Shown: positions 1-64,000 of the stretch, in pieces
How the letters are laid out: each line of letters opens with the position of its first letter
How positions within the stretch are numbered: position 1 is the first letter of the stretch
Notes under the pieces: model-generated
Told to the model about the DNA's origin: nothing
What the model saw: only the letters and a program-made list of their open reading frames with translations
Databases searched by the model: none
Made by a program: the position numbers and the translations under genes
Origin: an uncultured bacterium
GTDB lineage: Bacteria; Omnitrophota; Omnitrophia; Omnitrophales; Aquincolibacteriaceae
DNA: 64,000 nt
Direction of reading: 5' to 3'
NCBI GenBank assembly: GCA_964434115.1
Contig: CAYSSX010000011.1
Span: 3,605 to 67,604, forward strand

Positions 1-848
1 AGCCGTGTCTGTGTGTCCTTTGCGTTTTTGAAAAACTCCCATGTGTCTGCGGCAATGGCTTTCAGAAGCTTTTTATCGTTTCGTTCGGCCTTCAGTTTTT
101 TTCTTCGTCCCTCCGAAAGCACCTCCGCCGGAAATCCCACAAGATTATCGCGGTGGCTTTGAAAAGAAAGATTTTCGCCTCCAAAAAATGAAATCTCATC
201 GAGCCAGAGCGTTCCGCGAACAGGATCCTCCTGCGAAAGAATAGAGAAGCGGAGCGTAATCAACTGATCCTTGTCCAGGCTTTTGAAAAGCCCCGCGGGT
301 AAAGAGATTTCTGCCCATCCGGCGCCGGCATCAGGAAAAGAAGCGGTCACGTCCTGCGACACCTTCTGATGCTTCCAGTCCACAAGGGTTACGCGGATTC
401 TGCCGCGAAAGCGCTCATTCTTCGGGATTTCTAGCTTGCCCTTAAAAGCAAAGGCTGATGCTTGGCTGACATCCAGGCGGTCGAGAAAGGTCTCAAAAAA
501 AACTTGCTCTTTTTTGGAAAGATTGAAGATTGCCTTAAGCGAATGTCCACGCTTTGGGCTTCGGCCATCAATTTTGTCTATTGAAAGATCAAGCGCCCCG
601 ATTGCCGGCTGCTTAATTCTCCATGTTGCGCCCTGCCGGATTGTAAATTTTCCGGTATTAAAATCATCGACAACGACAAACCGGGAAGAAGACGCGAGGG
701 GTTTATCGTCGGGTATTGTCCCAAACGGTTTTTGAGAATCCTCTTGGGCAAAAAGATTCATGGGGAAAAAGGGCAGGGTTACGGCAAAAAAAATGGGCAG
801 GATCCCGGCGATGCTTTTAACGGTTTTATATTTCGTCGGTTTTTTCAT
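1..848 (-). CDS. Partial CDS (runs off the 5' window edge): secreted protein with a beta-sandwich carbohydrate-binding-module-like domain. N-terminal ~282 aa are present.
   Basis: Hand translation of the minus strand from the ATG at 848 gives an open frame to position 1 with no stops (MKKPTKYKTVKSIAGILPIFFAVTLPFFPMNLFAQ...VVVDDFNTGKFTIRQGATW...LWLDEISFFGG...). It has a signal-peptide-like N-terminus and CBM-like DDF/W/LWLDEI motifs. It is not in the ORF track because it is truncated by the window edge. Confidence 0.55.
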   Translation of the reverse strand, partial: MKKPTKYKTVKSIAGILPIFFAVTLPFFPMNLFAQEDSQKPFGTIPDDKPLASSSRFVVVDDFNTGKFTIRQGATWRIKQPAIGALDLSIDKIDGRSPKRGHSLKAIFNLSKKEQVFFETFLDRLDVSQASAFAFKGKLEIPKNERFRGRIRVTLVDWKHQKVSQDVTASFPDAGAGWAEISLPAGLFKSLDKDQLITLRFSILSQEDPVRGTLWLDEISFFGGENLSFQSHRDNLVGFPAEVLSEGRRKKLKAERNDKKLLKAIAADTWEFFKNAKDTQTR

Positions 849-930
849 TTTCAGGAGAACCGTTTAAGGGGCCGCCGCATGAAAATGATTTTAAAAGCGG
901 CAAGCCCGGTAAGGTCTTTAAAAAGAAAAA

Positions 931-970
931 CTCCACAGCCGCAGAATCACGCGCACGGCTGTGGAGTTTT
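931..970. terminator. Bidirectional intrinsic terminator hairpin between the GH94 stop and the start of the edge gene
   Basis: An 11-bp perfect stem, ctccacagccg (931-941) / cggctgtggag (956-966), with a 14-nt loop. It is followed by TTTT on the plus strand, and the complement of aaaaagaaaaa (920-930) gives a T-run on the minus strand. It lies ~17 nt downstream of the GH94 stop codon at 983-985. Confidence 0.5.
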
Positions 971-982
971 CTGTAAGTCCTA

Positions 983-3457
983 TTAACCGAGAGTGATTTG
1001 AACCTTGTGGGTTTTGCCGTCAGAAAACGCCGGAAGAACATTGGAGGAAACTTTCTTTCCGTCCACGAGAACTTCTTTGACGCCTTTGTTAACACCCTTG
1101 GGGTTGTTGACTTCAATCATATACACGGCCTTGCGGAAAGTTCTCTTCGCTTTGAAAGATTTCCAGGCCTTCGGGATCACAGGATCCACAATAAGTCCTT
1201 CTTTCGAGGCGCGAATACCGCAAATCCAGTTGTACGCGACTTTCTGCATCCAAGAACCGGAACCGGAGTACCAGGACCAGCCGCCACGGCCGAAGTTCGG
1301 AGAGTCGGGACCATCCACGTTGCCCGGAGTCACATAGGGTTCCGCATAGTACTTATCCGGATCCATTCCGCGGTAAACAGGACACATGTTCTTGTAGGCT
1401 GAGTACGCCTGCTCCGCATCACCCATCATAACCGCGGCTTGAACGCCCCAGCATGATGCGTGCGTGTACACGCCGCCGTTTTCACGAACAGACGGCGCAT
1501 AACGGGACAGATACCCGATCGTTTCGTCCAGCTTGTCGTATCCGGGAGTGAAAAGGAGCGGTCCGTATTCACGGTACAGCCACTTGTACGCAGAGTTCAT
1601 CGCGGTACGGGCGCGTTCAGGTGTCGCGGTGCCGCAAATAACGGCCCACGTCTGCGCGTTAAGGAAAATTTTTCCGCGGGATTCCGTCTTGCTTCCAAGA
1701 GGAATACCGTTGTCACGCGTCGCGCGGATATACCACTCTCCGTCCCAAGCATGCTGATTAATCGCATCCTTCAATTTCTTGGCGCGATCCAGGTACTTGG
1801 CGGCACGGTCTTTTTCACCACGCTTTTCACAGATCGGCGCAAGGCGATTAAGCAGGCCATGGAAAAAGTGACCCAGCCAAACAGATTCACCTTTCCATTT
1901 CGGGCCGACATGACTCATGCCGTCGTTCCAATCTCCCTCACCCATCAGCGGGAGACCGCGAGGAGACCAGCGCGAAAGCACTTTTTCATAAGAACGGACA
2001 ATATGATCATACACAGTGCCTTCCTGTTTGGGCTGACCCGCTTTGGTGACAAAGGGGGCAACTTCATCAAGAATGCTTTCGTCTCCGGTTTCATCAATGT
2101 AGTTAAGCGTGATGAGCGCAAGCCAGAGAAGGTCATCGACCATCTCGGTGTGGGCACCAATCCCAGCACCAGGATGCCACCAATGATAAACCGTCCCGTC
2201 CGGGAACATCTGCTCGGCGTGCACAAGAATCTGTTTGCGCGTAATTGCCGGGTCGCTCTCCAAGAGACAGTTGGAGTCCTGAAGCTGATCGCGGTAACCA
2301 ATGCCGCCCGAACACTGATAGTAAGCTGTTTTGGCCCACATTCTCGCGCACAGAGCTTGGTAGCGGTACCACTTGTTCGTCACAAAATTCATGGCTTCAT
2401 CCGGAGTTTCAATCCATGACTTGTCGGTCAGGTCATTCCAGTAACCGGTGATTCTGTCGAACTCTTTTTTCACCGTTGCCAAAGAGCTGTACTTTTTAAT
2501 GATGCTTGCGGCTTTCGTCGGATCTTCAAGACGCGCGAGCAGGAACACAAGGGTCTTGCTTTCGCCCGGCTTCAGATTGACATTGGCCTGCAATGCCGCG
2601 ATCGGATCGCCCCACTTTTCGAGTTCGCGGCGATTCTGCACTTTGCCTTCAACAACCGCTTTGGGCGCATCGTAATTGCCGTACATGCCGATAAAGGTTT
2701 CTTTATCGCCGTCGTATCCAACAGGCTTCTGGTTCGTGAGCGCAAGAACACCTGTCAGCGGAGTATCTTTCAAACCCGATGAAATATGCGGGGGTACGAG
2801 CGGCGGACGCTTTCTGCCAATGATCGCGCCAAGCTTGCGGTTAATCTGAACTTCGATAAAGGTCTTCTGAAATTCGCGGTGCGTTTCGGTACCGTTGCCC
2901 AAACACCAGTCAAAGAAAGGAAACACGCTGAGTTGGCGCGCTTTTTTGCTTTCATTTGTCAGGGTCACTTTCCAGATTTCGCAGCTATCCTCACGAGGAA
3001 CAAACATCACCTGCTCGGTTTTGATGTCCTGATATTTTGTTGTGAATTTCGTGTAACCCAAGCCGTAGCGGGCTTCGTAAAAATCATACTTAAAGCTGGT
3101 CGGTTTCCAGGTCGTCGACCAATGCTTCTTGGATTGGTTGTCGCGAACATAAACGTACTTGCCGTACGAATCGCGGATCAAATCCTGGTACCAGGTCGTA
3201 AGGCGTGAAAGTTGTGAATTGCCAAACCAGGAAAAGCCGCCGCCTGTCTGAGTCACAACAAAGCCATAATTTTCATTCGCGCAAACATTCACCCACGGAC
3301 GCGGTGTGCGGGGATCCTTAATCACATATTCGCTTCCGCATTCCGTAAAATAACCGTACTTATTTTCAAATTTGCGGACTTCTTTAGCTACAGGCGCTTT
3401 CGCCTTCGCTGCTTTCGGTGCTGGTTTTTTGGGGCTCTTTGTCAACGTCGTGGTCAT
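983..3457 (-). CDS. GH94-family glycan phosphorylase (cellobiose/cellodextrin phosphorylase-like), with an N-terminal Lys/Ala/Pro-rich extension
   Basis: 824 aa. The N-terminal block KYGYFTECGSEYVIKDPRTPRPWVNVCANENYGFVVTQTGGGFSWFGNS matches the conserved cellobiose-phosphorylase N-terminus (FGYFDD..EYVIT.PRTP.PWINYLG). The size is typical of GH94. Confidence 0.8.
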   Translation of the reverse strand: MTTTLTKSPKKPAPKAAKAKAPVAKEVRKFENKYGYFTECGSEYVIKDPRTPRPWVNVCANENYGFVVTQTGGGFSWFGNSQLSRLTTWYQDLIRDSYGKYVYVRDNQSKKHWSTTWKPTSFKYDFYEARYGLGYTKFTTKYQDIKTEQVMFVPREDSCEIWKVTLTNESKKARQLSVFPFFDWCLGNGTETHREFQKTFIEVQINRKLGAIIGRKRPPLVPPHISSGLKDTPLTGVLALTNQKPVGYDGDKETFIGMYGNYDAPKAVVEGKVQNRRELEKWGDPIAALQANVNLKPGESKTLVFLLARLEDPTKAASIIKKYSSLATVKKEFDRITGYWNDLTDKSWIETPDEAMNFVTNKWYRYQALCARMWAKTAYYQCSGGIGYRDQLQDSNCLLESDPAITRKQILVHAEQMFPDGTVYHWWHPGAGIGAHTEMVDDLLWLALITLNYIDETGDESILDEVAPFVTKAGQPKQEGTVYDHIVRSYEKVLSRWSPRGLPLMGEGDWNDGMSHVGPKWKGESVWLGHFFHGLLNRLAPICEKRGEKDRAAKYLDRAKKLKDAINQHAWDGEWYIRATRDNGIPLGSKTESRGKIFLNAQTWAVICGTATPERARTAMNSAYKWLYREYGPLLFTPGYDKLDETIGYLSRYAPSVRENGGVYTHASCWGVQAAVMMGDAEQAYSAYKNMCPVYRGMDPDKYYAEPYVTPGNVDGPDSPNFGRGGWSWYSGSGSWMQKVAYNWICGIRASKEGLIVDPVIPKAWKSFKAKRTFRKAVYMIEVNNPKGVNKGVKEVLVDGKKVSSNVLPAFSDGKTHKVQITLG

Positions 3458-3476
3458 GGATATCCTCTTTTTTTCC

Positions 3477-4766
3477 TCACTTTTGTGGGGATTTTAGAAT
3501 TTCATTCATCTTTGGAGCAACTTCTTCAAGAACTTCGGCAGCCGTTTTCTTTCCATTAAAAACAAGGTCCAGTTTCGGAAGCAAGTACTTCTGTTCGATT
3601 TCGTGCCAGCGGGAATCGAACGGCGAGAAAACAATGTGATTAACCGCCTCATTCAGCATCTTTTTGTTTGCTGGCGGATCCGGATTGCCTGCCCAGGCTT
3701 CTGATTTCGCAACCTCAATAAGCGAAGGCTGGGCAAGTCCCCTGCGGGCAAGTTCGCGCTGCCCTTCCGGACCGGTCAGCGCCTTGATAACTTCCCAAGC
3801 TTCTTTTTTGTTTTTAGAAGATTTCAAGATCGCATAGCCGGAGCCGCCGGAACCAAAAGCTCTTTCTCCTTCGGCGTTTTTCGGAAACATCACAACATCC
3901 CAATCAAAATTGTAGCGGCGAAGGCCGGGCGTTTCCCAGATTCCGGAAAGAAACATTCCGAGCCGGCCGCTCGCAAACATCAGATCAATGCCCATCCCCA
4001 GATTGGCAAGCGCCACAGGCGCGGGCATAACTTTGTAGAGATTCACAAGATCAGAATAAAATTGAAGTCCTTGAATCGTTTTAGGATCGTTGATTTTTGT
4101 GACCGTGGGGTTTGTAACATTATCAACGAGTCCGCCGCCATTACCATAAACGAAGTTTTGCCAGGCCCAGCCATAAAAACCATACTGAACCGTCCGGCCG
4201 CTTTCATCTTGTTTCGTCAGTGCCCGGGCTATGCGCAGAAGATCATCCCAGGTCCAGTCATCTGTGGGATACGCGAGACCCGCTTCATCAAAAAGCTTCT
4301 TATTATAGAAAACGCATGCAAAGGGGGCAACGTCACGCGGCACGGCGTAAAGATCACCGTTCACGGAAAAGCGGTCACGGATGGAGGGAAAAAAAGCATC
4401 CTTTGAAAATTCCGTATCTGCCGCTGCATAGGGGGCAAGATTTTCAAGGACCCCCTTGCTCGCAAAAGTCACGAAGTAGTCCACTTCGGTCGCAATGATG
4501 TCGGGAGCGGCACCGCCGGCGATGCGTGTCAGAATTTTGCTGTCGTAACCTGTGTAGGGCGTGTGTTCAAAAACAATTTTGATGTCGGGGTGTTTGACTT
4601 GCCAATCTTTTATAGAAGATGTGATGATGTCGATTTCCTCAGGGCTTCCCCAGAATGCGACTTTAATTTCTTTGCCGCTGCCTTGAGTGGATGCGGGGCC
4701 GCATCCGGCAATTGCGAGAAGTGAAAATCCTAACGCTATCGATTTAAGAAATAATTTCATGCGCAC
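3477..4766 (-). CDS. Sugar ABC transporter substrate-binding lipoprotein (family-1 extracellular solute-binding protein)
   Basis: Lipoprotein signal peptide with a lipobox (LLAIAGC). The overall length and composition fit a family-1 SBP. It sits immediately upstream of the GH94 gene in the same orientation. Confidence 0.8.
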   Translation of the reverse strand: MRMKLFLKSIALGFSLLAIAGCGPASTQGSGKEIKVAFWGSPEEIDIITSSIKDWQVKHPDIKIVFEHTPYTGYDSKILTRIAGGAAPDIIATEVDYFVTFASKGVLENLAPYAAADTEFSKDAFFPSIRDRFSVNGDLYAVPRDVAPFACVFYNKKLFDEAGLAYPTDDWTWDDLLRIARALTKQDESGRTVQYGFYGWAWQNFVYGNGGGLVDNVTNPTVTKINDPKTIQGLQFYSDLVNLYKVMPAPVALANLGMGIDLMFASGRLGMFLSGIWETPGLRRYNFDWDVVMFPKNAEGERAFGSGGSGYAILKSSKNKKEAWEVIKALTGPEGQRELARRGLAQPSLIEVAKSEAWAGNPDPPANKKMLNEAVNHIVFSPFDSRWHEIEQKYLLPKLDLVFNGKKTAAEVLEEVAPKMNEILKSPQK

Positions 4767-4880
4767 CTTCGTTATAGACTTTTAAAAAGAGCGGCGATTA
4801 TAGCACACACGCCTTGCGTGTCAATGAGGGAGAAATGCTCTTTCTGCTTGGGTTTTAGGCTGCCGGGAATGTCTTGGGGC

Positions 4881-5804
4881 CTAGGCTTTAGTAACGCCGA
4901 GGCGTTCTAAAACGGCGTCGAGCTCATCCAGCGAATAATAGACAATCTCGATTCGCCCTTGCTTCATGTTCTTTTTAGGGTGAAGTTTGACTTGAGCGCC
5001 CAGGTGTCTGGCCATACGATTTTCCAGATCCAAAATTTCGGGGCTCAGATGGCGTGCCTTTTTAGCGTGCCGCTTGTGAGCCACGCTTCGGCTCACCAAG
5101 GCTTCAACCTGTCGCACCGAAAGATTTTCTTCAATAATACGTTTGGCGATTTGACGCTGATGCTCGGGTGTTAGAAGCGCCAAAAGCGCGCGCGCGTGCC
5201 CGGCTGTCAAACGCCCCTCAGCGATCCAGCTCCGAATATCCTGAGGAAGGCGCAGCAAGCGGAGCATGTTCGCGACCGTTGTCCTCTTCTTTCCAACTCT
5301 TTTAGCTACCTCATCTTGCGATAAAACGTTGTCTTCTGCAATTTTCTCATACGCTTCTGCTTCTTCAATCGGGTTCAGGTCCTGCCGCTGAATGTTTTCG
5401 ATGAGGGCCCACTCGAGAAATTCGGCTGGCGCAATGTCTTTAATGACTGCCGGAACTTTTTCAAGCCCGCAGAGCGCGGCCGCGCGAAAACGCCGTTCAC
5501 CGCAAATTAACTCATACGATTGGGGGCCTAATTTTTTAACAACAACGGGCTGTAAGATGCCTTTTTCCTGAATGGATGCCGCAAGGTCTTCAATGGCTTC
5601 AGGATCAAAAACCTTTCTTGGCTGATCACGATTAGGCCGAATCTGGGAAATCGGAATAAGCTCTAAAAGGCTTTCTCCGCGCCCCGCCGCTGCGGCAGAG
5701 ACACCCCCGGACATTCCCGTGGAGGCCGCCGCCTCCAGCTTTTTATCTTTTACATAACTATCTGGTATTAATGCGCTTAGACCTTTACCTAGGGCTTTTT
5801 TCAT
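4881..5804 (-). CDS. parB: Chromosome partitioning protein ParB/Spo0J
   Basis: GERRFRAA ParB box motif (LICGERRFRAAALCGL), an HTH region, and a ParB-typical C-terminal dimerisation region. It overlaps the parA stop. Confidence 0.9.
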   Translation of the reverse strand: MKKALGKGLSALIPDSYVKDKKLEAAASTGMSGGVSAAAAGRGESLLELIPISQIRPNRDQPRKVFDPEAIEDLAASIQEKGILQPVVVKKLGPQSYELICGERRFRAAALCGLEKVPAVIKDIAPAEFLEWALIENIQRQDLNPIEEAEAYEKIAEDNVLSQDEVAKRVGKKRTTVANMLRLLRLPQDIRSWIAEGRLTAGHARALLALLTPEHQRQIAKRIIEENLSVRQVEALVSRSVAHKRHAKKARHLSPEILDLENRMARHLGAQVKLHPKKNMKQGRIEIVYYSLDELDAVLERLGVTKA

Positions 5805-6681
5805 AATTCGACTCCTCTTTCTTTTCTGGGGATTCCGCCGGCGCTTGTGTCAACGGCTTTGTCTCTTGCGGACGAATCTCTTCTTTGACAGCTTCAGCGT
5901 TCTTATGCTTTTCTTTTTCAGAGAACCGTTTTAAAAACTCGCGCCCCATGGCAACGTAGCTTTTCGATGCCTTGTTTTGAGGATCGTAGATAACCGCAGG
6001 CTTTCCAAAACTCGGCGCTTCCGATAACTTGACAGATCTTGGAATGATCGCTTCGAAGACCTTGTCTTTGAAGTAGGTTTTCACTTCTTCGATAACCTGC
6101 TGGGTTAGATTAGTTCTAAAATCCGCCATTGTTAAAATCACCCCTCCAACCTCCAGGCCTTGATTCAAATTGTCCTTTACAAGCTGAAAGGTATGAAGCA
6201 GCTGCCCAAGCCCTTCGAGCGCATAGTACTCACACTGGAGAGGTATTAGAAGATAGTCGCTAGCGGTTAAACAGTTGATTGTTACGAGCCCCAGGGATGG
6301 CGGGCAATCAATAAAAATAAAGTCGTAATTTTCGGCAATTTTCTTAATCCTCTCCGAGAGAACGTATTCGCGCCGGTTGGCACCCACCAGCTCCAGATCC
6401 GCGCTGGATAAGTCCGTATTCGCCGGAATCACGTCAAGCTTCTTAATCGCCGTCTTCAATATTCCAGGCTCTATCTCCTGGTTATCCACAAGAAGTTGAT
6501 AACTTGTGAATGAAAGCTCGGCTTTGTCTATTCCCAGCCCGCTGGTCGCGTTTCCCTGGGAGTCCATATCGATGAGCAGAGTTTTGTGTCCCGCCTTAGC
6601 TGTGAGCGTCGCCAAATTAACAGCTGACGTTGTTTTGCCTACGCCGCCTTTTTGGTTACAAAAGGAAAATATTTTCTTCAT
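5785..6681 (-). CDS. parA: Chromosome partitioning ATPase ParA/Soj (start probably at the second ATG, 6681), with a ~45-aa charged C-terminal extension
   Basis: Deviant Walker A motif KGGVGKTTSAVNLA. The second ATG (6679-6681) has a GGAGGG Shine-Dalgarno 5 nt upstream, whereas the first (6696) has none. The C-terminus EKEKHKNAEAVKEEIRPQETKP... is an unusual tail. Confidence 0.85.
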   Translation of the reverse strand: MKKIFSFCNQKGGVGKTTSAVNLATLTAKAGHKTLLIDMDSQGNATSGLGIDKAELSFTSYQLLVDNQEIEPGILKTAIKKLDVIPANTDLSSADLELVGANRREYVLSERIKKIAENYDFIFIDCPPSLGLVTINCLTASDYLLIPLQCEYYALEGLGQLLHTFQLVKDNLNQGLEVGGVILTMADFRTNLTQQVIEEVKTYFKDKVFEAIIPRSVKLSEAPSFGKPAVIYDPQNKASKSYVAMGREFLKRFSEKEKHKNAEAVKEEIRPQETKPLTQAPAESPEKKEESNYEKSPR

Positions 6682-6696
6682 TCTGCCCTCCGGCAT

Positions 6697-6712
6697 TGTT
6701 TCACGTGAAACA
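6697..6712. promoter_or_regulatory. parS: parS centromere site (perfect TGTTTCACGTGAAACA palindrome)
   Basis: Exact match to the canonical 16-bp parS consensus, 16 nt upstream of the parA start. Confidence 0.85.
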
Positions 6713-6793
6713 TCGAACGCATCCTAGCTTTCTTAATTTGAAATCTCAAGAGAAAAAGTGACTTCCGGTCAAATTACTGATGGGCGGGGCGAC

Positions 6794-6809
6794 TGTTTCA
6801 CGTGAAACA
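6794..6809. promoter_or_regulatory. parS: parS centromere site (second perfect copy)
   Basis: Exact TGTTTCACGTGAAACA, in the mnmG-parA intergenic region, 97 bp from the first copy. Confidence 0.85.
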
Positions 6810-6822
6810 TGTCTGTTTGAGG

Positions 6823-8643
6823 CTAGAGCGTGAACTTACTGCCGTTCTTTTCCAAATAAACCGCTAATAGGGTCAGGTCGCAAGGGGAGATACCGGGAAT
6901 TCTGGAAGCCTGCGCTATAGTTGCCGGGCAAACTTTTTTGAATTTTTCCTGCGCCTCCCGGCTTATTCCTTTAATTTGGCTATAGTCTATTTTTGAAGGA
7001 ATCTGTTTCTTTTCCATCTTTCTGAACTTTTCAACCTCCTGAAGCTGCCGAACAATGTAACCTTCATATTTGGCATAAATCTGCGCTTTTAACGCTTCTT
7101 CATCGGTTAATTCAGACGAGTGTAACTTGTTTTCTAGTAAATACTTGTAATCGTTTTTTGGGCGCTTTAGGTGGCTGTAAATCGATGCCCCCTGAAAAAA
7201 CTCCGTCTTCATGGTGTCGAGATCGCGCCGAATCTTTTCTTGCCCTTGCCGCATACCCTCTAAGGTATTCTCAGAAATCAGACCAAACTCGCGGCCATAG
7301 GGCATCAACCTTTCATCCGCATTATCTTGCCTGAGAAGGAGGCGGAACTCCGCCCGCGACGTAAACATCCGGTAGGGCTCATTGGTTCCGCGTGTTACAA
7401 GGTCGTCAATGAGTACTCCAATATAGGCTTCTGAACGGTCTAAAACAAAGGGTGGGCCCCCTTTAAGCTTCCGAATCACATTCAGCCCCGCCATTAATCC
7501 TTGGGCTGCGGCCTCTTCATAGCCTGAGGTACAATTAATTTGCCCGGCAAGAAATAGTCCCTCAATTTTTTTTGTTTCCAGGGAGTGATAAAGCTGTGTG
7601 GGCGGAGCACAATCGTATTCGATCGCATATCCCAGCCGGATAAATTTTGCATCCTCGAGACCGGGTATTTCAGCAACAACCGCACGCTGAATATCTTCCG
7701 GCAAGCTGGTCGACAGGCCGTTTACATAAATTTCATCTGTGTCTCGCCCCTCCGGCTCCAAATAAATTTGGTGCCGTGTCTTGTCTGCAAATTTCACGAT
7801 CTTATCTTCGATCGATGGGCAATAGCGCGTGCCCGTTCCCTTGATGGTGCCGCCATAAAGCGGCGACCGGTGAAGATTCTCTTTAATGTAGCGATGTATT
7901 TTTTCGTTGGTGTACGTCAAGTAGCAGGACAGCTGCTGAACGTCTAATTGTTTTGTGCGGTATGAAAATGGGGAAGGGGGGTCATCGCCTTTTTGCTCTT
8001 CGAGGCCTTCCCAGCGAATGCTTTTCGCATCAAGGCGCGGCGGTGTCCCTGTTTTAAACCGAACAAGTTCTATTCCGAGACTTCGCAGCGAGCCGCTTAA
8101 TCCTATCGCGGGCTTTTCTCCAATCCTTCCCCCGGAATAATTTCTTTCTCCAACATGGATGAGCCCCTGTAAAAAAGTCCCTGTTGTAAGAATCACAGCG
8201 CGGCTTTTAACGCTCTCGCCATCCTGCGTTCGAATTCCAACGGCCCGGTTTCCGGAGACTAAAATCTCAATCGCTTGGCCTTCTTTTAATACGATGTTTC
8301 GCTCGCCCTCGATAATTCTTTCCATATACGACGAATATTGTTTTTTATCCGCTTGAGCCCGCGGAGACCAAACAGCCGGGCCTTTTGAGCGGTTGAGCAT
8401 GCGAAACTGAATGCCGGTAGCATCCGTTGCCAGCGCCATCTCGCCGCCAAGTGCGTCGATTTCGCGAACCATGTGGCCTTTGGCAATTCCGCCGATCGCA
8501 GGGTTACATGACATTCTCGCAATGGCCTTTCGGTCCATGGTGAGCAGCATCACTTGGTAGCCTGCGCGGGCAAGGGAAAGCGATGCTTCGACGCCGGCGT
8601 GTCCGGCGCCTACAACGATCGCATCAAACTCTTGAGTGTTCAT
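6823..8643 (-). CDS. mnmG: tRNA uridine 5-carboxymethylaminomethyl modification enzyme MnmG (GidA)
   Basis: 606 aa. N-terminal FAD-binding motif DAIVVGAGHAGVEA. The length and its position next to parAB and yidC are classic. Confidence 0.9.
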   Translation of the reverse strand: MNTQEFDAIVVGAGHAGVEASLSLARAGYQVMLLTMDRKAIARMSCNPAIGGIAKGHMVREIDALGGEMALATDATGIQFRMLNRSKGPAVWSPRAQADKKQYSSYMERIIEGERNIVLKEGQAIEILVSGNRAVGIRTQDGESVKSRAVILTTGTFLQGLIHVGERNYSGGRIGEKPAIGLSGSLRSLGIELVRFKTGTPPRLDAKSIRWEGLEEQKGDDPPSPFSYRTKQLDVQQLSCYLTYTNEKIHRYIKENLHRSPLYGGTIKGTGTRYCPSIEDKIVKFADKTRHQIYLEPEGRDTDEIYVNGLSTSLPEDIQRAVVAEIPGLEDAKFIRLGYAIEYDCAPPTQLYHSLETKKIEGLFLAGQINCTSGYEEAAAQGLMAGLNVIRKLKGGPPFVLDRSEAYIGVLIDDLVTRGTNEPYRMFTSRAEFRLLLRQDNADERLMPYGREFGLISENTLEGMRQGQEKIRRDLDTMKTEFFQGASIYSHLKRPKNDYKYLLENKLHSSELTDEEALKAQIYAKYEGYIVRQLQEVEKFRKMEKKQIPSKIDYSQIKGISREAQEKFKKVCPATIAQASRIPGISPCDLTLLAVYLEKNGSKFTL

Positions 8644-8699
8644 CGATGAAGAAAACCGTCCGAGGGAAATTTATTTCCGGGAAGGGTGGCGCTCTCGTC

Positions 8700-10379
8700 T
8701 TAGTCCGAATGCCGGTCTTCATGATGAAGCGTTACAACAATACGCTTCACGAAGCCTTGCTGAATAATCGAAAGGACGTTATTGAGGAACCAATAAAGCA
8801 CTAGCCCGGAGGGCATGTTGTAAAAAATGAATCCGAAAATGAGCGGCATGAACGCAAACACTTTTTGCTGCTCGGGAGAAACCCCTGTCTGCGGCGTCAT
8901 CTTCTGCTGCACCACCATAGATGCAATCATAAAGAGCGGGAGCAGATTAAAACTGTCGCCAATGACTGGGAGAGAAAACGGAAACATGAAAAGCCGGTCG
9001 GGTTCCGCAAGATTGTGGATCCATCCCAGAAAGGGCGCTCCCTTGAGCTCAATCGCTTCATTCAAGACCTGATAAAAAGCAATGAAAATGGGGATCTGAA
9101 GAACCATCGGCAGGCATCCGCCCATGGGGTTCACGCGATTTCTTTTGTAGAGCTCCATCATTTCTTTATTAAGCCGCGCGGGGTCGCTCTTGAAACGCTC
9201 CTGAAGTGATTTGAGCTTCGGCTGAATCGCCTTCATTTTTTCCATAGATTTATAACTCATGTGCGTAAAGGGCGCGAAAAGAAGCTTGAGAATTACCGTC
9301 AAAAGGATAATGTCCCAGCCAAAGTTGTGTGTAAAGCGGTGGGACGCCTTGAGCGCTTTAAGAAACAAAATTTTAAGAGGTCCAAAAAAGCCCCGGGAGA
9401 GCATATTCTCAAACCCCACGTTAAAGCTCGCGAGGGTTTCATATCTTTGCGGCCCGGCATAAACGAAAACTTCTTTGCGAACGGTCTCTCCCGCGGGAAT
9501 GGAAAGGGGTTCCATGCGAAGCGTGCTCCACAGAACCGGCTCTTCCGACCGGCCTTCCACGGCTGCGGTTTTCCATTCTGGTTTCAGAAGAATGGCAAAA
9601 TATTTTTTTACAACGCCAGCCCACTCCACGTTCTCTGATAAGTGAAACCCTTTTTTAGAAACATGTTTCATGTCGGCGGTTGTCGCCTTGCCATTCCATG
9701 CAACAATACTGAACTCGTGCGGGTTTTGCTGATGCGAGAGATGATCCGCGTGAATTCCCGCGTCAAACTCGAGCGGAATTTGCCGGGTTTCGGAAGATAG
9801 ATTTTCCAGCGCAACATCAAGGCTGATGATTGGCTCCGCATGGCTTAAGACAAAATGCTTGGTCACTCTAAACTGGCCGGGCTTTTCAAACTGAAAGATG
9901 ACCTCATCGCGGTTTTCACTGCCTCCGATAACGCGAAACATGGCGCGGGATAGGTCTACGGGCTCTTGAGAGATACGAAGCGTCAAAAGGCCGGGCTCGA
10001 AGGGCGCTCCGTCAAAAAGGGTGTTCCGGGTCACTTCCTGCCGCCCGGAGTCTCCTTTGTAAATGAGCTTTGTGACGGATCCTCCGCGCGTGGAAAACTC
10101 CGCTTCATAGAGTTCATTTTCAAAACGAATGATTTCTGGTTCAACCAGGGGAGCATCGACTCCTTCGGGCTGAGGCTTTTTCGCGCGAAGATATTCGTCG
10201 TGCGGACGCCCCTCATCAAGCTTTGGGGGTTGCTCGGTTTCAGTGCTTGCCTCCGGCTGAGGCGCAGGAGGATACATAAGCTTGAGAACAAACGGGTAGG
10301 CCAGCATGACGGCCATGGACAAAACCAGCGCGAGTAAATAGTTTTTTTCGTTCTTGGGTTCAGGATTCAACGGGATCAT
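8700..10379 (-). CDS. yidC: Membrane protein insertase YidC
   Basis: 559 aa with a large periplasmic domain followed by the conserved C-terminal multi-TM region. It sits in the rpmH-rnpA-yidD-yidC context. Confidence 0.85.
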
Positions 10380-10572
10380 AGCCTCCGGGATGAAACGGGT
10401 GACACTTCAAGATTCTCAACGCAAAAACCGCAAGCCCGGCAAGGGCGCCTTTTTTTCCTATGGCTTCCTGCGCATACCTTGAACAGCTGGGGTAAAATCT
10501 GCAATTCTCTCCGAGCATCGGTGAGACCCACCGCTGATAGACGCTTAACAAAGTCAGCAAAAAAGGTTTCAT
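10360..10572 (-). CDS. yidD: Membrane protein insertion efficiency factor YidD
   Basis: 70 aa, [38 protein letters not shown], which is the conserved YidD Cys motif. It overlaps the yidC start by 20 nt. Confidence 0.85.
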
Positions 10573-10593
10573 TGTTTTTTCTTTCGCATGCTT

Positions 10594-10983
10594 TTAGCTG
10601 CGCTTCAATACGCCGCTTTCAGCAAGAAGCGTTTCGATTTCCTGTGCAATTTCTTTTTGCTCAGGCAGCCCTTTGTTCGGCCGGGCTTGAATAACGATTA
10701 GAACTCCAGGGTTAATCCGGCTGGCCATTCGCCTAAAAACATCGCGGACCCTTCTTTTCCAAAGATTTCTCCGGGTTGCTTTTGCCTCTGTTTTGCGGCT
10801 TATGACCAGGCCTATCTTAGCCTTCCCGGACTCGCCGTTTTTTTCGACTCTCACGGTCAGCCATTTAGCGCGGAAAGATTTCCCGCACTCAAAAACGCGC
10901 TGGAAATCTCGCCGCTTTAAGATTCGCTGATCTTTCCGAAGGGTTTTGGGGGTATTGCTTTGTGGCTGGCCGAATGGCTTCAT
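10594..10983 (-). CDS. rnpA: Ribonuclease P protein component RnpA
   Basis: 129 aa, basic, in conserved synteny between rpmH and yidD. Confidence 0.8.
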   Translation of the reverse strand: MKPFGQPQSNTPKTLRKDQRILKRRDFQRVFECGKSFRAKWLTVRVEKNGESGKAKIGLVISRKTEAKATRRNLWKRRVRDVFRRMASRINPGVLIVIQARPNKGLPEQKEIAQEIETLLAESGVLKRS

Positions 10984-11029
10984 CGTCCACTCACCGGAAA
11001 CAGGACTGCTGCGATCGCGGTTCCGGGCT

Positions 11030-11182
11030 TTATTTGGAATGGATGGAAATAGTGAGTCTTTTCCGGCCTTTTTTGCGGCGCCGCTGGATTACTTCTTTAC
11101 CGCCCTTTGTGGCAGTACGGGCTCTATACCCGTGCTTAGACCTTCTCTTACGCTTGGATGGCTGATACGTTCTTTTTGGCAC
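11030..11182 (-). CDS. rpmH: 50S ribosomal protein L34 (GTG start). Absent from the ORF track because it is shorter than 60 aa.
   Basis: Hand translation of the minus strand gives (V/M)[49 protein letters not shown], the canonical L34 sequence. There is a GGAAAGG-type Shine-Dalgarno ~10 nt upstream of the GTG at 11180-11182, and the stop is at 11030-11032. Confidence 0.8.
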
Positions 11183-11431
11183 GCTGCTGAAACCTTTCCT
11201 TTTCTATTGCTAACTCGCTGCCGGCGGTTGCCGGCGGTGACAAAAAAACCGCACCTCTTTAATTTCTTAAAGAATGCGGCTCTGTTTCCGCTATGGAAGG
11301 GCGCATTATAACCTAAGTCTTTTCTGGTACGCAAACGGATATTTGGAGGCTTTCCTCAAAAGACCTTGGTTTTTTCTTTTCTGGGCTTTAAAATAGGCTC
11401 ACTTTTGTCCCCGTGGTGGGCCTGTATTTCC

Positions 11432-11440
11432 TGTGGATAA
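11432..11440 (-). promoter_or_regulatory. DnaA box (perfect TTATCCACA on the minus strand)
   Basis: Exact 9-mer consensus. Confidence 0.7.
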
Positions 11441-11518
11441 CTATTTGATAACCTGCTGACGCCTGTGAATTCCTTTCGCTTTTCATCCATTTTTTCCTTT
11501 GTTTCCAAGGTTTTTGCC

Positions 11519-11527
11519 TGTGGATAT
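11519..11527 (-). promoter_or_regulatory. DnaA box (one mismatch, ATATCCACA) next to the dnaA start; likely an autoregulatory site
   Basis: 8/9 match to the consensus, 4 nt upstream of the ATG at 11532. Confidence 0.55.
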
Positions 11528-11531
11528 CCCG

Positions 11532-12914
11532 ATGTCTGATGCCGCCTCTTCTCCCGCTGCCGCGTGGGCTAAAGTTTGCGTTCAGCTTGCGAAAGAACTC
11601 AGCGAGCAGTCTTATAAGACCTGGCTCGAACCCCTTCACATTCGCACGCTTACAGAAGAAAAACTTGTTTTGGCGGTTCCTGATAGCTATTTCGGAAACT
11701 GGCTTCGTGATCATTACCATGACCTCATTCAAAGCTCTGTAAAGGATGTCTTGGGGGGTGCTCGAGACATCGTTTATGAGGTCGTAGAGAAGCCCCTTCC
11801 CCCTTCTTCTCCAGCAGTAAAGCATTCTGCCTCATCAAGGAGCCCTTCTTCCGGTGCCCGTTCCACGCTAGACTCTTTAGGTTTTCCAGAATCGTCTCTT
11901 CACAGAAGTTACACATTTGATGACTTTGTTGTGGGGCCGGGCAACCGCTTTGCTCACGCAGCATCTGTTGCTGTAAGTGAAGCCCCGGCAAAGAATTACA
12001 ATCCTCTCTTTATTCATGGCCCCACGGGTCTTGGAAAAACCCACTTGATGCAGTCTATAGCCCATGAAATGAAAAGAAGAAATCCTAATTTTAAGGTTTT
12101 ATATATTTCTAGTGAGAAATTTACAAACCAGCTTATTACCGCCATACAAACACGCACAACTAATCAATTTAGATCAAAATATAGAAACCTTGATCTTCTA
12201 CTAATCGACGACATTCATTTTCTGGCTGAAAAAGAGGCTACACAGGAAGAGTTTTTTCATACCTTCAACACTCTTTATGATGCCCATAAACAAATCGTTG
12301 TTTCGAGCGACCGCCCTCCCAGAGAAATTCCGGGTCTTGAAGAGCGCCTTGTTTCTCGGTTTGGCTGGGGCTTGGTTACGGATATACAGCCTCCGGATTT
12401 TGAAACACGTGTTGCTATTTTGAAGAAAAAAATGGAGCGGGAAACCGCCCGGGTTCCGGACGATGTGTGTTTTTTTATTGCGAGCCAGTTTAAGTCCAAT
12501 GTTCGTGAGCTTGAGGGCGCCCTTATTCGCGTCGTTGCTTATGGGACTTTAACGGCGCGCCCCATTGATCTGGTTTTGGCAAAACAGACTCTCCGTGACT
12601 CGGTAGAAGAGGAAGAGAAAAAAATAAATATGGATCAGATTCAGCGGCTTGTGGCGGACTATTTTAATATCAAGGTTTCCGACCTTCGTTCAAAGAGCCG
12701 GACAAAGTCGGTTGCGGAACCCCGCCAAATAGCGATGTATCTTGTTCGAACACTCACAACTCACTCTTATCCAGAGATTGGGGATTACTTTGGCGGCCGA
12801 GACCACACAACGGTTCTTCATGCCTGTCAGAAAATATCGAAAGATGTGGACTCTGACCCAAAAAAAATGCGTGTTATTTCTGAAATAAAGGATATGTTGA
12901 AAACTCCCCGGTAG
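11532..12914 (+). CDS. dnaA: Chromosomal replication initiator DnaA (the track ORF begins at 11499, but the ATG at 11532 is the better start)
   Basis: Walker A motif GPTGLGKTHLMQS. Domain IV signature VRTLTTHSYPEIGDYFGGRDHTTVLHA. The 11-aa extension from 11499 would overlap a DnaA box and has no homology support. Confidence 0.9.
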   Translation: MSDAASSPAAAWAKVCVQLAKELSEQSYKTWLEPLHIRTLTEEKLVLAVPDSYFGNWLRDHYHDLIQSSVKDVLGGARDIVYEVVEKPLPPSSPAVKHSASSRSPSSGARSTLDSLGFPESSLHRSYTFDDFVVGPGNRFAHAASVAVSEAPAKNYNPLFIHGPTGLGKTHLMQSIAHEMKRRNPNFKVLYISSEKFTNQLITAIQTRTTNQFRSKYRNLDLLLIDDIHFLAEKEATQEEFFHTFNTLYDAHKQIVVSSDRPPREIPGLEERLVSRFGWGLVTDIQPPDFETRVAILKKKMERETARVPDDVCFFIASQFKSNVRELEGALIRVVAYGTLTARPIDLVLAKQTLRDSVEEEEKKINMDQIQRLVADYFNIKVSDLRSKSRTKSVAEPRQIAMYLVRTLTTHSYPEIGDYFGGRDHTTVLHACQKISKDVDSDPKKMRVISEIKDMLKTPR

Positions 12915-12923
12915 TTATACACA
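12915..12923 (+). promoter_or_regulatory. DnaA box (TTATACACA, one mismatch) immediately after the dnaA stop
   Basis: 8/9 match, at the start of the dnaA-dnaN spacer. Confidence 0.45.
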
Positions 12924-12929
12924 GCCACC

Positions 12930-13045
12930 GGGCACCCATAAATGATTTTAAAATAAAGCTTTAGGGTGGTTGTTCACATATTCACAAGCCTTAATATTAT
13001 GATGACTATATTTAAAATTTTGATAGAATAAAAGAAAAGGGGAGA
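12930..13045. other. AT-rich dnaA-dnaN spacer, a candidate DNA-unwinding element / second oriC part
   Basis: AT-rich runs such as ataaatgattttaaaataaagc and cttaatattatgatgactatatttaaaattttgatagaataaaag stand out against the GC-moderate surroundings. Confidence 0.4.
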
Positions 13046-13049
13046 TGGA

Positions 13050-14150
13050 ATGGAAATCCTCGTTACAAAAAATAACTTTCTTAAGAGTATCTCTCTCGCT
13101 GGAAGCGTTACCTCAAACAAAACAAATACTCTCCCTATCCTCGCAAATATTCTCATTGAAACAGAGGGTGACGCGCAGCTTCGCCTTGTTGGAACCGACC
13201 TCGAGGTTGGGTTATCAACCCATGTCCCATGTAAAGTTGTGAAAGAAGGAAGTATTACTCTTCCCGCAAAAAAGATTCAGGAGATTGTTCGGGAATTACC
13301 GGAAGGGGAAGTTGAGATTTCGGTAGCCAAAAACAACTCCGTGACCATAAGATCCGGAAAAGCAGTTTTTAAAATCATGGGGCTCTCTAAAGAGGATTAT
13401 CCCAAACTTCCCGATATTGATGAAAAGGCAGCTATTGAGTTTGAACAGGCCCTTATTAAAGAGAGTTTAGAGCTCACATCGTTTGCTATTTCCTACGATG
13501 AGACAAGGTATGTGTTAAACGGTGTTCTGATGTCTATAAAAGGGAATCAAGTAAAGTTTGTGGCAACGGACGGAAGAAGGCTCGCGTACATGGATAGAAG
13601 TTTTGAGTCTCCCGTAACACAAAATATAGAAATGATAATCCCCACTAAAGCCGTTCAGGAACTGCTAAAAATTTTAAATTGGGACGGGATAATGAAAATT
13701 TTCCCATCTAAAAACCAGGTCGTATTTGAAGTGGGTGAAACGGTTGTTTTTTCGAGGGTTATTGAAGGGAATTTTCCAAACTATGAACAGGTTATTCCAA
13801 AGAGCGAAAAAACAGCATCGAGCGCTAAAAGAGAAGACTTTCTTCAGGCGATAAAAAGAACCGCCCTTTTAACTTCCGCCGACTCGCCGGCCGTAAAACT
13901 TGATTTTGTAAAAGGTAAAATTCTCATCTCTTCGCGGGCGCCAAACCTCGGAGAGGCAAAAGAAGAATTGACCGCCGAGGTTAAAGGGGACGATATAGCG
14001 ATAGGATTCAATCCCCACTACCTTATGGATGTTTTAAAAAACCTCGACACCGAAAACATTTCCTTTTCTCTTACAGATCCTGATAAGCCCGGATTGATCA
14101 AGGGAAAAGAGGGATACCAATACGTCATTATGCCCATGCAGCTTAATTGA
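13050..14150 (+). CDS. dnaN: DNA polymerase III beta sliding clamp
   Basis: 366 aa, MEILVTKNNFLKSISLAGSVTSNKTNTLPILANILIE..., which is typical DnaN length and N-terminus. It lies directly downstream of dnaA. Confidence 0.9.
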   Translation: MEILVTKNNFLKSISLAGSVTSNKTNTLPILANILIETEGDAQLRLVGTDLEVGLSTHVPCKVVKEGSITLPAKKIQEIVRELPEGEVEISVAKNNSVTIRSGKAVFKIMGLSKEDYPKLPDIDEKAAIEFEQALIKESLELTSFAISYDETRYVLNGVLMSIKGNQVKFVATDGRRLAYMDRSFESPVTQNIEMIIPTKAVQELLKILNWDGIMKIFPSKNQVVFEVGETVVFSRVIEGNFPNYEQVIPKSEKTASSAKREDFLQAIKRTALLTSADSPAVKLDFVKGKILISSRAPNLGEAKEELTAEVKGDDIAIGFNPHYLMDVLKNLDTENISFSLTDPDKPGLIKGKEGYQYVIMPMQLN

Positions 14151-14151
14151 C

Positions 14152-16931
<2,780 letters not shown>

Positions 16932-16974
16932 AGATCCAGTTTCTTAACCTCCAAAAAGAGGGAAGGTAAATAGT

Positions 16975-19461
16975 ATGGCCGATGAAAATCTTTACGCAAT
17001 GAATCAAAAGATTTTTCCTATGCCAATCGAAGATGAAATGCGGAACTCCTACATTGACTACGCTATGTCAGTCATTGTGGGCCGAGCTCTGCCCGACGTA
17101 CGGGATGGGTTAAAGCCTGTTCACCGCCGCATCCTTTTTGCAATGAACGATTTGGGCATCGTTCACAATAAACCTTACCGCAAATCCGCACGTATTGTTG
17201 GTGAAGTGCTCGGAAAATATCACCCGCACGGCGACATCGCTGTTTATGATTCTCTCGTCCGCATGGTTCAAAGCTTTTCGCTCCGCTATCCGCTCGTAGA
17301 CGGGCAAGGAAACTTTGGTTCGATTGACGGCGATAACGCGGCCGCGATGCGTTACACGGAAGCCCGTCTGCATTCAATCAGTAAAGAGCTGCTCGCGGAC
17401 ATTGATAAAAACACGGTCGATTTCACACCGAACTTTGACGAGTCCCTTGAAGAGCCGACAGTGCTGCCGGCAAATGTTCCGAATCTTCTTGTGAACGGAT
17501 CCAGCGGTATCGCGGTCGGTATGGCCACCAACATTCCTCCGCATAATCTTAAAGAAGTTTGCTCGGCTGTAACGGCAATTATTGATAACCCCCAAATCAC
17601 GATTAAAGAACTGATGAAGATTGTGAAGGGGCCGGACTTTCCGACGGGCGGCGTGATTCTTGGACGCGAAGGAATCCGCAATGCTTTCGAGACGGGCCGC
17701 GGCCGAATTGTGGTTCGGGCAAGAGCCGTCATTGAAACAGGTCCCAAGAAGGACGCGATTGTGATCACGGAAATTCCGTATCAAGTGAATAAAACTAATC
17801 TGATCGAATCGATTGTGCGGCTCGTTGAAAGCAAAAAGATAGAAGGTATTTCCGATATTCGCGACGAATCGGATCGCGACGGCATGCGGCTTGTCGTAGA
17901 GCTGAAGAAGGACGCCGTTGGCCAGATTGTTCTCAATCAGCTGTACAAACACACCCAGATGCAGGACACCTTCGGTGTGATTAATTTGGCGATTGTGGGC
18001 GGACAGCCGCGAGTTCTGAACCTCAAGCAAACGATCGAGCAGTACATTCTTTTCCGCGAAGAAGTTGTGACGCGCAGAACCCGCTTCGAGCTCGACAAGG
18101 CCGAAAAACGGGCGCACATTCTAGAAGGTTTGAAAATCGCAGTTTCGAACATCGATAAGGTTATCAAAATTATCAGAGGTTCAAAAAACCCGGAAGCGGC
18201 CAAGGAAGGCCTGATAACGCAATTGAAGCTGACCGACATTCAGGCTAAGGCGATCCTGGAAATGCAGCTGCAGCGTTTGACGGCGCTTGAGACCCTGAAA
18301 ATCGAAGAAGAGTACCTTGCCCTGATCAAGCACATCGAAGAGCTTCGCAGCATTCTGAAAAACCGCAAAAAACTTCTCGAAGTCATCCGAGCGGATAACG
18401 AGCTTGTGAAGGAAGCCTACGGAGACCCCCGGCGAACGGAAATCGTTGCGGACGAAGGCGAAATCGATATCGAAGACCTCATCGCCGAGGAAGACGTCAT
18501 TATTACCATGTCGTTTGCGGGATACATCAAGCGCATTCCCGTGTCTATGTACCGCAGGCAGCGCCGGGGAGGCTCTGGTGTAACAGGCTCGGGACTGAAG
18601 GACGACGAGGATTTTATTCAGCACATGTTTCTTTCGTCAACACACGATACCATTATGTTTTTTACCAACACGGGGCGTGTTTACTGGAGAAAAGCCTATG
18701 AGATTCCGCAGGCTTCCCGCCAGGCCAAGGGTAAAGCGATCGTGAATTTTCTTTCTCTCCGGCCGGATGAAAAAATCTCCAGCTTTTTGCAGGTCAAAGA
18801 GTATGACGATAAAAGATCCATTGTTATGGTGACGAAAAACGGCGTCATCAAGCGTACCAACCTTATTCATTATTCGCGTCCCAGGGCAAACGGGATTGTT
18901 GCCATCAATCTTCGCGAAAAGGATGAGCTTGTGAGCTGTAAGCTTGTCGAAAAGAAGGATGAGATATTTATCGCAACGCTTGCCGGTAAAGCCATTCGCT
19001 TTTCGGAAAAAGACGTTCGCGATATGGGGCGCACTGCAAGCGGTGTCCGGGGAATTAACCTTTCCAAGGGAGACCGTGTTATTGCTGCGGAGGTTGCGGA
19101 CCCGGAAACGGTTGCGCTGAGCGTCACTGAAAACGGGTTTGGAAAAAGATCCAAGTTTAAAGATTACCGTCTTCAAACCCGCGGCGGCAAGGGCGTGATT
19201 AATGTGAAAGTGACAGAAAAGAATGGCCAGGTTGTCGGTGTTCTTGCTGTGCAAGACACGGATGAAATCATTGTGGTCACGACGGGCGGTATGGTGGTGA
19301 GATGCCCAGTAGACCAGATTCGCGTGTCGGGACGGAATGCGCAAGGCGTGCGCGTTATCCGGCTTAAAGAAAAGCATCTTGTTGCTTCCGTGGCCCGCGT
19401 TGTTGAAAAAGAGGAAGAGGGCGGCGACGATGCGCAGCTTGAACTTCCCGGGGAAGAATAG
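16975..19461 (+). CDS. gyrA: DNA gyrase subunit A
   Basis: 828 aa. Active-site region [10 protein letters not shown], the QRDR-like region [15 protein letters not shown], and C-terminal beta-pinwheel repeats. Confidence 0.95.
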
Positions 19462-19475
19462 GGGAATTTTTAAAC

Positions 19476-20732
19476 GTGCTTGATTTGAAGTGGGTTCGAG
19501 AAAATCCCGAGTTGGTTAAAAAAGGTCTTGCGGCCAAGAACGTTTCTTTTGATTTGGAAGCGCTTCTTCAGCTGGACCAAAAAAGAAGGGCTCTTGTCAC
19601 CGAAGGGGAGGCCTTAAAAGCCGAACGTAACCGGGTTAATGAAGAAATAACCCGGCGGAAAAAGGCGGGCGAAGGCGCCGACGATATGATCGGCGCTATG
19701 AAGGCCGTATCCCAAAAAATTAAGGAAATAGACACTGAAGTGGGTGATGTTGAGCAAAAATCACAGCATTTAGCCCTCGTAATCCCAAATATACCCCATG
19801 AATCGGTTCCCGTAGCAAAGGGAGCGGATGGCAATAAAGTGGTTCGAACATGGGGAGACCCGCGAAAGTTTTCCTTCAAACCCAGAACCCATCTTGAGCT
19901 AGGTTCCGAAATTAACAAATTTTTCTCCATGGAATGGGGAAGCAAAATCACAGGGTCTGGATTTCCCGTTTACCGCGGCGAGGGCGCCAAGCTGGAGAGG
20001 GCCCTGATAAATTTTATGCTCGACTTGCATGTTTCGAAGCACGGGTATGAAGAAATCTGGCCGCCTGCGCTGGTGAATCGGGATTCTATGACGGGAACAG
20101 GTCAGCTTCCTAAAATGGAAGAAGACATGTACAAACTCCGTGACGATGAATTTTTTCTGATCCCGACAGCAGAAGTTCCGGTTACCAACCTGATGAGAAA
20201 CGAAGTTCTTGATGAATCAGAACTGCCCAGAAAATTTGTTGCCTACACGCCGTGCTTTCGGCGAGAAGCCGGGTCGTATGGAAAGGACACGAAGGGGCTC
20301 TCGCGGGTTCATCAATTTGACAAGGTTGAGATGGTCCGGCTTGTAAAGCCAGAGGATTCTCTTTCGGAGCTGGAAGACCTGCTTAAAAATGCTGAAGCCG
20401 TTCTGCAGGCCCTCGAACTTCCCTACCGCGTCCTGCTTCTTGGAAGCGGAGATATGAGCTTTGCTGCAGCCAAATGCTATGATCTCGAAGTTTGGGCGCC
20501 GGGAACCGAGAAATGGTTTGAAGTCTCCAGCTGCAGCACCTTTTGGGATTTTCAAGCCAGGCGCGCGAATATTAAGTTTCGCCGGAAAGAAACTCAAAAG
20601 ACAGAATACGTTCACACCTTAAACGGTTCAGGTGTTGCTCTTGCCAGAACAGTGCTTTGTCTGCTTGAAAATTTTCAGACCGAAGAGGGAAAGATTTTTT
20701 ACCCGGAAGCATTAAAGCCGTACATGAAATAA
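19476..20732 (+). CDS. serS: Seryl-tRNA synthetase
   Basis: 418 aa with an N-terminal coiled-coil arm and class-II core motifs (FRREAGSYGKDTKGLSRVHQFDKVE). Confidence 0.9.
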   Translation: MLDLKWVRENPELVKKGLAAKNVSFDLEALLQLDQKRRALVTEGEALKAERNRVNEEITRRKKAGEGADDMIGAMKAVSQKIKEIDTEVGDVEQKSQHLALVIPNIPHESVPVAKGADGNKVVRTWGDPRKFSFKPRTHLELGSEINKFFSMEWGSKITGSGFPVYRGEGAKLERALINFMLDLHVSKHGYEEIWPPALVNRDSMTGTGQLPKMEEDMYKLRDDEFFLIPTAEVPVTNLMRNEVLDESELPRKFVAYTPCFRREAGSYGKDTKGLSRVHQFDKVEMVRLVKPEDSLSELEDLLKNAEAVLQALELPYRVLLLGSGDMSFAAAKCYDLEVWAPGTEKWFEVSSCSTFWDFQARRANIKFRRKETQKTEYVHTLNGSGVALARTVLCLLENFQTEEGKIFYPEALKPYMK

Positions 20733-20845
20733 GAGCTGCAGCCCCCACCGGATTTTTGTCTTGGGATTTTTTGAAATCCCCCTATAATGATCGACCGGCC
20801 CGAGCGCAGCGGCAGGCTCTTTACCGCTGTGCGCCGCAGTTTTAT

Positions 20846-20932
20846 GGAGGAGTGGCAGAGCGGTCGAATGCGGCGGTCTTGAAAACCGTTAGAGTCGAAA
20901 GGCTCTCGTGGGTTCGAATCCTACCTCCTCCG
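20846..20932 (+). tRNA. tRNA-Ser (anticodon TGA), class II with a long variable arm
   Basis: Acceptor GGAGGAG/CTCCTCC, anticodon loop CT-TGA-AA, T-loop GGTTCGAATCC, 87 nt. CCA is not encoded. Confidence 0.85.
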
Positions 20933-20957
20933 AAATCATAATATACCTCCGTTTTTA

Positions 20958-21048
<91 letters not shown>

Positions 21049-21114
21049 TATTTTTTTCCCGCGGTTTTAAGACACGCTCCCCAGGAAGTCCTAGAGAAAG
21101 ACACCGGCTAAAAA

Positions 21115-21996
21115 ATGAAAAACATCAATGTATTTATCGTAAATGCCTTTGTTGAGGATGACGGGTCAGGCGGCAATCCCGCAGGGGTTGTCTTTGACGC
21201 GGACGCCTTGTCTCCTCAAGAAAAGCAAATGATTTCCCGGCGCGTGGGCCTGTCTGAAACAGCCTTTGTTTCAAAATCAAAGACAGCCGATTTCAAAATC
21301 GAATTTTTTACGCCAACCAGACAAATTCCTCACTGCGGTCATGCCACGGTCGGAACCTTTTGCCTTCTTGCAGAAAAAGGTCTCATTGCCAAAGACGGAG
21401 AATCCTCCAAAGAAACCAGCGACGGAACGCGGCGGATTTTTATGACTCTCGGGCAAGCGTATCTGGAACAAACGGCGCCGAAGTATGGAGACCTCAAAGA
21501 TACAACAGAGGAGGAGATTTTGTCTTCTCTGCATATTTCGCATTCGCGATCGCAGTTCTTGAAAAAGCCGCAAATTGTCAGTACCGCTAACCGCCTTCTT
21601 CTCATTCCTCTCTGCGATGGTGAAACTCTAGGCGCGGTAAATCCCCAGATGAAAGACATTGAAAAGATCAGTGAAAAAAACGACCTTGTTGGCTACTACG
21701 TGTTCACAACGGAAGCAAAAAAAGCGGGGCGGACAGCCTCGGCCCGGATGTTTGCTCCGCGCTATGGAATTCAAGAAGAGTCCGCAACCGGGACGGGCGC
21801 TGGCGCGCTCGCCTGTTATCTGTATGATTTTTTTGAAATTCGGAATAAACAAATGATTCTAGAACAGGGCGTTTATATGAATCCGCCGGCCGGCAGTAAG
21901 ATTAATGCAGCGCTGGAGGTAAACGGAAACAGCATTCAGAGCGTCCGGGTGGGCGGAAAGGCCTGTCTTAAAGAAGAAAGAAGAATAGCGGTTTAG
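21115..21996 (+). CDS. PhzF-family isomerase/epimerase
   Basis: 293 aa. MKNINVFIVNAFVEDDGSGGNPAGVVFDA...SETAFV...CGHATVG are conserved PhzF-family motifs. Confidence 0.75.
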   Translation: MKNINVFIVNAFVEDDGSGGNPAGVVFDADALSPQEKQMISRRVGLSETAFVSKSKTADFKIEFFTPTRQIPHCGHATVGTFCLLAEKGLIAKDGESSKETSDGTRRIFMTLGQAYLEQTAPKYGDLKDTTEEEILSSLHISHSRSQFLKKPQIVSTANRLLLIPLCDGETLGAVNPQMKDIEKISEKNDLVGYYVFTTEAKKAGRTASARMFAPRYGIQEESATGTGAGALACYLYDFFEIRNKQMILEQGVYMNPPAGSKINAALEVNGNSIQSVRVGGKACLKEERRIAV

Positions 21997-21997
21997 G

Positions 21998-23257
21998 TCA
22001 CCCGGTTTTTTGCTCCATCGTTCGAGTGTCGAAGCGAAGTTCCCGCAGCTGCTTTGCCCCAAGAGCCGTAAACAAAACAATTCCCAGCGTTACAATTCCT
22101 CCTGCCACAACACAAGGAACCACGCCTATCCAGGCTGCAATGAGACCGCTCTCAAAGGCGCCCAGCTCATTGGACGCGCAGATAAAAACCCAGCTGGCCG
22201 CCGCGATGCGCCCTCTTAAATGCTCGGGAGAGAGCAGCCGAACCATGGACCTCCGAATCACAACACTGATGCCGTCAAAAACGCCGCTAAAAAAAAGAGC
22301 CGCCATCGAAATCCAGAAATTTTTTGAAACCGCGAAAACAAGAATGCTGACGCCAAACCCGGCAACAGCAAGTAAAAGATTTCGTCCGGCCCGCCCAATC
22401 GGAGGGTGGCGCGTAGCGGTGAGTGTTGTTAAAAGAGCGCCCAGTGAAGGGGCTGCGGTGAGAAGTCCCAAACCTTTTGCGCCAACGCCAAGAATGTTTT
22501 CTGCGTAAATAGGCAAGAGCGCCATGGCCCCACCAAATAAAACTGCAAATAAATCCAGAGCCAAGGCGCCGAGCAGGGGCTGGTGAGAAAAAACAAACCG
22601 CCAGCCCGAGGTAAGGCTTTTTAGGAGAGGTTCTTTTAGAGATGGTTTTCCCTGAGGGGCCGGAGAAAGCAGCCATGTACAAAGCCAGGAAAGGGTAAAG
22701 AAAACAAAAATGACCAAGTAAGAGCCTACGGATCCCGAGGCCGCAAAAATAAAGCCAATGCAGGCAGGGCCGGCAATAGAGCAGCTTATCCAGGTGCTGC
22801 TTATCCAGGAGGAGGCATTGACCGTGAGCTGTTTGGGAACGATTTGTGCTTCAAAAGCGGTATTTGCAGGGTCGGCAAAACCCCGGGCGATTCCGGCGAA
22901 AAAAATCACCGCGTAAAGCCCCGGTAAGGAGGCGTGGGTTTGATTCAATGACAAAAGGGCGAGCGCCAGCGCGCAGACGCAGGATGAAGCCCGGGTTAGA
23001 AGAAGAATCTTGTGCCGGTTAAAATGGTCTGCGACATACCCGCCCCAAAGAACGAGTGAAAGCGCAGGAATGGCCTCGACGAGACCCAGCCAGCCCAAAG
23101 CCATGGCCGAGTGGGTAATCTTGTAAATTTGGAAACCGATGACAACCGTCAGGGCGCGGCTGGCCAGCGTGAAGAAACCAATTGATCCTATAAATAAACG
23201 GACATTTTGAATTTTTAGGGCATCGGTAAAGGATAGGCGCTGCTGATGAGGGGCCAT
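21998..23257 (-). CDS. MFS transporter (start probably at the internal ATG, 23257)
   Basis: Twelve-TM-like hydrophobic profile and MFS-typical loop motifs. The N-terminal 41 codons of the track ORF are hydrophilic and unsupported. Confidence 0.7.
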   Translation of the reverse strand: MAPHQQRLSFTDALKIQNVRLFIGSIGFFTLASRALTVVIGFQIYKITHSAMALGWLGLVEAIPALSLVLWGGYVADHFNRHKILLLTRASSCVCALALALLSLNQTHASLPGLYAVIFFAGIARGFADPANTAFEAQIVPKQLTVNASSWISSTWISCSIAGPACIGFIFAASGSVGSYLVIFVFFTLSWLCTWLLSPAPQGKPSLKEPLLKSLTSGWRFVFSHQPLLGALALDLFAVLFGGAMALLPIYAENILGVGAKGLGLLTAAPSLGALLTTLTATRHPPIGRAGRNLLLAVAGFGVSILVFAVSKNFWISMAALFFSGVFDGISVVIRRSMVRLLSPEHLRGRIAAASWVFICASNELGAFESGLIAAWIGVVPCVVAGGIVTLGIVLFTALGAKQLRELRFDTRTMEQKTG

Positions 23258-23402
23258 AAGCGTGTCCTTTATAGAATAATGCGGCCTTCTTGTAAATGAC
23301 GGGATTAAAAAGACGGAGAAAGCGGAAAAGTTTGGAAAATCGTTTCCCAACGGAGAAGAAAAAAATATACTGGTTCCCACTTAGACAGCGGAGCTTTGCT
23401 TT

Positions 23403-23856
23403 ATGTGTCAGCTTTTGGGGATGAACTGTAATGTTCCCACGGATATCTGTTTTTCTTTTCAAGGGTTTTGCGCCCGCGGAGGAAAAACCGATCAGTATCA
23501 GGATGGCCGGGGGATTGCTTTTTTTGAAGGCGCCGGCACAGGAAAAACTCACCCAGGCCATTGCTGAGGCAACAAAAAAAATAGCCGCGCACGGACCGTT
23601 TAACTACCTGCTTTCCGACGGAGAAAGTTTTTTCGCGCATTGCGCAACAAAACTTGCCTACATTGTCAGGGAAGCGCCGTTCTCCGCAGCGCACTTAATT
23701 GATGAAGACATCTCTGTGGACTTTAAAGAAGTAACCTCGGGGAGCGACCGCGTGGCCATTATCGCAACAACGCCGCTGACCGACAATGAGCACTGGACCC
23801 TTATGGCTCCCGGAGAGCTTCTAGCTTTTCAAAACGGGAAACCCGTAAAAAGTTAA
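23403..23856 (+). pseudogene. Remnant of a class-II (YafJ-like) glutamine amidotransferase, with an internal ~95-aa deletion and a frameshift in a T7 run
   Basis: The frame from the ATG at 23403 gives [43 protein letters not shown], the canonical class-II GATase N-terminus with the Cys2 nucleophile, then stops. The ORF at 23431..23856 in another frame carries the C-terminal GATase block (NYLLSDGESFFAHC...APF...DF...V..IAT.PLT..E.W). The two frames join at ttttttt, 23519-23525. Confidence 0.65.
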
Positions 23857-23893
23857 GATCAAAGAAATAAAAACCAAACAGAAGGAGAAAATT

Positions 23894-24172
23894 ATGTCAA
23901 AAGCAAGTGCCCGGCACATCCTCGTCGAGTCCAAGGAAGCCTGTGAAAAACTCAAGGCGGAGATAGAAAAAGGAAGTGACTTTGCCCTAGCCGCGAAAAA
24001 ACACTCGAAATGTCCGTCGGGACAGAGGGGCGGAGATCTCGGAACTTTTTTCCGGGGGCAGATGGTGAAAGAGTTTGACGATGTTGTGTTTACCGGCGAC
24101 CTGGGAAAAGTGCACGGTCCCGTAAAAACCCAGTTTGGGTATCACCTTATCGAAATTACGAGCCGCAGTTAA
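23894..24172 (+). CDS. Parvulin-type peptidyl-prolyl cis-trans isomerase (PpiC/Par10-like)
   Basis: 92 aa. SARHILVESKEACEKL...GGDLGTFFRGQMVKEFDDVVF...GYHLIEI is the classic parvulin fold signature. Confidence 0.8.
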   Translation: MSKASARHILVESKEACEKLKAEIEKGSDFALAAKKHSKCPSGQRGGDLGTFFRGQMVKEFDDVVFTGDLGKVHGPVKTQFGYHLIEITSRS

Positions 24173-24184
24173 AAAGAGGAAATC

Positions 24185-24616
24185 ATGGAAAATCTTGCAA
24201 CTCAGAATTGTCAGGATGTGAATTTGGACCAAGCCCGGGCCGCTGTTACCGCCGCTGTTAACAAATCCAAAGAGCTGGGTTTGAAAATGAACATCGCGGT
24301 TGTCGATGCAGGCGCAAATCTTAAAGCCTTCGCCCGCATGGACGGAGCCTGGCTGGGGTCCATTGATATCTCCATCAAAAAAGCCAAGACAGCGCGCTTT
24401 TTTGATATGCCCACGGGGGTTGTCGGTTCCCTGTCGCAGCCCGGCGGGTCGCTTTTTGGAATCGAACACTCCAACGGCGGGCTTATCACTTTTCCCGGCG
24501 GCATCCCGATTAAAAATAAAGACGGGCAGGTTATTGGAGGGATTGGGGTTTCCGGGAGCACGGTCGAGAATGATCATTTGGTTGCGGAGACAGGCGCGAA
24601 AACGTTTCTTGCGTAA
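24185..24616 (+). CDS. GlcG/HbpS-like (DUF336) heme-binding protein
   Basis: 143 aa. The pattern ...[35 protein letters not shown]...[18 protein letters not shown] is the DUF336 signature. Confidence 0.7.
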
Positions 24617-24652
24617 GCCGGTTTCATAAAAAATCCGTTGGGCTGAGGAAAA

Positions 24653-25891
24653 ATGAAACGCAAAGTCATTGTGACAACACCCTATTGGTCACTCAATGGG
24701 GTGAATGCGTTTTCGGCTGATTTAGCCGAGGGGCTTCAAAAAAAAGGAGCTCAGGTAACATTGCTTTTAACAGCCCCTGATGCTTTTAAGCGCACACCCA
24801 TGCCGCCGCCCCGCGGCGTGCAAATGGAAACCCTTCCCGTGGCCGCCGGAGCATCTCTCAAAGAGAGGCGAGAAGCTCTCCGAGGCTATTTAGAAAATCA
24901 AGGGCCCTGTTTTTACCTGCCCAATTATGATTACAGCCTTTCCTGCATCGCCCCGCAGCTCTCTCCAAAGGTCCGCGTTGTCGGAATTATTCACAGCGAT
25001 GACCCTGAGCATTATGAGCATGCCCGCCGCCTCGGCCCGAGCTGGGATGCAGTGGTGTCGATCACGGAAACCATAAGCCGGAAAATGGAAAAAGAAAATC
25101 CCCGGCTGATGTCCCGAAGCCGGATCATTCCCTACGGAGTTTTACCGTCCGCTGAAAAAACAAGACGCAAAGATTTTACGCCAGGCCCCCTTCGGATTAT
25201 TTATGCGGGCCGTATGGCGGACTATCAAAAAAGAGTTTTTGACCTTCCGTACATCGCAGGGTTCCTCGGAGAGCTTGGCGTTCCCTGTGAGTGGACGCTT
25301 GCGGGAGACGGGATTGACCGTAAAGCGCTTGAGAAAAAGTTCCATAAAATCCAGGCGCGAGCAGCAAAGATTCGGTTTGTCGGAACCCTGGACCGGCAGG
25401 AACTGCGGCAGATCTTTCAGCGGCAGGATATTTTTATTTTAACTTCAAGCTTTGAAGGCCTGCCAATCGCCCTCCTTGAAGCTATGAGCGAAGGATGCAT
25501 CCCCGTGGTTTCAAAGACCGGAAGCGGTATTCCGGATTTGATACAGCCCGGAGAGAATGGCTTTTTTGTTCCGGTTGGAGACAGGAATGGTTTTGCGGAA
25601 AGGATCAAAGCCCTTTTCGATTCCCCCCAAAAGAGGGAAGCTCTATCCTCCCAAGCCCGAAAAACCGCGGCGAAGTATGGCCGGGAAAAAATGGTTGAGG
25701 AGTATGAAAAACTTTTTGACGATCTCGATCTTAGAGCGGTTCAGAACCGGGGACAGACAGGAAGGGTTTTACCGCCGCCCCTTTTACCCGCGGATCCAGC
25801 ACGAATCCCCAGCCTCTTTAAAATCGCCGCACTCCACCTTCGAAAACGAGTCCGTGATCAATGGCAGCAGAGCCTTCAGAAAAGCCCATGA
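24653..25891 (+). CDS. GT4-family glycosyltransferase
   Basis: C-terminal EGLPIALLEAMSEGCIPVVSKTGSGIPDLIQPGENGFFVPVGD, which contains the GT4 E-x7-E motif. Confidence 0.8.
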   Translation: MKRKVIVTTPYWSLNGVNAFSADLAEGLQKKGAQVTLLLTAPDAFKRTPMPPPRGVQMETLPVAAGASLKERREALRGYLENQGPCFYLPNYDYSLSCIAPQLSPKVRVVGIIHSDDPEHYEHARRLGPSWDAVVSITETISRKMEKENPRLMSRSRIIPYGVLPSAEKTRRKDFTPGPLRIIYAGRMADYQKRVFDLPYIAGFLGELGVPCEWTLAGDGIDRKALEKKFHKIQARAAKIRFVGTLDRQELRQIFQRQDIFILTSSFEGLPIALLEAMSEGCIPVVSKTGSGIPDLIQPGENGFFVPVGDRNGFAERIKALFDSPQKREALSSQARKTAAKYGREKMVEEYEKLFDDLDLRAVQNRGQTGRVLPPPLLPADPARIPSLFKIAALHLRKRVRDQWQQSLQKSP

Positions 25892-26679
25892 GTGAACGGG
25901 AGGAATGGCCCAGAATAACACTCGTGACCCCCAATCTAAATCAAGGGGATCACCTTGAGCGAACCCTTTGCTCTGTTCTCGAGCAGGACTACCCTAATCT
26001 TGAATACATGGTGATTGATGGGGGAAGCAGCGATCAAAGCCTGAGCGTCATCCATAAGTATCAGCGCGCGCTTTCCTACTGGGTTTCTGAAAAAGACTCG
26101 GGGCAGTCCCAGGCGATTAACAAAGGGTTTGAACGGGCCACGGGAAGCCTTATGGGCTGGTTGAACGCAGATGACCGGCTTGAGCCCGGAGCGCTTCGGC
26201 ATGTGGCCGGTCTTCTCGGGCCCAGCTGCCCCTGGATTTCTGGCGCGGCAGCCATCACGATCCCCAAAAAACGGATGCCGGTTATCCGGACTCCAAAAGG
26301 AAGCCTGGGAAGAGAGAAAATTTTTCCGTGGCACCGGGGCTGGTTTGCCCAGCCTGCTACTTTTTGGACGCGGGAGCTTTGGGAAAAGGCGGGACCGCTT
26401 GATGAGGGGCTGCACTATGTGATGGACTACGATTTGTGGCTTCGCATGAGCCGCCACGCAGAAGCACAGACAACGCCAAGGGTATTAGCACAGTGTTTTT
26501 TGCATCAAGGGTCAAAAAGCTACACGCAGCGTCTGCGGGTCTACCACGAGATGTTTCAAGTTATGTGCCGATCGGTACGGCGAGATGAAAGAAAAAAACT
26601 TCCGGCTTATGCCGCGGGGCTTGCAGCGAAGTGCTTGTGGGATGCTGCGGCCGGTTTTTTAAAGCTGGGTAAGTTTTGA
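25888..26679 (+). CDS. GT2-family glycosyltransferase
   Basis: ITLVTPNLNQGDHLERTLCSVLEQDYPNLEYMVIDGGSSDQS is the GT-A fold N-terminus with a DGG(S)D motif. An ATGA overlap with the upstream GT4 gives the start at 25888. Confidence 0.8.
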   Translation: MSEREEWPRITLVTPNLNQGDHLERTLCSVLEQDYPNLEYMVIDGGSSDQSLSVIHKYQRALSYWVSEKDSGQSQAINKGFERATGSLMGWLNADDRLEPGALRHVAGLLGPSCPWISGAAAITIPKKRMPVIRTPKGSLGREKIFPWHRGWFAQPATFWTRELWEKAGPLDEGLHYVMDYDLWLRMSRHAEAQTTPRVLAQCFLHQGSKSYTQRLRVYHEMFQVMCRSVRRDERKKLPAYAAGLAAKCLWDAAAGFLKLGKF

Positions 26680-27836
26680 TAAAGGGCCGTGAGCTTTTTC
26701 GCCGTGTGAGAGACATCAAAAGCCGAACGAACCCTGTCCTGTCCGCACAGAGCCGCGCGCTCCCGGAGCCCGGGCGAAGAGATTAAAAGCGAAAGAATCT
26801 TTGCAAGCGCAGAGACATCCCGGGGCGGGTAAAGAAAACCCGAATCATTTGAGACGATTATTTCGGGATTGCCCGCCGTGTTCGCTGCCACGAGAACACA
26901 CCCTGAAGCCAAAGCCTCAAGGTTGGAAGTTGCAAGCCCCTCCTGCGTGCTTGGATCTACAAAAATAGCCACACTCCTAAGAAACTCCGGCATATTTTCC
27001 GGAGAAATAAACCCTTCTAGAGTAATGATCTGCGAAAGTCCGAGTTTGGATATGAGGCCTTCAAGAACAGGCCTCTCGGGTCCTGCTCCCGCAATCTTGA
27101 CGCAGATGCCGGGCAAGATCGGGTGCGGAAGTTTGCTGACAGCGTGAATAAGGTCAGAAATATTTTTTTCAGGAACAAGTCTCTTTGCGCAGCCCACCAC
27201 CACCCTTGACGGCTTGGCGCCTTGTTCGTGCTTGACGCTGAAGCGGTGAGTGTCAATGCCGTTGGCGATGACCGTAAAGCTTTTGCGAGGCAGCCCGTAT
27301 ACGGATGCAGCTTGAGCAAGATAATCACTGCAAGCCACGTTAGCTTCGGCATGCCGGTGTGTGAAGCGGAGCAAGGGTGCGAAATACTTTGGGAGATGAA
27401 AGTCTCCTCCAAGCGCAGTAATGACCACGGGTTTACGATGGAAGGGTTTTAAGAGAACAGCGATGAAGCCCATCGGAAGGTACCAGGGCGCGTGAAGGAT
27501 ATCGAAGGGTTCGCGTGAAATCGCACGCATGATTTGATAAGCAGAGGCAAAAAAGTAAAAAGGGAGTTCCAGCCACGCCAAAAGATTCTTTTTGAGAGAG
27601 GGCATTAGGCCCGGAAAGCGGTGAAGGCGGGAATTCCTCCAGGGCAGAAAAGGATAGGCCCGCACGCGAACCCCCGGGCCTTCCGAATACTCCAGAAGGG
27701 TGTTCTCGGGACTAAAAACAAGGATTTGAATTTCATGACCTTCAGCAGCGAGGGCCAAAAAGGTGTCTTTTAAAAACGGTGCCCACCCCGCGTGCCCGGG
27801 CAAAGGGTAGCTCGAGGTCGGGATCAAGATTTTCAT
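26607..27836 (-). CDS. GT4-family glycosyltransferase
   Basis: 409 aa with a GT-B two-domain profile and a C-terminal EGLATSNLEALASGCVLVAANTAGNPEIIV motif. Confidence 0.75.
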   Translation of the reverse strand: MKILIPTSSYPLPGHAGWAPFLKDTFLALAAEGHEIQILVFSPENTLLEYSEGPGVRVRAYPFLPWRNSRLHRFPGLMPSLKKNLLAWLELPFYFFASAYQIMRAISREPFDILHAPWYLPMGFIAVLLKPFHRKPVVITALGGDFHLPKYFAPLLRFTHRHAEANVACSDYLAQAASVYGLPRKSFTVIANGIDTHRFSVKHEQGAKPSRVVVGCAKRLVPEKNISDLIHAVSKLPHPILPGICVKIAGAGPERPVLEGLISKLGLSQIITLEGFISPENMPEFLRSVAIFVDPSTQEGLATSNLEALASGCVLVAANTAGNPEIIVSNDSGFLYPPRDVSALAKILSLLISSPGLRERAALCGQDRVRSAFDVSHTAKKLTALYQNLPSFKKPAAASHKHFAASPAA

Positions 27837-29581
27837 TTTTCGTTTACCGATCTCTGAAGCAGGCTTTCCAGCTGGCCGGCAAGAGGCAGTGCCCCCAGCT
27901 GAAATAAAATTTCCTGTTCGGTTTTTGCCGAGGTCCTGTTGCCGGATTTTAGAAGTGCTACCGCGCGATTGAAATGAGACGAAGGGTTGAAGGGATCGTT
28001 GTCGACGGCCTTATTGTAAAAAAGAAGAGCCTCTCGGAGCTTTCCCTGAAGGAGGCAGACATTCGCAAGATTGTTGTAGCTGTGCCCAAGGAGATGCCTG
28101 TCGTCCGGAATCTTTTTGGCGTAGCCAATGGCCCGCTTGAAGCTCTTGGAAGCCATCAGGAAATTTTTTTGCTCACCGTACATCGCTCCGAGGTTGTTGT
28201 AAGTGGCAGCGTTTCGAGGGCTCAACTCAACGGCCCTTAAGCAGTAGGGAATGGCCCGCGAAAAGTTTTTCTCATCTTTCCAGGCGAGGCACAGCCGCGC
28301 ATAGCCGCGAGCCTTGGAAGGGGATTTTTGGATCACATCTTCCCAGATTGTAATTTCGCTTTTCCAGGCTTTATTTCTTTCGTAAGTCAAAACAGAAAAA
28401 ATAAGGACAATGACCCCTAAAGCGGCCAGCGCTTTTTGGGGTCCGCGCATAACCGCAAAAAAAGAATAAGTCAAAACCGCCGCAAAGCCTGCCATGGGAA
28501 GATAGAGACGGTGTTCAAAAATAACATCCCGGATAGGTAAAATTCCCGACTCCACACTCAATGAAACAAAGAACCAGAGCACGCCCCAAAAGAGCAGGCG
28601 GTGCCGCGAACGAATGCAAAAAGCGGCGGCCAGGATGGCGAGGATCAAACCCGCGGAGAGCAGGGGCGGCGCAGAAAAAAAGCTGTGAGAGACCGGGAAA
28701 TCGTAATCCAGGTTTTGGTTTGCAGGAAAAATAAGCAGACGAAGGTAGGTTCTGATGACGCTGAGCTGCGTTAAGAAGTAATCGGCTCCAAAGGCGGTGG
28801 GGTAACCGTAGTAAAAATGAGGACGGAGATAAAAGCCCAGTTTTCCCGAGGCTGCAACCGCGGCGGGGATCAGAAGAATCGCGGCGGCAAAAGGCACGAG
28901 ACCCAGGAGGCGCTTCTTCCGGGGGGTAGAGCCATCAAAGAAAAGCCATTCAGCGAGCAGGATCATCACGGGAAGCGTTGCCGAGATTTCTTTACTGAAG
29001 AGGGCCAACACCATGGCGAAAAGAGACAGAGCATAAAAAAGGCGGCGGCCGGAAAACCGGAAAGTAAGGTAGGAAACCACGCTTAAAAGATAGAGAAAGG
29101 TGGCTAGAACCGCAAACCGCTGCCAGATGTAAGTCACCGCTTGAGTTTGAATCGGATGACATAGAAATACCAGAGAAGCAGCCCAAGCTGCCCAAGCCCC
29201 TGAATTTTCAGGAATGCAGCCGCGCGCGCGCGGAGACGCTGAGAGAAGCTGAAACATTCGAAAAACCAGCAGCGAGGCGCCGACATGCAGCAAAAGATTC
29301 GTGAGGTGATAGCCCGCGACCGAAAGGCCGTGGATGCGAAAATTAAAGGCGAAAGTCAGAAAAGTGAAACAGCGGGTTACATTGTCACCTTCACAAGATT
29401 TGAAAAGCGGGTACGGGGGACGTAAAAAAGGATTGTCCCGGATGGAGCCGATACCGTCAAAGTGAAACCCCGAGTGGAAAGTGTTGGAATAAATTAAGAA
29501 ACCCAAAAAGAAGTTTAGAAAAAGGAGGCCTAAAGGAAAAAGGTGCTTCTGACGGACGTCCCGGGAAAGGCCTTTAGACAT
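27833..29581 (-). CDS. Polytopic membrane protein with C-terminal TPR repeats (DUF1736/PMT_2, TMTC-like GT-C glycosyltransferase family)
   Basis: 582 aa. About 10 predicted TM helices N-terminally, including a HLTNLLLH motif. The C-terminal ~200 aa contain TPR-like repeats (YNNLGAMYGEQKNF..., YNNLANVCLLQGKLREALLFYNKAVDNDPFN). Confidence 0.65.
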   Translation of the reverse strand: MSKGLSRDVRQKHLFPLGLLFLNFFLGFLIYSNTFHSGFHFDGIGSIRDNPFLRPPYPLFKSCEGDNVTRCFTFLTFAFNFRIHGLSVAGYHLTNLLLHVGASLLVFRMFQLLSASPRARGCIPENSGAWAAWAASLVFLCHPIQTQAVTYIWQRFAVLATFLYLLSVVSYLTFRFSGRRLFYALSLFAMVLALFSKEISATLPVMILLAEWLFFDGSTPRKKRLLGLVPFAAAILLIPAAVAASGKLGFYLRPHFYYGYPTAFGADYFLTQLSVIRTYLRLLIFPANQNLDYDFPVSHSFFSAPPLLSAGLILAILAAAFCIRSRHRLLFWGVLWFFVSLSVESGILPIRDVIFEHRLYLPMAGFAAVLTYSFFAVMRGPQKALAALGVIVLIFSVLTYERNKAWKSEITIWEDVIQKSPSKARGYARLCLAWKDEKNFSRAIPYCLRAVELSPRNAATYNNLGAMYGEQKNFLMASKSFKRAIGYAKKIPDDRHLLGHSYNNLANVCLLQGKLREALLFYNKAVDNDPFNPSSHFNRAVALLKSGNRTSAKTEQEILFQLGALPLAGQLESLLQRSVNEK

Positions 29582-30830
29582 AATGGATCTCAGGCAAAGG
29601 TTCGCGGGTTATTTTTTGATTTTTCCACTGAAGGGGAATGGCCAAGAGACCTTTTTTGACCGGAGAATTCTCCAGGGAAGCATGGAAAGCCTCTTGATCG
29701 TGGAGATTGAAAACAAGAGTTCGGGCACTTCCTTTTTCGATCCCCTGGAGACGGAGAAGGCGGGCGCGTATTTGATAAGTTCCAGAATTTAAAATCCCAG
29801 CCGGAAAAAAAACAGAGCAAAGAAAATGGCCGTGCCCGTCCGGGAGCATGCCTTGCGGAAGGGTCTCCCGATAGAGCAGAAGACCGTCAATGCGCTCCAA
29901 ACATATTTCCAGCGAAACGTTTAGGGAAGCATCGCGGACAAAGTACTCGATCTGAACCTGCATGGGCGAGCTCTTCGCGGGGCGGGGCTGATGATCCAGC
30001 AGGCGGAGCGCCGTGATCTGCGCGGGCGCGTCTGCGGTGAACGGAAAGGTTTCAAAAGTCCTTTCTGTGGAAAGGGAGTCGAGGTATGTGCGAATGACAT
30101 TTTTGATGGGGCCATAGGCCGCCAGACGGCCGCCATCCATCAAAAGCCCCTGCCCGCAATAACGCACAAGAGCGTTGATGTCATGGCTTACCAGCATCAC
30201 AGTTCTGCCTTCTCCCGTGATGAAATCCATCTGAGCCCGGCATTTTTTTTGAAACCCAAGATCGCCTACGGCGAAGACCTCGTCGACTAAAAGAATTTCG
30301 GATTCAAGATGCGACGCGATCGAAAAGGCCAGGCGCAGGTACATGCCCCAGGAATAGCGTTTGACGGGAGTGTTTATAAACATTTCCAGCTCTGAAAAAG
30401 CAATAATGGCCTCGAGCTTTCGCCGGATTTCCCGGCGCTTCATGCCGAGGATCGCCCCATGGAGATAAATATTGTCTAACCCTGAGAGCTCCGGATGAAA
30501 GCCCGCGCCGATCTCAAGAAGGCTCGCGGTGCGGCCGCGTAAAACAACCCTGCCTGAAGTCGGTTCCGTGATGCCGGATAAAATTCTGAGCAATGTTGAT
30601 TTCCCAGCCCCGTTATTTCCCAGGACGCCAACAACTTCTCCTCGTGAAATTTCAAAGGAAACATCCCGCAGCGCTTGCAAGGAGTCGAGGTGTGACGGGC
30701 CGACTCCAGCCTCCTTCCGCTTGAAAAAGTTTTTTGCCAGCCAGTTTCGGCCCGAGCGGATGAGGCCCGCTTCAGAGGGGAGGCGGTAAGCCTTGGATAG
30801 ATTTTCAGCCTGAATCATCGCCGCGGGCAT
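29574..30830 (-). CDS. wzt: Polysaccharide ABC exporter ATP-binding protein (Wzt/TagH-like), with a C-terminal glycan-binding domain
   Basis: Walker A GVLGNNGAGKST, a signature/LSGG-like region, and a ~170-aa C-terminal extension typical of Wzt. Confidence 0.8.
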   Translation of the reverse strand: MPAAMIQAENLSKAYRLPSEAGLIRSGRNWLAKNFFKRKEAGVGPSHLDSLQALRDVSFEISRGEVVGVLGNNGAGKSTLLRILSGITEPTSGRVVLRGRTASLLEIGAGFHPELSGLDNIYLHGAILGMKRREIRRKLEAIIAFSELEMFINTPVKRYSWGMYLRLAFSIASHLESEILLVDEVFAVGDLGFQKKCRAQMDFITGEGRTVMLVSHDINALVRYCGQGLLMDGGRLAAYGPIKNVIRTYLDSLSTERTFETFPFTADAPAQITALRLLDHQPRPAKSSPMQVQIEYFVRDASLNVSLEICLERIDGLLLYRETLPQGMLPDGHGHFLCSVFFPAGILNSGTYQIRARLLRLQGIEKGSARTLVFNLHDQEAFHASLENSPVKKGLLAIPLQWKNQKITREPLPEIHYV

Positions 30831-31691
30831 CTAGAGCGTATCCACGAAAGTTCGCTCGGCGCGTGAAAAAACCAGCGCTCCCGAAATCAGCACCGCGAAG
30901 GAGACCGCGACAGAGAGTGTCACATCCCATGAGGAAATACGGCCGGTCCCCAAGAAAAGAACACGCGAAAATTCGATAAGCGTGGCCATGGGGTTGAGCC
31001 CCGCCCAAGGGCGAAAATTTTCAGGGATGGATGAAACGGGATAAATCACAGGGGTTATAAACATCAAAAGATTAACAGCAAAATCGAGAATGTGCTGCAG
31101 ATCCCGGTGCTTCACCGTAAGCGAAGCCACCCACAAGCCCAGTCCGAGCGTGGTACTCATGAGTAAAAACAGGCAGGGAGGCAGGAGGAAAAAAAGCCGG
31201 AGATCAGGGGGCGCCGGCTCCCAGCCCCTGAAAAAAAAGAAGAAGGCATAAAAAGAACCAAAGACAAAGCCTTGGGCCGCGAGTGTAACAAGATTCGCAA
31301 GCAAAAGAGAAAGAGGAATTGTGAGCCGGGGAAAGTAGACCTTTCCTAAGAGCGAAGCGTTAGAAGTTAGAGAGCCGGCAATCCGCGTAAAGGTGTAGGA
31401 AAAATAACGCCAAAAGAGAAGACCGCAAAGATAGAACAAAATAGCCGGAGTGCCGCCCGTGGAAACCCCCAGAGTTTTGTTGAAAATAATGACAAAAACA
31501 GCTGCCGCCAAGACCGGCTGAACAAGAAACCACAAAGGCCCGAGAAGCGTCTGATGAAAAGCCGTGTGCAAATACCTGCGATAAAGGAAGTAAACAAGGT
31601 CTTTGTACTCAAACAATTCACGCCACTTGAGATTTAAGAGCCCCCGAGTAGGTTCGATAATACGCAGGTAACCGCCCTCACGATTCCGCAT
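30831..31691 (-). CDS. wzm: ABC-2 type polysaccharide exporter permease (Wzm-like). The start is probably the internal ATG at 31691, not the track's 31901.
   Basis: Six-TM ABC-2 profile beginning after MRNREGGYLRIIEPTRG. The longer track ORF would overlap the upstream gene by more than 200 nt. Confidence 0.7.
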   Translation of the reverse strand: MRNREGGYLRIIEPTRGLLNLKWRELFEYKDLVYFLYRRYLHTAFHQTLLGPLWFLVQPVLAAAVFVIIFNKTLGVSTGGTPAILFYLCGLLFWRYFSYTFTRIAGSLTSNASLLGKVYFPRLTIPLSLLLANLVTLAAQGFVFGSFYAFFFFFRGWEPAPPDLRLFFLLPPCLFLLMSTTLGLGLWVASLTVKHRDLQHILDFAVNLLMFITPVIYPVSSIPENFRPWAGLNPMATLIEFSRVLFLGTGRISSWDVTLSVAVSFAVLISGALVFSRAERTFVDTL

Positions 31692-32475
31692 GACAAAGAG
31701 TCCTTTCGGAAGGCTGGGCCAAGACACGATCCCTGACGAGTTCAAGCTGGGATATTTTGTTTTCAATCCCGCAGGTCCAGTTGGCATGATGTAAGACGAT
31801 GTCGCCGGGAACCCCCAGACGGTCTCCCTTGGCCCAAATTTTTTCAGTCTGGATTCCAGGACTGAAAAAGCTGGGCGGGAAATAGCGCAGACGAACTCCA
31901 TAAGAACTTCCTAGATGAGGCTTTAAAAAGAGCAAAAGAGACCGCATCGGCCCTTGCAGCCAAACAAAGCGGCTCAAAAATGAAACGATCTTCCAAAGAA
32001 TGCGAAGGGGCGCACGCGCTCTCCTAAACCACAGATCGTTGAGAGCTTCTTGGTCGTGTTTTTCAGGAAAAAGGGCCATTTCCATCTGTACGTCCCGCCA
32101 CAAGCGGATCGTTTTGGCATTGGACCGGCAGGCGAAGAATCCGGTTCCCAAGGTCCCCTGGGGAGAATCTTGCAAAACAGCAAGGTCGCAGCGGGCCATG
32201 AGGGTTAGAACCCAAGGCTCTGTTTTTCTGAAAAATTGGATATCGACATCTGAAAAGAGGAAAACTTCCCCCGGATTTTCGCGGAGGGCCCGAAGGATAA
32301 GAGAAACCTTTTTATGAATAGCACGATTCCAAGAGGAGTCCTTGTAATTTCCAGTCCCCGCTGAGGGGTCTGAATCCAGTTGAAGGAGGTAAGGGTCTTT
32401 GAGGCTGGGGAGAAACCATTGCTCGGCCAATGGCCGGTGAGAGACAGAACAAAGACAATAGAGCTTCAGCGGCAT
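31678..32475 (-). CDS. Putative nucleotide-diphospho-sugar transferase (Nucleotid_trans-like, DxD)
   Basis: 265 aa. The FLFSDVDIQFF DxD-type motif, and its placement inside the glycan cluster. Confidence 0.4.
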   Translation of the reverse strand: MPLKLYCLCSVSHRPLAEQWFLPSLKDPYLLQLDSDPSAGTGNYKDSSWNRAIHKKVSLILRALRENPGEVFLFSDVDIQFFRKTEPWVLTLMARCDLAVLQDSPQGTLGTGFFACRSNAKTIRLWRDVQMEMALFPEKHDQEALNDLWFRRARAPLRILWKIVSFLSRFVWLQGPMRSLLLFLKPHLGSSYGVRLRYFPPSFFSPGIQTEKIWAKGDRLGVPGDIVLHHANWTCGIENKISQLELVRDRVLAQPSERTLCHAES

Positions 32476-32490
32476 GGGGGCACGGGGACG

Positions 32491-33255
32491 TTAAAGATAG
32501 GTTTTAATCAGGCTTTGGCCGGACCGAAACAAATAATCCCAAGAATTCCGGGCGAGCCGCGAGTCGCGAAGCTTTGGGTTCACAGAAACAGGGACTTCGC
32601 GGAGCCTTAGGTTATAGCGTCCGGCAAGAAGGATTGTCTCCAGTGTGTAAGTGTAAGTGGAAACAAGATTCATGAGCAGGGCTGTGCGGCGGTTGCAAGC
32701 CCTAAAGCCGCTTGTAGCGTCCTTAACTCCCGTTCCAGAGATTTTGCCGATGACCCAGCTGCCCGTTTTTTGTAAGCGCTTTTTCATCCAAGAAAAATCG
32801 GAAATTTCTTCGATAGGACGTGTCCCGATCACAAAATCAGCCCCGTCTTCAAGGATCGGGCGGATAAGATCAGGAATGTGCCGCGCAGAGTATTGGTTGT
32901 CAGCATCCGTATTGATGATGATATCGGCCCCCCAATCCAGCCCGTAACGGAGGCCCGATGAGAAAGCTTGGGCAAGGCCGCGGTGATTTTCAAACCGGAT
33001 AAGATGAGAAACACCATTTTCTTTGGCCACGCGCGAAGTGCTGTCCGTGCTTCCGTCATCCACCACAAGGACAGCAAGCTCTTTGACTCCCGGAATTTTT
33101 TTTGGCAGATCCCGAAGAGTGATGGGAAGACAGGCCTCCTCGTTCCAGCACGGGATTTGAATCATGACTTTAAGATTGTTTTGGAAAAGCGCGGACGAGG
33201 ATGCGCGGAGGCTGTCGAACAGCATTGGATCCTGAGAGAGAAAGGTCTGCGTCAT
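32491..33255 (-). CDS. GT2 glycosyltransferase (DPM1/polyprenol-phosphate glycosyltransferase-like). The start is uncertain; candidates are 33390, 33255 and 33165.
   Basis: VMIQIPCWNEEACLPITL...LVVDDGSTDSTSRVAKENG...LAQAFSSGLRY are typical GT2 (PF00535) motifs. Confidence 0.75.
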   Translation of the reverse strand: MTQTFLSQDPMLFDSLRASSSALFQNNLKVMIQIPCWNEEACLPITLRDLPKKIPGVKELAVLVVDDGSTDSTSRVAKENGVSHLIRFENHRGLAQAFSSGLRYGLDWGADIIINTDADNQYSARHIPDLIRPILEDGADFVIGTRPIEEISDFSWMKKRLQKTGSWVIGKISGTGVKDATSGFRACNRRTALLMNLVSTYTYTLETILLAGRYNLRLREVPVSVNPKLRDSRLARNSWDYLFRSGQSLIKTYL

Positions 33256-33469
33256 GTCGGACCATACCCAAAGAGAGTCAACCGTGATTGTCGTTGAAGA
33301 GAAGCGAGCAGAAATTAGTTTATCGGAAAAAAGGTATGAAGCAAGACTGAAATCATGAAAACCTGATTCAGGCCCGGGTTTATCCCCCAAGACTACGGCG
33401 AAGCAAAAGGATGGAAAGAAAAATCATAGACAAAAACTAATAAATATATGCTGATTATCTATTTTGTAA

Positions 33470-33547
33470 ATGATTCGAGGGGAAGTATGCTTCGTTCATC
33501 GAAGCGGTGAAGCCGGAAGAGGCCGTTACAAAGGAGATTAGCTTGTC
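33470..33547 (+). ncRNA. Candidate yybP-ykoY (Mn2+) riboswitch-like leader upstream of TerC
   Basis: GGGGAAGUA (33479-33487) resembles the conserved GGGGAGUA L1 element. Then a hairpin gcttcg-ttcat-cgaagc (33489-33505), then ...GAUUAGCUUGUCAUGG spanning the SD and ATG. TerC-family genes are a classic target of this riboswitch. Confidence 0.35.
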
Positions 33548-34507
33548 ATGGAAAATTTGATACCCTGGATTGTTTTTAATCTTTTCGTTTTACTGATGCT
33601 GGCCCTTGATTTGGGAGTTTTTCATAAAAAAAATCATGTCATAAACTTCAAAGAAGCCTTAGCTTGGAGCGGGGTGTGGATCGGCCTCGCGCTCGCCTTT
33701 AATCTGGGGATTTATTTTTGGAAGGGCCCTCAAAGCGGGCTGGAATTTTTGACCGGCTATCTGATCGAAAAGGCATTAAGCGTTGATAATATCTTTGTTT
33801 TCATCATGATCTTTGCTTATTTCAAAGTCCCTGCCCTCTATCAGCACAAGGTTCTCTTTTGGGGAATCCTGGGCGCCCTGGTCATGCGAGCCCTTTTTAT
33901 AGCCGCGGGGATCACTCTTTTAAAGCAATTCCATGGGCTTATTTATATCTTCGGGGCATTTCTAATCTTTACGGGGATCAAGATGGCTCTGAAAAAAGAT
34001 GAGGAAATCCACCCCGAAAACAACCCGTTCATTAAACTGTGCAAAAAAATCCTTCCGACAACCCATGAGTACGACGGGGGGAATTTTTTTACTAAAATCT
34101 CGGGCAGGTTTTATGCAACGCCGCTTTTTTTGGCGCTCGTTCTCGTTGAATTGACCGATGTCGTTTTTGCGGTTGATTCTATACCGGCTATTCTTGCGGT
34201 CACAGAAGACCCTTTCATTGTTTACACGTCAAACGTTTTTGCCATTCTGGGCATGCGGTCGCTCTACTTTGCGGTCTCGGGAAGCATGAGCAAATTTCAC
34301 TTCTTGCACTATGGTTTAGCAGCGATCCTTGTTTTTGTGGGCTCCAAAATGATGCTGGCAGAGTTCTATAAAGTCCCGATAGGCTTATCGCTTGCCATGA
34401 TAGCGTCCGCGCTTCTTTGCTCTGTTGGGGCCTCTAAAATTTGGCCCCAAAAAAAGGAGGAAGAAAATCTTTCAGGAGAGTCTAAAAAGGATTCTTGTGG
34501 AATTTAA
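33548..34507 (+). CDS. TerC-family integral membrane protein (Mn/metal exporter family)
   Basis: 319 aa. LSVDNIFVFIMIF and a second DSIPAILAV repeat are characteristic of the TerC family. Confidence 0.8.
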   Translation: MENLIPWIVFNLFVLLMLALDLGVFHKKNHVINFKEALAWSGVWIGLALAFNLGIYFWKGPQSGLEFLTGYLIEKALSVDNIFVFIMIFAYFKVPALYQHKVLFWGILGALVMRALFIAAGITLLKQFHGLIYIFGAFLIFTGIKMALKKDEEIHPENNPFIKLCKKILPTTHEYDGGNFFTKISGRFYATPLFLALVLVELTDVVFAVDSIPAILAVTEDPFIVYTSNVFAILGMRSLYFAVSGSMSKFHFLHYGLAAILVFVGSKMMLAEFYKVPIGLSLAMIASALLCSVGASKIWPQKKEEENLSGESKKDSCGI

Positions 34508-34562
34508 GTGCTGTGAGGAATATAAATAGTCATCGGGAGCTAAAACCCGACAGGAGAGAGCA

Positions 34563-35159
34563 ATGAAAAAAAATATTTTAATCGGACTCGGTGTTGTGAT
34601 TGCTCTGGCGCTGATTATGGCGTCGAGTTTCGGAGGTATCTATAACCGCCTTGTAACATCCGAGGAAGGCGTGAAAAGCGCCTGGGCCCAGGTTGAGAAC
34701 GTGTATCAACGCAGACTGGATCTTATTCCCAACCTTGTTGAAACCGTCAAGGGATACGCGGCACACGAAAAAGAAACCCTCTCCCGGGTGGTCGAAGCGC
34801 GAGCCAGCATTTCACAGATGAAAATTTCGTCGGACGTTGTTAACGATCCCGCGGCACTTGAAAAATTTCAGGCTTCGCAAGGGACCCTTTCTTCAGCGCT
34901 CAGCCGGCTGCTTGTAGTGGCTGAACAGTATCCTGACCTGAAGGCAAGCCAGAATTTTTTAGCCCTGCAGAGCCAGCTCGAAGGCACCGAGAATAGAATC
35001 ACGGTCGAGCGTATGAGATTCAATGAAGCGGCGCAAAAATTCAACACCTTACGCAGGACCTTTCCCGCTGCGTTTTTGGCCAACATGATGGGGTTTAAAG
35101 AGAAAGCCTACTTTCAAGCTGACGCTGCGGCCGCAAAAGCCCCCAGTGTTCAGTTTTAA
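34563..35159 (+). CDS. LemA-family protein
   Basis: 198 aa with an N-terminal TM segment followed by SAWAQVENVYQRRLDLIPNLVETVKGYAAHEKETL, the LemA signature. Confidence 0.8.
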   Translation: MKKNILIGLGVVIALALIMASSFGGIYNRLVTSEEGVKSAWAQVENVYQRRLDLIPNLVETVKGYAAHEKETLSRVVEARASISQMKISSDVVNDPAALEKFQASQGTLSSALSRLLVVAEQYPDLKASQNFLALQSQLEGTENRITVERMRFNEAAQKFNTLRRTFPAAFLANMMGFKEKAYFQADAAAAKAPSVQF

Positions 35160-35162
35160 GCC

Positions 35163-35960
35163 ATGACGAAGGCTCTAAAAGCCGGAATCGTATTTGTTTT
35201 TTTGGGCCTCATGCCCGCCGCATCCGCCGCCCTTAAAATACCGGCCCAGCCTGATGGGTATATCACGGATCAAGCGGGCATGATGACGCCTGCGCTTCGG
35301 TCCCGCCTTGAGGCACGGCTGCAGGATTTTGAAAAGCAGACCACCAGCCAAATTTTGATAGCCACATTTCAAACCCTTGATGGGGAATCACTCGAAGATT
35401 TTTCAATACGCGTTGCCGAAACCTGGAAAGCCGGTCAGCAAGGGAAGGACAACGGGGTTCTTTTGCTTATCTTTCGAGACGATCGAAAAATCAGAATCGA
35501 AGTGGGCTATGGCCTCGAAGGGGTTTTAACGGACGCCCTCTCTGCGGCAATCATTCGAGACATCATTACGCCACAGTTCAAGACCGGGAATTTTGACCAA
35601 GGCATCGAAGACGGCGCGGATGCCCTCATGAAAACCATTCGCGGGGAATATACAGCGCCGCGCCCCGAGCCGCCCAGCGAGACCGACGGACTCGTCCACG
35701 CTGTCCTCATGGTGCTTTTGGCTGCCGGCGTGCTGGATGTGATTCGCTATCTATCTTATTGGTCAGGGCATCGCAGCTACAGCGGCCGGTACGGTGTCTG
35801 GGAATGGTTTTTTCTTTTTTCTATTCTTTGGTTTATTCTTAGACTTCTTTTGAGCAGCCGGGGCGGTTACTCCGGCCGAAGCGGCGGCTGGAACAGCGGC
35901 GGCGGTTACTCCGGCGGCGGGGGACGTTTTGGCGGCGGCGGTGCGAGCGGAGGGTGGTGA
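35163..35960 (+). CDS. TPM-domain (YgcG-like) protein with a C-terminal Gly-rich tail
   Basis: A signal/TM segment, then the TPM core GVLLLIFRDDRKIRIEVGYGLEGVLTDALSAAIIRDIITPQFKTGNFDQGI, a second TM segment, and a GGYSGRSGGWNSGGGYSGGGGRFGGGG tail. The 3-nt gap after LemA fits the classic LemA-TPM pair. Confidence 0.75.
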   Translation: MTKALKAGIVFVFLGLMPAASAALKIPAQPDGYITDQAGMMTPALRSRLEARLQDFEKQTTSQILIATFQTLDGESLEDFSIRVAETWKAGQQGKDNGVLLLIFRDDRKIRIEVGYGLEGVLTDALSAAIIRDIITPQFKTGNFDQGIEDGADALMKTIRGEYTAPRPEPPSETDGLVHAVLMVLLAAGVLDVIRYLSYWSGHRSYSGRYGVWEWFFLFSILWFILRLLLSSRGGYSGRSGGWNSGGGYSGGGGRFGGGGASGGW

Positions 35961-36424
35961 TGAAAAAAATGGCATTTATGAGATTTCCTATCCCGGCGCT
36001 CTTTTTCTCTCGAAAAGAAAAAGAGAGGATTCAAAGCGCTATTCGAGAGGTTGAAAAAGAGACCTCTGCCGAGATCCGCGTCCATCTTGAACGCCGGCAA
36101 AAAGGGCGTGATACTTTGGAACAGGCCCGCGAGTCTTTTGAAAGAATCGGAATGACGGCGACGCAAGAAAAGAACGGGATCCTTATTTTTTTATGCCCCG
36201 AAACTCGACGCTTTGCCGTTTTGGGTGACTCGGGCATTCATGAAAAGGTTTCCCAAGACTTTTGGGAAGAAATCAGCCGCGCGATGAAACCTCATTTTTT
36301 ACAGGATCGATTTGCCGACGGTATTGTCGAGGCTGTGGAAAAAATCGGAAGCCGAGTGAAGAAATTTTTTCCAAGAAAAACGGGCGACCGGAACGAACTT
36401 CCGGATAATATTTCCCACGGTTGA
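35954..36424 (+). CDS. Second TPM-domain protein (cytoplasmic-type)
   Basis: 156 aa. ERIQSAIREVEKETSAEIRVHL...NGILIFLCPETRRFAVLGDSGIHEKV...FADGIVEAVEKIG is the TPM pattern. Confidence 0.65.
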   Translation: MVMKKMAFMRFPIPALFFSRKEKERIQSAIREVEKETSAEIRVHLERRQKGRDTLEQARESFERIGMTATQEKNGILIFLCPETRRFAVLGDSGIHEKVSQDFWEEISRAMKPHFLQDRFADGIVEAVEKIGSRVKKFFPRKTGDRNELPDNISHG

Positions 36425-36445
36425 AAGGCTGATGGAAGAGAACCC

Positions 36446-37444
36446 TTGAACAAACGCCTTCTCCTGTACCTTGCTGAAAATTACAACGGAGCACCCCCCG
36501 CATCAGAAGCCCCCTGCATTTCCTCGCACTGGCAGCAATGTCTTGAGCGGCTCAAAATCAAAACCGATGATGAAGGGAAAATTATTTTCCTGGCCGCCCG
36601 GGACACGGGGCTCGACACCTTTGAGCGGCGGGGTTTTTTAGATGCATTGACCGAGTTCCTAAACATGGCTATCCATTGGCTGCGGCTTCCCAGAAAAAAA
36701 GAACTGTTAAAGCTCTCCGCGAAGGCGCTTTCAGTTTGCCGGGCGATGAAACGCCCTTTTAACTTCGACGTTTTCCGCCAGCTGTACTGTCTGGCAGTCA
36801 TTAAGGAAAACTTTGGCGTTCAGGGGGCCCCCGAGCTTTGCCGGAATGTGCTCATGGTGGGGGACGGCTACGGGATTCTTTCCGCGGTTTTCAAAGAGGT
36901 TTTTCCAGAAAGCCGTTTGGTTCTGGTCGATCTCGGGAAAACACTATTGCTTCAGGCGGCCTATTGCCAGCTCGCGCACCCAGGGAAAAAGCACAGGCTT
37001 TTTAACGAAGTTGACGCGTCGAGCAGCGACTTCGTGTACTGCCCGGCCGAGTTTTTGGAGAAACTCGAAGGGCTCCGGTTCGATTTAGCAGTTAATATCG
37101 TTTCGATGCATGAGATGAATGCCGGGAGCATCCGCCGCTACTTTGATTTTTTCCGGAAAAATATGAACGAGAGAAATCTGTTTTATTGCTGTAACCGGGA
37201 GTACAAGCAGCTCAAAGGAGGCGAGAAGACGCTCTTTTCTGATTATCCGTGGCACCCGGAAGACAAAATATTTTTTGATGAACCATGTCCGTGGCATCAG
37301 GTTTTTCTCTCCAGAAGGTCAGGCCGAAGCCCGGGCTTGGGCGGGTTTAGATTCCTCCCCCGGCTGAACTATTATCACAGCGAATCAAAAGGGTATGGGA
37401 GGATAAGGCACCGTCTTTGTGTCTTGGGGGTGGAGACACCTTGA
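36446..37444 (+). CDS. Putative class-I SAM-dependent methyltransferase (sugar O-methyltransferase-like)
   Basis: Motif I-like VLMVGDGYGILSAVF followed by LVLVDLGKTLL and DLAVNIVSMHEMN (motif IV-like). Confidence 0.45.
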   Translation: MNKRLLLYLAENYNGAPPASEAPCISSHWQQCLERLKIKTDDEGKIIFLAARDTGLDTFERRGFLDALTEFLNMAIHWLRLPRKKELLKLSAKALSVCRAMKRPFNFDVFRQLYCLAVIKENFGVQGAPELCRNVLMVGDGYGILSAVFKEVFPESRLVLVDLGKTLLLQAAYCQLAHPGKKHRLFNEVDASSSDFVYCPAEFLEKLEGLRFDLAVNIVSMHEMNAGSIRRYFDFFRKNMNERNLFYCCNREYKQLKGGEKTLFSDYPWHPEDKIFFDEPCPWHQVFLSRRSGRSPGLGGFRFLPRLNYYHSESKGYGRIRHRLCVLGVETP

Positions 37445-37461
37445 AACGTAAAAGGCGATCC

Positions 37462-38022
37462 TTAACGGGGTTTTTTCGGGAACACGCGAACAGCGATGTC
37501 CTTCGGAGCCTTTGCTAAAAAGCAGATTGTTTTTTTTAAGAAACCTGGCAGCCGGACCCTGCCGTTGTTCAATTCCCGAAGCCTTTTAAAAATAACATGA
37601 AGAGTCCATTCCGCGAGCGATAAAAAGCCAATCAGGCGCGACGAAAGCCTTGATCCGGCCGACGAAAAATTCACGGACTTTTTATCTCTTCGCGCCCCCT
37701 GCACAATGCCCACAAGGCTCTCCTTAAAAAATGGAGGATCCGCGACCCAGGCGTTGTCCGGCTTTGCAATCATTCCGAACTTTTCGCCGATGGGCTTTCG
37801 ATACAGAAAACGGTGAACCCAGCGATGCCCGCGCGCCGTATAGACAACAATGTCTCCCAGCCGAAGGTCCTGTGCTGAGACAGGCCGGACAAGAATTAAA
37901 TCTTCATCTTGGAGCACAGGGAACATGCATTGCCCCTTATAAATGAACCGCACAAGACCCTCGCGGGTTTCGACAGTATTAATAAGCCGCAGAGCTTCTT
38001 CCTTAATGGGGGTATCAGCCAT
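37462..38022 (-). CDS. Soluble S24/S26-type (signal-peptidase-I / LexA-like) peptidase homologue, in which the Ser/Lys dyad positions carry Cys and His
   Basis: 186 aa. KGQCMFPVLQDEDLILV aligns with SPase-I box B (G-D-S-M-x-P-T-L..GD.L.V). LGDIVVY aligns with box C (RGDIVV). RWVHRFLYRKPIGE aligns with box D (V-K-R-vIGlPGD). So S becomes C and K becomes H. There is no N-terminal TM anchor. Confidence 0.55.
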   Translation of the reverse strand: MADTPIKEEALRLINTVETREGLVRFIYKGQCMFPVLQDEDLILVRPVSAQDLRLGDIVVYTARGHRWVHRFLYRKPIGEKFGMIAKPDNAWVADPPFFKESLVGIVQGARRDKKSVNFSSAGSRLSSRLIGFLSLAEWTLHVIFKRLRELNNGRVRLPGFLKKTICFLAKAPKDIAVRVFPKKPR

Positions 38023-38087
38023 AAAATAGAACCCTTCCAGAGGTTGTAGAGATCATCGGCATCAGGTAACCTTTCTATAGGAGGGGT

Positions 38088-38438
38088 TTGAACCCTGTGG
38101 CCCGAGGGAAACGGCTGTTACCAAACCGGAACAATCCGTTGACCCCCGAAATGTGCAGAGCTAAACTGGTCTTAATGCAAATCCTTGTCGATAAAGAAGT
38201 TGTTTGCTGGAGTAAGCTGGGAGACGAAACGCTCCTGCTGAACCTTGATACAGGCTATTATTACACGCTCGATGAGCTGGGCGGCTTGATCTGGGAGATG
38301 CTGATCGAGCAGCATGATCAGGAAAAGATCGTAGAACGGATTGTCTCCGAGTACGAAGCCGAAAGAAAGTCTGTGGAAAGTGACTTGAAAACTCTTCTGG
38401 AAGAACTTCAGAGAGAGGGTATGATTGTCATTAAGTAG
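38088..38438 (+). CDS. PqqD-family protein (RiPP recognition element-like). Start uncertain among TTG 38088, GTG 38097 and ATG 38175.
   Basis: The C-terminal 88 aa, MQILVDKEVVCWSKLGDETLLLNLDTGYYYTLDELGGLIWEMLIEQHDQEKIVERIVSEYEAERKSVESDLKTLLEELQREGMIVIK, fit the PqqD/RRE pattern (..vL.N..TG.yy.LN..g..IWe.l..........l...Y.v......Dv..fl..L...GLi). It is paralogous to the gene at 48091. Confidence 0.8.
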   Translation: MNPVARGKRLLPNRNNPLTPEMCRAKLVLMQILVDKEVVCWSKLGDETLLLNLDTGYYYTLDELGGLIWEMLIEQHDQEKIVERIVSEYEAERKSVESDLKTLLEELQREGMIVIK

Positions 38439-38449
38439 GGAGGTCCGTT

Positions 38450-38563
38450 GTGGAAAACGCAGAGAAACAGGAAAAGCCCGAAAGCAATGGAAAGAAGAAG
38501 CTTTATAAGAAGCCGGCCATAAAAAAATATGAACGGCTCTATGAACCCGGAATCGGATCTTAA
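38450..38563 (+). CDS. Unannotated 37-aa basic peptide, a candidate precursor/substrate peptide of the adjacent modification system
   Basis: GTG at 38450, preceded by GGGAGG (38438-38443) with a 6-nt spacer. Translation: (M)ENAEKQEKPESNGKKKLYKKPAIKKYERLYEPGIGS, stop TAA at 38561-38563. It starts 12 nt after the PqqD stop. It is homologous to the peptide at 47852 through a shared Y-x-K-P-A-(I/L)-x-K motif. Confidence 0.6.
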   Translation: MENAEKQEKPESNGKKKLYKKPAIKKYERLYEPGIGS

Positions 38564-38598
38564 CACGCGCTTGAAAAACCCTCACTAATCCTGGGCTG

Positions 38599-40422
38599 AT
38601 GAAACCCTCTATGCCCTTCCCCCGCGTCAGTTGTATTGTTCCTGTCTTCAATGGAGAGAAGTATTTGTCCGAAACCATCGAAAGCATTCTTGGCCAAACC
38701 TACTCAAACATTGAAACTATCGTTATTGATGACGGCTCCACGGACGGCACCGCCGAAGTTTTAAAGCAGTACACTGGACGGGTCCGGGCGTTTAAACAAA
38801 ACCATTCAGGGCCTTCTGCGGCCCGGAATTTGGGCATTGAAAAATCATCGGGAGAACTCATCGCGTTTCTTGATGCGGACGATCTGTGGGCACCCGAAAA
38901 AATTCAGCAGCAAGTCGAACATCTTCAAGCTCACGCAGAACTTGATGTGTGTTTTACACAGGCCAGGAATTTTTGGATTCCCGAATTAGAGCATGAAAAA
39001 AAGAGGCTTGAGGAAGAAGGGCTCGTAAAATTTATCCACCCCTTTTTGGTCTGCACCTTCTTGGGCAGAAGAGAGATTTTTGACAAAGTCGGGATGTTTA
39101 AGCCGGAGCTTGTGATTGGCGAAGATAGTGATTTTTTTTGCCGGATGAAAGACGCGGGAATTCAAAGCGGTGTTATTTCGAAAAATTTAGTTTTCAGAAG
39201 ACTGCATGAGAGCAACCTCACCCGGAACATGTCGCTGTTCACCCGTGTGGAGCTTCAGCAGAGAGCCGCAGAGGCTCTGGGGAGGTATCGGCAAAAAGAA
39301 GCGGAGGCATCCTGCTCAGAGCAGCCCGGCAAGGCAGAAGGAAAGCCTTCGAGCCGGAAAGATGCCGATATTTTTTTTGAAGCTTTAAGCAAGGTCTATA
39401 CTCGCGCACGAAACAGCCGCGCCGGTGCAGCGGATTTTTATTATTCCATCGCCGGACATACCGTAAAACTTTGTTTTGCCGGGCCGGCACTTATTTCCCT
39501 GATGACCCCGGCACTTGAACATCTCCGAGTCAAGACACAGGAGCGCGCGGAGCTGACAATCGGCCTCTGTGATTTTGATTCTAATGACGTGGTAATGCCG
39601 GAGGTTCCTTGTACCTTTAAGGATTATACGGCGCGCCGGAAAACGACAGAATTTAATGATGATGAATACCTCCGGGCAGACTATCAAGAAAGAGCTCAAA
39701 AGCTCCACGTTCTCCACGCACAAAAAGACGAAGCCTTCTTTTTTGTAAAAAACAGCGCCTCCGTTCTCCAGGCTGATCAAGGCGCCCCGCTTGCCAAAAT
39801 TTTCCGCTGGTGGATGCGAAAAAAGGGGATCCAGCTTGTTCATGGCGGAGTTGTTGGAATGAATGGCACCGGAATTTTGCTGGCCGGAAAAGGGGGTTCG
39901 GGAAAATCGACTACAGCGCTCACCTGCCTGGCCGGAGGCATGGACTACCTAAGTGATGACTATTGCCTTGTCGAGTCCAAGCCGGTACCGGCCGCCTACA
40001 GTTTATATTGCAGCGGTAAAGTGCAGTCCAATAACCTTGACCTTGTGCCCGGGCTTTCGAAGTTAAGCAGTAAGGGCCGCCCGGATCAGGAGTCAGGGAA
40101 AACCCTTTTCTTTGTTCAGGAGCTGTTTCCTGAAAGAATAACCCGGCAACTTCTTCTTAAAGCGATTCTTATTCCCGTGATCGAAGCGCGCCCGCAAAGT
40201 GAACTTATAGGAGCATCGGCTGTCGCGGCGCTTCAGGCCTTGGCCCCGAGCACTCTGTTTCAGCTTCCCGGGTCAAAAAATAAGGACTTTTATGAGCTGG
40301 TTAAGATTGTAGAATCTCTTCCCTGTTATGTTTTCCGGGTCGGAAGCGACCCCGGGGAAGCAACGAGAATCATCCGCGAATTTTTAACCTCTCAAACGCC
40401 GGAAGCGAAGAACAAGGCTTAG
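38599..40422 (+). CDS. Bifunctional-looking protein: N-terminal GT2 glycosyltransferase fused to a C-terminal HPr-kinase-like P-loop kinase domain
   Basis: N-terminus: VSCIVPVFNGEKYLSETIESILGQTYSNIETIVIDDGSTDGT...LDADD (GT-A fold, DxD). C-terminus: LVHGGVVGMNGTGILLAGKGGSGKSTTALTCLAGGMDYLSDDYCLVE, which aligns with the HprK core (lHG..v...G.GvLi.G.SG.GKSe.AL.L...Gh.LvaDD). Confidence 0.7.
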   Translation: MKPSMPFPRVSCIVPVFNGEKYLSETIESILGQTYSNIETIVIDDGSTDGTAEVLKQYTGRVRAFKQNHSGPSAARNLGIEKSSGELIAFLDADDLWAPEKIQQQVEHLQAHAELDVCFTQARNFWIPELEHEKKRLEEEGLVKFIHPFLVCTFLGRREIFDKVGMFKPELVIGEDSDFFCRMKDAGIQSGVISKNLVFRRLHESNLTRNMSLFTRVELQQRAAEALGRYRQKEAEASCSEQPGKAEGKPSSRKDADIFFEALSKVYTRARNSRAGAADFYYSIAGHTVKLCFAGPALISLMTPALEHLRVKTQERAELTIGLCDFDSNDVVMPEVPCTFKDYTARRKTTEFNDDEYLRADYQERAQKLHVLHAQKDEAFFFVKNSASVLQADQGAPLAKIFRWWMRKKGIQLVHGGVVGMNGTGILLAGKGGSGKSTTALTCLAGGMDYLSDDYCLVESKPVPAAYSLYCSGKVQSNNLDLVPGLSKLSSKGRPDQESGKTLFFVQELFPERITRQLLLKAILIPVIEARPQSELIGASAVAALQALAPSTLFQLPGSKNKDFYELVKIVESLPCYVFRVGSDPGEATRIIREFLTSQTPEAKNKA

Positions 40423-40490
40423 AAGGTTAATTTTAAAGAGAAGCGAAAACTCAAAACGGGTACGCATCCCCGTCAGGAAAAATTTCCCAA

Positions 40491-41672
40491 ATGAACTCAG
40501 CAGATAAAAAAGAGCACTCTAAAGAAATACTGTTTATTCTCGAATGCCTTCAGTCGCTTATCCAAAACCGGGCGCCTGAGATAGACTCCCGGCGGATCAC
40601 CGGCCTCGACTGGAATCAGCTCCTCCGATTGGCCCGCGAGCAAAGGGTTCTGGGGCTTTTCGGGCATGTCCTCGAGAAGGGCGGGGCATTTCCTTTGGTT
40701 CCCGTGACGGTAAAAGAGGAAATCGAAAAAGGTGTTCATGAATACAACCAGGGCCTGCTGATCAAAAAGTGGCAATTTGGGTCCATTCACCGTTTATGCC
40801 GCGAGCAGAACCTCGAAATCATTCCTTATAAAGGCGCCGCCCTTGCGCTCACCGTTTTTAAAGACCTGCCTTTTCGCCGCATGAGCGATATTGATATTTT
40901 TATCCGTGAAAGCGATGCTGCGCGCATTTATCCGCTTTTTTTTAAGCAAGGCTTCGCAAGACTTGAAACGCCTTACCCTAACCGATGGCAGGCAGAGATT
41001 CTTCGGGGTGCTTATGCCGCCCCGTCAGGAAGAGAGTCCCTTTTTAAGCAAGGGTGGGACATTGATATTCATAGGCAAGCGAGATATCACATTGAAAAAG
41101 ATATCGTTTCGCTGGATATGCAGGACGTTTGGTCCAGAGCAAAGCCCAGGGCCACGGAGCTTGGAGAGGTCCTTTTTCTCGATGATATTGATCATACCCT
41201 GCTTTTGCTTTTTCACGCGATCGATCTTTTTGCCCCGCATTTCAGCCAGATTGTGGATACCGCCCTGCTGATGAAAAGCTCCGCGATTCGTAAAGAGGAT
41301 CTGATAGCAAGGCTCCCCGGAAACCTCGGCCCGGAGGCCAGTGCTTTTTTAGAAACCGCCAGCGATGCTATCGAAGAGTTTCTAGCGCCTCAGAAAAGGA
41401 GCGGAAATTTTTCAGAAGCAACGATCCGTTTTTTTGATTTGTTTTTTTACAAACGCAAGAGGACCTACGAAGAGCCGTTATCCAGCTCCGGCTGGAAGCG
41501 CCTTGCCAAAAGCCTAAAAGCCATACGGAGCGTTCGCGAGAAGGTGGTGTTTATCGCGGGATTTTTTGTGCCGGATCCAGAATACTACAAAAAGCAAGGC
41601 AAGAGCGGCCTCAGCAGTTACCTTCACCACTGGGGACAGCTGAGCTCGCGTATTTTGAAATCATTTAATTGA
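40491..41672 (+). CDS. Nucleotidyltransferase-family protein (PF14907-like 'uncharacterised nucleotidyltransferase')
   Basis: 393 aa. IPYKGAALALTVFKDLPFRRMSDIDIFI is the nucleotidyltransferase-fold G[SA]...D.D motif. This family is seen in lasso-peptide and other RiPP neighbourhoods. Confidence 0.55.
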   Translation: MNSADKKEHSKEILFILECLQSLIQNRAPEIDSRRITGLDWNQLLRLAREQRVLGLFGHVLEKGGAFPLVPVTVKEEIEKGVHEYNQGLLIKKWQFGSIHRLCREQNLEIIPYKGAALALTVFKDLPFRRMSDIDIFIRESDAARIYPLFFKQGFARLETPYPNRWQAEILRGAYAAPSGRESLFKQGWDIDIHRQARYHIEKDIVSLDMQDVWSRAKPRATELGEVLFLDDIDHTLLLLFHAIDLFAPHFSQIVDTALLMKSSAIRKEDLIARLPGNLGPEASAFLETASDAIEEFLAPQKRSGNFSEATIRFFDLFFYKRKRTYEEPLSSSGWKRLAKSLKAIRSVREKVVFIAGFFVPDPEYYKKQGKSGLSSYLHHWGQLSSRILKSFN

Positions 41673-41682
41673 GACCCGGTGG

Positions 41683-42624
41683 ATGATGCGTCAACAGCTG
41701 CATTTTTTGGATATTACAATTGAACTCACCGGGGCCGCCGATTCAAATTCGCGGACTCTGCTGAAAGAGCTTCAAGGGTATGGCTCAACAGCAATCCGCA
41801 AAGATGTCTCAGGAACACTGAGCATCAAAAAGGCCGCAAACTTCAGAATTCCTAAACAAGCCTGCCTGAAAGGCTTTTGGAGATCTTCGGGACTTCGGCA
41901 CTATGCCGAAACGACAACTCATTTTTGGGTTCAAGGAAAATCAGCGATTGTCAGTAATCTGCATACCCGCGGCGTTGAAATTCATTTGGGCGATAACCCT
42001 TCTGCCGAATTTATTGCCGCGGCTAGAAACGCGATCAAGTGGCTGATCATCAAGGCTGCGGAAAAATCAGGTTATGGATATGCCCATGCGGCAGCCGCTT
42101 ATTTCCGCGGGCGGAGTATTCTTCTGCCTGGAAATCCGGGCGCCGGAAAGTCCTCCTTTGTGATGCGCCTGATGAAAGCCGGAGCCGTGGTCCTTAACGA
42201 TGATGTAACCCTGATTCATCTGGGTTCTGGCCGTATGATCCCGCTGGCCCTGAACCTTCACGTTAAAGGGGATTTTTCTAAACGGTTCAATGTTTCGCCG
42301 CGCGAGCGCTGGGCATGGTTTCGCGATGAGGCGGTAAAAGAAGCCGAAAAGGTCAAAGGGGTGGATGTTATTTTATTTCCACAGGTATGGGCAGCGTCCG
42401 AGAGCCGTGTCAAAAAACTATCGCCCGAAGAAACGGAAATACGGCTGGATGGTATTTACCTGAAAGAGATGTCCTGGAACGCTTTTCCTGCTCCATCGCA
42501 AAGAATGAAATCAGCTCACCGGAAAATGATCAAGAATGCGGACAGCTATGTTTTTTACTGCGGAACACACGAAGCAAAAATCCAGAAGCGGCTGGAGAAT
42601 TTTTTGAAAAAATATGAAGAATAA
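41683..42624 (+). CDS. HPr-kinase-like (HprK-related) P-loop kinase
   Basis: YAHAAAAYFRGRSILLPGNPGAGKSSFVMRLMKAGAVVLNDDVTLI, i.e. P-loop followed by a DD motif as in the HprK C-terminal domain. Confidence 0.6.
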   Translation: MMRQQLHFLDITIELTGAADSNSRTLLKELQGYGSTAIRKDVSGTLSIKKAANFRIPKQACLKGFWRSSGLRHYAETTTHFWVQGKSAIVSNLHTRGVEIHLGDNPSAEFIAAARNAIKWLIIKAAEKSGYGYAHAAAAYFRGRSILLPGNPGAGKSSFVMRLMKAGAVVLNDDVTLIHLGSGRMIPLALNLHVKGDFSKRFNVSPRERWAWFRDEAVKEAEKVKGVDVILFPQVWAASESRVKKLSPEETEIRLDGIYLKEMSWNAFPAPSQRMKSAHRKMIKNADSYVFYCGTHEAKIQKRLENFLKKYEE

Positions 42625-43537
42625 TCAGCGTCCTTTTTTTGTTTTTCAAGGAAAGATGCGTGTTGAGGTCCTCTCAGACAGAGCTGCCGCCAGTCAGTTA
42701 AAACGGCACCAAGACGCCGGGCGGGAGGAGAGGACTTTGCTGGCCGGCCGCCTTAAAATCTATAAAGTGAGAAGGTTCACGCCGCTCAACCACCGGGCGC
42801 TGCGCGCTCACTGCAACGGTCAAACCCGCAGGGAAGAGTATGCAAAGTCCGGGACCCACACCTACTTGGCGCCCACTTTTCAAATCCGCCTCGACAAGCG
42901 GAAGAGAAGCTGCCGCGTCGAATACTTGAAATGGGACTCCCGCCTGCTTCATGAAGTCCGGCTCCTGATACGCTGGATTATGAAATCAGCGCATCTCGAT
43001 CAGGGGTGTGTTTATTTTCCGGGCATTCTGCTGGGCTCTGACGACGGTGGCGGGGTCGCTTTTACGGGGCAGCAGGAGTGTGGGATTTTGGATGCTTTGC
43101 CGCGCGTTTCAGCTTTTGGGAGGGGCCGGCCCGGCAGTTATGGTTTTATCATGAATCCGAAGTCAAAACAGATCACAGCGCTGCCTTTTCCGGGAGTCTG
43201 CAAATATGAGAGCTCCCGGGTCTATGCTGAGGCCTTGGAAAAAACAAAACAGAAGGAGGGGGAAAAGAGCCCCCGCTTCTCCAGGAGGATTGTTTTTGTC
43301 CAATCCTGGAACCGGCCGGACTCTCACCTGGGAAGTCTTTCCAGGCGTGAAGGAGTTCTAAAACTGGATGAGCTGAACCGGAGAGCTTACGAGTATTTTT
43401 TCCCCAGTCAAAGAGAGCGTCTTTTGGAGCGCTACCAAGGCATGCGGCAGCTCAGGTTTTTTCAGCTCAATCTCGGAACAGATTCCGTGAAAGCCGCAAC
43501 GCTGCTTTCACGCTTTCTGAGGGAAGGGAAAAAGTGA
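42614..43537 (+). CDS. Hypothetical protein
   Basis: 307-aa ORF translationally coupled to its neighbours (ATGA overlap). No motifs recognised. Confidence 0.4.
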   Translation: MKNNQRPFFVFQGKMRVEVLSDRAAASQLKRHQDAGREERTLLAGRLKIYKVRRFTPLNHRALRAHCNGQTRREEYAKSGTHTYLAPTFQIRLDKRKRSCRVEYLKWDSRLLHEVRLLIRWIMKSAHLDQGCVYFPGILLGSDDGGGVAFTGQQECGILDALPRVSAFGRGRPGSYGFIMNPKSKQITALPFPGVCKYESSRVYAEALEKTKQKEGEKSPRFSRRIVFVQSWNRPDSHLGSLSRREGVLKLDELNRRAYEYFFPSQRERLLERYQGMRQLRFFQLNLGTDSVKAATLLSRFLREGKK

Positions 43538-44565
43538 AAGAAACCGTTTTTTGTACTGTGGTTTCGCGAAGCTTTTTGCCTGGAGCGTTGGCGCTGTACC
43601 GATCCCTGGAAAAGCATTGCGTTGATTTGAGTTTTACAGCGCTTGTTATAGACATCCATCCGGCCGAGGCGCGCAAACTGTCCGTAAAACTGCCTTTTCA
43701 GATCCTGACTCCCGAAGCGCTTGATGCACCCGGCCTTCGCCGTCTCTGGAAATATTATTCTGTTTTTGAACTTTGCAATGTTCTACGGCCCTTTCTGATC
43801 CGGCATCTCTTGAAAAAAAAGAAGCCCAACCAAGTTATTTATCTCGACTCGGATATCTATGTAACCGGGCGTTTTGACTATATTGAGAAAAAGCTGAATC
43901 AGTACGTTTACGCCTTTACCCCCCACACGCTAAAACCTTATCCGCTGGATTCGTTCGTGCCAAACGACCTGTCTTTGCTGCACTACGGAATTTATAACAG
44001 CGGCTTTCAGGCCTATAGAAACCATCCGCAAAGCTTCAAGGTTCTTGAATGGCTGATGCCAAGGCTCATGCTTTATGGGTTCAATGATCCGCCCCGGTAT
44101 TACGTGGATCAAAAATTTCTTCCGCTGGCAGCAGCCAGTTTCCCGGAAGGTTTTTTTTGCGTGGATCATCCAGGCTATAACATTGCTTACTGGAACCTTC
44201 ACGAACGCAAAATTGAAATAAAAGCAGGCCGTTATTTTACCCAGGGCAGCCCGGCCGTTTTCTTTCATTTCAGCGGATACGATTTAAGACGCCCCGGGGA
44301 ATGGACTCAGCGGGGGAGAAAAAAAGATCCCAGCCAGCCCTCGGGGACAAGCGGGATTTCCCTGAGGAAGCCCGCAAAGCACGCGGTGCCCACGCTCGGA
44401 AAAGTCTTGGCGGAATACCGGGAACTCCTTAAGGGATGCTGCGAGGAATTGAAAGGGGAAAAGAAAGCGGAGCTGAAAAAGCAAACGAGAAATAGAAACA
44501 GGGCCAGGTTTTTTAAAGAGGAGTACCCAAAACTCCTCAAGCAAATAAATCTTTTAAAACGTTGA
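43534..44565 (+). CDS. Putative GT-A-fold nucleotide-sugar transferase (DxD motif)
   Basis: VIYLDSDIYVTGRFDYI DxD context, with its start overlapping the upstream stop. The family assignment is tentative. Confidence 0.4.
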   Translation: MKETVFCTVVSRSFLPGALALYRSLEKHCVDLSFTALVIDIHPAEARKLSVKLPFQILTPEALDAPGLRRLWKYYSVFELCNVLRPFLIRHLLKKKKPNQVIYLDSDIYVTGRFDYIEKKLNQYVYAFTPHTLKPYPLDSFVPNDLSLLHYGIYNSGFQAYRNHPQSFKVLEWLMPRLMLYGFNDPPRYYVDQKFLPLAAASFPEGFFCVDHPGYNIAYWNLHERKIEIKAGRYFTQGSPAVFFHFSGYDLRRPGEWTQRGRKKDPSQPSGTSGISLRKPAKHAVPTLGKVLAEYRELLKGCCEELKGEKKAELKKQTRNRNRARFFKEEYPKLLKQINLLKR

Positions 44566-45664
44566 GGTATTCCGCGTTCTTTTGTTCCACAAAAAAACGA
44601 GCTTTTTCAGACAGCCCTGAAGCCAGCGAATCGTCTTCCAGAACTGACAGAACATGTTTCGAAAACTCTTCAGCGTTCCGACCCACCAAAAAAGCGTCCG
44701 TGTCTTTTAGGCCTCTTGCCCCCAAAGGGGAAGTGACCAAGGGCATTCCAAAGCCAAGGGCCGTCCTATTTTTAGTGCTGATTCCTGTCGCAAAGACCTC
44801 GGCGGAAACAACGACCCTTGCAGATTCAAAAAAGGAATCGAGGGTTTCTTGATACCCCTCAAGGGTCAGGCTGGGGGCTTTTTCTTCGATTAGCTGGCAG
44901 ATAGTTCCCGCAACCGAAAGCCGGGCTTCCGGGCACTGGCTTTGAATCCGCGGCCAAATCTGATGAAAAAAGTATTTGAAATTGGCAAGTCCTACCTGGT
45001 TTGCCGAAGAAAAAAAGACAACATTGTTTTTATTCCTCGGTGAAAATTTATTTTTTACAGGGGTCCAAAGCCCGAGTTCCACAACCGGTCTTGCGGCCGC
45101 CTTTTTGAAATACTCGGCGTCATTTTTTTGGATCGCGAGCAAAAGGTCTGAACGGAGCAGCGCCTTTGCCTCTTCCTCGGGGGAAAAGGAATACCCGTCG
45201 GACAGGGGGATGTTATGCGCGAGAAGCTGCTCATTTCTGTTGGCGTGAACATCATGGGTGTCGAGAATTTTTAAAACCGGAAACGAAAAGTAGTCTAGAA
45301 GCCGAGAAATGGAGGCATACATCACGACCACAGCCTGCGGACGAACAGACTCGAAATGCGCACGAATCGGAGCCTCCAGCCCGTCATCAAACCAGTCATC
45401 GACCCTGCGGATATGGCTGAGACAAATTTTCCCGGAAGACCGCCTCATGTTTTCCCCCTCCGCGTAATCCAGCGAGGCAAAATTTCCCCATTCCTTTTTC
45501 ATTGCCGGCAAATGGTCATCCTTTGCCTGGCGCGAGGTTCGGAGATAGAGGAAGTGGACGTCGTGGCCAAGCTCACGGAGCTTTTGAGTCAGGAAAAAAA
45601 TGCGGGACCGATGACCCGCATTTTGCGGGTGTGTGGCGATGGGGGAGACAATGAGAATTCTCAT
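44537..45664 (-). CDS. GT4-like glycosyltransferase
   Basis: MRILIVSPIATHPQNAGHRSRIFFLTQKLRELGHDVHFLYL is the GT4 N-terminal domain pattern. There is also a C-terminal GT-B domain. Confidence 0.55.
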   Translation of the reverse strand: MRILIVSPIATHPQNAGHRSRIFFLTQKLRELGHDVHFLYLRTSRQAKDDHLPAMKKEWGNFASLDYAEGENMRRSSGKICLSHIRRVDDWFDDGLEAPIRAHFESVRPQAVVVMYASISRLLDYFSFPVLKILDTHDVHANRNEQLLAHNIPLSDGYSFSPEEEAKALLRSDLLLAIQKNDAEYFKKAAARPVVELGLWTPVKNKFSPRNKNNVVFFSSANQVGLANFKYFFHQIWPRIQSQCPEARLSVAGTICQLIEEKAPSLTLEGYQETLDSFFESARVVVSAEVFATGISTKNRTALGFGMPLVTSPLGARGLKDTDAFLVGRNAEEFSKHVLSVLEDDSLASGLSEKARFFVEQKNAEYLNVLKDLFA

Positions 45665-45713
45665 GGGCGGCTATGAAATCATTAAACCCGCCGAAGGGGC
45701 AAGTATTTTCATT

Positions 45714-46781
45714 TTAAATCGGCTCACCGGGCGAAGGAATGTTTTCTAAAAGCCCTTTTAAGGCACGCCGCTGAACAGCGCTCAAGCGCACCCCCTCAAA
45801 GATTTTTGCAGCACGCGCCAATTCAAAGTAACCTTCCTTGCTCTTTTGGGAAAAATTGAAACCGTTTCCCGTGCTGTACTTTACCGCAAGCATGGCGCGG
45901 AACGACTTTGGCTCCCGGTATTGTTTGTGGAGCGCGTTGGCATCAAAAAGGATCACGGTTCCTTTAGGTCCTACACAGTTTACAACCGGGTATTTTGACC
46001 GCACGTAAGCATCAGAATAGAGGGAATCGCTTAAACTCAAGGGAACCCTCCAGGGCCTGTGAGAGCCCTTCGCGATAAGCATGCGGACACTGCTTTCCGT
46101 GACGTCATTTAAAAAGACCAGCATCTTGAGGGTGTTAACGTTATCGCTATGCCATTCGGTTACGATTTCCTCTTCAGGGGGGGATGACGGAGCGCTTAAA
46201 GTGTTGACCACGGTAATCACCGGAAGATCCTGGACAAAGGGCTGATAGCCAAAAATTTGCCCGAGGGCCGAAAGAATCGTTTCATGGAGGGCTATTTTTG
46301 AAAAGGCTTCATCCAAAAGACTTAGGTAGCGAACCGTTAATTCTTTGACGGGTTGGTTTTTGTTCGGGACCGCAGAATAACGGTCGGCAAGTCCGTGAAT
46401 TTGATTTTGAAAATAGCCGGGCAGGATGACGAACCCATCGGATTTAAAGGAGTGTACCCAGGAGCTTATTTCTTGGTTTCGCTGAATATCAGAGGGAAGA
46501 TTTTCTGATAAGCGAAATGATTGCGGAAGGGGAAAAATCTGCCCGTGGGATAGTTTCAGCAGAAACCTTTCCGGGCGCAATAGGTTCTTTATGATAAGCA
46601 GTCCCGGGGAATCTGACCCGATGCGTTTTTCGCAGTAAAGATCCGGAGCGTTTTTTACAAGGCTGCGAGTCATCCAAGCCAGGAAGCCGCTGGTTAAACT
46701 CTTCCAGCCTCGCCGCCACAAGCGGGGCTGATGGTTAGCGATGAACCGGTACGTGTTTGCCATTTTTTTACTAAGCCGCAT
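45714..46781 (-). CDS. Putative PhyH-family Fe(II)/2-oxoglutarate-dependent dioxygenase
   Basis: 355 aa. A TEWHSDNV (H-x-D) motif and a later His-containing segment. The assignment is tentative. Confidence 0.35.
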   Translation of the reverse strand: MRLSKKMANTYRFIANHQPRLWRRGWKSLTSGFLAWMTRSLVKNAPDLYCEKRIGSDSPGLLIIKNLLRPERFLLKLSHGQIFPLPQSFRLSENLPSDIQRNQEISSWVHSFKSDGFVILPGYFQNQIHGLADRYSAVPNKNQPVKELTVRYLSLLDEAFSKIALHETILSALGQIFGYQPFVQDLPVITVVNTLSAPSSPPEEEIVTEWHSDNVNTLKMLVFLNDVTESSVRMLIAKGSHRPWRVPLSLSDSLYSDAYVRSKYPVVNCVGPKGTVILFDANALHKQYREPKSFRAMLAVKYSTGNGFNFSQKSKEGYFELARAAKIFEGVRLSAVQRRALKGLLENIPSPGEPI

Positions 46782-46798
46782 GATGGCCGCTCTTACTC

Positions 46799-47755
46799 TT
46801 AAAGGATAAAGTCATAAGCGCCCAGCCACTGGAAGACTTTGGCGCCAAACCCGCTGTAAAATCGAAATAATCCGTCGCCTCTTCCGGGCGATGAGGAGTC
46901 GGCAGCTGGACGCTGAACACCCCAAAGATCCAAAACGGAGCAGCCCGTCTTTTTTCCGAACAGCATGGCCTGCCACATCAAAGCATAGTTGACCATCGCG
47001 TTTTTATAAACCCGGCTTGAGGCGCCATGAGGAAAGTATAGCCGGTCACCCGCCTTGAAAAGCATCATGACCGCCGCCGTTTCTCCCCGGTAGGTCGCTT
47101 TAAGCAGGTGAAGCATTCCTGTGGGTTTCATGATCTTCCAAAACAAACGCAGGGTTTCTGGTGAATGAGGGTAGGCAATCCCCGCACGAACCACAGTGAC
47201 GTTGAAAAAAAGATGCAGAAACTCCTCAAAGCATTGGTCTGAGTTATCCCGGGTTACCGCGACACCCTTTCTTTCCGCGAGCCGGATATTGTAGCGGGTC
47301 TTAGAGTGCATTTTTCCAAGCAAAGCTGGATCCGGCCCTTCCAGCGAAATAAGCAGTGTGTGCTGAGGATAAACACCTCGCGAATTCAAGCCCCCCTGGG
47401 AATGAATTTTTCTTTCGATCGATCGCTTTTCGGCTTTATCAGTTGAAGTCATAGGGTAAAGCCATCCGTAGCAGGGCTCGATTTTGAGCGAAATACAGGC
47501 GTGCTTTTTCGCGATCGTCTTTAGATAGGAAATCTGTCTGCGGCCGGGAAGCGGAGCTCTTGGAACATAGGCGAGGTTGTGATTCCGGACCACGCTTTTT
47601 TGGATGATAGCCTGGACCCCGAAGCTGGGCCCGGGATCTTCTTTCAAGCGGTGCCGAATGACTTTGAACCCCAGCCTGTGACAGTAACGGCCCCATTCGT
47701 AGGTTTGGAGGGGATGAGAAACACCTTTATTGAATTGGGCCGGGGTCACGTTCAT
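46799..47755 (-). CDS. FemAB-family (FemXAB-like, GNAT-fold) aminoacyl/peptidyl transferase homologue
   Basis: 318 aa. HLLKATYRGETAAVMMLFKAGDRLYFPHGASS...KNAMVNYALMWQAMLFGKKTGCSVLDLWGV matches the FemABX C-terminal lobe pattern (...yyl.Gas....k....yll.weai.wake.G....D..G). Confidence 0.55.
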   Translation of the reverse strand: MNVTPAQFNKGVSHPLQTYEWGRYCHRLGFKVIRHRLKEDPGPSFGVQAIIQKSVVRNHNLAYVPRAPLPGRRQISYLKTIAKKHACISLKIEPCYGWLYPMTSTDKAEKRSIERKIHSQGGLNSRGVYPQHTLLISLEGPDPALLGKMHSKTRYNIRLAERKGVAVTRDNSDQCFEEFLHLFFNVTVVRAGIAYPHSPETLRLFWKIMKPTGMLHLLKATYRGETAAVMMLFKAGDRLYFPHGASSRVYKNAMVNYALMWQAMLFGKKTGCSVLDLWGVQRPAADSSSPGRGDGLFRFYSGFGAKVFQWLGAYDFIL

Positions 47756-47851
47756 TTATCGGTCTCTATTGGAGATTGTTAAGAACTATAAGATTGATCA
47801 AGAGGCATCCGCGATGTAAGCTTTTCATAGTAATCAAAAAAGGACTAAAAA

Positions 47852-47998
47852 GTGGCAAAAAAAAAATCACAATCTCCCAAGCCTAAGACTAAGCTAGCAC
47901 CGCCGAAAGGCAGGCAAAAGAGAAAACCCTATCAAAAGCCTGCGCTTGAAAAACATAGCGAAGTTCAGTTGTGGGCGTTTGGGACCATGGGCGGGTGA
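47852..47998 (+). CDS. Unannotated 48-aa basic peptide, paralogue of the 38450 peptide and candidate precursor/substrate peptide
   Basis: GTG at 47852 with AAAGGA ~8 nt upstream. Translation: (M)AKKKSQSPKPKTKLAPPKGRQKRKPYQKPALEKHSEVQLWAFGTMGG, stop TGA at 47996-47998. RKPYQKPALEKHSEV aligns with KKLYKKPAIKKYERL of the first peptide at the protein level, but with different codons. Confidence 0.6.
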   Translation: MAKKKSQSPKPKTKLAPPKGRQKRKPYQKPALEKHSEVQLWAFGTMGG

Positions 47999-48090
47999 AG
48001 CCAGGCCCGGCAGGCTTAAAACGGATGCAATTTTAAAACGAAATCACGGGCGAATGCGGATATTGATGCAGAATCTCTTAATGGGGCAGC

Positions 48091-48375
48091 ATGTATAAGA
48101 TCGATCAAAAGGCCGTTGTCTGGAAAAAAACGGAATCCGAAGTGGTGCTCCTTAATCTAAGCACCGGACACTACTACACACTCAATGCGGCAGGCCTTGT
48201 GTTGTGGGACGGAGTTCTTAAAAAGCTTTCACCCGAGAAGATCGCTCGAAAACTGGAATCAGAGTTCGAGGTGGAATACAAAACCGCCTTTAAGGACACG
48301 CTCGAATGTCTTGATCAGCTGACCCAAGAGGGAATCATCACGAGACCGCCTACGCCTTCAACTAAAAAGAAATAA
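48091..48375 (+). CDS. PqqD-family protein (second RRE-like paralogue)
   Basis: 94 aa. MYKIDQKAVVWKKTESEVVLLNLSTGHYYTLNAAGLVLWDGVL...LESEFEVEYKTAFKDTLECLDQLTQEGII is the PqqD pattern. It starts 92 nt after the peptide gene. Confidence 0.8.
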   Translation: MYKIDQKAVVWKKTESEVVLLNLSTGHYYTLNAAGLVLWDGVLKKLSPEKIARKLESEFEVEYKTAFKDTLECLDQLTQEGIITRPPTPSTKKK

Positions 48376-48393
48376 CCCGGCCGAATTCTCCCC

Positions 48394-49479
48394 ATGGTGG
48401 ATATCGTCATCGTCACTTATAATGCGCGGTCCGAGCTCATGAAATGCCTTGAGTCGGTCCGGCGTTATACGCCCGCTTCAATGTATAAATTATATGTTGT
48501 TAATAATGCCAGCAGCGACGGCACCCGCCAATATCTTGATCAAACCCGCCTTGTGAATGGTCAGTTTTTTCATCTTCCCCGGAACCTTGGGTTCTCGGGT
48601 GCAGCCAATTGGATAATCCCAAAGCTAAAATCGGCAGACGTAGTTTTTTTGGATGACGACGCCAGGGCCACCCCAGGCTGGCTTTCCGGGCTTGTCCGTT
48701 CGGTGAAAAAATCAAAAAAAACCGGCATGGTGGGCTGCAAGATTATTTATCCAGACAAAAAAATTTTTTCGTGCGAGGTTCGGTTTGGGCCGAGAAGAAT
48801 CTTATTTTTTAAAGACAGGGACCTGGGGCAGGCCGACTACGTTAAAGAAGTGGATGCTCTGGCGGGTGCCTGCTTTCTTGTCCCGCGAAAGATTTTGAAA
48901 AAAATAGGCCCCTTTGACGAAAGTTTCTTTCCCTGTCAGGGAGAAGACTGGGATTATTGTCTTCGAATCCGGAAAGCCGGCTATAAAATTATCTACAATG
49001 GCAAAGTAAGTATTATTCACAGTAATCTTTTCCGTGCGGGCGGCGAAAAAGTAAATAAAGAAAACAAAACCCGGTTCTATGAAAAGTGGAATGCGTATCT
49101 TGCTAAGCACTTTCCGCGCAAAGACAGCCACTTTGCAGACAGACTTATGTCGAAAGCGATTGCCGCGCTTGAGGCCGGCGACAGCGAAAGGGCCTTAAAG
49201 ATCTCCGGCAAGCTGGCCAAGAGCCGCCCCGAACTTGTTGAGCTGTGGGTTCCCGCGCTTGCCTATATAAGACTTCAAAATTTCAAGAAAGCCTTACCGA
49301 AGTTAAAAGAAATTATAAAAAGGAATCCGGATAACTATTCCGCACGGAGTTACCTTACCCTCTGTTTGCGCAGCCTGGGGATGAAGGGCGAAGCGGAGGC
49401 GTACACGGAGAAGATGCTTGCCTGCGTCACAAAGAACATAGACAAAAAAAGAGCCGCCGTTTCAAGGGGCAAACCTTGA
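48394..49479 (+). CDS. GT2 glycosyltransferase with a C-terminal TPR-like helical domain (SunS-like architecture)
   Basis: N-terminus: MVDIVIVTYNARSELMKCLESV...NNASSDGT...VVFLDDDA (GT-A fold, DxD). C-terminal ~110 aa have TPR-like repeats (AIAALEAGDSERALKISGKLAKSRPELVELW...LQNFKKALPKLKEIIKRNPDNYSARSYL). Confidence 0.7.
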   Translation: MVDIVIVTYNARSELMKCLESVRRYTPASMYKLYVVNNASSDGTRQYLDQTRLVNGQFFHLPRNLGFSGAANWIIPKLKSADVVFLDDDARATPGWLSGLVRSVKKSKKTGMVGCKIIYPDKKIFSCEVRFGPRRILFFKDRDLGQADYVKEVDALAGACFLVPRKILKKIGPFDESFFPCQGEDWDYCLRIRKAGYKIIYNGKVSIIHSNLFRAGGEKVNKENKTRFYEKWNAYLAKHFPRKDSHFADRLMSKAIAALEAGDSERALKISGKLAKSRPELVELWVPALAYIRLQNFKKALPKLKEIIKRNPDNYSARSYLTLCLRSLGMKGEAEAYTEKMLACVTKNIDKKRAAVSRGKP

Positions 49480-50537
49480 GCATACAACCGCTGAAGATAG
49501 AGCCTGTTTTCATTATGAGCTCAGAGAGATCAGGCAGCAATTTGCTCCGCGTGCTGCTTTCAAATCATCCGAACATTCATTCGGCGCCGGCCCCGCATTT
49601 TTTGAAGATTTTCCACACCATAATCTCATCTTATGGAGACCTGTCGGATCGAGGGAACGTCGAAACCCTTTTTTTTGACATGGCCAATTTTGTCAGTGAC
49701 GAGGGGACCGCGTGGAACACGAAGTTCGACTTCAAAACGCTCTATGAAGAGTTCAGGCCGAAAAGCTTTCTGGACTGCTTCCACCTTTTTTACACGGTAA
49801 ACACCCGCGAAAGCGGGAAGCAGAGATTTGTTGTGAAAGAAAACAACCTTTTCGATTTTGCTTTCCAGCTTGTTCATTATTATGGATCGCCTAAGTTTAT
49901 ATACTTGTACCGGGACCCGAGAGACTATGCCGCATCCTGGATGCGGCTGTCCCACAATACCTTAACGCCCTATGCGGCCGCGGTAAGATGGGCGTACGAA
50001 CAGGAAAAGTGCCTTGAGCTGATGGATGGATTCGGTCTAAAGGCTTTTCCAGTTAAATACGAGGAGTTGATTACAGATACGGCTCAGGTGATGAGTGGTG
50101 TGCTCCGGCATCTTGAGGAGCCGGATACCGATCTTTGCTGCCAGGTAGACACCCGAAAAACAGCGTGCTTTGCCTGGAACGAGAGCTGGGCCAACATCGC
50201 GCAGCCGGTCCTCAAAAACAACAGCGGCCGATACAGGTTTTTTTTGAAGAAAAAAGATATCCTGATCATTGAGAGTGCGGCTAAAGCGCCGATGCTGAAA
50301 CTGGGGTACGCGTTAGAAACCCGGGCTGACTGGAAACCTTCCATGGCGTTCCGGTGGACAGAGAAGGTGCGCGGCAGAATAAAGCGCTTTCAGGCTTCAG
50401 TGAATCGAAACAGAACAAAGGATTTCTTAGACATGAAAAAAAATCTGGTGGAAAGCATCCGCGCGCGGCAGCGTGGTTTGGCTGACAGCAGCGCCTCCCG
50501 CGGCGGGACTCGAAATCCTGGCGGAGGGAAGGCGTGA
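49476..50537 (+). CDS. Sulfotransferase-family protein
   Basis: PVFIMSSERSGSNLLRVLL is a 5'-PSB-like motif (P.F.I.G..RSGTT) and RDPRDYAASWMR is 3'-PB-like. The start overlaps the upstream stop. Confidence 0.65.
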   Translation: MSIQPLKIEPVFIMSSERSGSNLLRVLLSNHPNIHSAPAPHFLKIFHTIISSYGDLSDRGNVETLFFDMANFVSDEGTAWNTKFDFKTLYEEFRPKSFLDCFHLFYTVNTRESGKQRFVVKENNLFDFAFQLVHYYGSPKFIYLYRDPRDYAASWMRLSHNTLTPYAAAVRWAYEQEKCLELMDGFGLKAFPVKYEELITDTAQVMSGVLRHLEEPDTDLCCQVDTRKTACFAWNESWANIAQPVLKNNSGRYRFFLKKKDILIIESAAKAPMLKLGYALETRADWKPSMAFRWTEKVRGRIKRFQASVNRNRTKDFLDMKKNLVESIRARQRGLADSSASRGGTRNPGGGKA

Positions 50538-51517
50538 TTAAAAAAATATTCACGACAGCTTACCTGCGTATTGAACTTCAAACAAACTCCCGCCAGGTTG
50601 CAGCTCTGTTAAGCCGGTCGATGAGTTTTGGCGTCCGGCCGGAGAAAAGCGCCGTGAAAATTTCCTTCTTTATTACGCACGTCCCCAAATCAAGTTTTGG
50701 AGATGGCGATTATTCCTACCACCGCTTGCGCAGCAGGGAAGGGATCGCCACTCGCCTTCATCATGGATGTTTGGCCTCAGTGTCGGTTGATGAGAAAAGA
50801 ATGAGGGTTACGGGTGCGGTTTATGATTTGAAAGAAAAACACCATCCGCGTCTCGCTCAAACACTTTTTATCGACCCCCTTATTCAGCTGCTCAGCCTTC
50901 ATGGCTACCAGTTTCTCCACTGTGCACTGATCGAGAAGGGCGGCGAATGCGTTCTTGTATCGGGGCCGTCTGGAAGCGGTAAGAGCACCCTGTCTTTAGC
51001 CCTTGCCATGCACGGAGCAAAGCTGCTGACCGACGACAAGTGCCTTTTTAGATTTAACCCGGAAGGGGGCTGTACATTTTTGGCGATGCGGCAAAGCATT
51101 GGTGTTCAGCCGCATCTCTGGAGAAAATTTTCAGCGATAAGAAAATTTCCTTCAGAAATCGATTGTGACGGCAAGCGAAGGCGTATCCCGGCAGACTCTT
51201 TTGGGAAACAGTCCGCCGATCAATTTAAGTTTGCCCCCAAGGCGATTCTTTTCCCGAAGTTCAGAAAAGGCGGGAAGGTTAGAATGAAAAGCCTTTCCGC
51301 CAAAGAAGCACTTAAACGTCTGTGGGCCGACAAAAGCAATGCCTGTAATGCGGGGCGAAACAAGAAAAGTCTTAGCGAAGCCCTTTTCAGCCTTCATCAG
51401 CTGACAAAACAAACCCCGGCTTACCAGGTTTTTTATAACGATCCAGAGGTTGGAAAAATCGGAAGCCTTGTGGAGCCTTTGTTTGCGGGCCGCGGCCAGT
51501 TTCATGAATCCCGGTAA
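50534..51517 (+). CDS. HPr-kinase-like (HprK-related) P-loop kinase, the third in the locus
   Basis: FLHCALIEKGGECVLVSGPSGSGKSTLSLALAMHGAKLLTDDKCLF. GTG start overlapping the sulfotransferase stop. Confidence 0.6.
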   Translation: MIKKIFTTAYLRIELQTNSRQVAALLSRSMSFGVRPEKSAVKISFFITHVPKSSFGDGDYSYHRLRSREGIATRLHHGCLASVSVDEKRMRVTGAVYDLKEKHHPRLAQTLFIDPLIQLLSLHGYQFLHCALIEKGGECVLVSGPSGSGKSTLSLALAMHGAKLLTDDKCLFRFNPEGGCTFLAMRQSIGVQPHLWRKFSAIRKFPSEIDCDGKRRRIPADSFGKQSADQFKFAPKAILFPKFRKGGKVRMKSLSAKEALKRLWADKSNACNAGRNKKSLSEALFSLHQLTKQTPAYQVFYNDPEVGKIGSLVEPLFAGRGQFHESR

Positions 51518-52484
51518 AACCTTCTTTTCAGGCCGGGCCGATTCCCCGGAACTCTGGCGAAAATTTATTGACCCCGCGGATTGGTCCGAAGCGGTAAGGC
51601 AATTCCCCAGCGCCCCCTGGAAGCTTTATTTGATGCCCGCAGGGCAGTACACCCCCAAAGAGTGGAATCATTTTAAGCGGGCTGTGCGCTGGGTCTGGAA
51701 AAAGGCCGCGGAGAACCGGAGCCAGAGGCGTGAAAAACTTTCGGTACGGGATCTATTAAAAATCAATGCCCTTGTTATCTTTGGGGATTCCACCCTTTGG
51801 CGGAAAACCTTGCGGAATAACCGGCCGATTTTCAATTACCGGACGACTGAGGAAATCCTGCGGGTTTATGAGAGCGGTTCATGCCTTTACCGCAATGGTG
51901 ATGGACTTCCCTTACGCATTGATGGATTTTGGCCCGCCGAAGCAGCCTCCCTGGATTTTTTTACCTGCTGCAGGGCGCTTGCAGCGACGCCTTTTGATAA
52001 AAACCCCAAACAATGGGAAAAGGTTCTGCGGCATTTCAAAACCTTGCTTCATCAGAAAGTCTCAGGACGCGGTGAAAAATGGCAGGTCTACTTTACGACG
52101 AGGCGCAAAGACCTGATTAAGCAGCTGGAAATTATTTTGGACTGGTATCAGGCGCAAGCGAATCGTCTTCTTGCCGCCCAGGAAAGCGCAGGCTTTCACC
52201 CTCGTGAGGTCCTTGAACTGGCAGTCAAAATGCAGCGCTACGTTGACATGACCCAGTTCTGTATGGATGGCTCCGGCAGAACAAGCAAACTGGTTCAGGA
52301 GTATATTTTTCTGCGTTTTGGGTACTTCCCCCCAAAGCCCGTTTATTATGAGGCGTACCGGCGAGGCTGGGAAAATGGCACTTACCTCCCATTAAAGAAA
52401 GCGATCCAGATGCAGCGGCGAGGCTGGACGGCTGTTCGGCTAAACAGTCCGGGCAAGCGCCCAGCCAAAGGCCGCTCGGATTGA
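51504..52484 (+). CDS. Hypothetical protein (the start is probably the ATG at 51504, not 51450)
   Basis: ~326-aa ORF, last gene of the co-directional block. No confident motif. Confidence 0.4.
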   Translation: MNPGKTFFSGRADSPELWRKFIDPADWSEAVRQFPSAPWKLYLMPAGQYTPKEWNHFKRAVRWVWKKAAENRSQRREKLSVRDLLKINALVIFGDSTLWRKTLRNNRPIFNYRTTEEILRVYESGSCLYRNGDGLPLRIDGFWPAEAASLDFFTCCRALAATPFDKNPKQWEKVLRHFKTLLHQKVSGRGEKWQVYFTTRRKDLIKQLEIILDWYQAQANRLLAAQESAGFHPREVLELAVKMQRYVDMTQFCMDGSGRTSKLVQEYIFLRFGYFPPKPVYYEAYRRGWENGTYLPLKKAIQMQRRGWTAVRLNSPGKRPAKGRSD

Positions 52485-52694
52485 GCGCGTATTCATCCCG
52501 GTTGGATGCGCCTCGAACCCGTTAAAGATCGCCCCGGTTTCAGAGGCTAGACAAAACAATTTTCCTTCTATACAAAACACCTCCTTTTTAGGTATACTTT
52601 CCGGCCTTAAGGCGCGAAGCAGTTGCCCATAAGCAGCGGCCTTTGAAACAGACCCTTTAGGGCTTCCGTGGTAAGACATCGCAAGTCTCTTTGT

Positions 52695-52700
52695 TATAAT
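52695..52700 (+). promoter_or_regulatory. Candidate -10 box (TATAAT) for tRNA-Arg
   Basis: Perfect TATAAT, 15 nt upstream of the mature tRNA 5' end. Confidence 0.35.
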
Positions 52701-52715
52701 ACTTTGCAAGTTCAT

Positions 52716-52789
52716 GCGCCCGTAGCTCAACTGGATAGAGCATCTGACTACGGATCAGAAGGTTAGAGGTTCGACTCCTCTCGGGCGCA
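52716..52789 (+). tRNA. tRNA-Arg (anticodon ACG)
   Basis: GCGCCCGTAGCTCAACTGGATAGAGCATCTGACTACGGATCAGAAGGTTAGAGGTTCGACTCCTCTCGGGCGCA. Cloverleaf with anticodon loop CT-ACG-GA, 74 nt. Confidence 0.85.
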
Positions 52790-52855
52790 TATTTATTAAG
52801 CCCTAACCAGAAGGAACTCTTCTGGTTATTTTTTTGCGAAAAGGCAGAGGCCCGA

Positions 52856-53350
52856 ATGAAAAAAACCCCCCAGGATCTCCATGAGCATTTTATGCTGGAA
52901 GCGCTGAAGCAGGCGCAAAAGGCGTTTGATGCCGGCGAAGTTCCCGTGGGGGCTGTGATGGTTTATGAGAATAAGATTATTGCCCGGGCCTATAATCAGA
53001 TGGAGCTGCTGAAAGACCCCACCGCGCACGCTGAAATTGTGGCCATGACACAGGCCTCCGAAACACTTTCCCATCAGAATGAAAATCATCGCGGTTCCCT
53101 TGAAAATGCCACGCTTTATGTGACCCTTGAGCCCTGCCTGATGTGTTCGGGAGCGCTGATCAATACGAAATGTAAAAGCCTGGTCTATGGAACACCGGAC
53201 CCTCGCGCGGGAGCGTGCGGCAGTCTTTACAATGTGGTTCAGGATGACAGGCTGAACCACAGGCTTCAAGTCACGAGCGGTGTTTTGGCTGAGGAGTCCA
53301 AGTTTCTTCTCAAAGAGTTCTTTCGGACGCTGCGCAAAGAACAGCGGTAG
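52856..53350 (+). CDS. tadA: tRNA-specific adenosine deaminase TadA
   Basis: 164 aa. HAEIVAM and LEPCLMCSGAL, the CDA-fold zinc ligand motifs (H-A-E / P-C-x-x-C). Confidence 0.85.
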   Translation: MKKTPQDLHEHFMLEALKQAQKAFDAGEVPVGAVMVYENKIIARAYNQMELLKDPTAHAEIVAMTQASETLSHQNENHRGSLENATLYVTLEPCLMCSGALINTKCKSLVYGTPDPRAGACGSLYNVVQDDRLNHRLQVTSGVLAEESKFLLKEFFRTLRKEQR

Positions 53351-53513
53351 AATCAAACCAGAGCTTGATTCTTTCGGATAAAATTGATTAAATGAACCCT
53401 CTTTGACCTCCCCGAAGGACTGGAGGAGGATCTCCCGGGTCTTCTTAAGGAAAATCCCGTCTTTATTTTCAAGGCGCCAAGCAGCTTGTGTGCAGGCTCA
53501 TTGAGTTCATTTT

Positions 53514-53603
53514 GGAGAGGTCGCATAGCCCGGTCGAGTGCGCTCGCTTGGAAAGCGAGTAGACCGCAAGGTCTCAAGGGTTCGAATCCCTTCCTCTCCG
53601 CCA
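53514..53603 (+). tRNA. tRNA-Ser (anticodon GGA), with encoded CCA
   Basis: GGAGAGG acceptor, anticodon loop TT-GGA-AA, long variable arm, T-loop GGTTCGAATCC, 3' CCTCTCC-G-CCA. Confidence 0.8.
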
Positions 53604-53652
53604 TTTCCCCAGCCTGTCCTTTCTGGCAGGCTGGGGGAGTTCTCTGAAAAAG

Positions 53653-53941
53653 GGATTCGAAGCCGACCCAAGCGCCGTAAGGATGAAGCGAGGGCGGCCG
53701 GCTTCGGAGGAGGCCGCTGACAAGCGGACGGGGGAGAAGGAATCCCGCATTCATCATTCATCCTCATTTTTCGGCAAGGTTTCATGAATTGGATTCGAAG
53801 CCGACCCAAGCGCCGTAAGGATGAAGCGAGGGCGGCCGGCTTCGGAGGAGGCCGCTGACAAGCGGGCGGGGGAGAAGGAACCCCGCATTCATCCTCATTT
53901 TTCGACAAGGTTTCATGAATGCCGACCCGAGCGCATTTTTA
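53653..53941. repeat. Tandem direct repeat of unknown function, ~138-bp unit, 2.1 copies, between tRNA-Ser(GGA) and the ABC exporter
   Basis: Copy 1, 53653-53790, begins ggattcgaagccgacccaagcgccgtaaggatgaagcgagggcggccggcttcggaggaggccgctgacaagcgg. Copy 2, 53791-53920, is near-identical but 7 nt shorter. A truncated third start, tgccgacccgagcgc, lies at 53921-53935. Confidence 0.8.
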
Positions 53942-53957
53942 ACCGTACCCCCGCTTA

Positions 53958-54896
53958 GTGACCATGACCCCAGCCATAGCCATACAAAACCTGACCAAAT
54001 TTTATAAACAGTTCAAAGCCCTCGACGGTGTTTCTTTTGAAGTTGAACCGGGAGCCTTCTTCGGCTTTTTGGGCCCCAACGGTGCGGGCAAAACAACCAC
54101 CATTGGCGTTTTGACCGGGCTTGCCAACTTTCAGACCGGGGATGTCCGAGTTTTCGGCCATGACGTGAGGTCCGGGTACCGGGAAACGCGGCGTCTCATT
54201 GGACTGGTTCCGCAGGAGTTTAATTTTGATCCGTTTCTTTCCGCGGAGCAGATTTTGACTTTTGAGGGCGGATATTTCGGCCTGCCCAGGGCAGAAGCGA
54301 AAAAGCGCGCGCATGAACTCCTGAAGGTCTTTGACCTTTGGGAAAAGCGGACCGGGAACTATAAGAAACTTTCCGGGGGGATGAAGCGCCGGCTTTTAAT
54401 TGCCCGGGCCCTTATGCACAGTCCTAAAATCCTGATCCTGGATGAGCCCACGGCCGGGGTGGATCTCGAACTTCGTCATCATCTCTGGGATTTTCTGAGG
54501 AAGCTCAACGAAAAAGGGACCACCATTTTTTTGACAACACATTATATCGAAGAAGCGGAAAAACTTTGCAGCCGGATCGGCGTTATCCATCAAGGGAGCA
54601 TGGTTGCTCTTGATAACACCGAAGTGCTGATTCAAAAAATGGCAGGCGATCAGGTGGAGCTTTATTTTAAACGGCCCCTCCAGGCTCTCCCGGAGCTTCT
54701 AAAAAAACTCCCTGTTTTTCTTGAGGAAAACGGAAGCCGGCTTCGCTTTGAAGAGAAACATCAAATCGTTTCCGCCGTGCTGAAAATTCTTCATGACGAA
54801 AAGCTTGAAGTGGATCGGCTGGACGTGCGGAGGCCGACCTTGGAAGACGCCTTCCTGAAGCTTGTCGCAAAGGGAAACGGAGCGATTAAAGTATGA
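53958..54896 (+). CDS. ABC transporter ATP-binding protein (ABC-2 exporter type)
   Basis: Walker A GPNGAGKTT, signature LSGGMKRRL, Walker B ILILDEPT. Confidence 0.85.
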   Translation: MTMTPAIAIQNLTKFYKQFKALDGVSFEVEPGAFFGFLGPNGAGKTTTIGVLTGLANFQTGDVRVFGHDVRSGYRETRRLIGLVPQEFNFDPFLSAEQILTFEGGYFGLPRAEAKKRAHELLKVFDLWEKRTGNYKKLSGGMKRRLLIARALMHSPKILILDEPTAGVDLELRHHLWDFLRKLNEKGTTIFLTTHYIEEAEKLCSRIGVIHQGSMVALDNTEVLIQKMAGDQVELYFKRPLQALPELLKKLPVFLEENGSRLRFEEKHQIVSAVLKILHDEKLEVDRLDVRRPTLEDAFLKLVAKGNGAIKV

Positions 54897-55657
54897 AGAT
54901 CAGCGTGGGTTTTAAAACCCTTGTGGAGCGGGAAGTTTTTCGCTTTTTCTCCGTCTTCAGCCAGACGATTTTCCCGCCCGTGGTCTCAAGCTTTCTCTAT
55001 ATTTTTATTTTTGGGTACTCTTTGGGAGCTCGGATCGAAACGGTTCACGGGTTCCCATATCTTGTTTTCCTGGTTCCCGGGCTTGTCATGATGTACGTCA
55101 TTGAAGGGGCCTACGCGAACACCTCCAGCTCGCTGTTTATTTCCAGATGGGCAAATAATATCGAGGAACTCCTGGTGACGCCGCTTTCTTATTTAGAAAT
55201 GGTTCTTGCGATTTTAATCGGCGGGCTGGCCCGAAGCCTTGTCACGGCCTTTGGAGTTTACCTCGTGTCCTTGTGTTTTGTCAGATTCGAGATAGCGCAT
55301 CCGGGCCTGGTGCTTTTTTTTATGATTTTTGTTTCGCTAAGTTTTTCTGCTGCGGGTATGATTGTGGCGCTGTTTGCCGAGGAGTTTGAACACCTGACGA
55401 TTGCGACAACCTTTGTAATCACACCACTTGTTTTTCTGGGAGGTGTTTTTCACTCCTTGGACATGGTGCCTCAAGCGCTCCGCGGCGTGACCATTTTTAA
55501 TCCGATGTTTTACATGGTCAACGGCCTGCGCTATGGAATACTCGGAACCTCAGATGTTCCGGTGGGGCTGTGTGCGGCGGTCGTGACCGTGCTTTTTTTC
55601 GCCTTATTCTTTTTCACCGTATTTCTTTTTAAGACAGGTTATAAACTGAGAAAATAG
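54893..55657 (+). CDS. ABC-2 family transporter permease
   Basis: 254 aa, six hydrophobic segments, overlapping the ATPase stop. Confidence 0.75.
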   Translation: MKISVGFKTLVEREVFRFFSVFSQTIFPPVVSSFLYIFIFGYSLGARIETVHGFPYLVFLVPGLVMMYVIEGAYANTSSSLFISRWANNIEELLVTPLSYLEMVLAILIGGLARSLVTAFGVYLVSLCFVRFEIAHPGLVLFFMIFVSLSFSAAGMIVALFAEEFEHLTIATTFVITPLVFLGGVFHSLDMVPQALRGVTIFNPMFYMVNGLRYGILGTSDVPVGLCAAVVTVLFFALFFFTVFLFKTGYKLRK

Positions 55658-55672
55658 CCAGGAGCAGGCCTT

Positions 55673-56656
55673 ATGCTGACCACCTATCTCTACCGTAAAG
55701 AGCAGCCTTTGAAAAAAGAGGCCAGCCGTGCGGAAATGTTCGCGGCCCTCAAAGACCCGGAAAGCCTTTTGTGGGTCGACCTGGAAGACCCCACGGATTT
55801 TGAGACGGAGCTGCTGGTGGAGATTTTTAATTTTCATCCGCTCGCGATCGAAGACTGCCTTTGCGATCATTCCGAGCCCAAAATGGATGACTATGAAGAG
55901 CACTTGTTTATTGTTGTTCATGCCGTGAACATCGAGAAGGATGAAGAAAAAGAACTGGATCAGCTGATGAGCCGCGAGCTGAATATTTTCTTCGGAAAAA
56001 ATTATATTGTGACACTGCACAAAACCCCGATTAAGACCATGATGCAGGTCCGCGCCGCCATTGAAAAAAGACCGGAGAAGATGCTGGGCCATGGCTCGGA
56101 CCTTCTCCTCCATGAGATTCTGGACCGCCTGGTCGATAACTATCAGCCCGCGCTTGATCACTTTGACGTGAAGATTGATAAATTGGAAGAAGACCTGTTC
56201 AGTAACGACTCACGGGATTATCTCGCTACGATCATGCAGGCAAAGCGCGATGTTTTTAACCTCCGCAGGCTTATTTCTCCCCAGAGGGATCTCCTTAATA
56301 ACCTTACACGCATCCACACGGATTTTATTACCCCAAACCACATGATGTATTTCCGCGATGTGTATGACCACCTTCTCCGTGTCTACGGACTTACGGAGAG
56401 CTTCCATGAATCCCTTTCGAACATTCTGCAGGTTTACTTTTCCTATTCGTCGAACAAACTGAATGAGATCATTAAACATATGACCGTCATGGCCACCTTG
56501 ACGATGCCGTCAGTGATTGTGGCCAGTATTTACGGAATGAATTTTGAACACATGCCGGAACTTCACTGGCGATACGGGTATCATTTCTCAATATTTCTTT
56601 CGCTGTTCATTTCCGCGTCCCTGCTGCTTTGGATGAAAATTAAAAAATGGATCTGA
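55673..56656 (+). CDS. corA: Magnesium/cobalt transporter CorA
   Basis: 327 aa. C-terminal two TM segments with the YGMNFEHMPEL GMN motif. Confidence 0.85.
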   Translation: MLTTYLYRKEQPLKKEASRAEMFAALKDPESLLWVDLEDPTDFETELLVEIFNFHPLAIEDCLCDHSEPKMDDYEEHLFIVVHAVNIEKDEEKELDQLMSRELNIFFGKNYIVTLHKTPIKTMMQVRAAIEKRPEKMLGHGSDLLLHEILDRLVDNYQPALDHFDVKIDKLEEDLFSNDSRDYLATIMQAKRDVFNLRRLISPQRDLLNNLTRIHTDFITPNHMMYFRDVYDHLLRVYGLTESFHESLSNILQVYFSYSSNKLNEIIKHMTVMATLTMPSVIVASIYGMNFEHMPELHWRYGYHFSIFLSLFISASLLLWMKIKKWI

Positions 56657-57708
56657 AGAAATTTGCGCCCAGCCTTTATGATTTGACCCTTGCTGAAGCC
56701 GAAGCCCTCGCGAAGGAAAAAAATCAGCCCGCTTACCGGGGGCGGCAGATGCTGGAATGGCTGTACAAGCATTTGGTCAACGACCTTTCAAAAGCAAGAA
56801 CCCTCCCTGAAGATTTCCGCAAGAGCCTTTCAGAAACACACACGGCCTCCGCCCTTGAGCTGGTAGAGGCGAACCGTTCCTCCAATGGCGAGTCCACAAA
56901 GTTTCTTTACCGCACCCGTGATCAGCGGCTTTTGGAGACGGTGCTGATTTCCCAGAGCGGCCGTGAAACGGTCTGTGTCTCAACCCAGCTGGGCTGTAAA
57001 ATGGGCTGTGTTTTTTGCGCCAGCGGGAAAGGGAAATTTGGAAGGAATCTTACGGCTGGGGAAATCGTCGAGCAGGTCGCGGGGGTTGCCCGGAAAACTG
57101 AAAAACGCGTTTCGAATATTGTTTTCATGGGTATGGGGGAACCGCTGGACAACTTTGATGCCACGATGAAAGCTTTGGATATCCTCCAAGCCCCTTGGGG
57201 GTTCGGAATCGGCTCCCGCCGAATTACCGTCTCGACTTCCGGCATCACGCCAAAGATGATCGAGTTTGTGAAACGTCACGAGGGCCGGGTCAGGCTTTCC
57301 GTGTCCCTGCATTCGAGCAACGATAAGACGCGAACAGAACTCATGCCCATCAACAAACGTTATAACCTTCCCGAGCTTGTGAAAACGCTTACGGAAATTA
57401 ACCGTACGCTGAAGCGCGAAATCACCTTTGAGTTTACCGTGATTGACGGGATCAATGATTCCAAGGAAGAAGCCGAGGGGCTGGCCAGTATTTCAAAACC
57501 GCTGGCCGCGAAGGTCAATCTTATTCCGTATAATCCGATCAGTGAGATGGATTTTAAAACACCGTCCAAAGAAAAAGTCGAAGCCTTCCAGAAAATTCTG
57601 GAATCACACGGGCTTCGTGTGACCGTGCGCCAGACGGCCGGCCGCGATATCAATGCCGCCTGCGGTCAGCTGCGGCTGGACCGCGAAAAAGAATCCCCCG
57701 CCGCTTAA
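56647..57708 (+). CDS. rlmN: 23S rRNA m2A2503 / tRNA m2A37 methyltransferase RlmN (radical SAM)
   Basis: CVSTQLGCKMGCVFCASG radical-SAM CxxxCxxC motif, and the conserved downstream Cys in GMGEPL... Confidence 0.85.
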   Translation: MDLKKFAPSLYDLTLAEAEALAKEKNQPAYRGRQMLEWLYKHLVNDLSKARTLPEDFRKSLSETHTASALELVEANRSSNGESTKFLYRTRDQRLLETVLISQSGRETVCVSTQLGCKMGCVFCASGKGKFGRNLTAGEIVEQVAGVARKTEKRVSNIVFMGMGEPLDNFDATMKALDILQAPWGFGIGSRRITVSTSGITPKMIEFVKRHEGRVRLSVSLHSSNDKTRTELMPINKRYNLPELVKTLTEINRTLKREITFEFTVIDGINDSKEEAEGLASISKPLAAKVNLIPYNPISEMDFKTPSKEKVEAFQKILESHGLRVTVRQTAGRDINAACGQLRLDREKESPAA

Positions 57709-57784
57709 GCCTTCCCTATAAAGATCTCTGACAGAAAACTTCCCGGGATTGAATGATAAGGATGACTGAGCGCCCGTGAGGAGT

Positions 57785-58432
57785 CTACCGGGCAAAGCAG
57801 TAGAGGAACATTCCCGATTTTGAACCCAAAAGACGCTCCGGTGAAAGCGCAAAGGGCAGGACATTGAGGCCGCCGGTCTCGATGACGTCCATTCCCGCAT
57901 GAAGATCCAGAAGTTCCTTTTTTGTAAAAGGCTTTGCCGGGGCAGCTGTAGTTTCAGAGGGCGGAGGTTTCCATAGCGCATCTTGGTTGAGAACGAACGT
58001 CCCGACGATGCCTACGGGAGTTTTCATGCGTTTGAAATTTTTAAGGATGGAGAAGCGGTCTTTTTCCGGGAGGCTTTCGAAAAGCCCTGCTGTGAAAATG
58101 AAATCAAAGCGTTCATCGTAGCGGGAGCCCAGATCCGGGGCGAGAAGATCCTCCTTCAAATAGGCTTCGCAGCGGTTGTTTGTTTCCCGCCGTGTCAGGG
58201 CAAGGGCGCTCTCGGAATGATCGAGCGAATAAACAACACATCCCATGGAAAGAAAGTAATCTGAAAAAAAACCTGAACCGCACCCCGCGTCCAGAACAGA
58301 CTGACCGGGTTTCAAATAAGGCGCGAGCTGTTTCATAATCCGTATATGGCCCCAGCTTTTCTTTGTAAACCGCGATGCGCTGTTGTTTTTCCAGGGCCGA
58401 TCCCAGTTTTCCTGCGCCGCGCCTGTCCTCAT
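57785..58432 (-). CDS. Class-I SAM-dependent methyltransferase
   Basis: VLDAGCGSGFFSDYF motif I. Confidence 0.7.
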   Translation of the reverse strand: MRTGAAQENWDRPWKNNSASRFTKKSWGHIRIMKQLAPYLKPGQSVLDAGCGSGFFSDYFLSMGCVVYSLDHSESALALTRRETNNRCEAYLKEDLLAPDLGSRYDERFDFIFTAGLFESLPEKDRFSILKNFKRMKTPVGIVGTFVLNQDALWKPPPSETTAAPAKPFTKKELLDLHAGMDVIETGGLNVLPFALSPERLLGSKSGMFLYCFAR

Positions 58433-59439
58433 GCGTCATCATCAGCCTGTTGAAAGTAAAATTTAAAAAATCCCACCGCGGCGCCAAAAAACCAGAAGAA
58501 GGCCCGGACAAATGAAACACAGGCACCCACGAAAGCGGTTGCCGGATCCCGTGTCACGATGTAAGGGAAAGAGGCCAGCGAACAGATCAGGAGAACGAAA
58601 AAGGAAAGGCCTTGAATAAGAGATGCGCCGGGAATGAAGGAGGGTAAGAGCGCGGAAGACACAGTGAAAAGCCCGGCGGCAAGAATCTGGTATTTATCGG
58701 AGTTTCCTGTGTAACCGTCGCCCGAGCGTTTTTCCGGATGATCCCGGTAGACAAGCATTCTGTCATAACCCCGGCGGCATTGGTTTTTCATGTAGGCCGT
58801 AAAAGACTCAGGGTGGTAATGACCGACCACCGCATCACGAACAAAAGCAATCTTGTGTTTTTTTGAGATCCGGTAAGTAAGGTCCCAGTCTTCACCGCTG
58901 GGCTTCTTGTACATTTCTTTGAATCCGCCGGTTTCTTCAAGCACCTGTTTTCTTACGGCTAAATTGTAAGAGCCGTGCGCGTCGACCGTTTTGCCGATAC
59001 GGCTGTGGCGCCAGGCAATCTCCAGACCGATGAAACGGGCCAGAATATTTTCAGGGTTCATGGTTCTGTAAGTTCCGGCACTGGCACCGACATTGGGATT
59101 TTCAAAGGGAACGATCAGTTTTTCAAGCCAATCCGGATCCGGAACGCAATCGCCGTCCGTGAAGACACAGATTTCGGAGAGGCTGCCCTTCCAGCCGAGG
59201 TTACGTGCCGCTGCCGGGCCTCGGTTGTTTTGATGAAAAATACGCAGCCGGGAATTCTGGAGAGCGGAATCGCGGAGAATGGCATTGGTTCTATCGGAAG
59301 AGCCGTCATCGACAATGATGATTTCTTGCGGCTGATGGGACTGCTTGCTTAAAGCGCTTAGCAGGTGAGGAAGGTGTTTTTCCTCATTAAAAACAGCAAC
59401 CACAACCGCAACCCTATACGCAGAAATTTCTGAAGGCAT
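58429..59439 (-). CDS. GT2 glycosyltransferase with C-terminal TM segments
   Basis: VAVVVAVFNEEKHLPHLLSALSKQ...IIIVDDGSSDRT...TDGDC motifs, plus a hydrophobic C-terminus. Confidence 0.75.
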   Translation of the reverse strand: MPSEISAYRVAVVVAVFNEEKHLPHLLSALSKQSHQPQEIIIVDDGSSDRTNAILRDSALQNSRLRIFHQNNRGPAAARNLGWKGSLSEICVFTDGDCVPDPDWLEKLIVPFENPNVGASAGTYRTMNPENILARFIGLEIAWRHSRIGKTVDAHGSYNLAVRKQVLEETGGFKEMYKKPSGEDWDLTYRISKKHKIAFVRDAVVGHYHPESFTAYMKNQCRRGYDRMLVYRDHPEKRSGDGYTGNSDKYQILAAGLFTVSSALLPSFIPGASLIQGLSFFVLLICSLASFPYIVTRDPATAFVGACVSFVRAFFWFFGAAVGFFKFYFQQADDDA

Positions 59440-59445
59440 GAGGGG

Positions 59446-61059
59446 CTAGGATGCTTCAGGGGTTCGTGCTACATGGGCCATGTTTACGCTTTTCTGAGCT
59501 GCGTCTCCTCCCGCTGAAGAGGGGGGTTTTGGTTCTGAAGAAGAAGGCGCTTTCGGGGTTTTGTCAGTGGTGTACATGGCCACCAGCTTTTGAATGAAAT
59601 ATTGAAGGCCCTTCACAATCCGTGAACGCTCTCTGGGCTTCAAAGCGAACTGTTTTAATTTTGACCAAAGGTAGCCAGGGCGAAAGTAAAACTCTTTAAG
59701 GGCTTGGTCGCAGAAAGCCGTCAGTTCTTCTTTTGAGATGCTGGTGCGGTTCAGCTGGGACATGTAATAGCCCGAGCCTTTGAGCCAGGTGGCGTAGTTT
59801 TCCGTTTCGAGCTCTCCGCGCTTTTTCGCTTCTTCGTAAGCTCGCGTGCCGGGGTAAACCATCATCGGAAAAAACTGGGCGGTATCCGGGTTCATGCGCT
59901 TTGCAAACTCAAGCGTGCCGCGCATCGTATCTTTCGTTTCTCCCGCACCGCCGAGTAAAAAGCACCCGTGAATAAGGATGCCCGCCTGCTTGCAGGCATC
60001 GACGAATTTTTCACGGATCTTGCCCGTGGCCCCGCCTTTTTTCATATTGCGAAGCATCTCCTGATCATCCGATTCAAAACCCACGCAAAACAGCCGGCAC
60101 CCTGATTTATGCATCAGCTTCAGAAGCTCAACATCGTCAAAATCCGCACGCGCATTGCCCGACCAGGTGACTTGAAGGCCCCGGCGGATAATTTCTTCAG
60201 ACATCTCACGCATGCGCACTTTATCGAGAGTCATGGTGTCATCTTCAAACATGATTTCTTTGTTATGCGGCCAGGTTTTTACGATGAACTCCATTTCATC
60301 GACAACGTCTTTGACGGAGCGGGCACGGTAACGCTGCCCCGTGATCGTCTGGGGAAAAACACAGTAAGTGCACTGATAAGGACACCCGCGGCCGCCGACA
60401 ATCGTAATTTCAGGGTGAAGCTGAGCGCCATAACTGTAGTTTTCAATTTTCAAAAAATCTTTGTAAATCAAACTGGCCCAGGGAATCTCGTCCATTTTTT
60501 CCCACATGGGGCGGTCCGCATTGCGAAGGAATTGATCCCCCAAACGGTAGGCGAGGCCAAGGACAGAAGAAAGCTCCTCGCGCTTTTTTCCAGCGCCGAA
60601 GTGATTCGCCACATCAAGAATCGTGAAGTCGTATTCTCCGACAGCCACAAAATCAAGGCGTTTGGACATTTGAAGGGTTTCTATCGGCCGGGCGGTTGCG
60701 TGTGTCCCGACAAGCATGGTCATGGCTCCCGTGCTTTCAGAAAGATCATCCATCACCTGGACGTCATGGCAAACGGACGCCGTGACCGTGGTGGAAACAA
60801 TGAGGTCCGGGGCGAATTTTTTAATACGTTCCTTGGTCTGAGCAAGGTCATAGCGGTCTGCGGGAGCATCAAGAAAATCAATGGTGTGTCCGCCTTTGCG
60901 TGTGACTCCCGCGGCAAGAGCAAGGTAGATCGGGTAATAAAGAGTTCCGGAAGGGGCAACGCCCGGAGAGCGGCTTTCGCGCGAGTAGCGCTCATGGAAC
61001 GGAATATTAAGAAAAAAAACTTTCATGGAGGCATCCTTCCCTTCGGGTTGCCCTAACAT
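59446..61059 (-). CDS. B12-binding-domain radical SAM enzyme (class B radical SAM)
   Basis: N-terminal cobalamin-binding-like domain, then GGRGCPYQCTYCVFP, which contains the CxxxCxxC motif. 537 aa. Confidence 0.75.
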   Translation of the reverse strand: MLGQPEGKDASMKVFFLNIPFHERYSRESRSPGVAPSGTLYYPIYLALAAGVTRKGGHTIDFLDAPADRYDLAQTKERIKKFAPDLIVSTTVTASVCHDVQVMDDLSESTGAMTMLVGTHATARPIETLQMSKRLDFVAVGEYDFTILDVANHFGAGKKREELSSVLGLAYRLGDQFLRNADRPMWEKMDEIPWASLIYKDFLKIENYSYGAQLHPEITIVGGRGCPYQCTYCVFPQTITGQRYRARSVKDVVDEMEFIVKTWPHNKEIMFEDDTMTLDKVRMREMSEEIIRRGLQVTWSGNARADFDDVELLKLMHKSGCRLFCVGFESDDQEMLRNMKKGGATGKIREKFVDACKQAGILIHGCFLLGGAGETKDTMRGTLEFAKRMNPDTAQFFPMMVYPGTRAYEEAKKRGELETENYATWLKGSGYYMSQLNRTSISKEELTAFCDQALKEFYFRPGYLWSKLKQFALKPRERSRIVKGLQYFIQKLVAMYTTDKTPKAPSSSEPKPPSSAGGDAAQKSVNMAHVARTPEAS

Positions 61060-61143
61060 TATCGTTGTTTTTGGGCAGAATTTAACCCACGAACCTACAA
61101 AACTATACCCTGAAATTATAAGTAACTCAAACTAAATAACTTT

Positions 61144-61177
61144 AAATAGCAATTATATTATAATAAATAGCAATTAT
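61144..61177. promoter_or_regulatory. Two perfect 13-bp direct repeats (AAATAGCAATTAT) spaced 21 bp apart, in the AT-rich region upstream of the radical-SAM operon
   Basis: Copies at 61144-61156 and 61165-61177. The two-helical-turn phasing suggests a dimeric regulator binding site. Confidence 0.4.
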
Positions 61178-61183
61178 GGGTGT

Positions 61184-61822
61184 TTAAACAGGCTGCATTT
61201 TACAGAAAACCTGAAACAAAAAAGACTGATGAGAAGCGGGAAACTCTTTCTGAACAGAGAGCCGGCTTCCGGTTTGAGAGGAAAAAGACTGTCCGAATTG
61301 AATCAGCTTGTCTTTATCCGCGGGTGAATAATAAGGGTGCAGCAGTACAAGAATCCCGCCCGGCGCAAGAGACTGCCAGAGATTTTTAAAAATCCGGCGC
61401 ACAAGATGAGGGTGGTGATCGGCGCCAAGATAAGGCAGAACGCTGAAAAGCCAAACCGCACCATAGGTGTGGGGTTTGGGATGAAAGCTGTCGAGACTGC
61501 TTTCAACAAATAAGACGGAAGGCCCCGAGATTCTTTCCTGGGCGCGGGCAAGGGCATCAGCCTGGATATCTAAAAGGTGGTAGTGAGGAATCAAGTCCGA
61601 TAGCGGATCATAGAACCAGCCTTCTCCGCCGCCAGCGTCAAGAAGGGGGAGCTGTGCGGCTTCGGAAGATCTCGCTTGGAGCGCTTCCCGTATCGAAGGC
61701 AAAAAAGGATCGCGCAGGTCGCGGCTGCGCCAGGGATCTTCCATGGCGTAAAGCGATGAAAGTTTTTTCCGCAGCCGCGTCTTAAAAAAGAAGTAAGAAA
61801 TTTTTTCTGCTAAAAGCATCAC
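61184..61822 (-). CDS. SAM-dependent methyltransferase-like protein (NodS/TehB-like)
   Basis: YAMEDPW motif and LLDAGGGEGW (a degenerate motif I). Confidence 0.45.
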   Translation of the reverse strand: MMLLAEKISYFFFKTRLRKKLSSLYAMEDPWRSRDLRDPFLPSIREALQARSSEAAQLPLLDAGGGEGWFYDPLSDLIPHYHLLDIQADALARAQERISGPSVLFVESSLDSFHPKPHTYGAVWLFSVLPYLGADHHPHLVRRIFKNLWQSLAPGGILVLLHPYYSPADKDKLIQFGQSFSSQTGSRLSVQKEFPASHQSFLFQVFCKMQPV

Positions 61823-61882
61823 GATTCCTGATTCGGAGAGGTGTTTTATTTACGGAAGAAAGCTCTCGTGAGTTCAGGAAAA

Positions 61883-63568
61883 TCATGAAGCTGTCATTTG
61901 TGTCTGAACCGGAGGGTCTTCAAGCTTCTGGAGCTGAGGGTGATCCCGGCGCCCCTGATTGAGCGCTTGAGAAAGGTAACCGTTCGTTAAACCGTCAAGC
62001 AGAGAGGTTAACTCCTCAAGCCGAAGACGGTTTTCATAAAAGGTACGGACATCCTGAGCCTTGGCATAGGCAAGCTCCATTTGCAGGCGGCGGCGCTCGT
62101 AGTAAAGACGCGTGGCCTCGGCAAGAAGGTCATTTCGAAGTTCGGTCATGAGTTTATCCCGGCTGTCGATGGAAGTCTGATTCGAGCTCCAGATAAAATC
62201 TCCAAGATCCCAGCTGACCCCGAGATCCCACCCGCTGTCGAGCTGATCGGGTCCCGCGATATAGCGGTCAGGGTCACTTGTGCCGCCCCGGTCAATATCC
62301 ACATTGTTTCCCCTGGAAACATCTCGCCCGAAAGATACGGTCGGAAAAAAAGCGCGAAGCCTTGACTCCGCATGCCAGCGGCGGGTTTTTCCCGGAGACA
62401 CATTGGCTGCCTTGATCACAGCCTTTTGAATGTCCCGGGCAGAAGGCTCCACGCGAAGGATGAGCTGAAGGAGCTCCGCGGTCTCTGGAAAAGGGGTTTC
62501 CCCTCGCGGAGCCATTTCCAGATCAGCGCCCAGAGGAAAAGTGAGAACGCCGTCGCCGGTAACAGCCGCAAGGGATTCCGAGTTTCCTGAAATTAAGCAA
62601 AGCGACTTCACATCCGTGGAAGAAAGACCTTGATAGAGTTCCCGCCAAAGGCCGCGGGCGGCATCAAAAATAAAAATTCCGGAAGATGTTCCGGCTGCGA
62701 GAAGCTGGGTTTTTTTGGCCCAAACCAAATAACGGATGGTGTGATTTTTTAATCCTGACAAAGGAAGGCGCCGAGAAGACATCTTCTCAATGTCATATTC
62801 AAAGACGCCATCGGATGTTCCAAGCCAAATGCGGAAAGGAGCGTGGTCTGAAAATTCCGCGGCCATAATTTCAGGCGCAGAAGCCGTTGATGATTCAGAA
62901 AAATCCGAGATGCTTTCATCCGAATCTTTTCCCTCCGGTGAGCGGAGGGAAAACACACAGCGGAAAGAGGACAGGGTATCGGTGACATAAACGCGGGAAC
63001 TTGTGATGACCCAGAAGCGGTCATTTTCAAAATGAATTTTCCGGACAGGTTCGCGGTCTGAAAAATTTTCAAACCGGTGCCAGGTGGCACCCTGGTCATC
63101 AGACTCAAAGAGGCCTTGGTCCGTTCCCGCGAGCCAGTAATCGGGATCCTCCGGCAGTATAGAAAATGAAAGCACGCGTGCGGAGCGGCTCCATTTCTTT
63201 GCAAAAGCCTCAGACCATTCTCCCGAATCCAAATTGCCGAAATAAGCGCCGTTTTCTGTAAGCGCAAAAAGTTTCCCGGGAAGAGCTGGAAATGCCGCCA
63301 TGTCCAAAATGGCCGCATCGCCATTTCCAGGTCTTCCAAAACTTTTCCATGTTCCCTCTTTTGTGCCGCCTAAAATTTCTGATGCCGATGCCGCCAAAAG
63401 CAAGCTGGGTTCTGCCGGGTTGGGTGCTAGAGCCGTAATTTTTCCAGGGGCCGCGGGCTGTTCAACCGGCCGTTCCCAAGTCGGCATCGCGGACGCAGAA
63501 ACCTCAAAAGCAAACATCGTTACAAGGGCCAAAAGCATTGTTTTTCCAAGAAAATGCATAAAAATCAC
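61883..63568 (-). CDS. Secreted BNR/Asp-box beta-propeller protein with a C-terminal helical (TolC-like) segment
   Basis: Signal peptide MIFMHFLGKTMLLALVTMFAFEVSASA. Asp-box SDDQGATW. C-terminal heptad-like region RNDLLAEATRLYYERRRLQMELAYAKAQ. Confidence 0.5.
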   Translation of the reverse strand: MIFMHFLGKTMLLALVTMFAFEVSASAMPTWERPVEQPAAPGKITALAPNPAEPSLLLAASASEILGGTKEGTWKSFGRPGNGDAAILDMAAFPALPGKLFALTENGAYFGNLDSGEWSEAFAKKWSRSARVLSFSILPEDPDYWLAGTDQGLFESDDQGATWHRFENFSDREPVRKIHFENDRFWVITSSRVYVTDTLSSFRCVFSLRSPEGKDSDESISDFSESSTASAPEIMAAEFSDHAPFRIWLGTSDGVFEYDIEKMSSRRLPLSGLKNHTIRYLVWAKKTQLLAAGTSSGIFIFDAARGLWRELYQGLSSTDVKSLCLISGNSESLAAVTGDGVLTFPLGADLEMAPRGETPFPETAELLQLILRVEPSARDIQKAVIKAANVSPGKTRRWHAESRLRAFFPTVSFGRDVSRGNNVDIDRGGTSDPDRYIAGPDQLDSGWDLGVSWDLGDFIWSSNQTSIDSRDKLMTELRNDLLAEATRLYYERRRLQMELAYAKAQDVRTFYENRLRLEELTSLLDGLTNGYLSQALNQGRRDHPQLQKLEDPPVQTQMTAS

Positions 63569-63687
63569 CTCATTGTTTAATTTTAAATCATAAAATATAT
63601 GAAAATAGATGAATCGTCAAGAAAGACTTGAGACTCGATAAATTCATGTTATAGTCACTCGCATTTTTACGCCCATTTGGAGGGGTC

Positions 63688-64000
63688 ATGAGTTTTCGCT
63701 GTGGGATCGTCGGGCTGCCGAACGTTGGCAAATCCACCATTTTTAATGCCCTGTCAAAGGCCAAGGCAGAGGCCTCTAACTATCCCTTTTGTACGATCGA
63801 TCCCAATAAGGGAATCGTGACCATTCCCGATCCTCGCCTGGATGCCCTGACAGAAATTTACAAGCCCGGAAAAACAACTTCCAACACCATGGAGTTCTAC
63901 GACATCGCGGGTTTGGTGGCCGGAGCTTCAGAGGGTGAAGGGCTGGGGAATCAATTTCTTGGACATATCAAGGAAGTCGAAGCCATTCTTCATGTTGTTC
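63688..64000 (+). CDS. ychF: Ribosome-binding ATPase YchF (Obg-like GTPase family), partial at the 3' window edge
   Basis: [22 protein letters not shown]...[10 protein letters not shown] is the YchF N-terminus, with an SD (GGAGGGG) upstream of the ATG at 63688. Confidence 0.85.

Follow-up and report, generated by a model that had tools for sequence, protein, structure and literature searches.

A structured, GC-rich element family located behind tRNA genes in Omnitrophota and a few other uncultured bacteria

Introduction

Miniature non-autonomous elements and small intergenic repeats of bacteria include MITEs and the Correia, ERIC and REP/BIME sequences, and in E. coli a small RNA, 3'ETS-leuZ, is cut from the 3' trailer of a tRNA. 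Most genomic islands at tRNA genes (tDNA islands) leave a 3' fragment of the gene, many of them at the T-stem region, and tandem arrays occur as well (PMC4383910). In addition, the phage GIY-YIG nuclease SegB cleaves tRNA genes internally at RAWTSGAAC, a motif that corresponds to the T-arm bottom strand, and drives recombination-dependent tandem amplification (PMC13096335).

Here, we analyzed a tandem repeat behind a tRNA-Ser gene in a 64-kb stretch of DNA from a member of the Omnitrophota (the window). The Omnitrophota are uncultured, and to our knowledge their non-coding RNAs and mobile elements are almost wholly undescribed. The repeat unit is one copy of a previously undescribed family of structured, GC-rich elements of ~105 nt, which unite a covariation-backed fold, a 5' end complementary to the T-arm and a 3' copy of the neighboring tRNA end, features that are not normally combined.

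Results

A tandem array between tRNA-Ser(GGA) and an ABC operon

The tRNA-Ser(GGA) gene of the window lies at 53514..53603 on the + strand and encodes its CCA (ARAGORN; Rfam tRNA, 54 bits), and the interval between this gene and the downstream ABC operon contains two full repeat units of 138 and 130 nt and a 14-nt stub. The original prediction had placed a tandem duplication at 53653-53941, behind the tRNA and before the operon, and both the repeat search and blastn confirmed it. The repeat search of the window returned the pairs 53653-53755 / 53791-53893 (103 nt, 98%) and 53755-53789 / 53886-53920 (35 nt, 97%), which are in register at spacings of 138 and 131 nt, and a third piece of 14 nt, GCCGACCCGAGCGC, at 53921-53934. 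When unit 1 was compared with the window by blastn, unit 2 was the sole match (E 4.8e-53), and neither blastn nor the covariance model revealed a further copy in the 64 kb. Global alignment of the two units gave 3 substitutions, a 7-nt indel (ATTCATC) and a 1-nt junction difference, with ~98% identity outside the indel, which bears out the earlier claim of a recent duplication whose units differ by this indel and a few substitutions. The array call is based on the repeat search together with blastn and global alignment, since Tandem Repeats Finder did not list the array in the window. An independent short-read Logan assembly of the same organism (L001, SRR16481186) begins within unit 2 and is identical onward, as expected for an assembly that breaks in a real repeat.

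All parts of the array are on the + strand. The body of copy 1 (53652..53746; covariance model 126 bits, E 6e-34, and pair counts) comprises block A, GGGATTCGAA, at 53652-53661, helix P2 at 53662-53669 with 53692-53698, the joiner CGGCTTCGGAGGAGG at 53699-53713, the P3 hairpin at 53714-53727, the joiner GGGGGAGAAG at 53730-53739 and the 3' strand of helix P1, GAATCCC, at 53740-53746. It is followed by a tail and spacer at 53747..53789, assigned from the sequence and alignments, in which the tail GCATTCATC[ATTCATC]C, with its 7-nt internal duplication, precedes TCATTTTTCGGCAAGGTTTCATGAAT. The body of copy 2 lies at 53790..53884 (117 bits, E 3e-31), starts with T instead of G and has GAACCCC as its P1 3' strand, and its aligned tail and spacer (53885..53920) are free of the 7-nt duplication. 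The third-copy stub GCCGACCCGAGCGC (53921..53934), which is the P2 5' strand plus the start of block B, is followed by ATTTTTAACC; it was delimited by the repeat search, the sequence of the relative L002 and nhmmer, and its junction with ATTTTTAACC is shared with L002. A promoter and terminator scan of the repeat detected nothing.

Two long minus-strand ORFs, of 133 aa (53507-53908) and 134 aa (53353-53757), stay open across the repeat and run antisense to the tRNA, and gene callers may annotate them as a repeat protein. Both are artefacts, as had been suspected for the repeat-protein ORF (53507-53908), which is to be rejected because it is antisense to the tRNA and homologous element copies contain stops or shifted frames in all six frames. 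The six-frame comparison of copies revealed no conserved ORF, and a composite six-frame peptide query for spurious ORFs over other element copies gave no match. The element thus accounts for both a spurious gene call and an assembly break.

Directly 3' of the tRNA, a 10-bp hairpin, CCCCAGCCTG/CAGGCTGGGG (53607..53636, + strand; inverted-repeat search and L002 sequence), is perfect, is not followed by a U run and is kept in L002 with changes in the loop only; it may be a processing or termination signal of tRNA-Ser(GGA). Downstream of the array, the gene of an ABC-2 type transporter ATPase (53964..54896, + strand), which is a neighbor of the element and not part of it, heads the gene run ABC / permease / CorA / RlmN. 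We placed its start at ATG 53964 because this form is present in a public record (P0001); ABC and TadA proteins with GTG or other starts matched no public record. At ~20-30 nt upstream of the start codon, ATTTTTAAC / ATTTTAAAC is kept in all relatives (window 53935-53963; L002 2966-3010; L020 2455-2500) and probably serves as the -10 region of a promoter that belongs to the operon, and in L002 the element stub (CTTGAAG) occupies the position of a would-be -35 box. Upstream, the gene order tRNA-Arg(ACG) / tadA / tRNA-Ser (window 52715-53603) is recurrent across Omnitrophota and is also found in L002, L014, L017, L019, L024, L026, L027 and L035, with tadA (tRNA adenosine-34 deaminase) directly adjoining the gene of its substrate tRNA-Arg(ACG). 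The gene before this block (window 50534-51517; L002 1-812) matches PF27840 (ScmC), with a weak HPr-kinase C-terminal match in L002, and an ORF beside it (49476-50537) is sulfotransferase-like by eye.

Members of the family

A scan of 185,579 species genomes with a 20-mer from the unit center, GGCCGGCTTCGGAGGAGGCC, gave eight matches. One of them was an Omnitrophota contig (L012), another was a divergent copy (L007) that was recognized by the covariance model only (64.8 bits), and the other six were chance matches in GC-rich genomes. With a two-block pattern, a metagenome scan gave five further distinct loci (L014, L016, L017, L018 and L019), and the family comprises the window and these seven other loci in public genome and metagenome collections. 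The hosts are Omnitrophota and a few other uncultured bacteria, and the element body is GC-rich even within the AT-rich hosts L016 and L007. All members have in common GGGATTCGAAGCC, (R)AGCGCC, CGGCTTCGGAGGAGG, a variable hairpin and GGGGGAGAAGGAATCCC.

Tandem arrays are found at three to four loci, with at least three units in L016 and a second, degenerate copy in L014; the arrays at L016, L018 and L014 fit the expansion tendency that had been proposed as a repeat-expansion hotspot. Among the contigs examined, there is one element locus per contig, which in every case lies 3' of a tRNA or carries a tRNA-like tail. The family is therefore position-specific, and in these contigs neither a genome-wide dispersed repeat nor numerous scattered copies of the MITE/REP kind were seen. 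Rfam has no family that matches the unit: over the window and the seven loci, Rfam 15 in gathering mode passed the tRNA alone, and in E-value mode there was no credible overlap, the best match, CC3552 on the minus strand, reaching 27.8 and 26.3 bits where the threshold is 50. Twister, HDV-like, hammerhead, SRP, tmRNA and tRNA-pseudogene candidates were dropped by eye for unfitting helix topology or conserved cores, and the Rfam models were silent on them. The phage, plasmid and viral collections gave no match, either to blastn (phages and plasmids) or in two pattern scans of viral contigs.

Two of these loci have further contents. In L018, a different GC-rich body of ~140 nt (body A, 9863-10003) lies upstream of the canonical element and is framed likewise by tRNA end and spacer on both sides; it contains a GGCGGAGAAGGGAGCCC block, a stretch at its 5' side is complementary in part to the tail, and it may represent another family that inserts in the same way. 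In L012 (4522-5614), small accessory genes, with one weak DUF5678 match, surround the element behind tRNA-Pro(CGG), a nearby ORF without a Pfam match is retropepsin-like by eye, and after the tail there is a 33-aa fragment resembling BrnA/CopG antitoxin by eye, which suggests a variable region.

A fold supported by covariation

Besides the 5' block A (GGGATTCGAA), each member has two hairpins in which substitutions compensate each other, as well as a pair of purine-rich joiners that are invariant. Three helices are supported by covariation, namely P1 (GGGAUUC/GAAUCCC), P2 (GCCGaCCC/GGGCGGC, with a bulged A) and P3, which occurs in the variants CCGCU/AGCGG, CCUGGC/GCCAGG, CCUGAC/GUCAGG, CUUGC/GCAGG and CCGAC/GUCGG, and the fold also holds an inner G-C/A-U pair and a two-pair hairpin. 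The complementarity gggcggccggcttcgg / aggccgc pointed out in the original prediction is not among them; covariation favors GCCGaCCC/GGGCGGC, CCGCU/AGCGG and GGGAUUC/GAAUCCC. We evaluated 22 proposed pairs on a MAFFT alignment of ten copies with 500 shuffles. The pairs were 94.9% paired, against 26-54% when the partners were slid by 1-3 columns, changes on both sides occurred in 8 of the 22, and the covariation score of 0.302 (0.130 in shuffles) was exceeded by none of the 500. Adding L007 in a model-fitted alignment, which leans towards the model, gave 95.7% paired and 10 covarying pairs. The element thus shows compensatory substitutions beyond controls, as structured non-coding RNAs generally do. 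For P1, the covariation (GGGGAAUC/GAUUCCCC) comes from one sequence only (L007), and it could arise from copying both ends off the same T arm.

RNAalifold independently recovered P1, the closing helix, and P2. Single-sequence folds were only weakly better than shuffles (z -0.7 to -3.0, one +1.5) and favored another register for part of P2, in which UUCGAAGCCG/CGGCUUCGGA pair and a GGAGAAGG-tail hairpin is formed. As this fold excludes P1 and outer P2, a two-state fold is possible, with block A predicted to pair with either the tail or CGGCUUCGGA. The GGAGAAGG-tail hairpin precedes a U run in L019, L014 and L018, where the predicted structure looks like a terminator, and the U run is absent in L012, L016 and L007. 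G-U and A-C exceptions were balanced, so the pairs do not distinguish the folding strand, or RNA from single-stranded DNA.

Relation to tRNA genes

Wherever the tRNA is visible, the copies lie downstream of it on the same strand, and at loci with upstream sequence the element starts 13-49 nt behind the tRNA or behind an earlier array unit. The adjoining tRNAs are Pro(CGG) in L012, Ser(GCT) in L014, L017 and L019, Ser(TGA) in L018 and Ser(GGA) in the window. The element opens with 10 nt (11 in L007) that are reverse-complementary to the T-loop and the first T-stem bases; in the window, an inverted-repeat search found the T arm TTCGAATCCCTT of tRNA-Ser(GGA) to be exactly complementary to 53650-53661. 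At its other end, at the loci outside the window with a visible tRNA, GGAATCCC is followed by a copy of the T-stem 3' strand, acceptor 3' strand and discriminator of the adjoining tRNA. This tail copy, which covers 17-18 nt of the tRNA, runs from T-loop position 57 to the discriminator and sometimes into the flank, and it matches the adjoining tRNA at 17/17 positions in L012, L014 and L019, 16/17 in L018 and 15/17 in L017. No such 3'-end repeat was found behind element-free tRNAs of the same loci.

A cognate fragment in the sense of Islander is thus present in L012, L014, L019, L018 and L017. The window tails, GCATTCATCC, do not match the adjoining tRNA-Ser(GGA), the defining tail feature being seen at the other loci only, and these tails look like a tRNA 3' end, for which a putative source tRNA would end in CCCGCATTCATCC. 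When the window tail was compared with the 3' flank of tRNA-Ser(GGA) as a decayed version of it, the similarity was not significant (p 0.4-0.7).

The flanking duplication is variable, from 17 to 84 nt, and extends 0-66 nt beyond the tRNA end. In L018, for example, two different bodies are bracketed by an 84-nt repeat that comprises the tRNA end plus 66 flanking nt. The intervals at these loci are 110-230 nt. In the element-free L035, the native flank matches the post-tail flank of L017 (score 42 vs 14.6 +/- 3.0) and shows no match to the spacer behind the intact tRNA of L017, a pattern that is the signature of insertion at the T-loop with a supplied replacement 3' end, which is familiar from islands in tRNA genes (PMC4383910). 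No recombinase, integrase or integrase remnant was found near any copy, the neighbors being housekeeping genes (Pfam). The bodies of L012 and L019 are nearly identical, yet the tail comes from tRNA-Pro in the former and from tRNA-Ser in the latter, which simple site-specific integration does not explain.

Position and conservation suggest that the element is transcribed and functions as RNA. In L012 and L019, spacers of 13 nt are too short to accommodate a promoter, so the element there is presumably co-transcribed with the tRNA.

Distribution and selection

Homologues of the ABC protein assign the window to Candidatus Omnitrophota. In L002, the closest relative (ABC 87% identical), the order tadA / tRNA-Ser(GGA) / ABC / permease / CorA / RlmN is that of the window, with an intergenic region that is ~250 nt shorter. 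This region reads GGGACTTGAAGCCGACCCGAGCGT and then ATTTTAAACC, so that the unit's initial 24 nt adjoin the sequence found behind the stub in the window. The best explanation for L002 is that an array like that of the window collapsed between its short direct repeats, rather than that the site was never occupied. In L005 (79%), the initial 27 nt of the unit and a few further fragments persist. Both stubs were recognized by nhmmer profile search (E 8e-5 for L005 and 0.012 for L002), and L020, L024 and L025, which have the same tadA-tRNA-Ser(GGA)-ABC synteny, show no trace of the element. Because six same-synteny relatives have no element (L020, L024 and L025) or only a stub of 24-27 nt (L002 and L005), the transporter-leader reading fails; intact members elsewhere precede unrelated genes. 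From the original suggestion of a cis-regulatory RNA or sRNA in the transporter leader, the folded non-coding element survives and the tie to the ABC operon does not: the element belongs to the tRNA gene. Over all contigs, the element is absent from L020, L024-L029, L035 and L036, and this includes L026-L029, L035 and L036, with TadA 75-84% identical to that of L014.

Using the orthologous loci L014 and L017, conservation can be compared part by part: the body is 96% identical, the tRNA 95.5%, the spacer 68%, the downstream sequence 46% and tadA ~76%. Two of the four differences in the body form one compensatory G-C to A-U swap. Since the body is conserved far beyond the spacer and tadA, we take it to be under purifying selection. 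Over 620 nt, five additional assemblies of the L014 species are identical and exhibit no polymorphism in copy number or presence. Judged from these sequences, the element is both maintained and mobile.

GIY-YIG mini-cassettes at the same sites

In sister lineages, a mini-cassette with a single GIY-YIG gene of 80-83 aa is found at two element-type sites, tRNA-Ser(GCT) before the TPR gene and tRNA-Ser(GGA) before the ABC operon. The cassettes lie at 2114-2540 in L027 (~420 nt; also in L028 and L029) and at about 1565-2000 in L024 (also in L025). GIY-YIG genes were detected by tblastn in L024, L025 and L027-L029 only, and the two cassette proteins are 48% identical. In L027, a 13-nt repeat of the tRNA end (CCCAGTCTCTCCG) comes after the cassette, and the flank beyond it is as in the empty L026. 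A profile search for homology between cassette and element gave no significant similarity, with short motif resemblances only, and no GIY-YIG gene lies near any element copy, including those of the window. Block A, GATTCGAAG, fits the SegB site RAWTSGAAC at 8/9 positions, and the block of L007 is GAATCGAAG. Breaks in the T-loop followed by recombinational repair are a plausible route for both insertion and tandem copies. The 3' flank of tRNA-Ser is an insertion hot spot, which is occupied alternately by the element or by a GIY-YIG mini-cassette.

Discussion

We propose, with a probability of about 0.5, that the element is a non-autonomous, integrase-less insertion module at tRNA T-loops that is also expressed as a selected tRNA-trailer RNA. 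The module would enter a tRNA gene at the T-loop by recombination supplied in trans, either of the double-strand-break/homing type, for example by small GIY-YIG nucleases like those of the sister lineages, or by a tRNA-targeting integrase. It would supply a replacement tRNA 3' end, and the displaced end would become the tail. It would then be transcribed with the tRNA, within the 3' trailer, and fold into an RNA maintained by selection, in which block A pairs with the tail or with CGGCUUCGGA, the latter state allowing the terminator-like GGAGAAGG-tail hairpin. Tandem copies, as in the window, may result from unequal recombination between the repeated tails and spacers, which would also permit collapse to a stub of the L002 type.

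A possible, less favored explanation is a purely selfish DNA element or an integration scar without an RNA role, whose hairpins serve as folded single-stranded DNA or are bound by a recombinase provided in trans. Analogues of such hairpins are integron attC sites, the CTX phage attachment site and the ends of IS200/IS605. The direct repeats of the tRNA 3' end, the arrays, the patchy distribution with decay to stubs in L002 and L005, the GC-rich body in AT-rich hosts (L016 and L007) and the pair exceptions without a one-strand signal all agree with this explanation. However, a dead scar would not leave the L014 and L017 bodies nearly identical, with a compensatory change, between a diverged spacer and flank, and against selfish DNA stand the absence of recombinases near the copies and of matches in the phage, plasmid and viral collections. 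An integration scar at the tRNA gene, as once suggested for this locus, is part of the truth only: the tie to the tRNA stands.

It is unlikely, in our estimate, that the element is a self-targeting mobile RNA/DNA module or else a tRNA-mimicking switch. In the first case, block A may guide it to the T-loop and T-stem, with insertion at T-loop position 56/57; the guide of L007 may have been retargeted, towards a T arm with GATTCCCC, and copying of the local 3' end as the tail would leave the tRNA intact. In the second case, the element may couple tRNA 3'-end formation to read-through into downstream genes.

Improbable, too, is a cis-regulatory leader, such as a riboswitch or an attenuator, acting on read-through from the tRNA gene into the downstream operon, which here is the ABC exporter. 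Every copy is co-oriented with the next gene, and a leader would make use of the predicted mutually exclusive pairings (P1 and P2 versus UUCGAAGCCG/CGGCUUCGGA with the GGAGAAGG-tail hairpin) and of the U run behind that hairpin in L019, L014 and L018. Yet the genes behind the copies are not related to one another (ABC transporter, TPR protein, glmU-like gene, YdjM and acylphosphatase), orthologous ABC operons occur without the element, three loci (L012, L016 and L007) have no U run, and no Rfam family fits.

We give very little credence to a remnant of a large tRNA-integrated island or prophage that lost its interior and kept the right-hand attachment-site flank. An intact tRNA with a direct cognate 3' fragment from the T-arm region is the standard island signature (PMC4383910), but the same 5' boundary AAGGGATTCGAA, the ~95-nt body and the 13-49-nt spacers recur at independent loci with different tRNAs, repeated identical deletions are implausible, and an integrase remnant was not found near the copies. 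Finally, the near identity of the units and the 133-aa ORF open across them might suggest that ordinary intergenic DNA was duplicated locally and neutrally, or that the minus strand carries a genuine repeat-protein gene; this is refuted by homologues with covarying helices in unrelated contigs, the covariance model, the antisense course of the ORF through the tRNA and stops in every frame of other copies.

Depending on which of these descriptions applies, the element has different implications. If it acts as RNA, as in the insertion module with a trailer RNA that we favor, it would define a new class of selected tRNA-trailer RNAs. As mobile DNA, it would be the smallest tRNA-targeting insertion module described, and it would require a helper enzyme. 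If it is self-targeting, tRNA genes would be colonized in a structure-dependent manner without any protein gene.

Compared with known systems, the element has several shared and several distinct features. First, it shares with tRNA/tmRNA genomic islands (Islander; tyrosine integrases) an intact tRNA with a displaced same-strand 3' copy from the T-arm, the original flank after the fragment (L017 vs L035) and tandem arrays. In contrast to islands, its interval is 110-230 nt and not kilobases, it has no integrase or any other gene, its content is a conserved fold, the same body occurs with tails of different tRNAs, and its repeat can extend 0-66 nt beyond the tRNA end. Second, like MITEs and REP sequences, it is small, folding, non-coding, patchily distributed and without a gene of its own, and it has short terminal inverted repeats (GGGATTC / GAATCCC, the 7-bp P1). 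Unlike them, it is not dispersed, with one locus per contig that is always behind a tRNA or has a tRNA-like tail, its flanking duplication is long and variable instead of a 2-10-bp target duplication, and it has local covarying hairpins instead of a whole-length palindrome. We know of no parent insertion sequence of the element.

Third, the free-standing GIY-YIG homing endonucleases of the SegB type (PMC2330249, PMC13096335) share its site, the tRNA genes, and their recombination-dependent tandem amplification of short tRNA-adjoining segments resembles the element arrays. The GIY-YIG cassettes of the sister lineages share the two sites of the element and leave a tRNA-end repeat, whereas the element itself encodes no protein, and a nuclease would take part here only as a putative helper. 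Fourth, like sRNAs of the 3'ETS-leuZ type, the element lies directly behind a tRNA, where a promoter of its own would not fit, and at some loci its 3' end resembles a terminator. Beyond these sRNAs, it has a more elaborate conserved fold, a copy of the tRNA 3' end, mobility between tRNA genes and the ability to form arrays.
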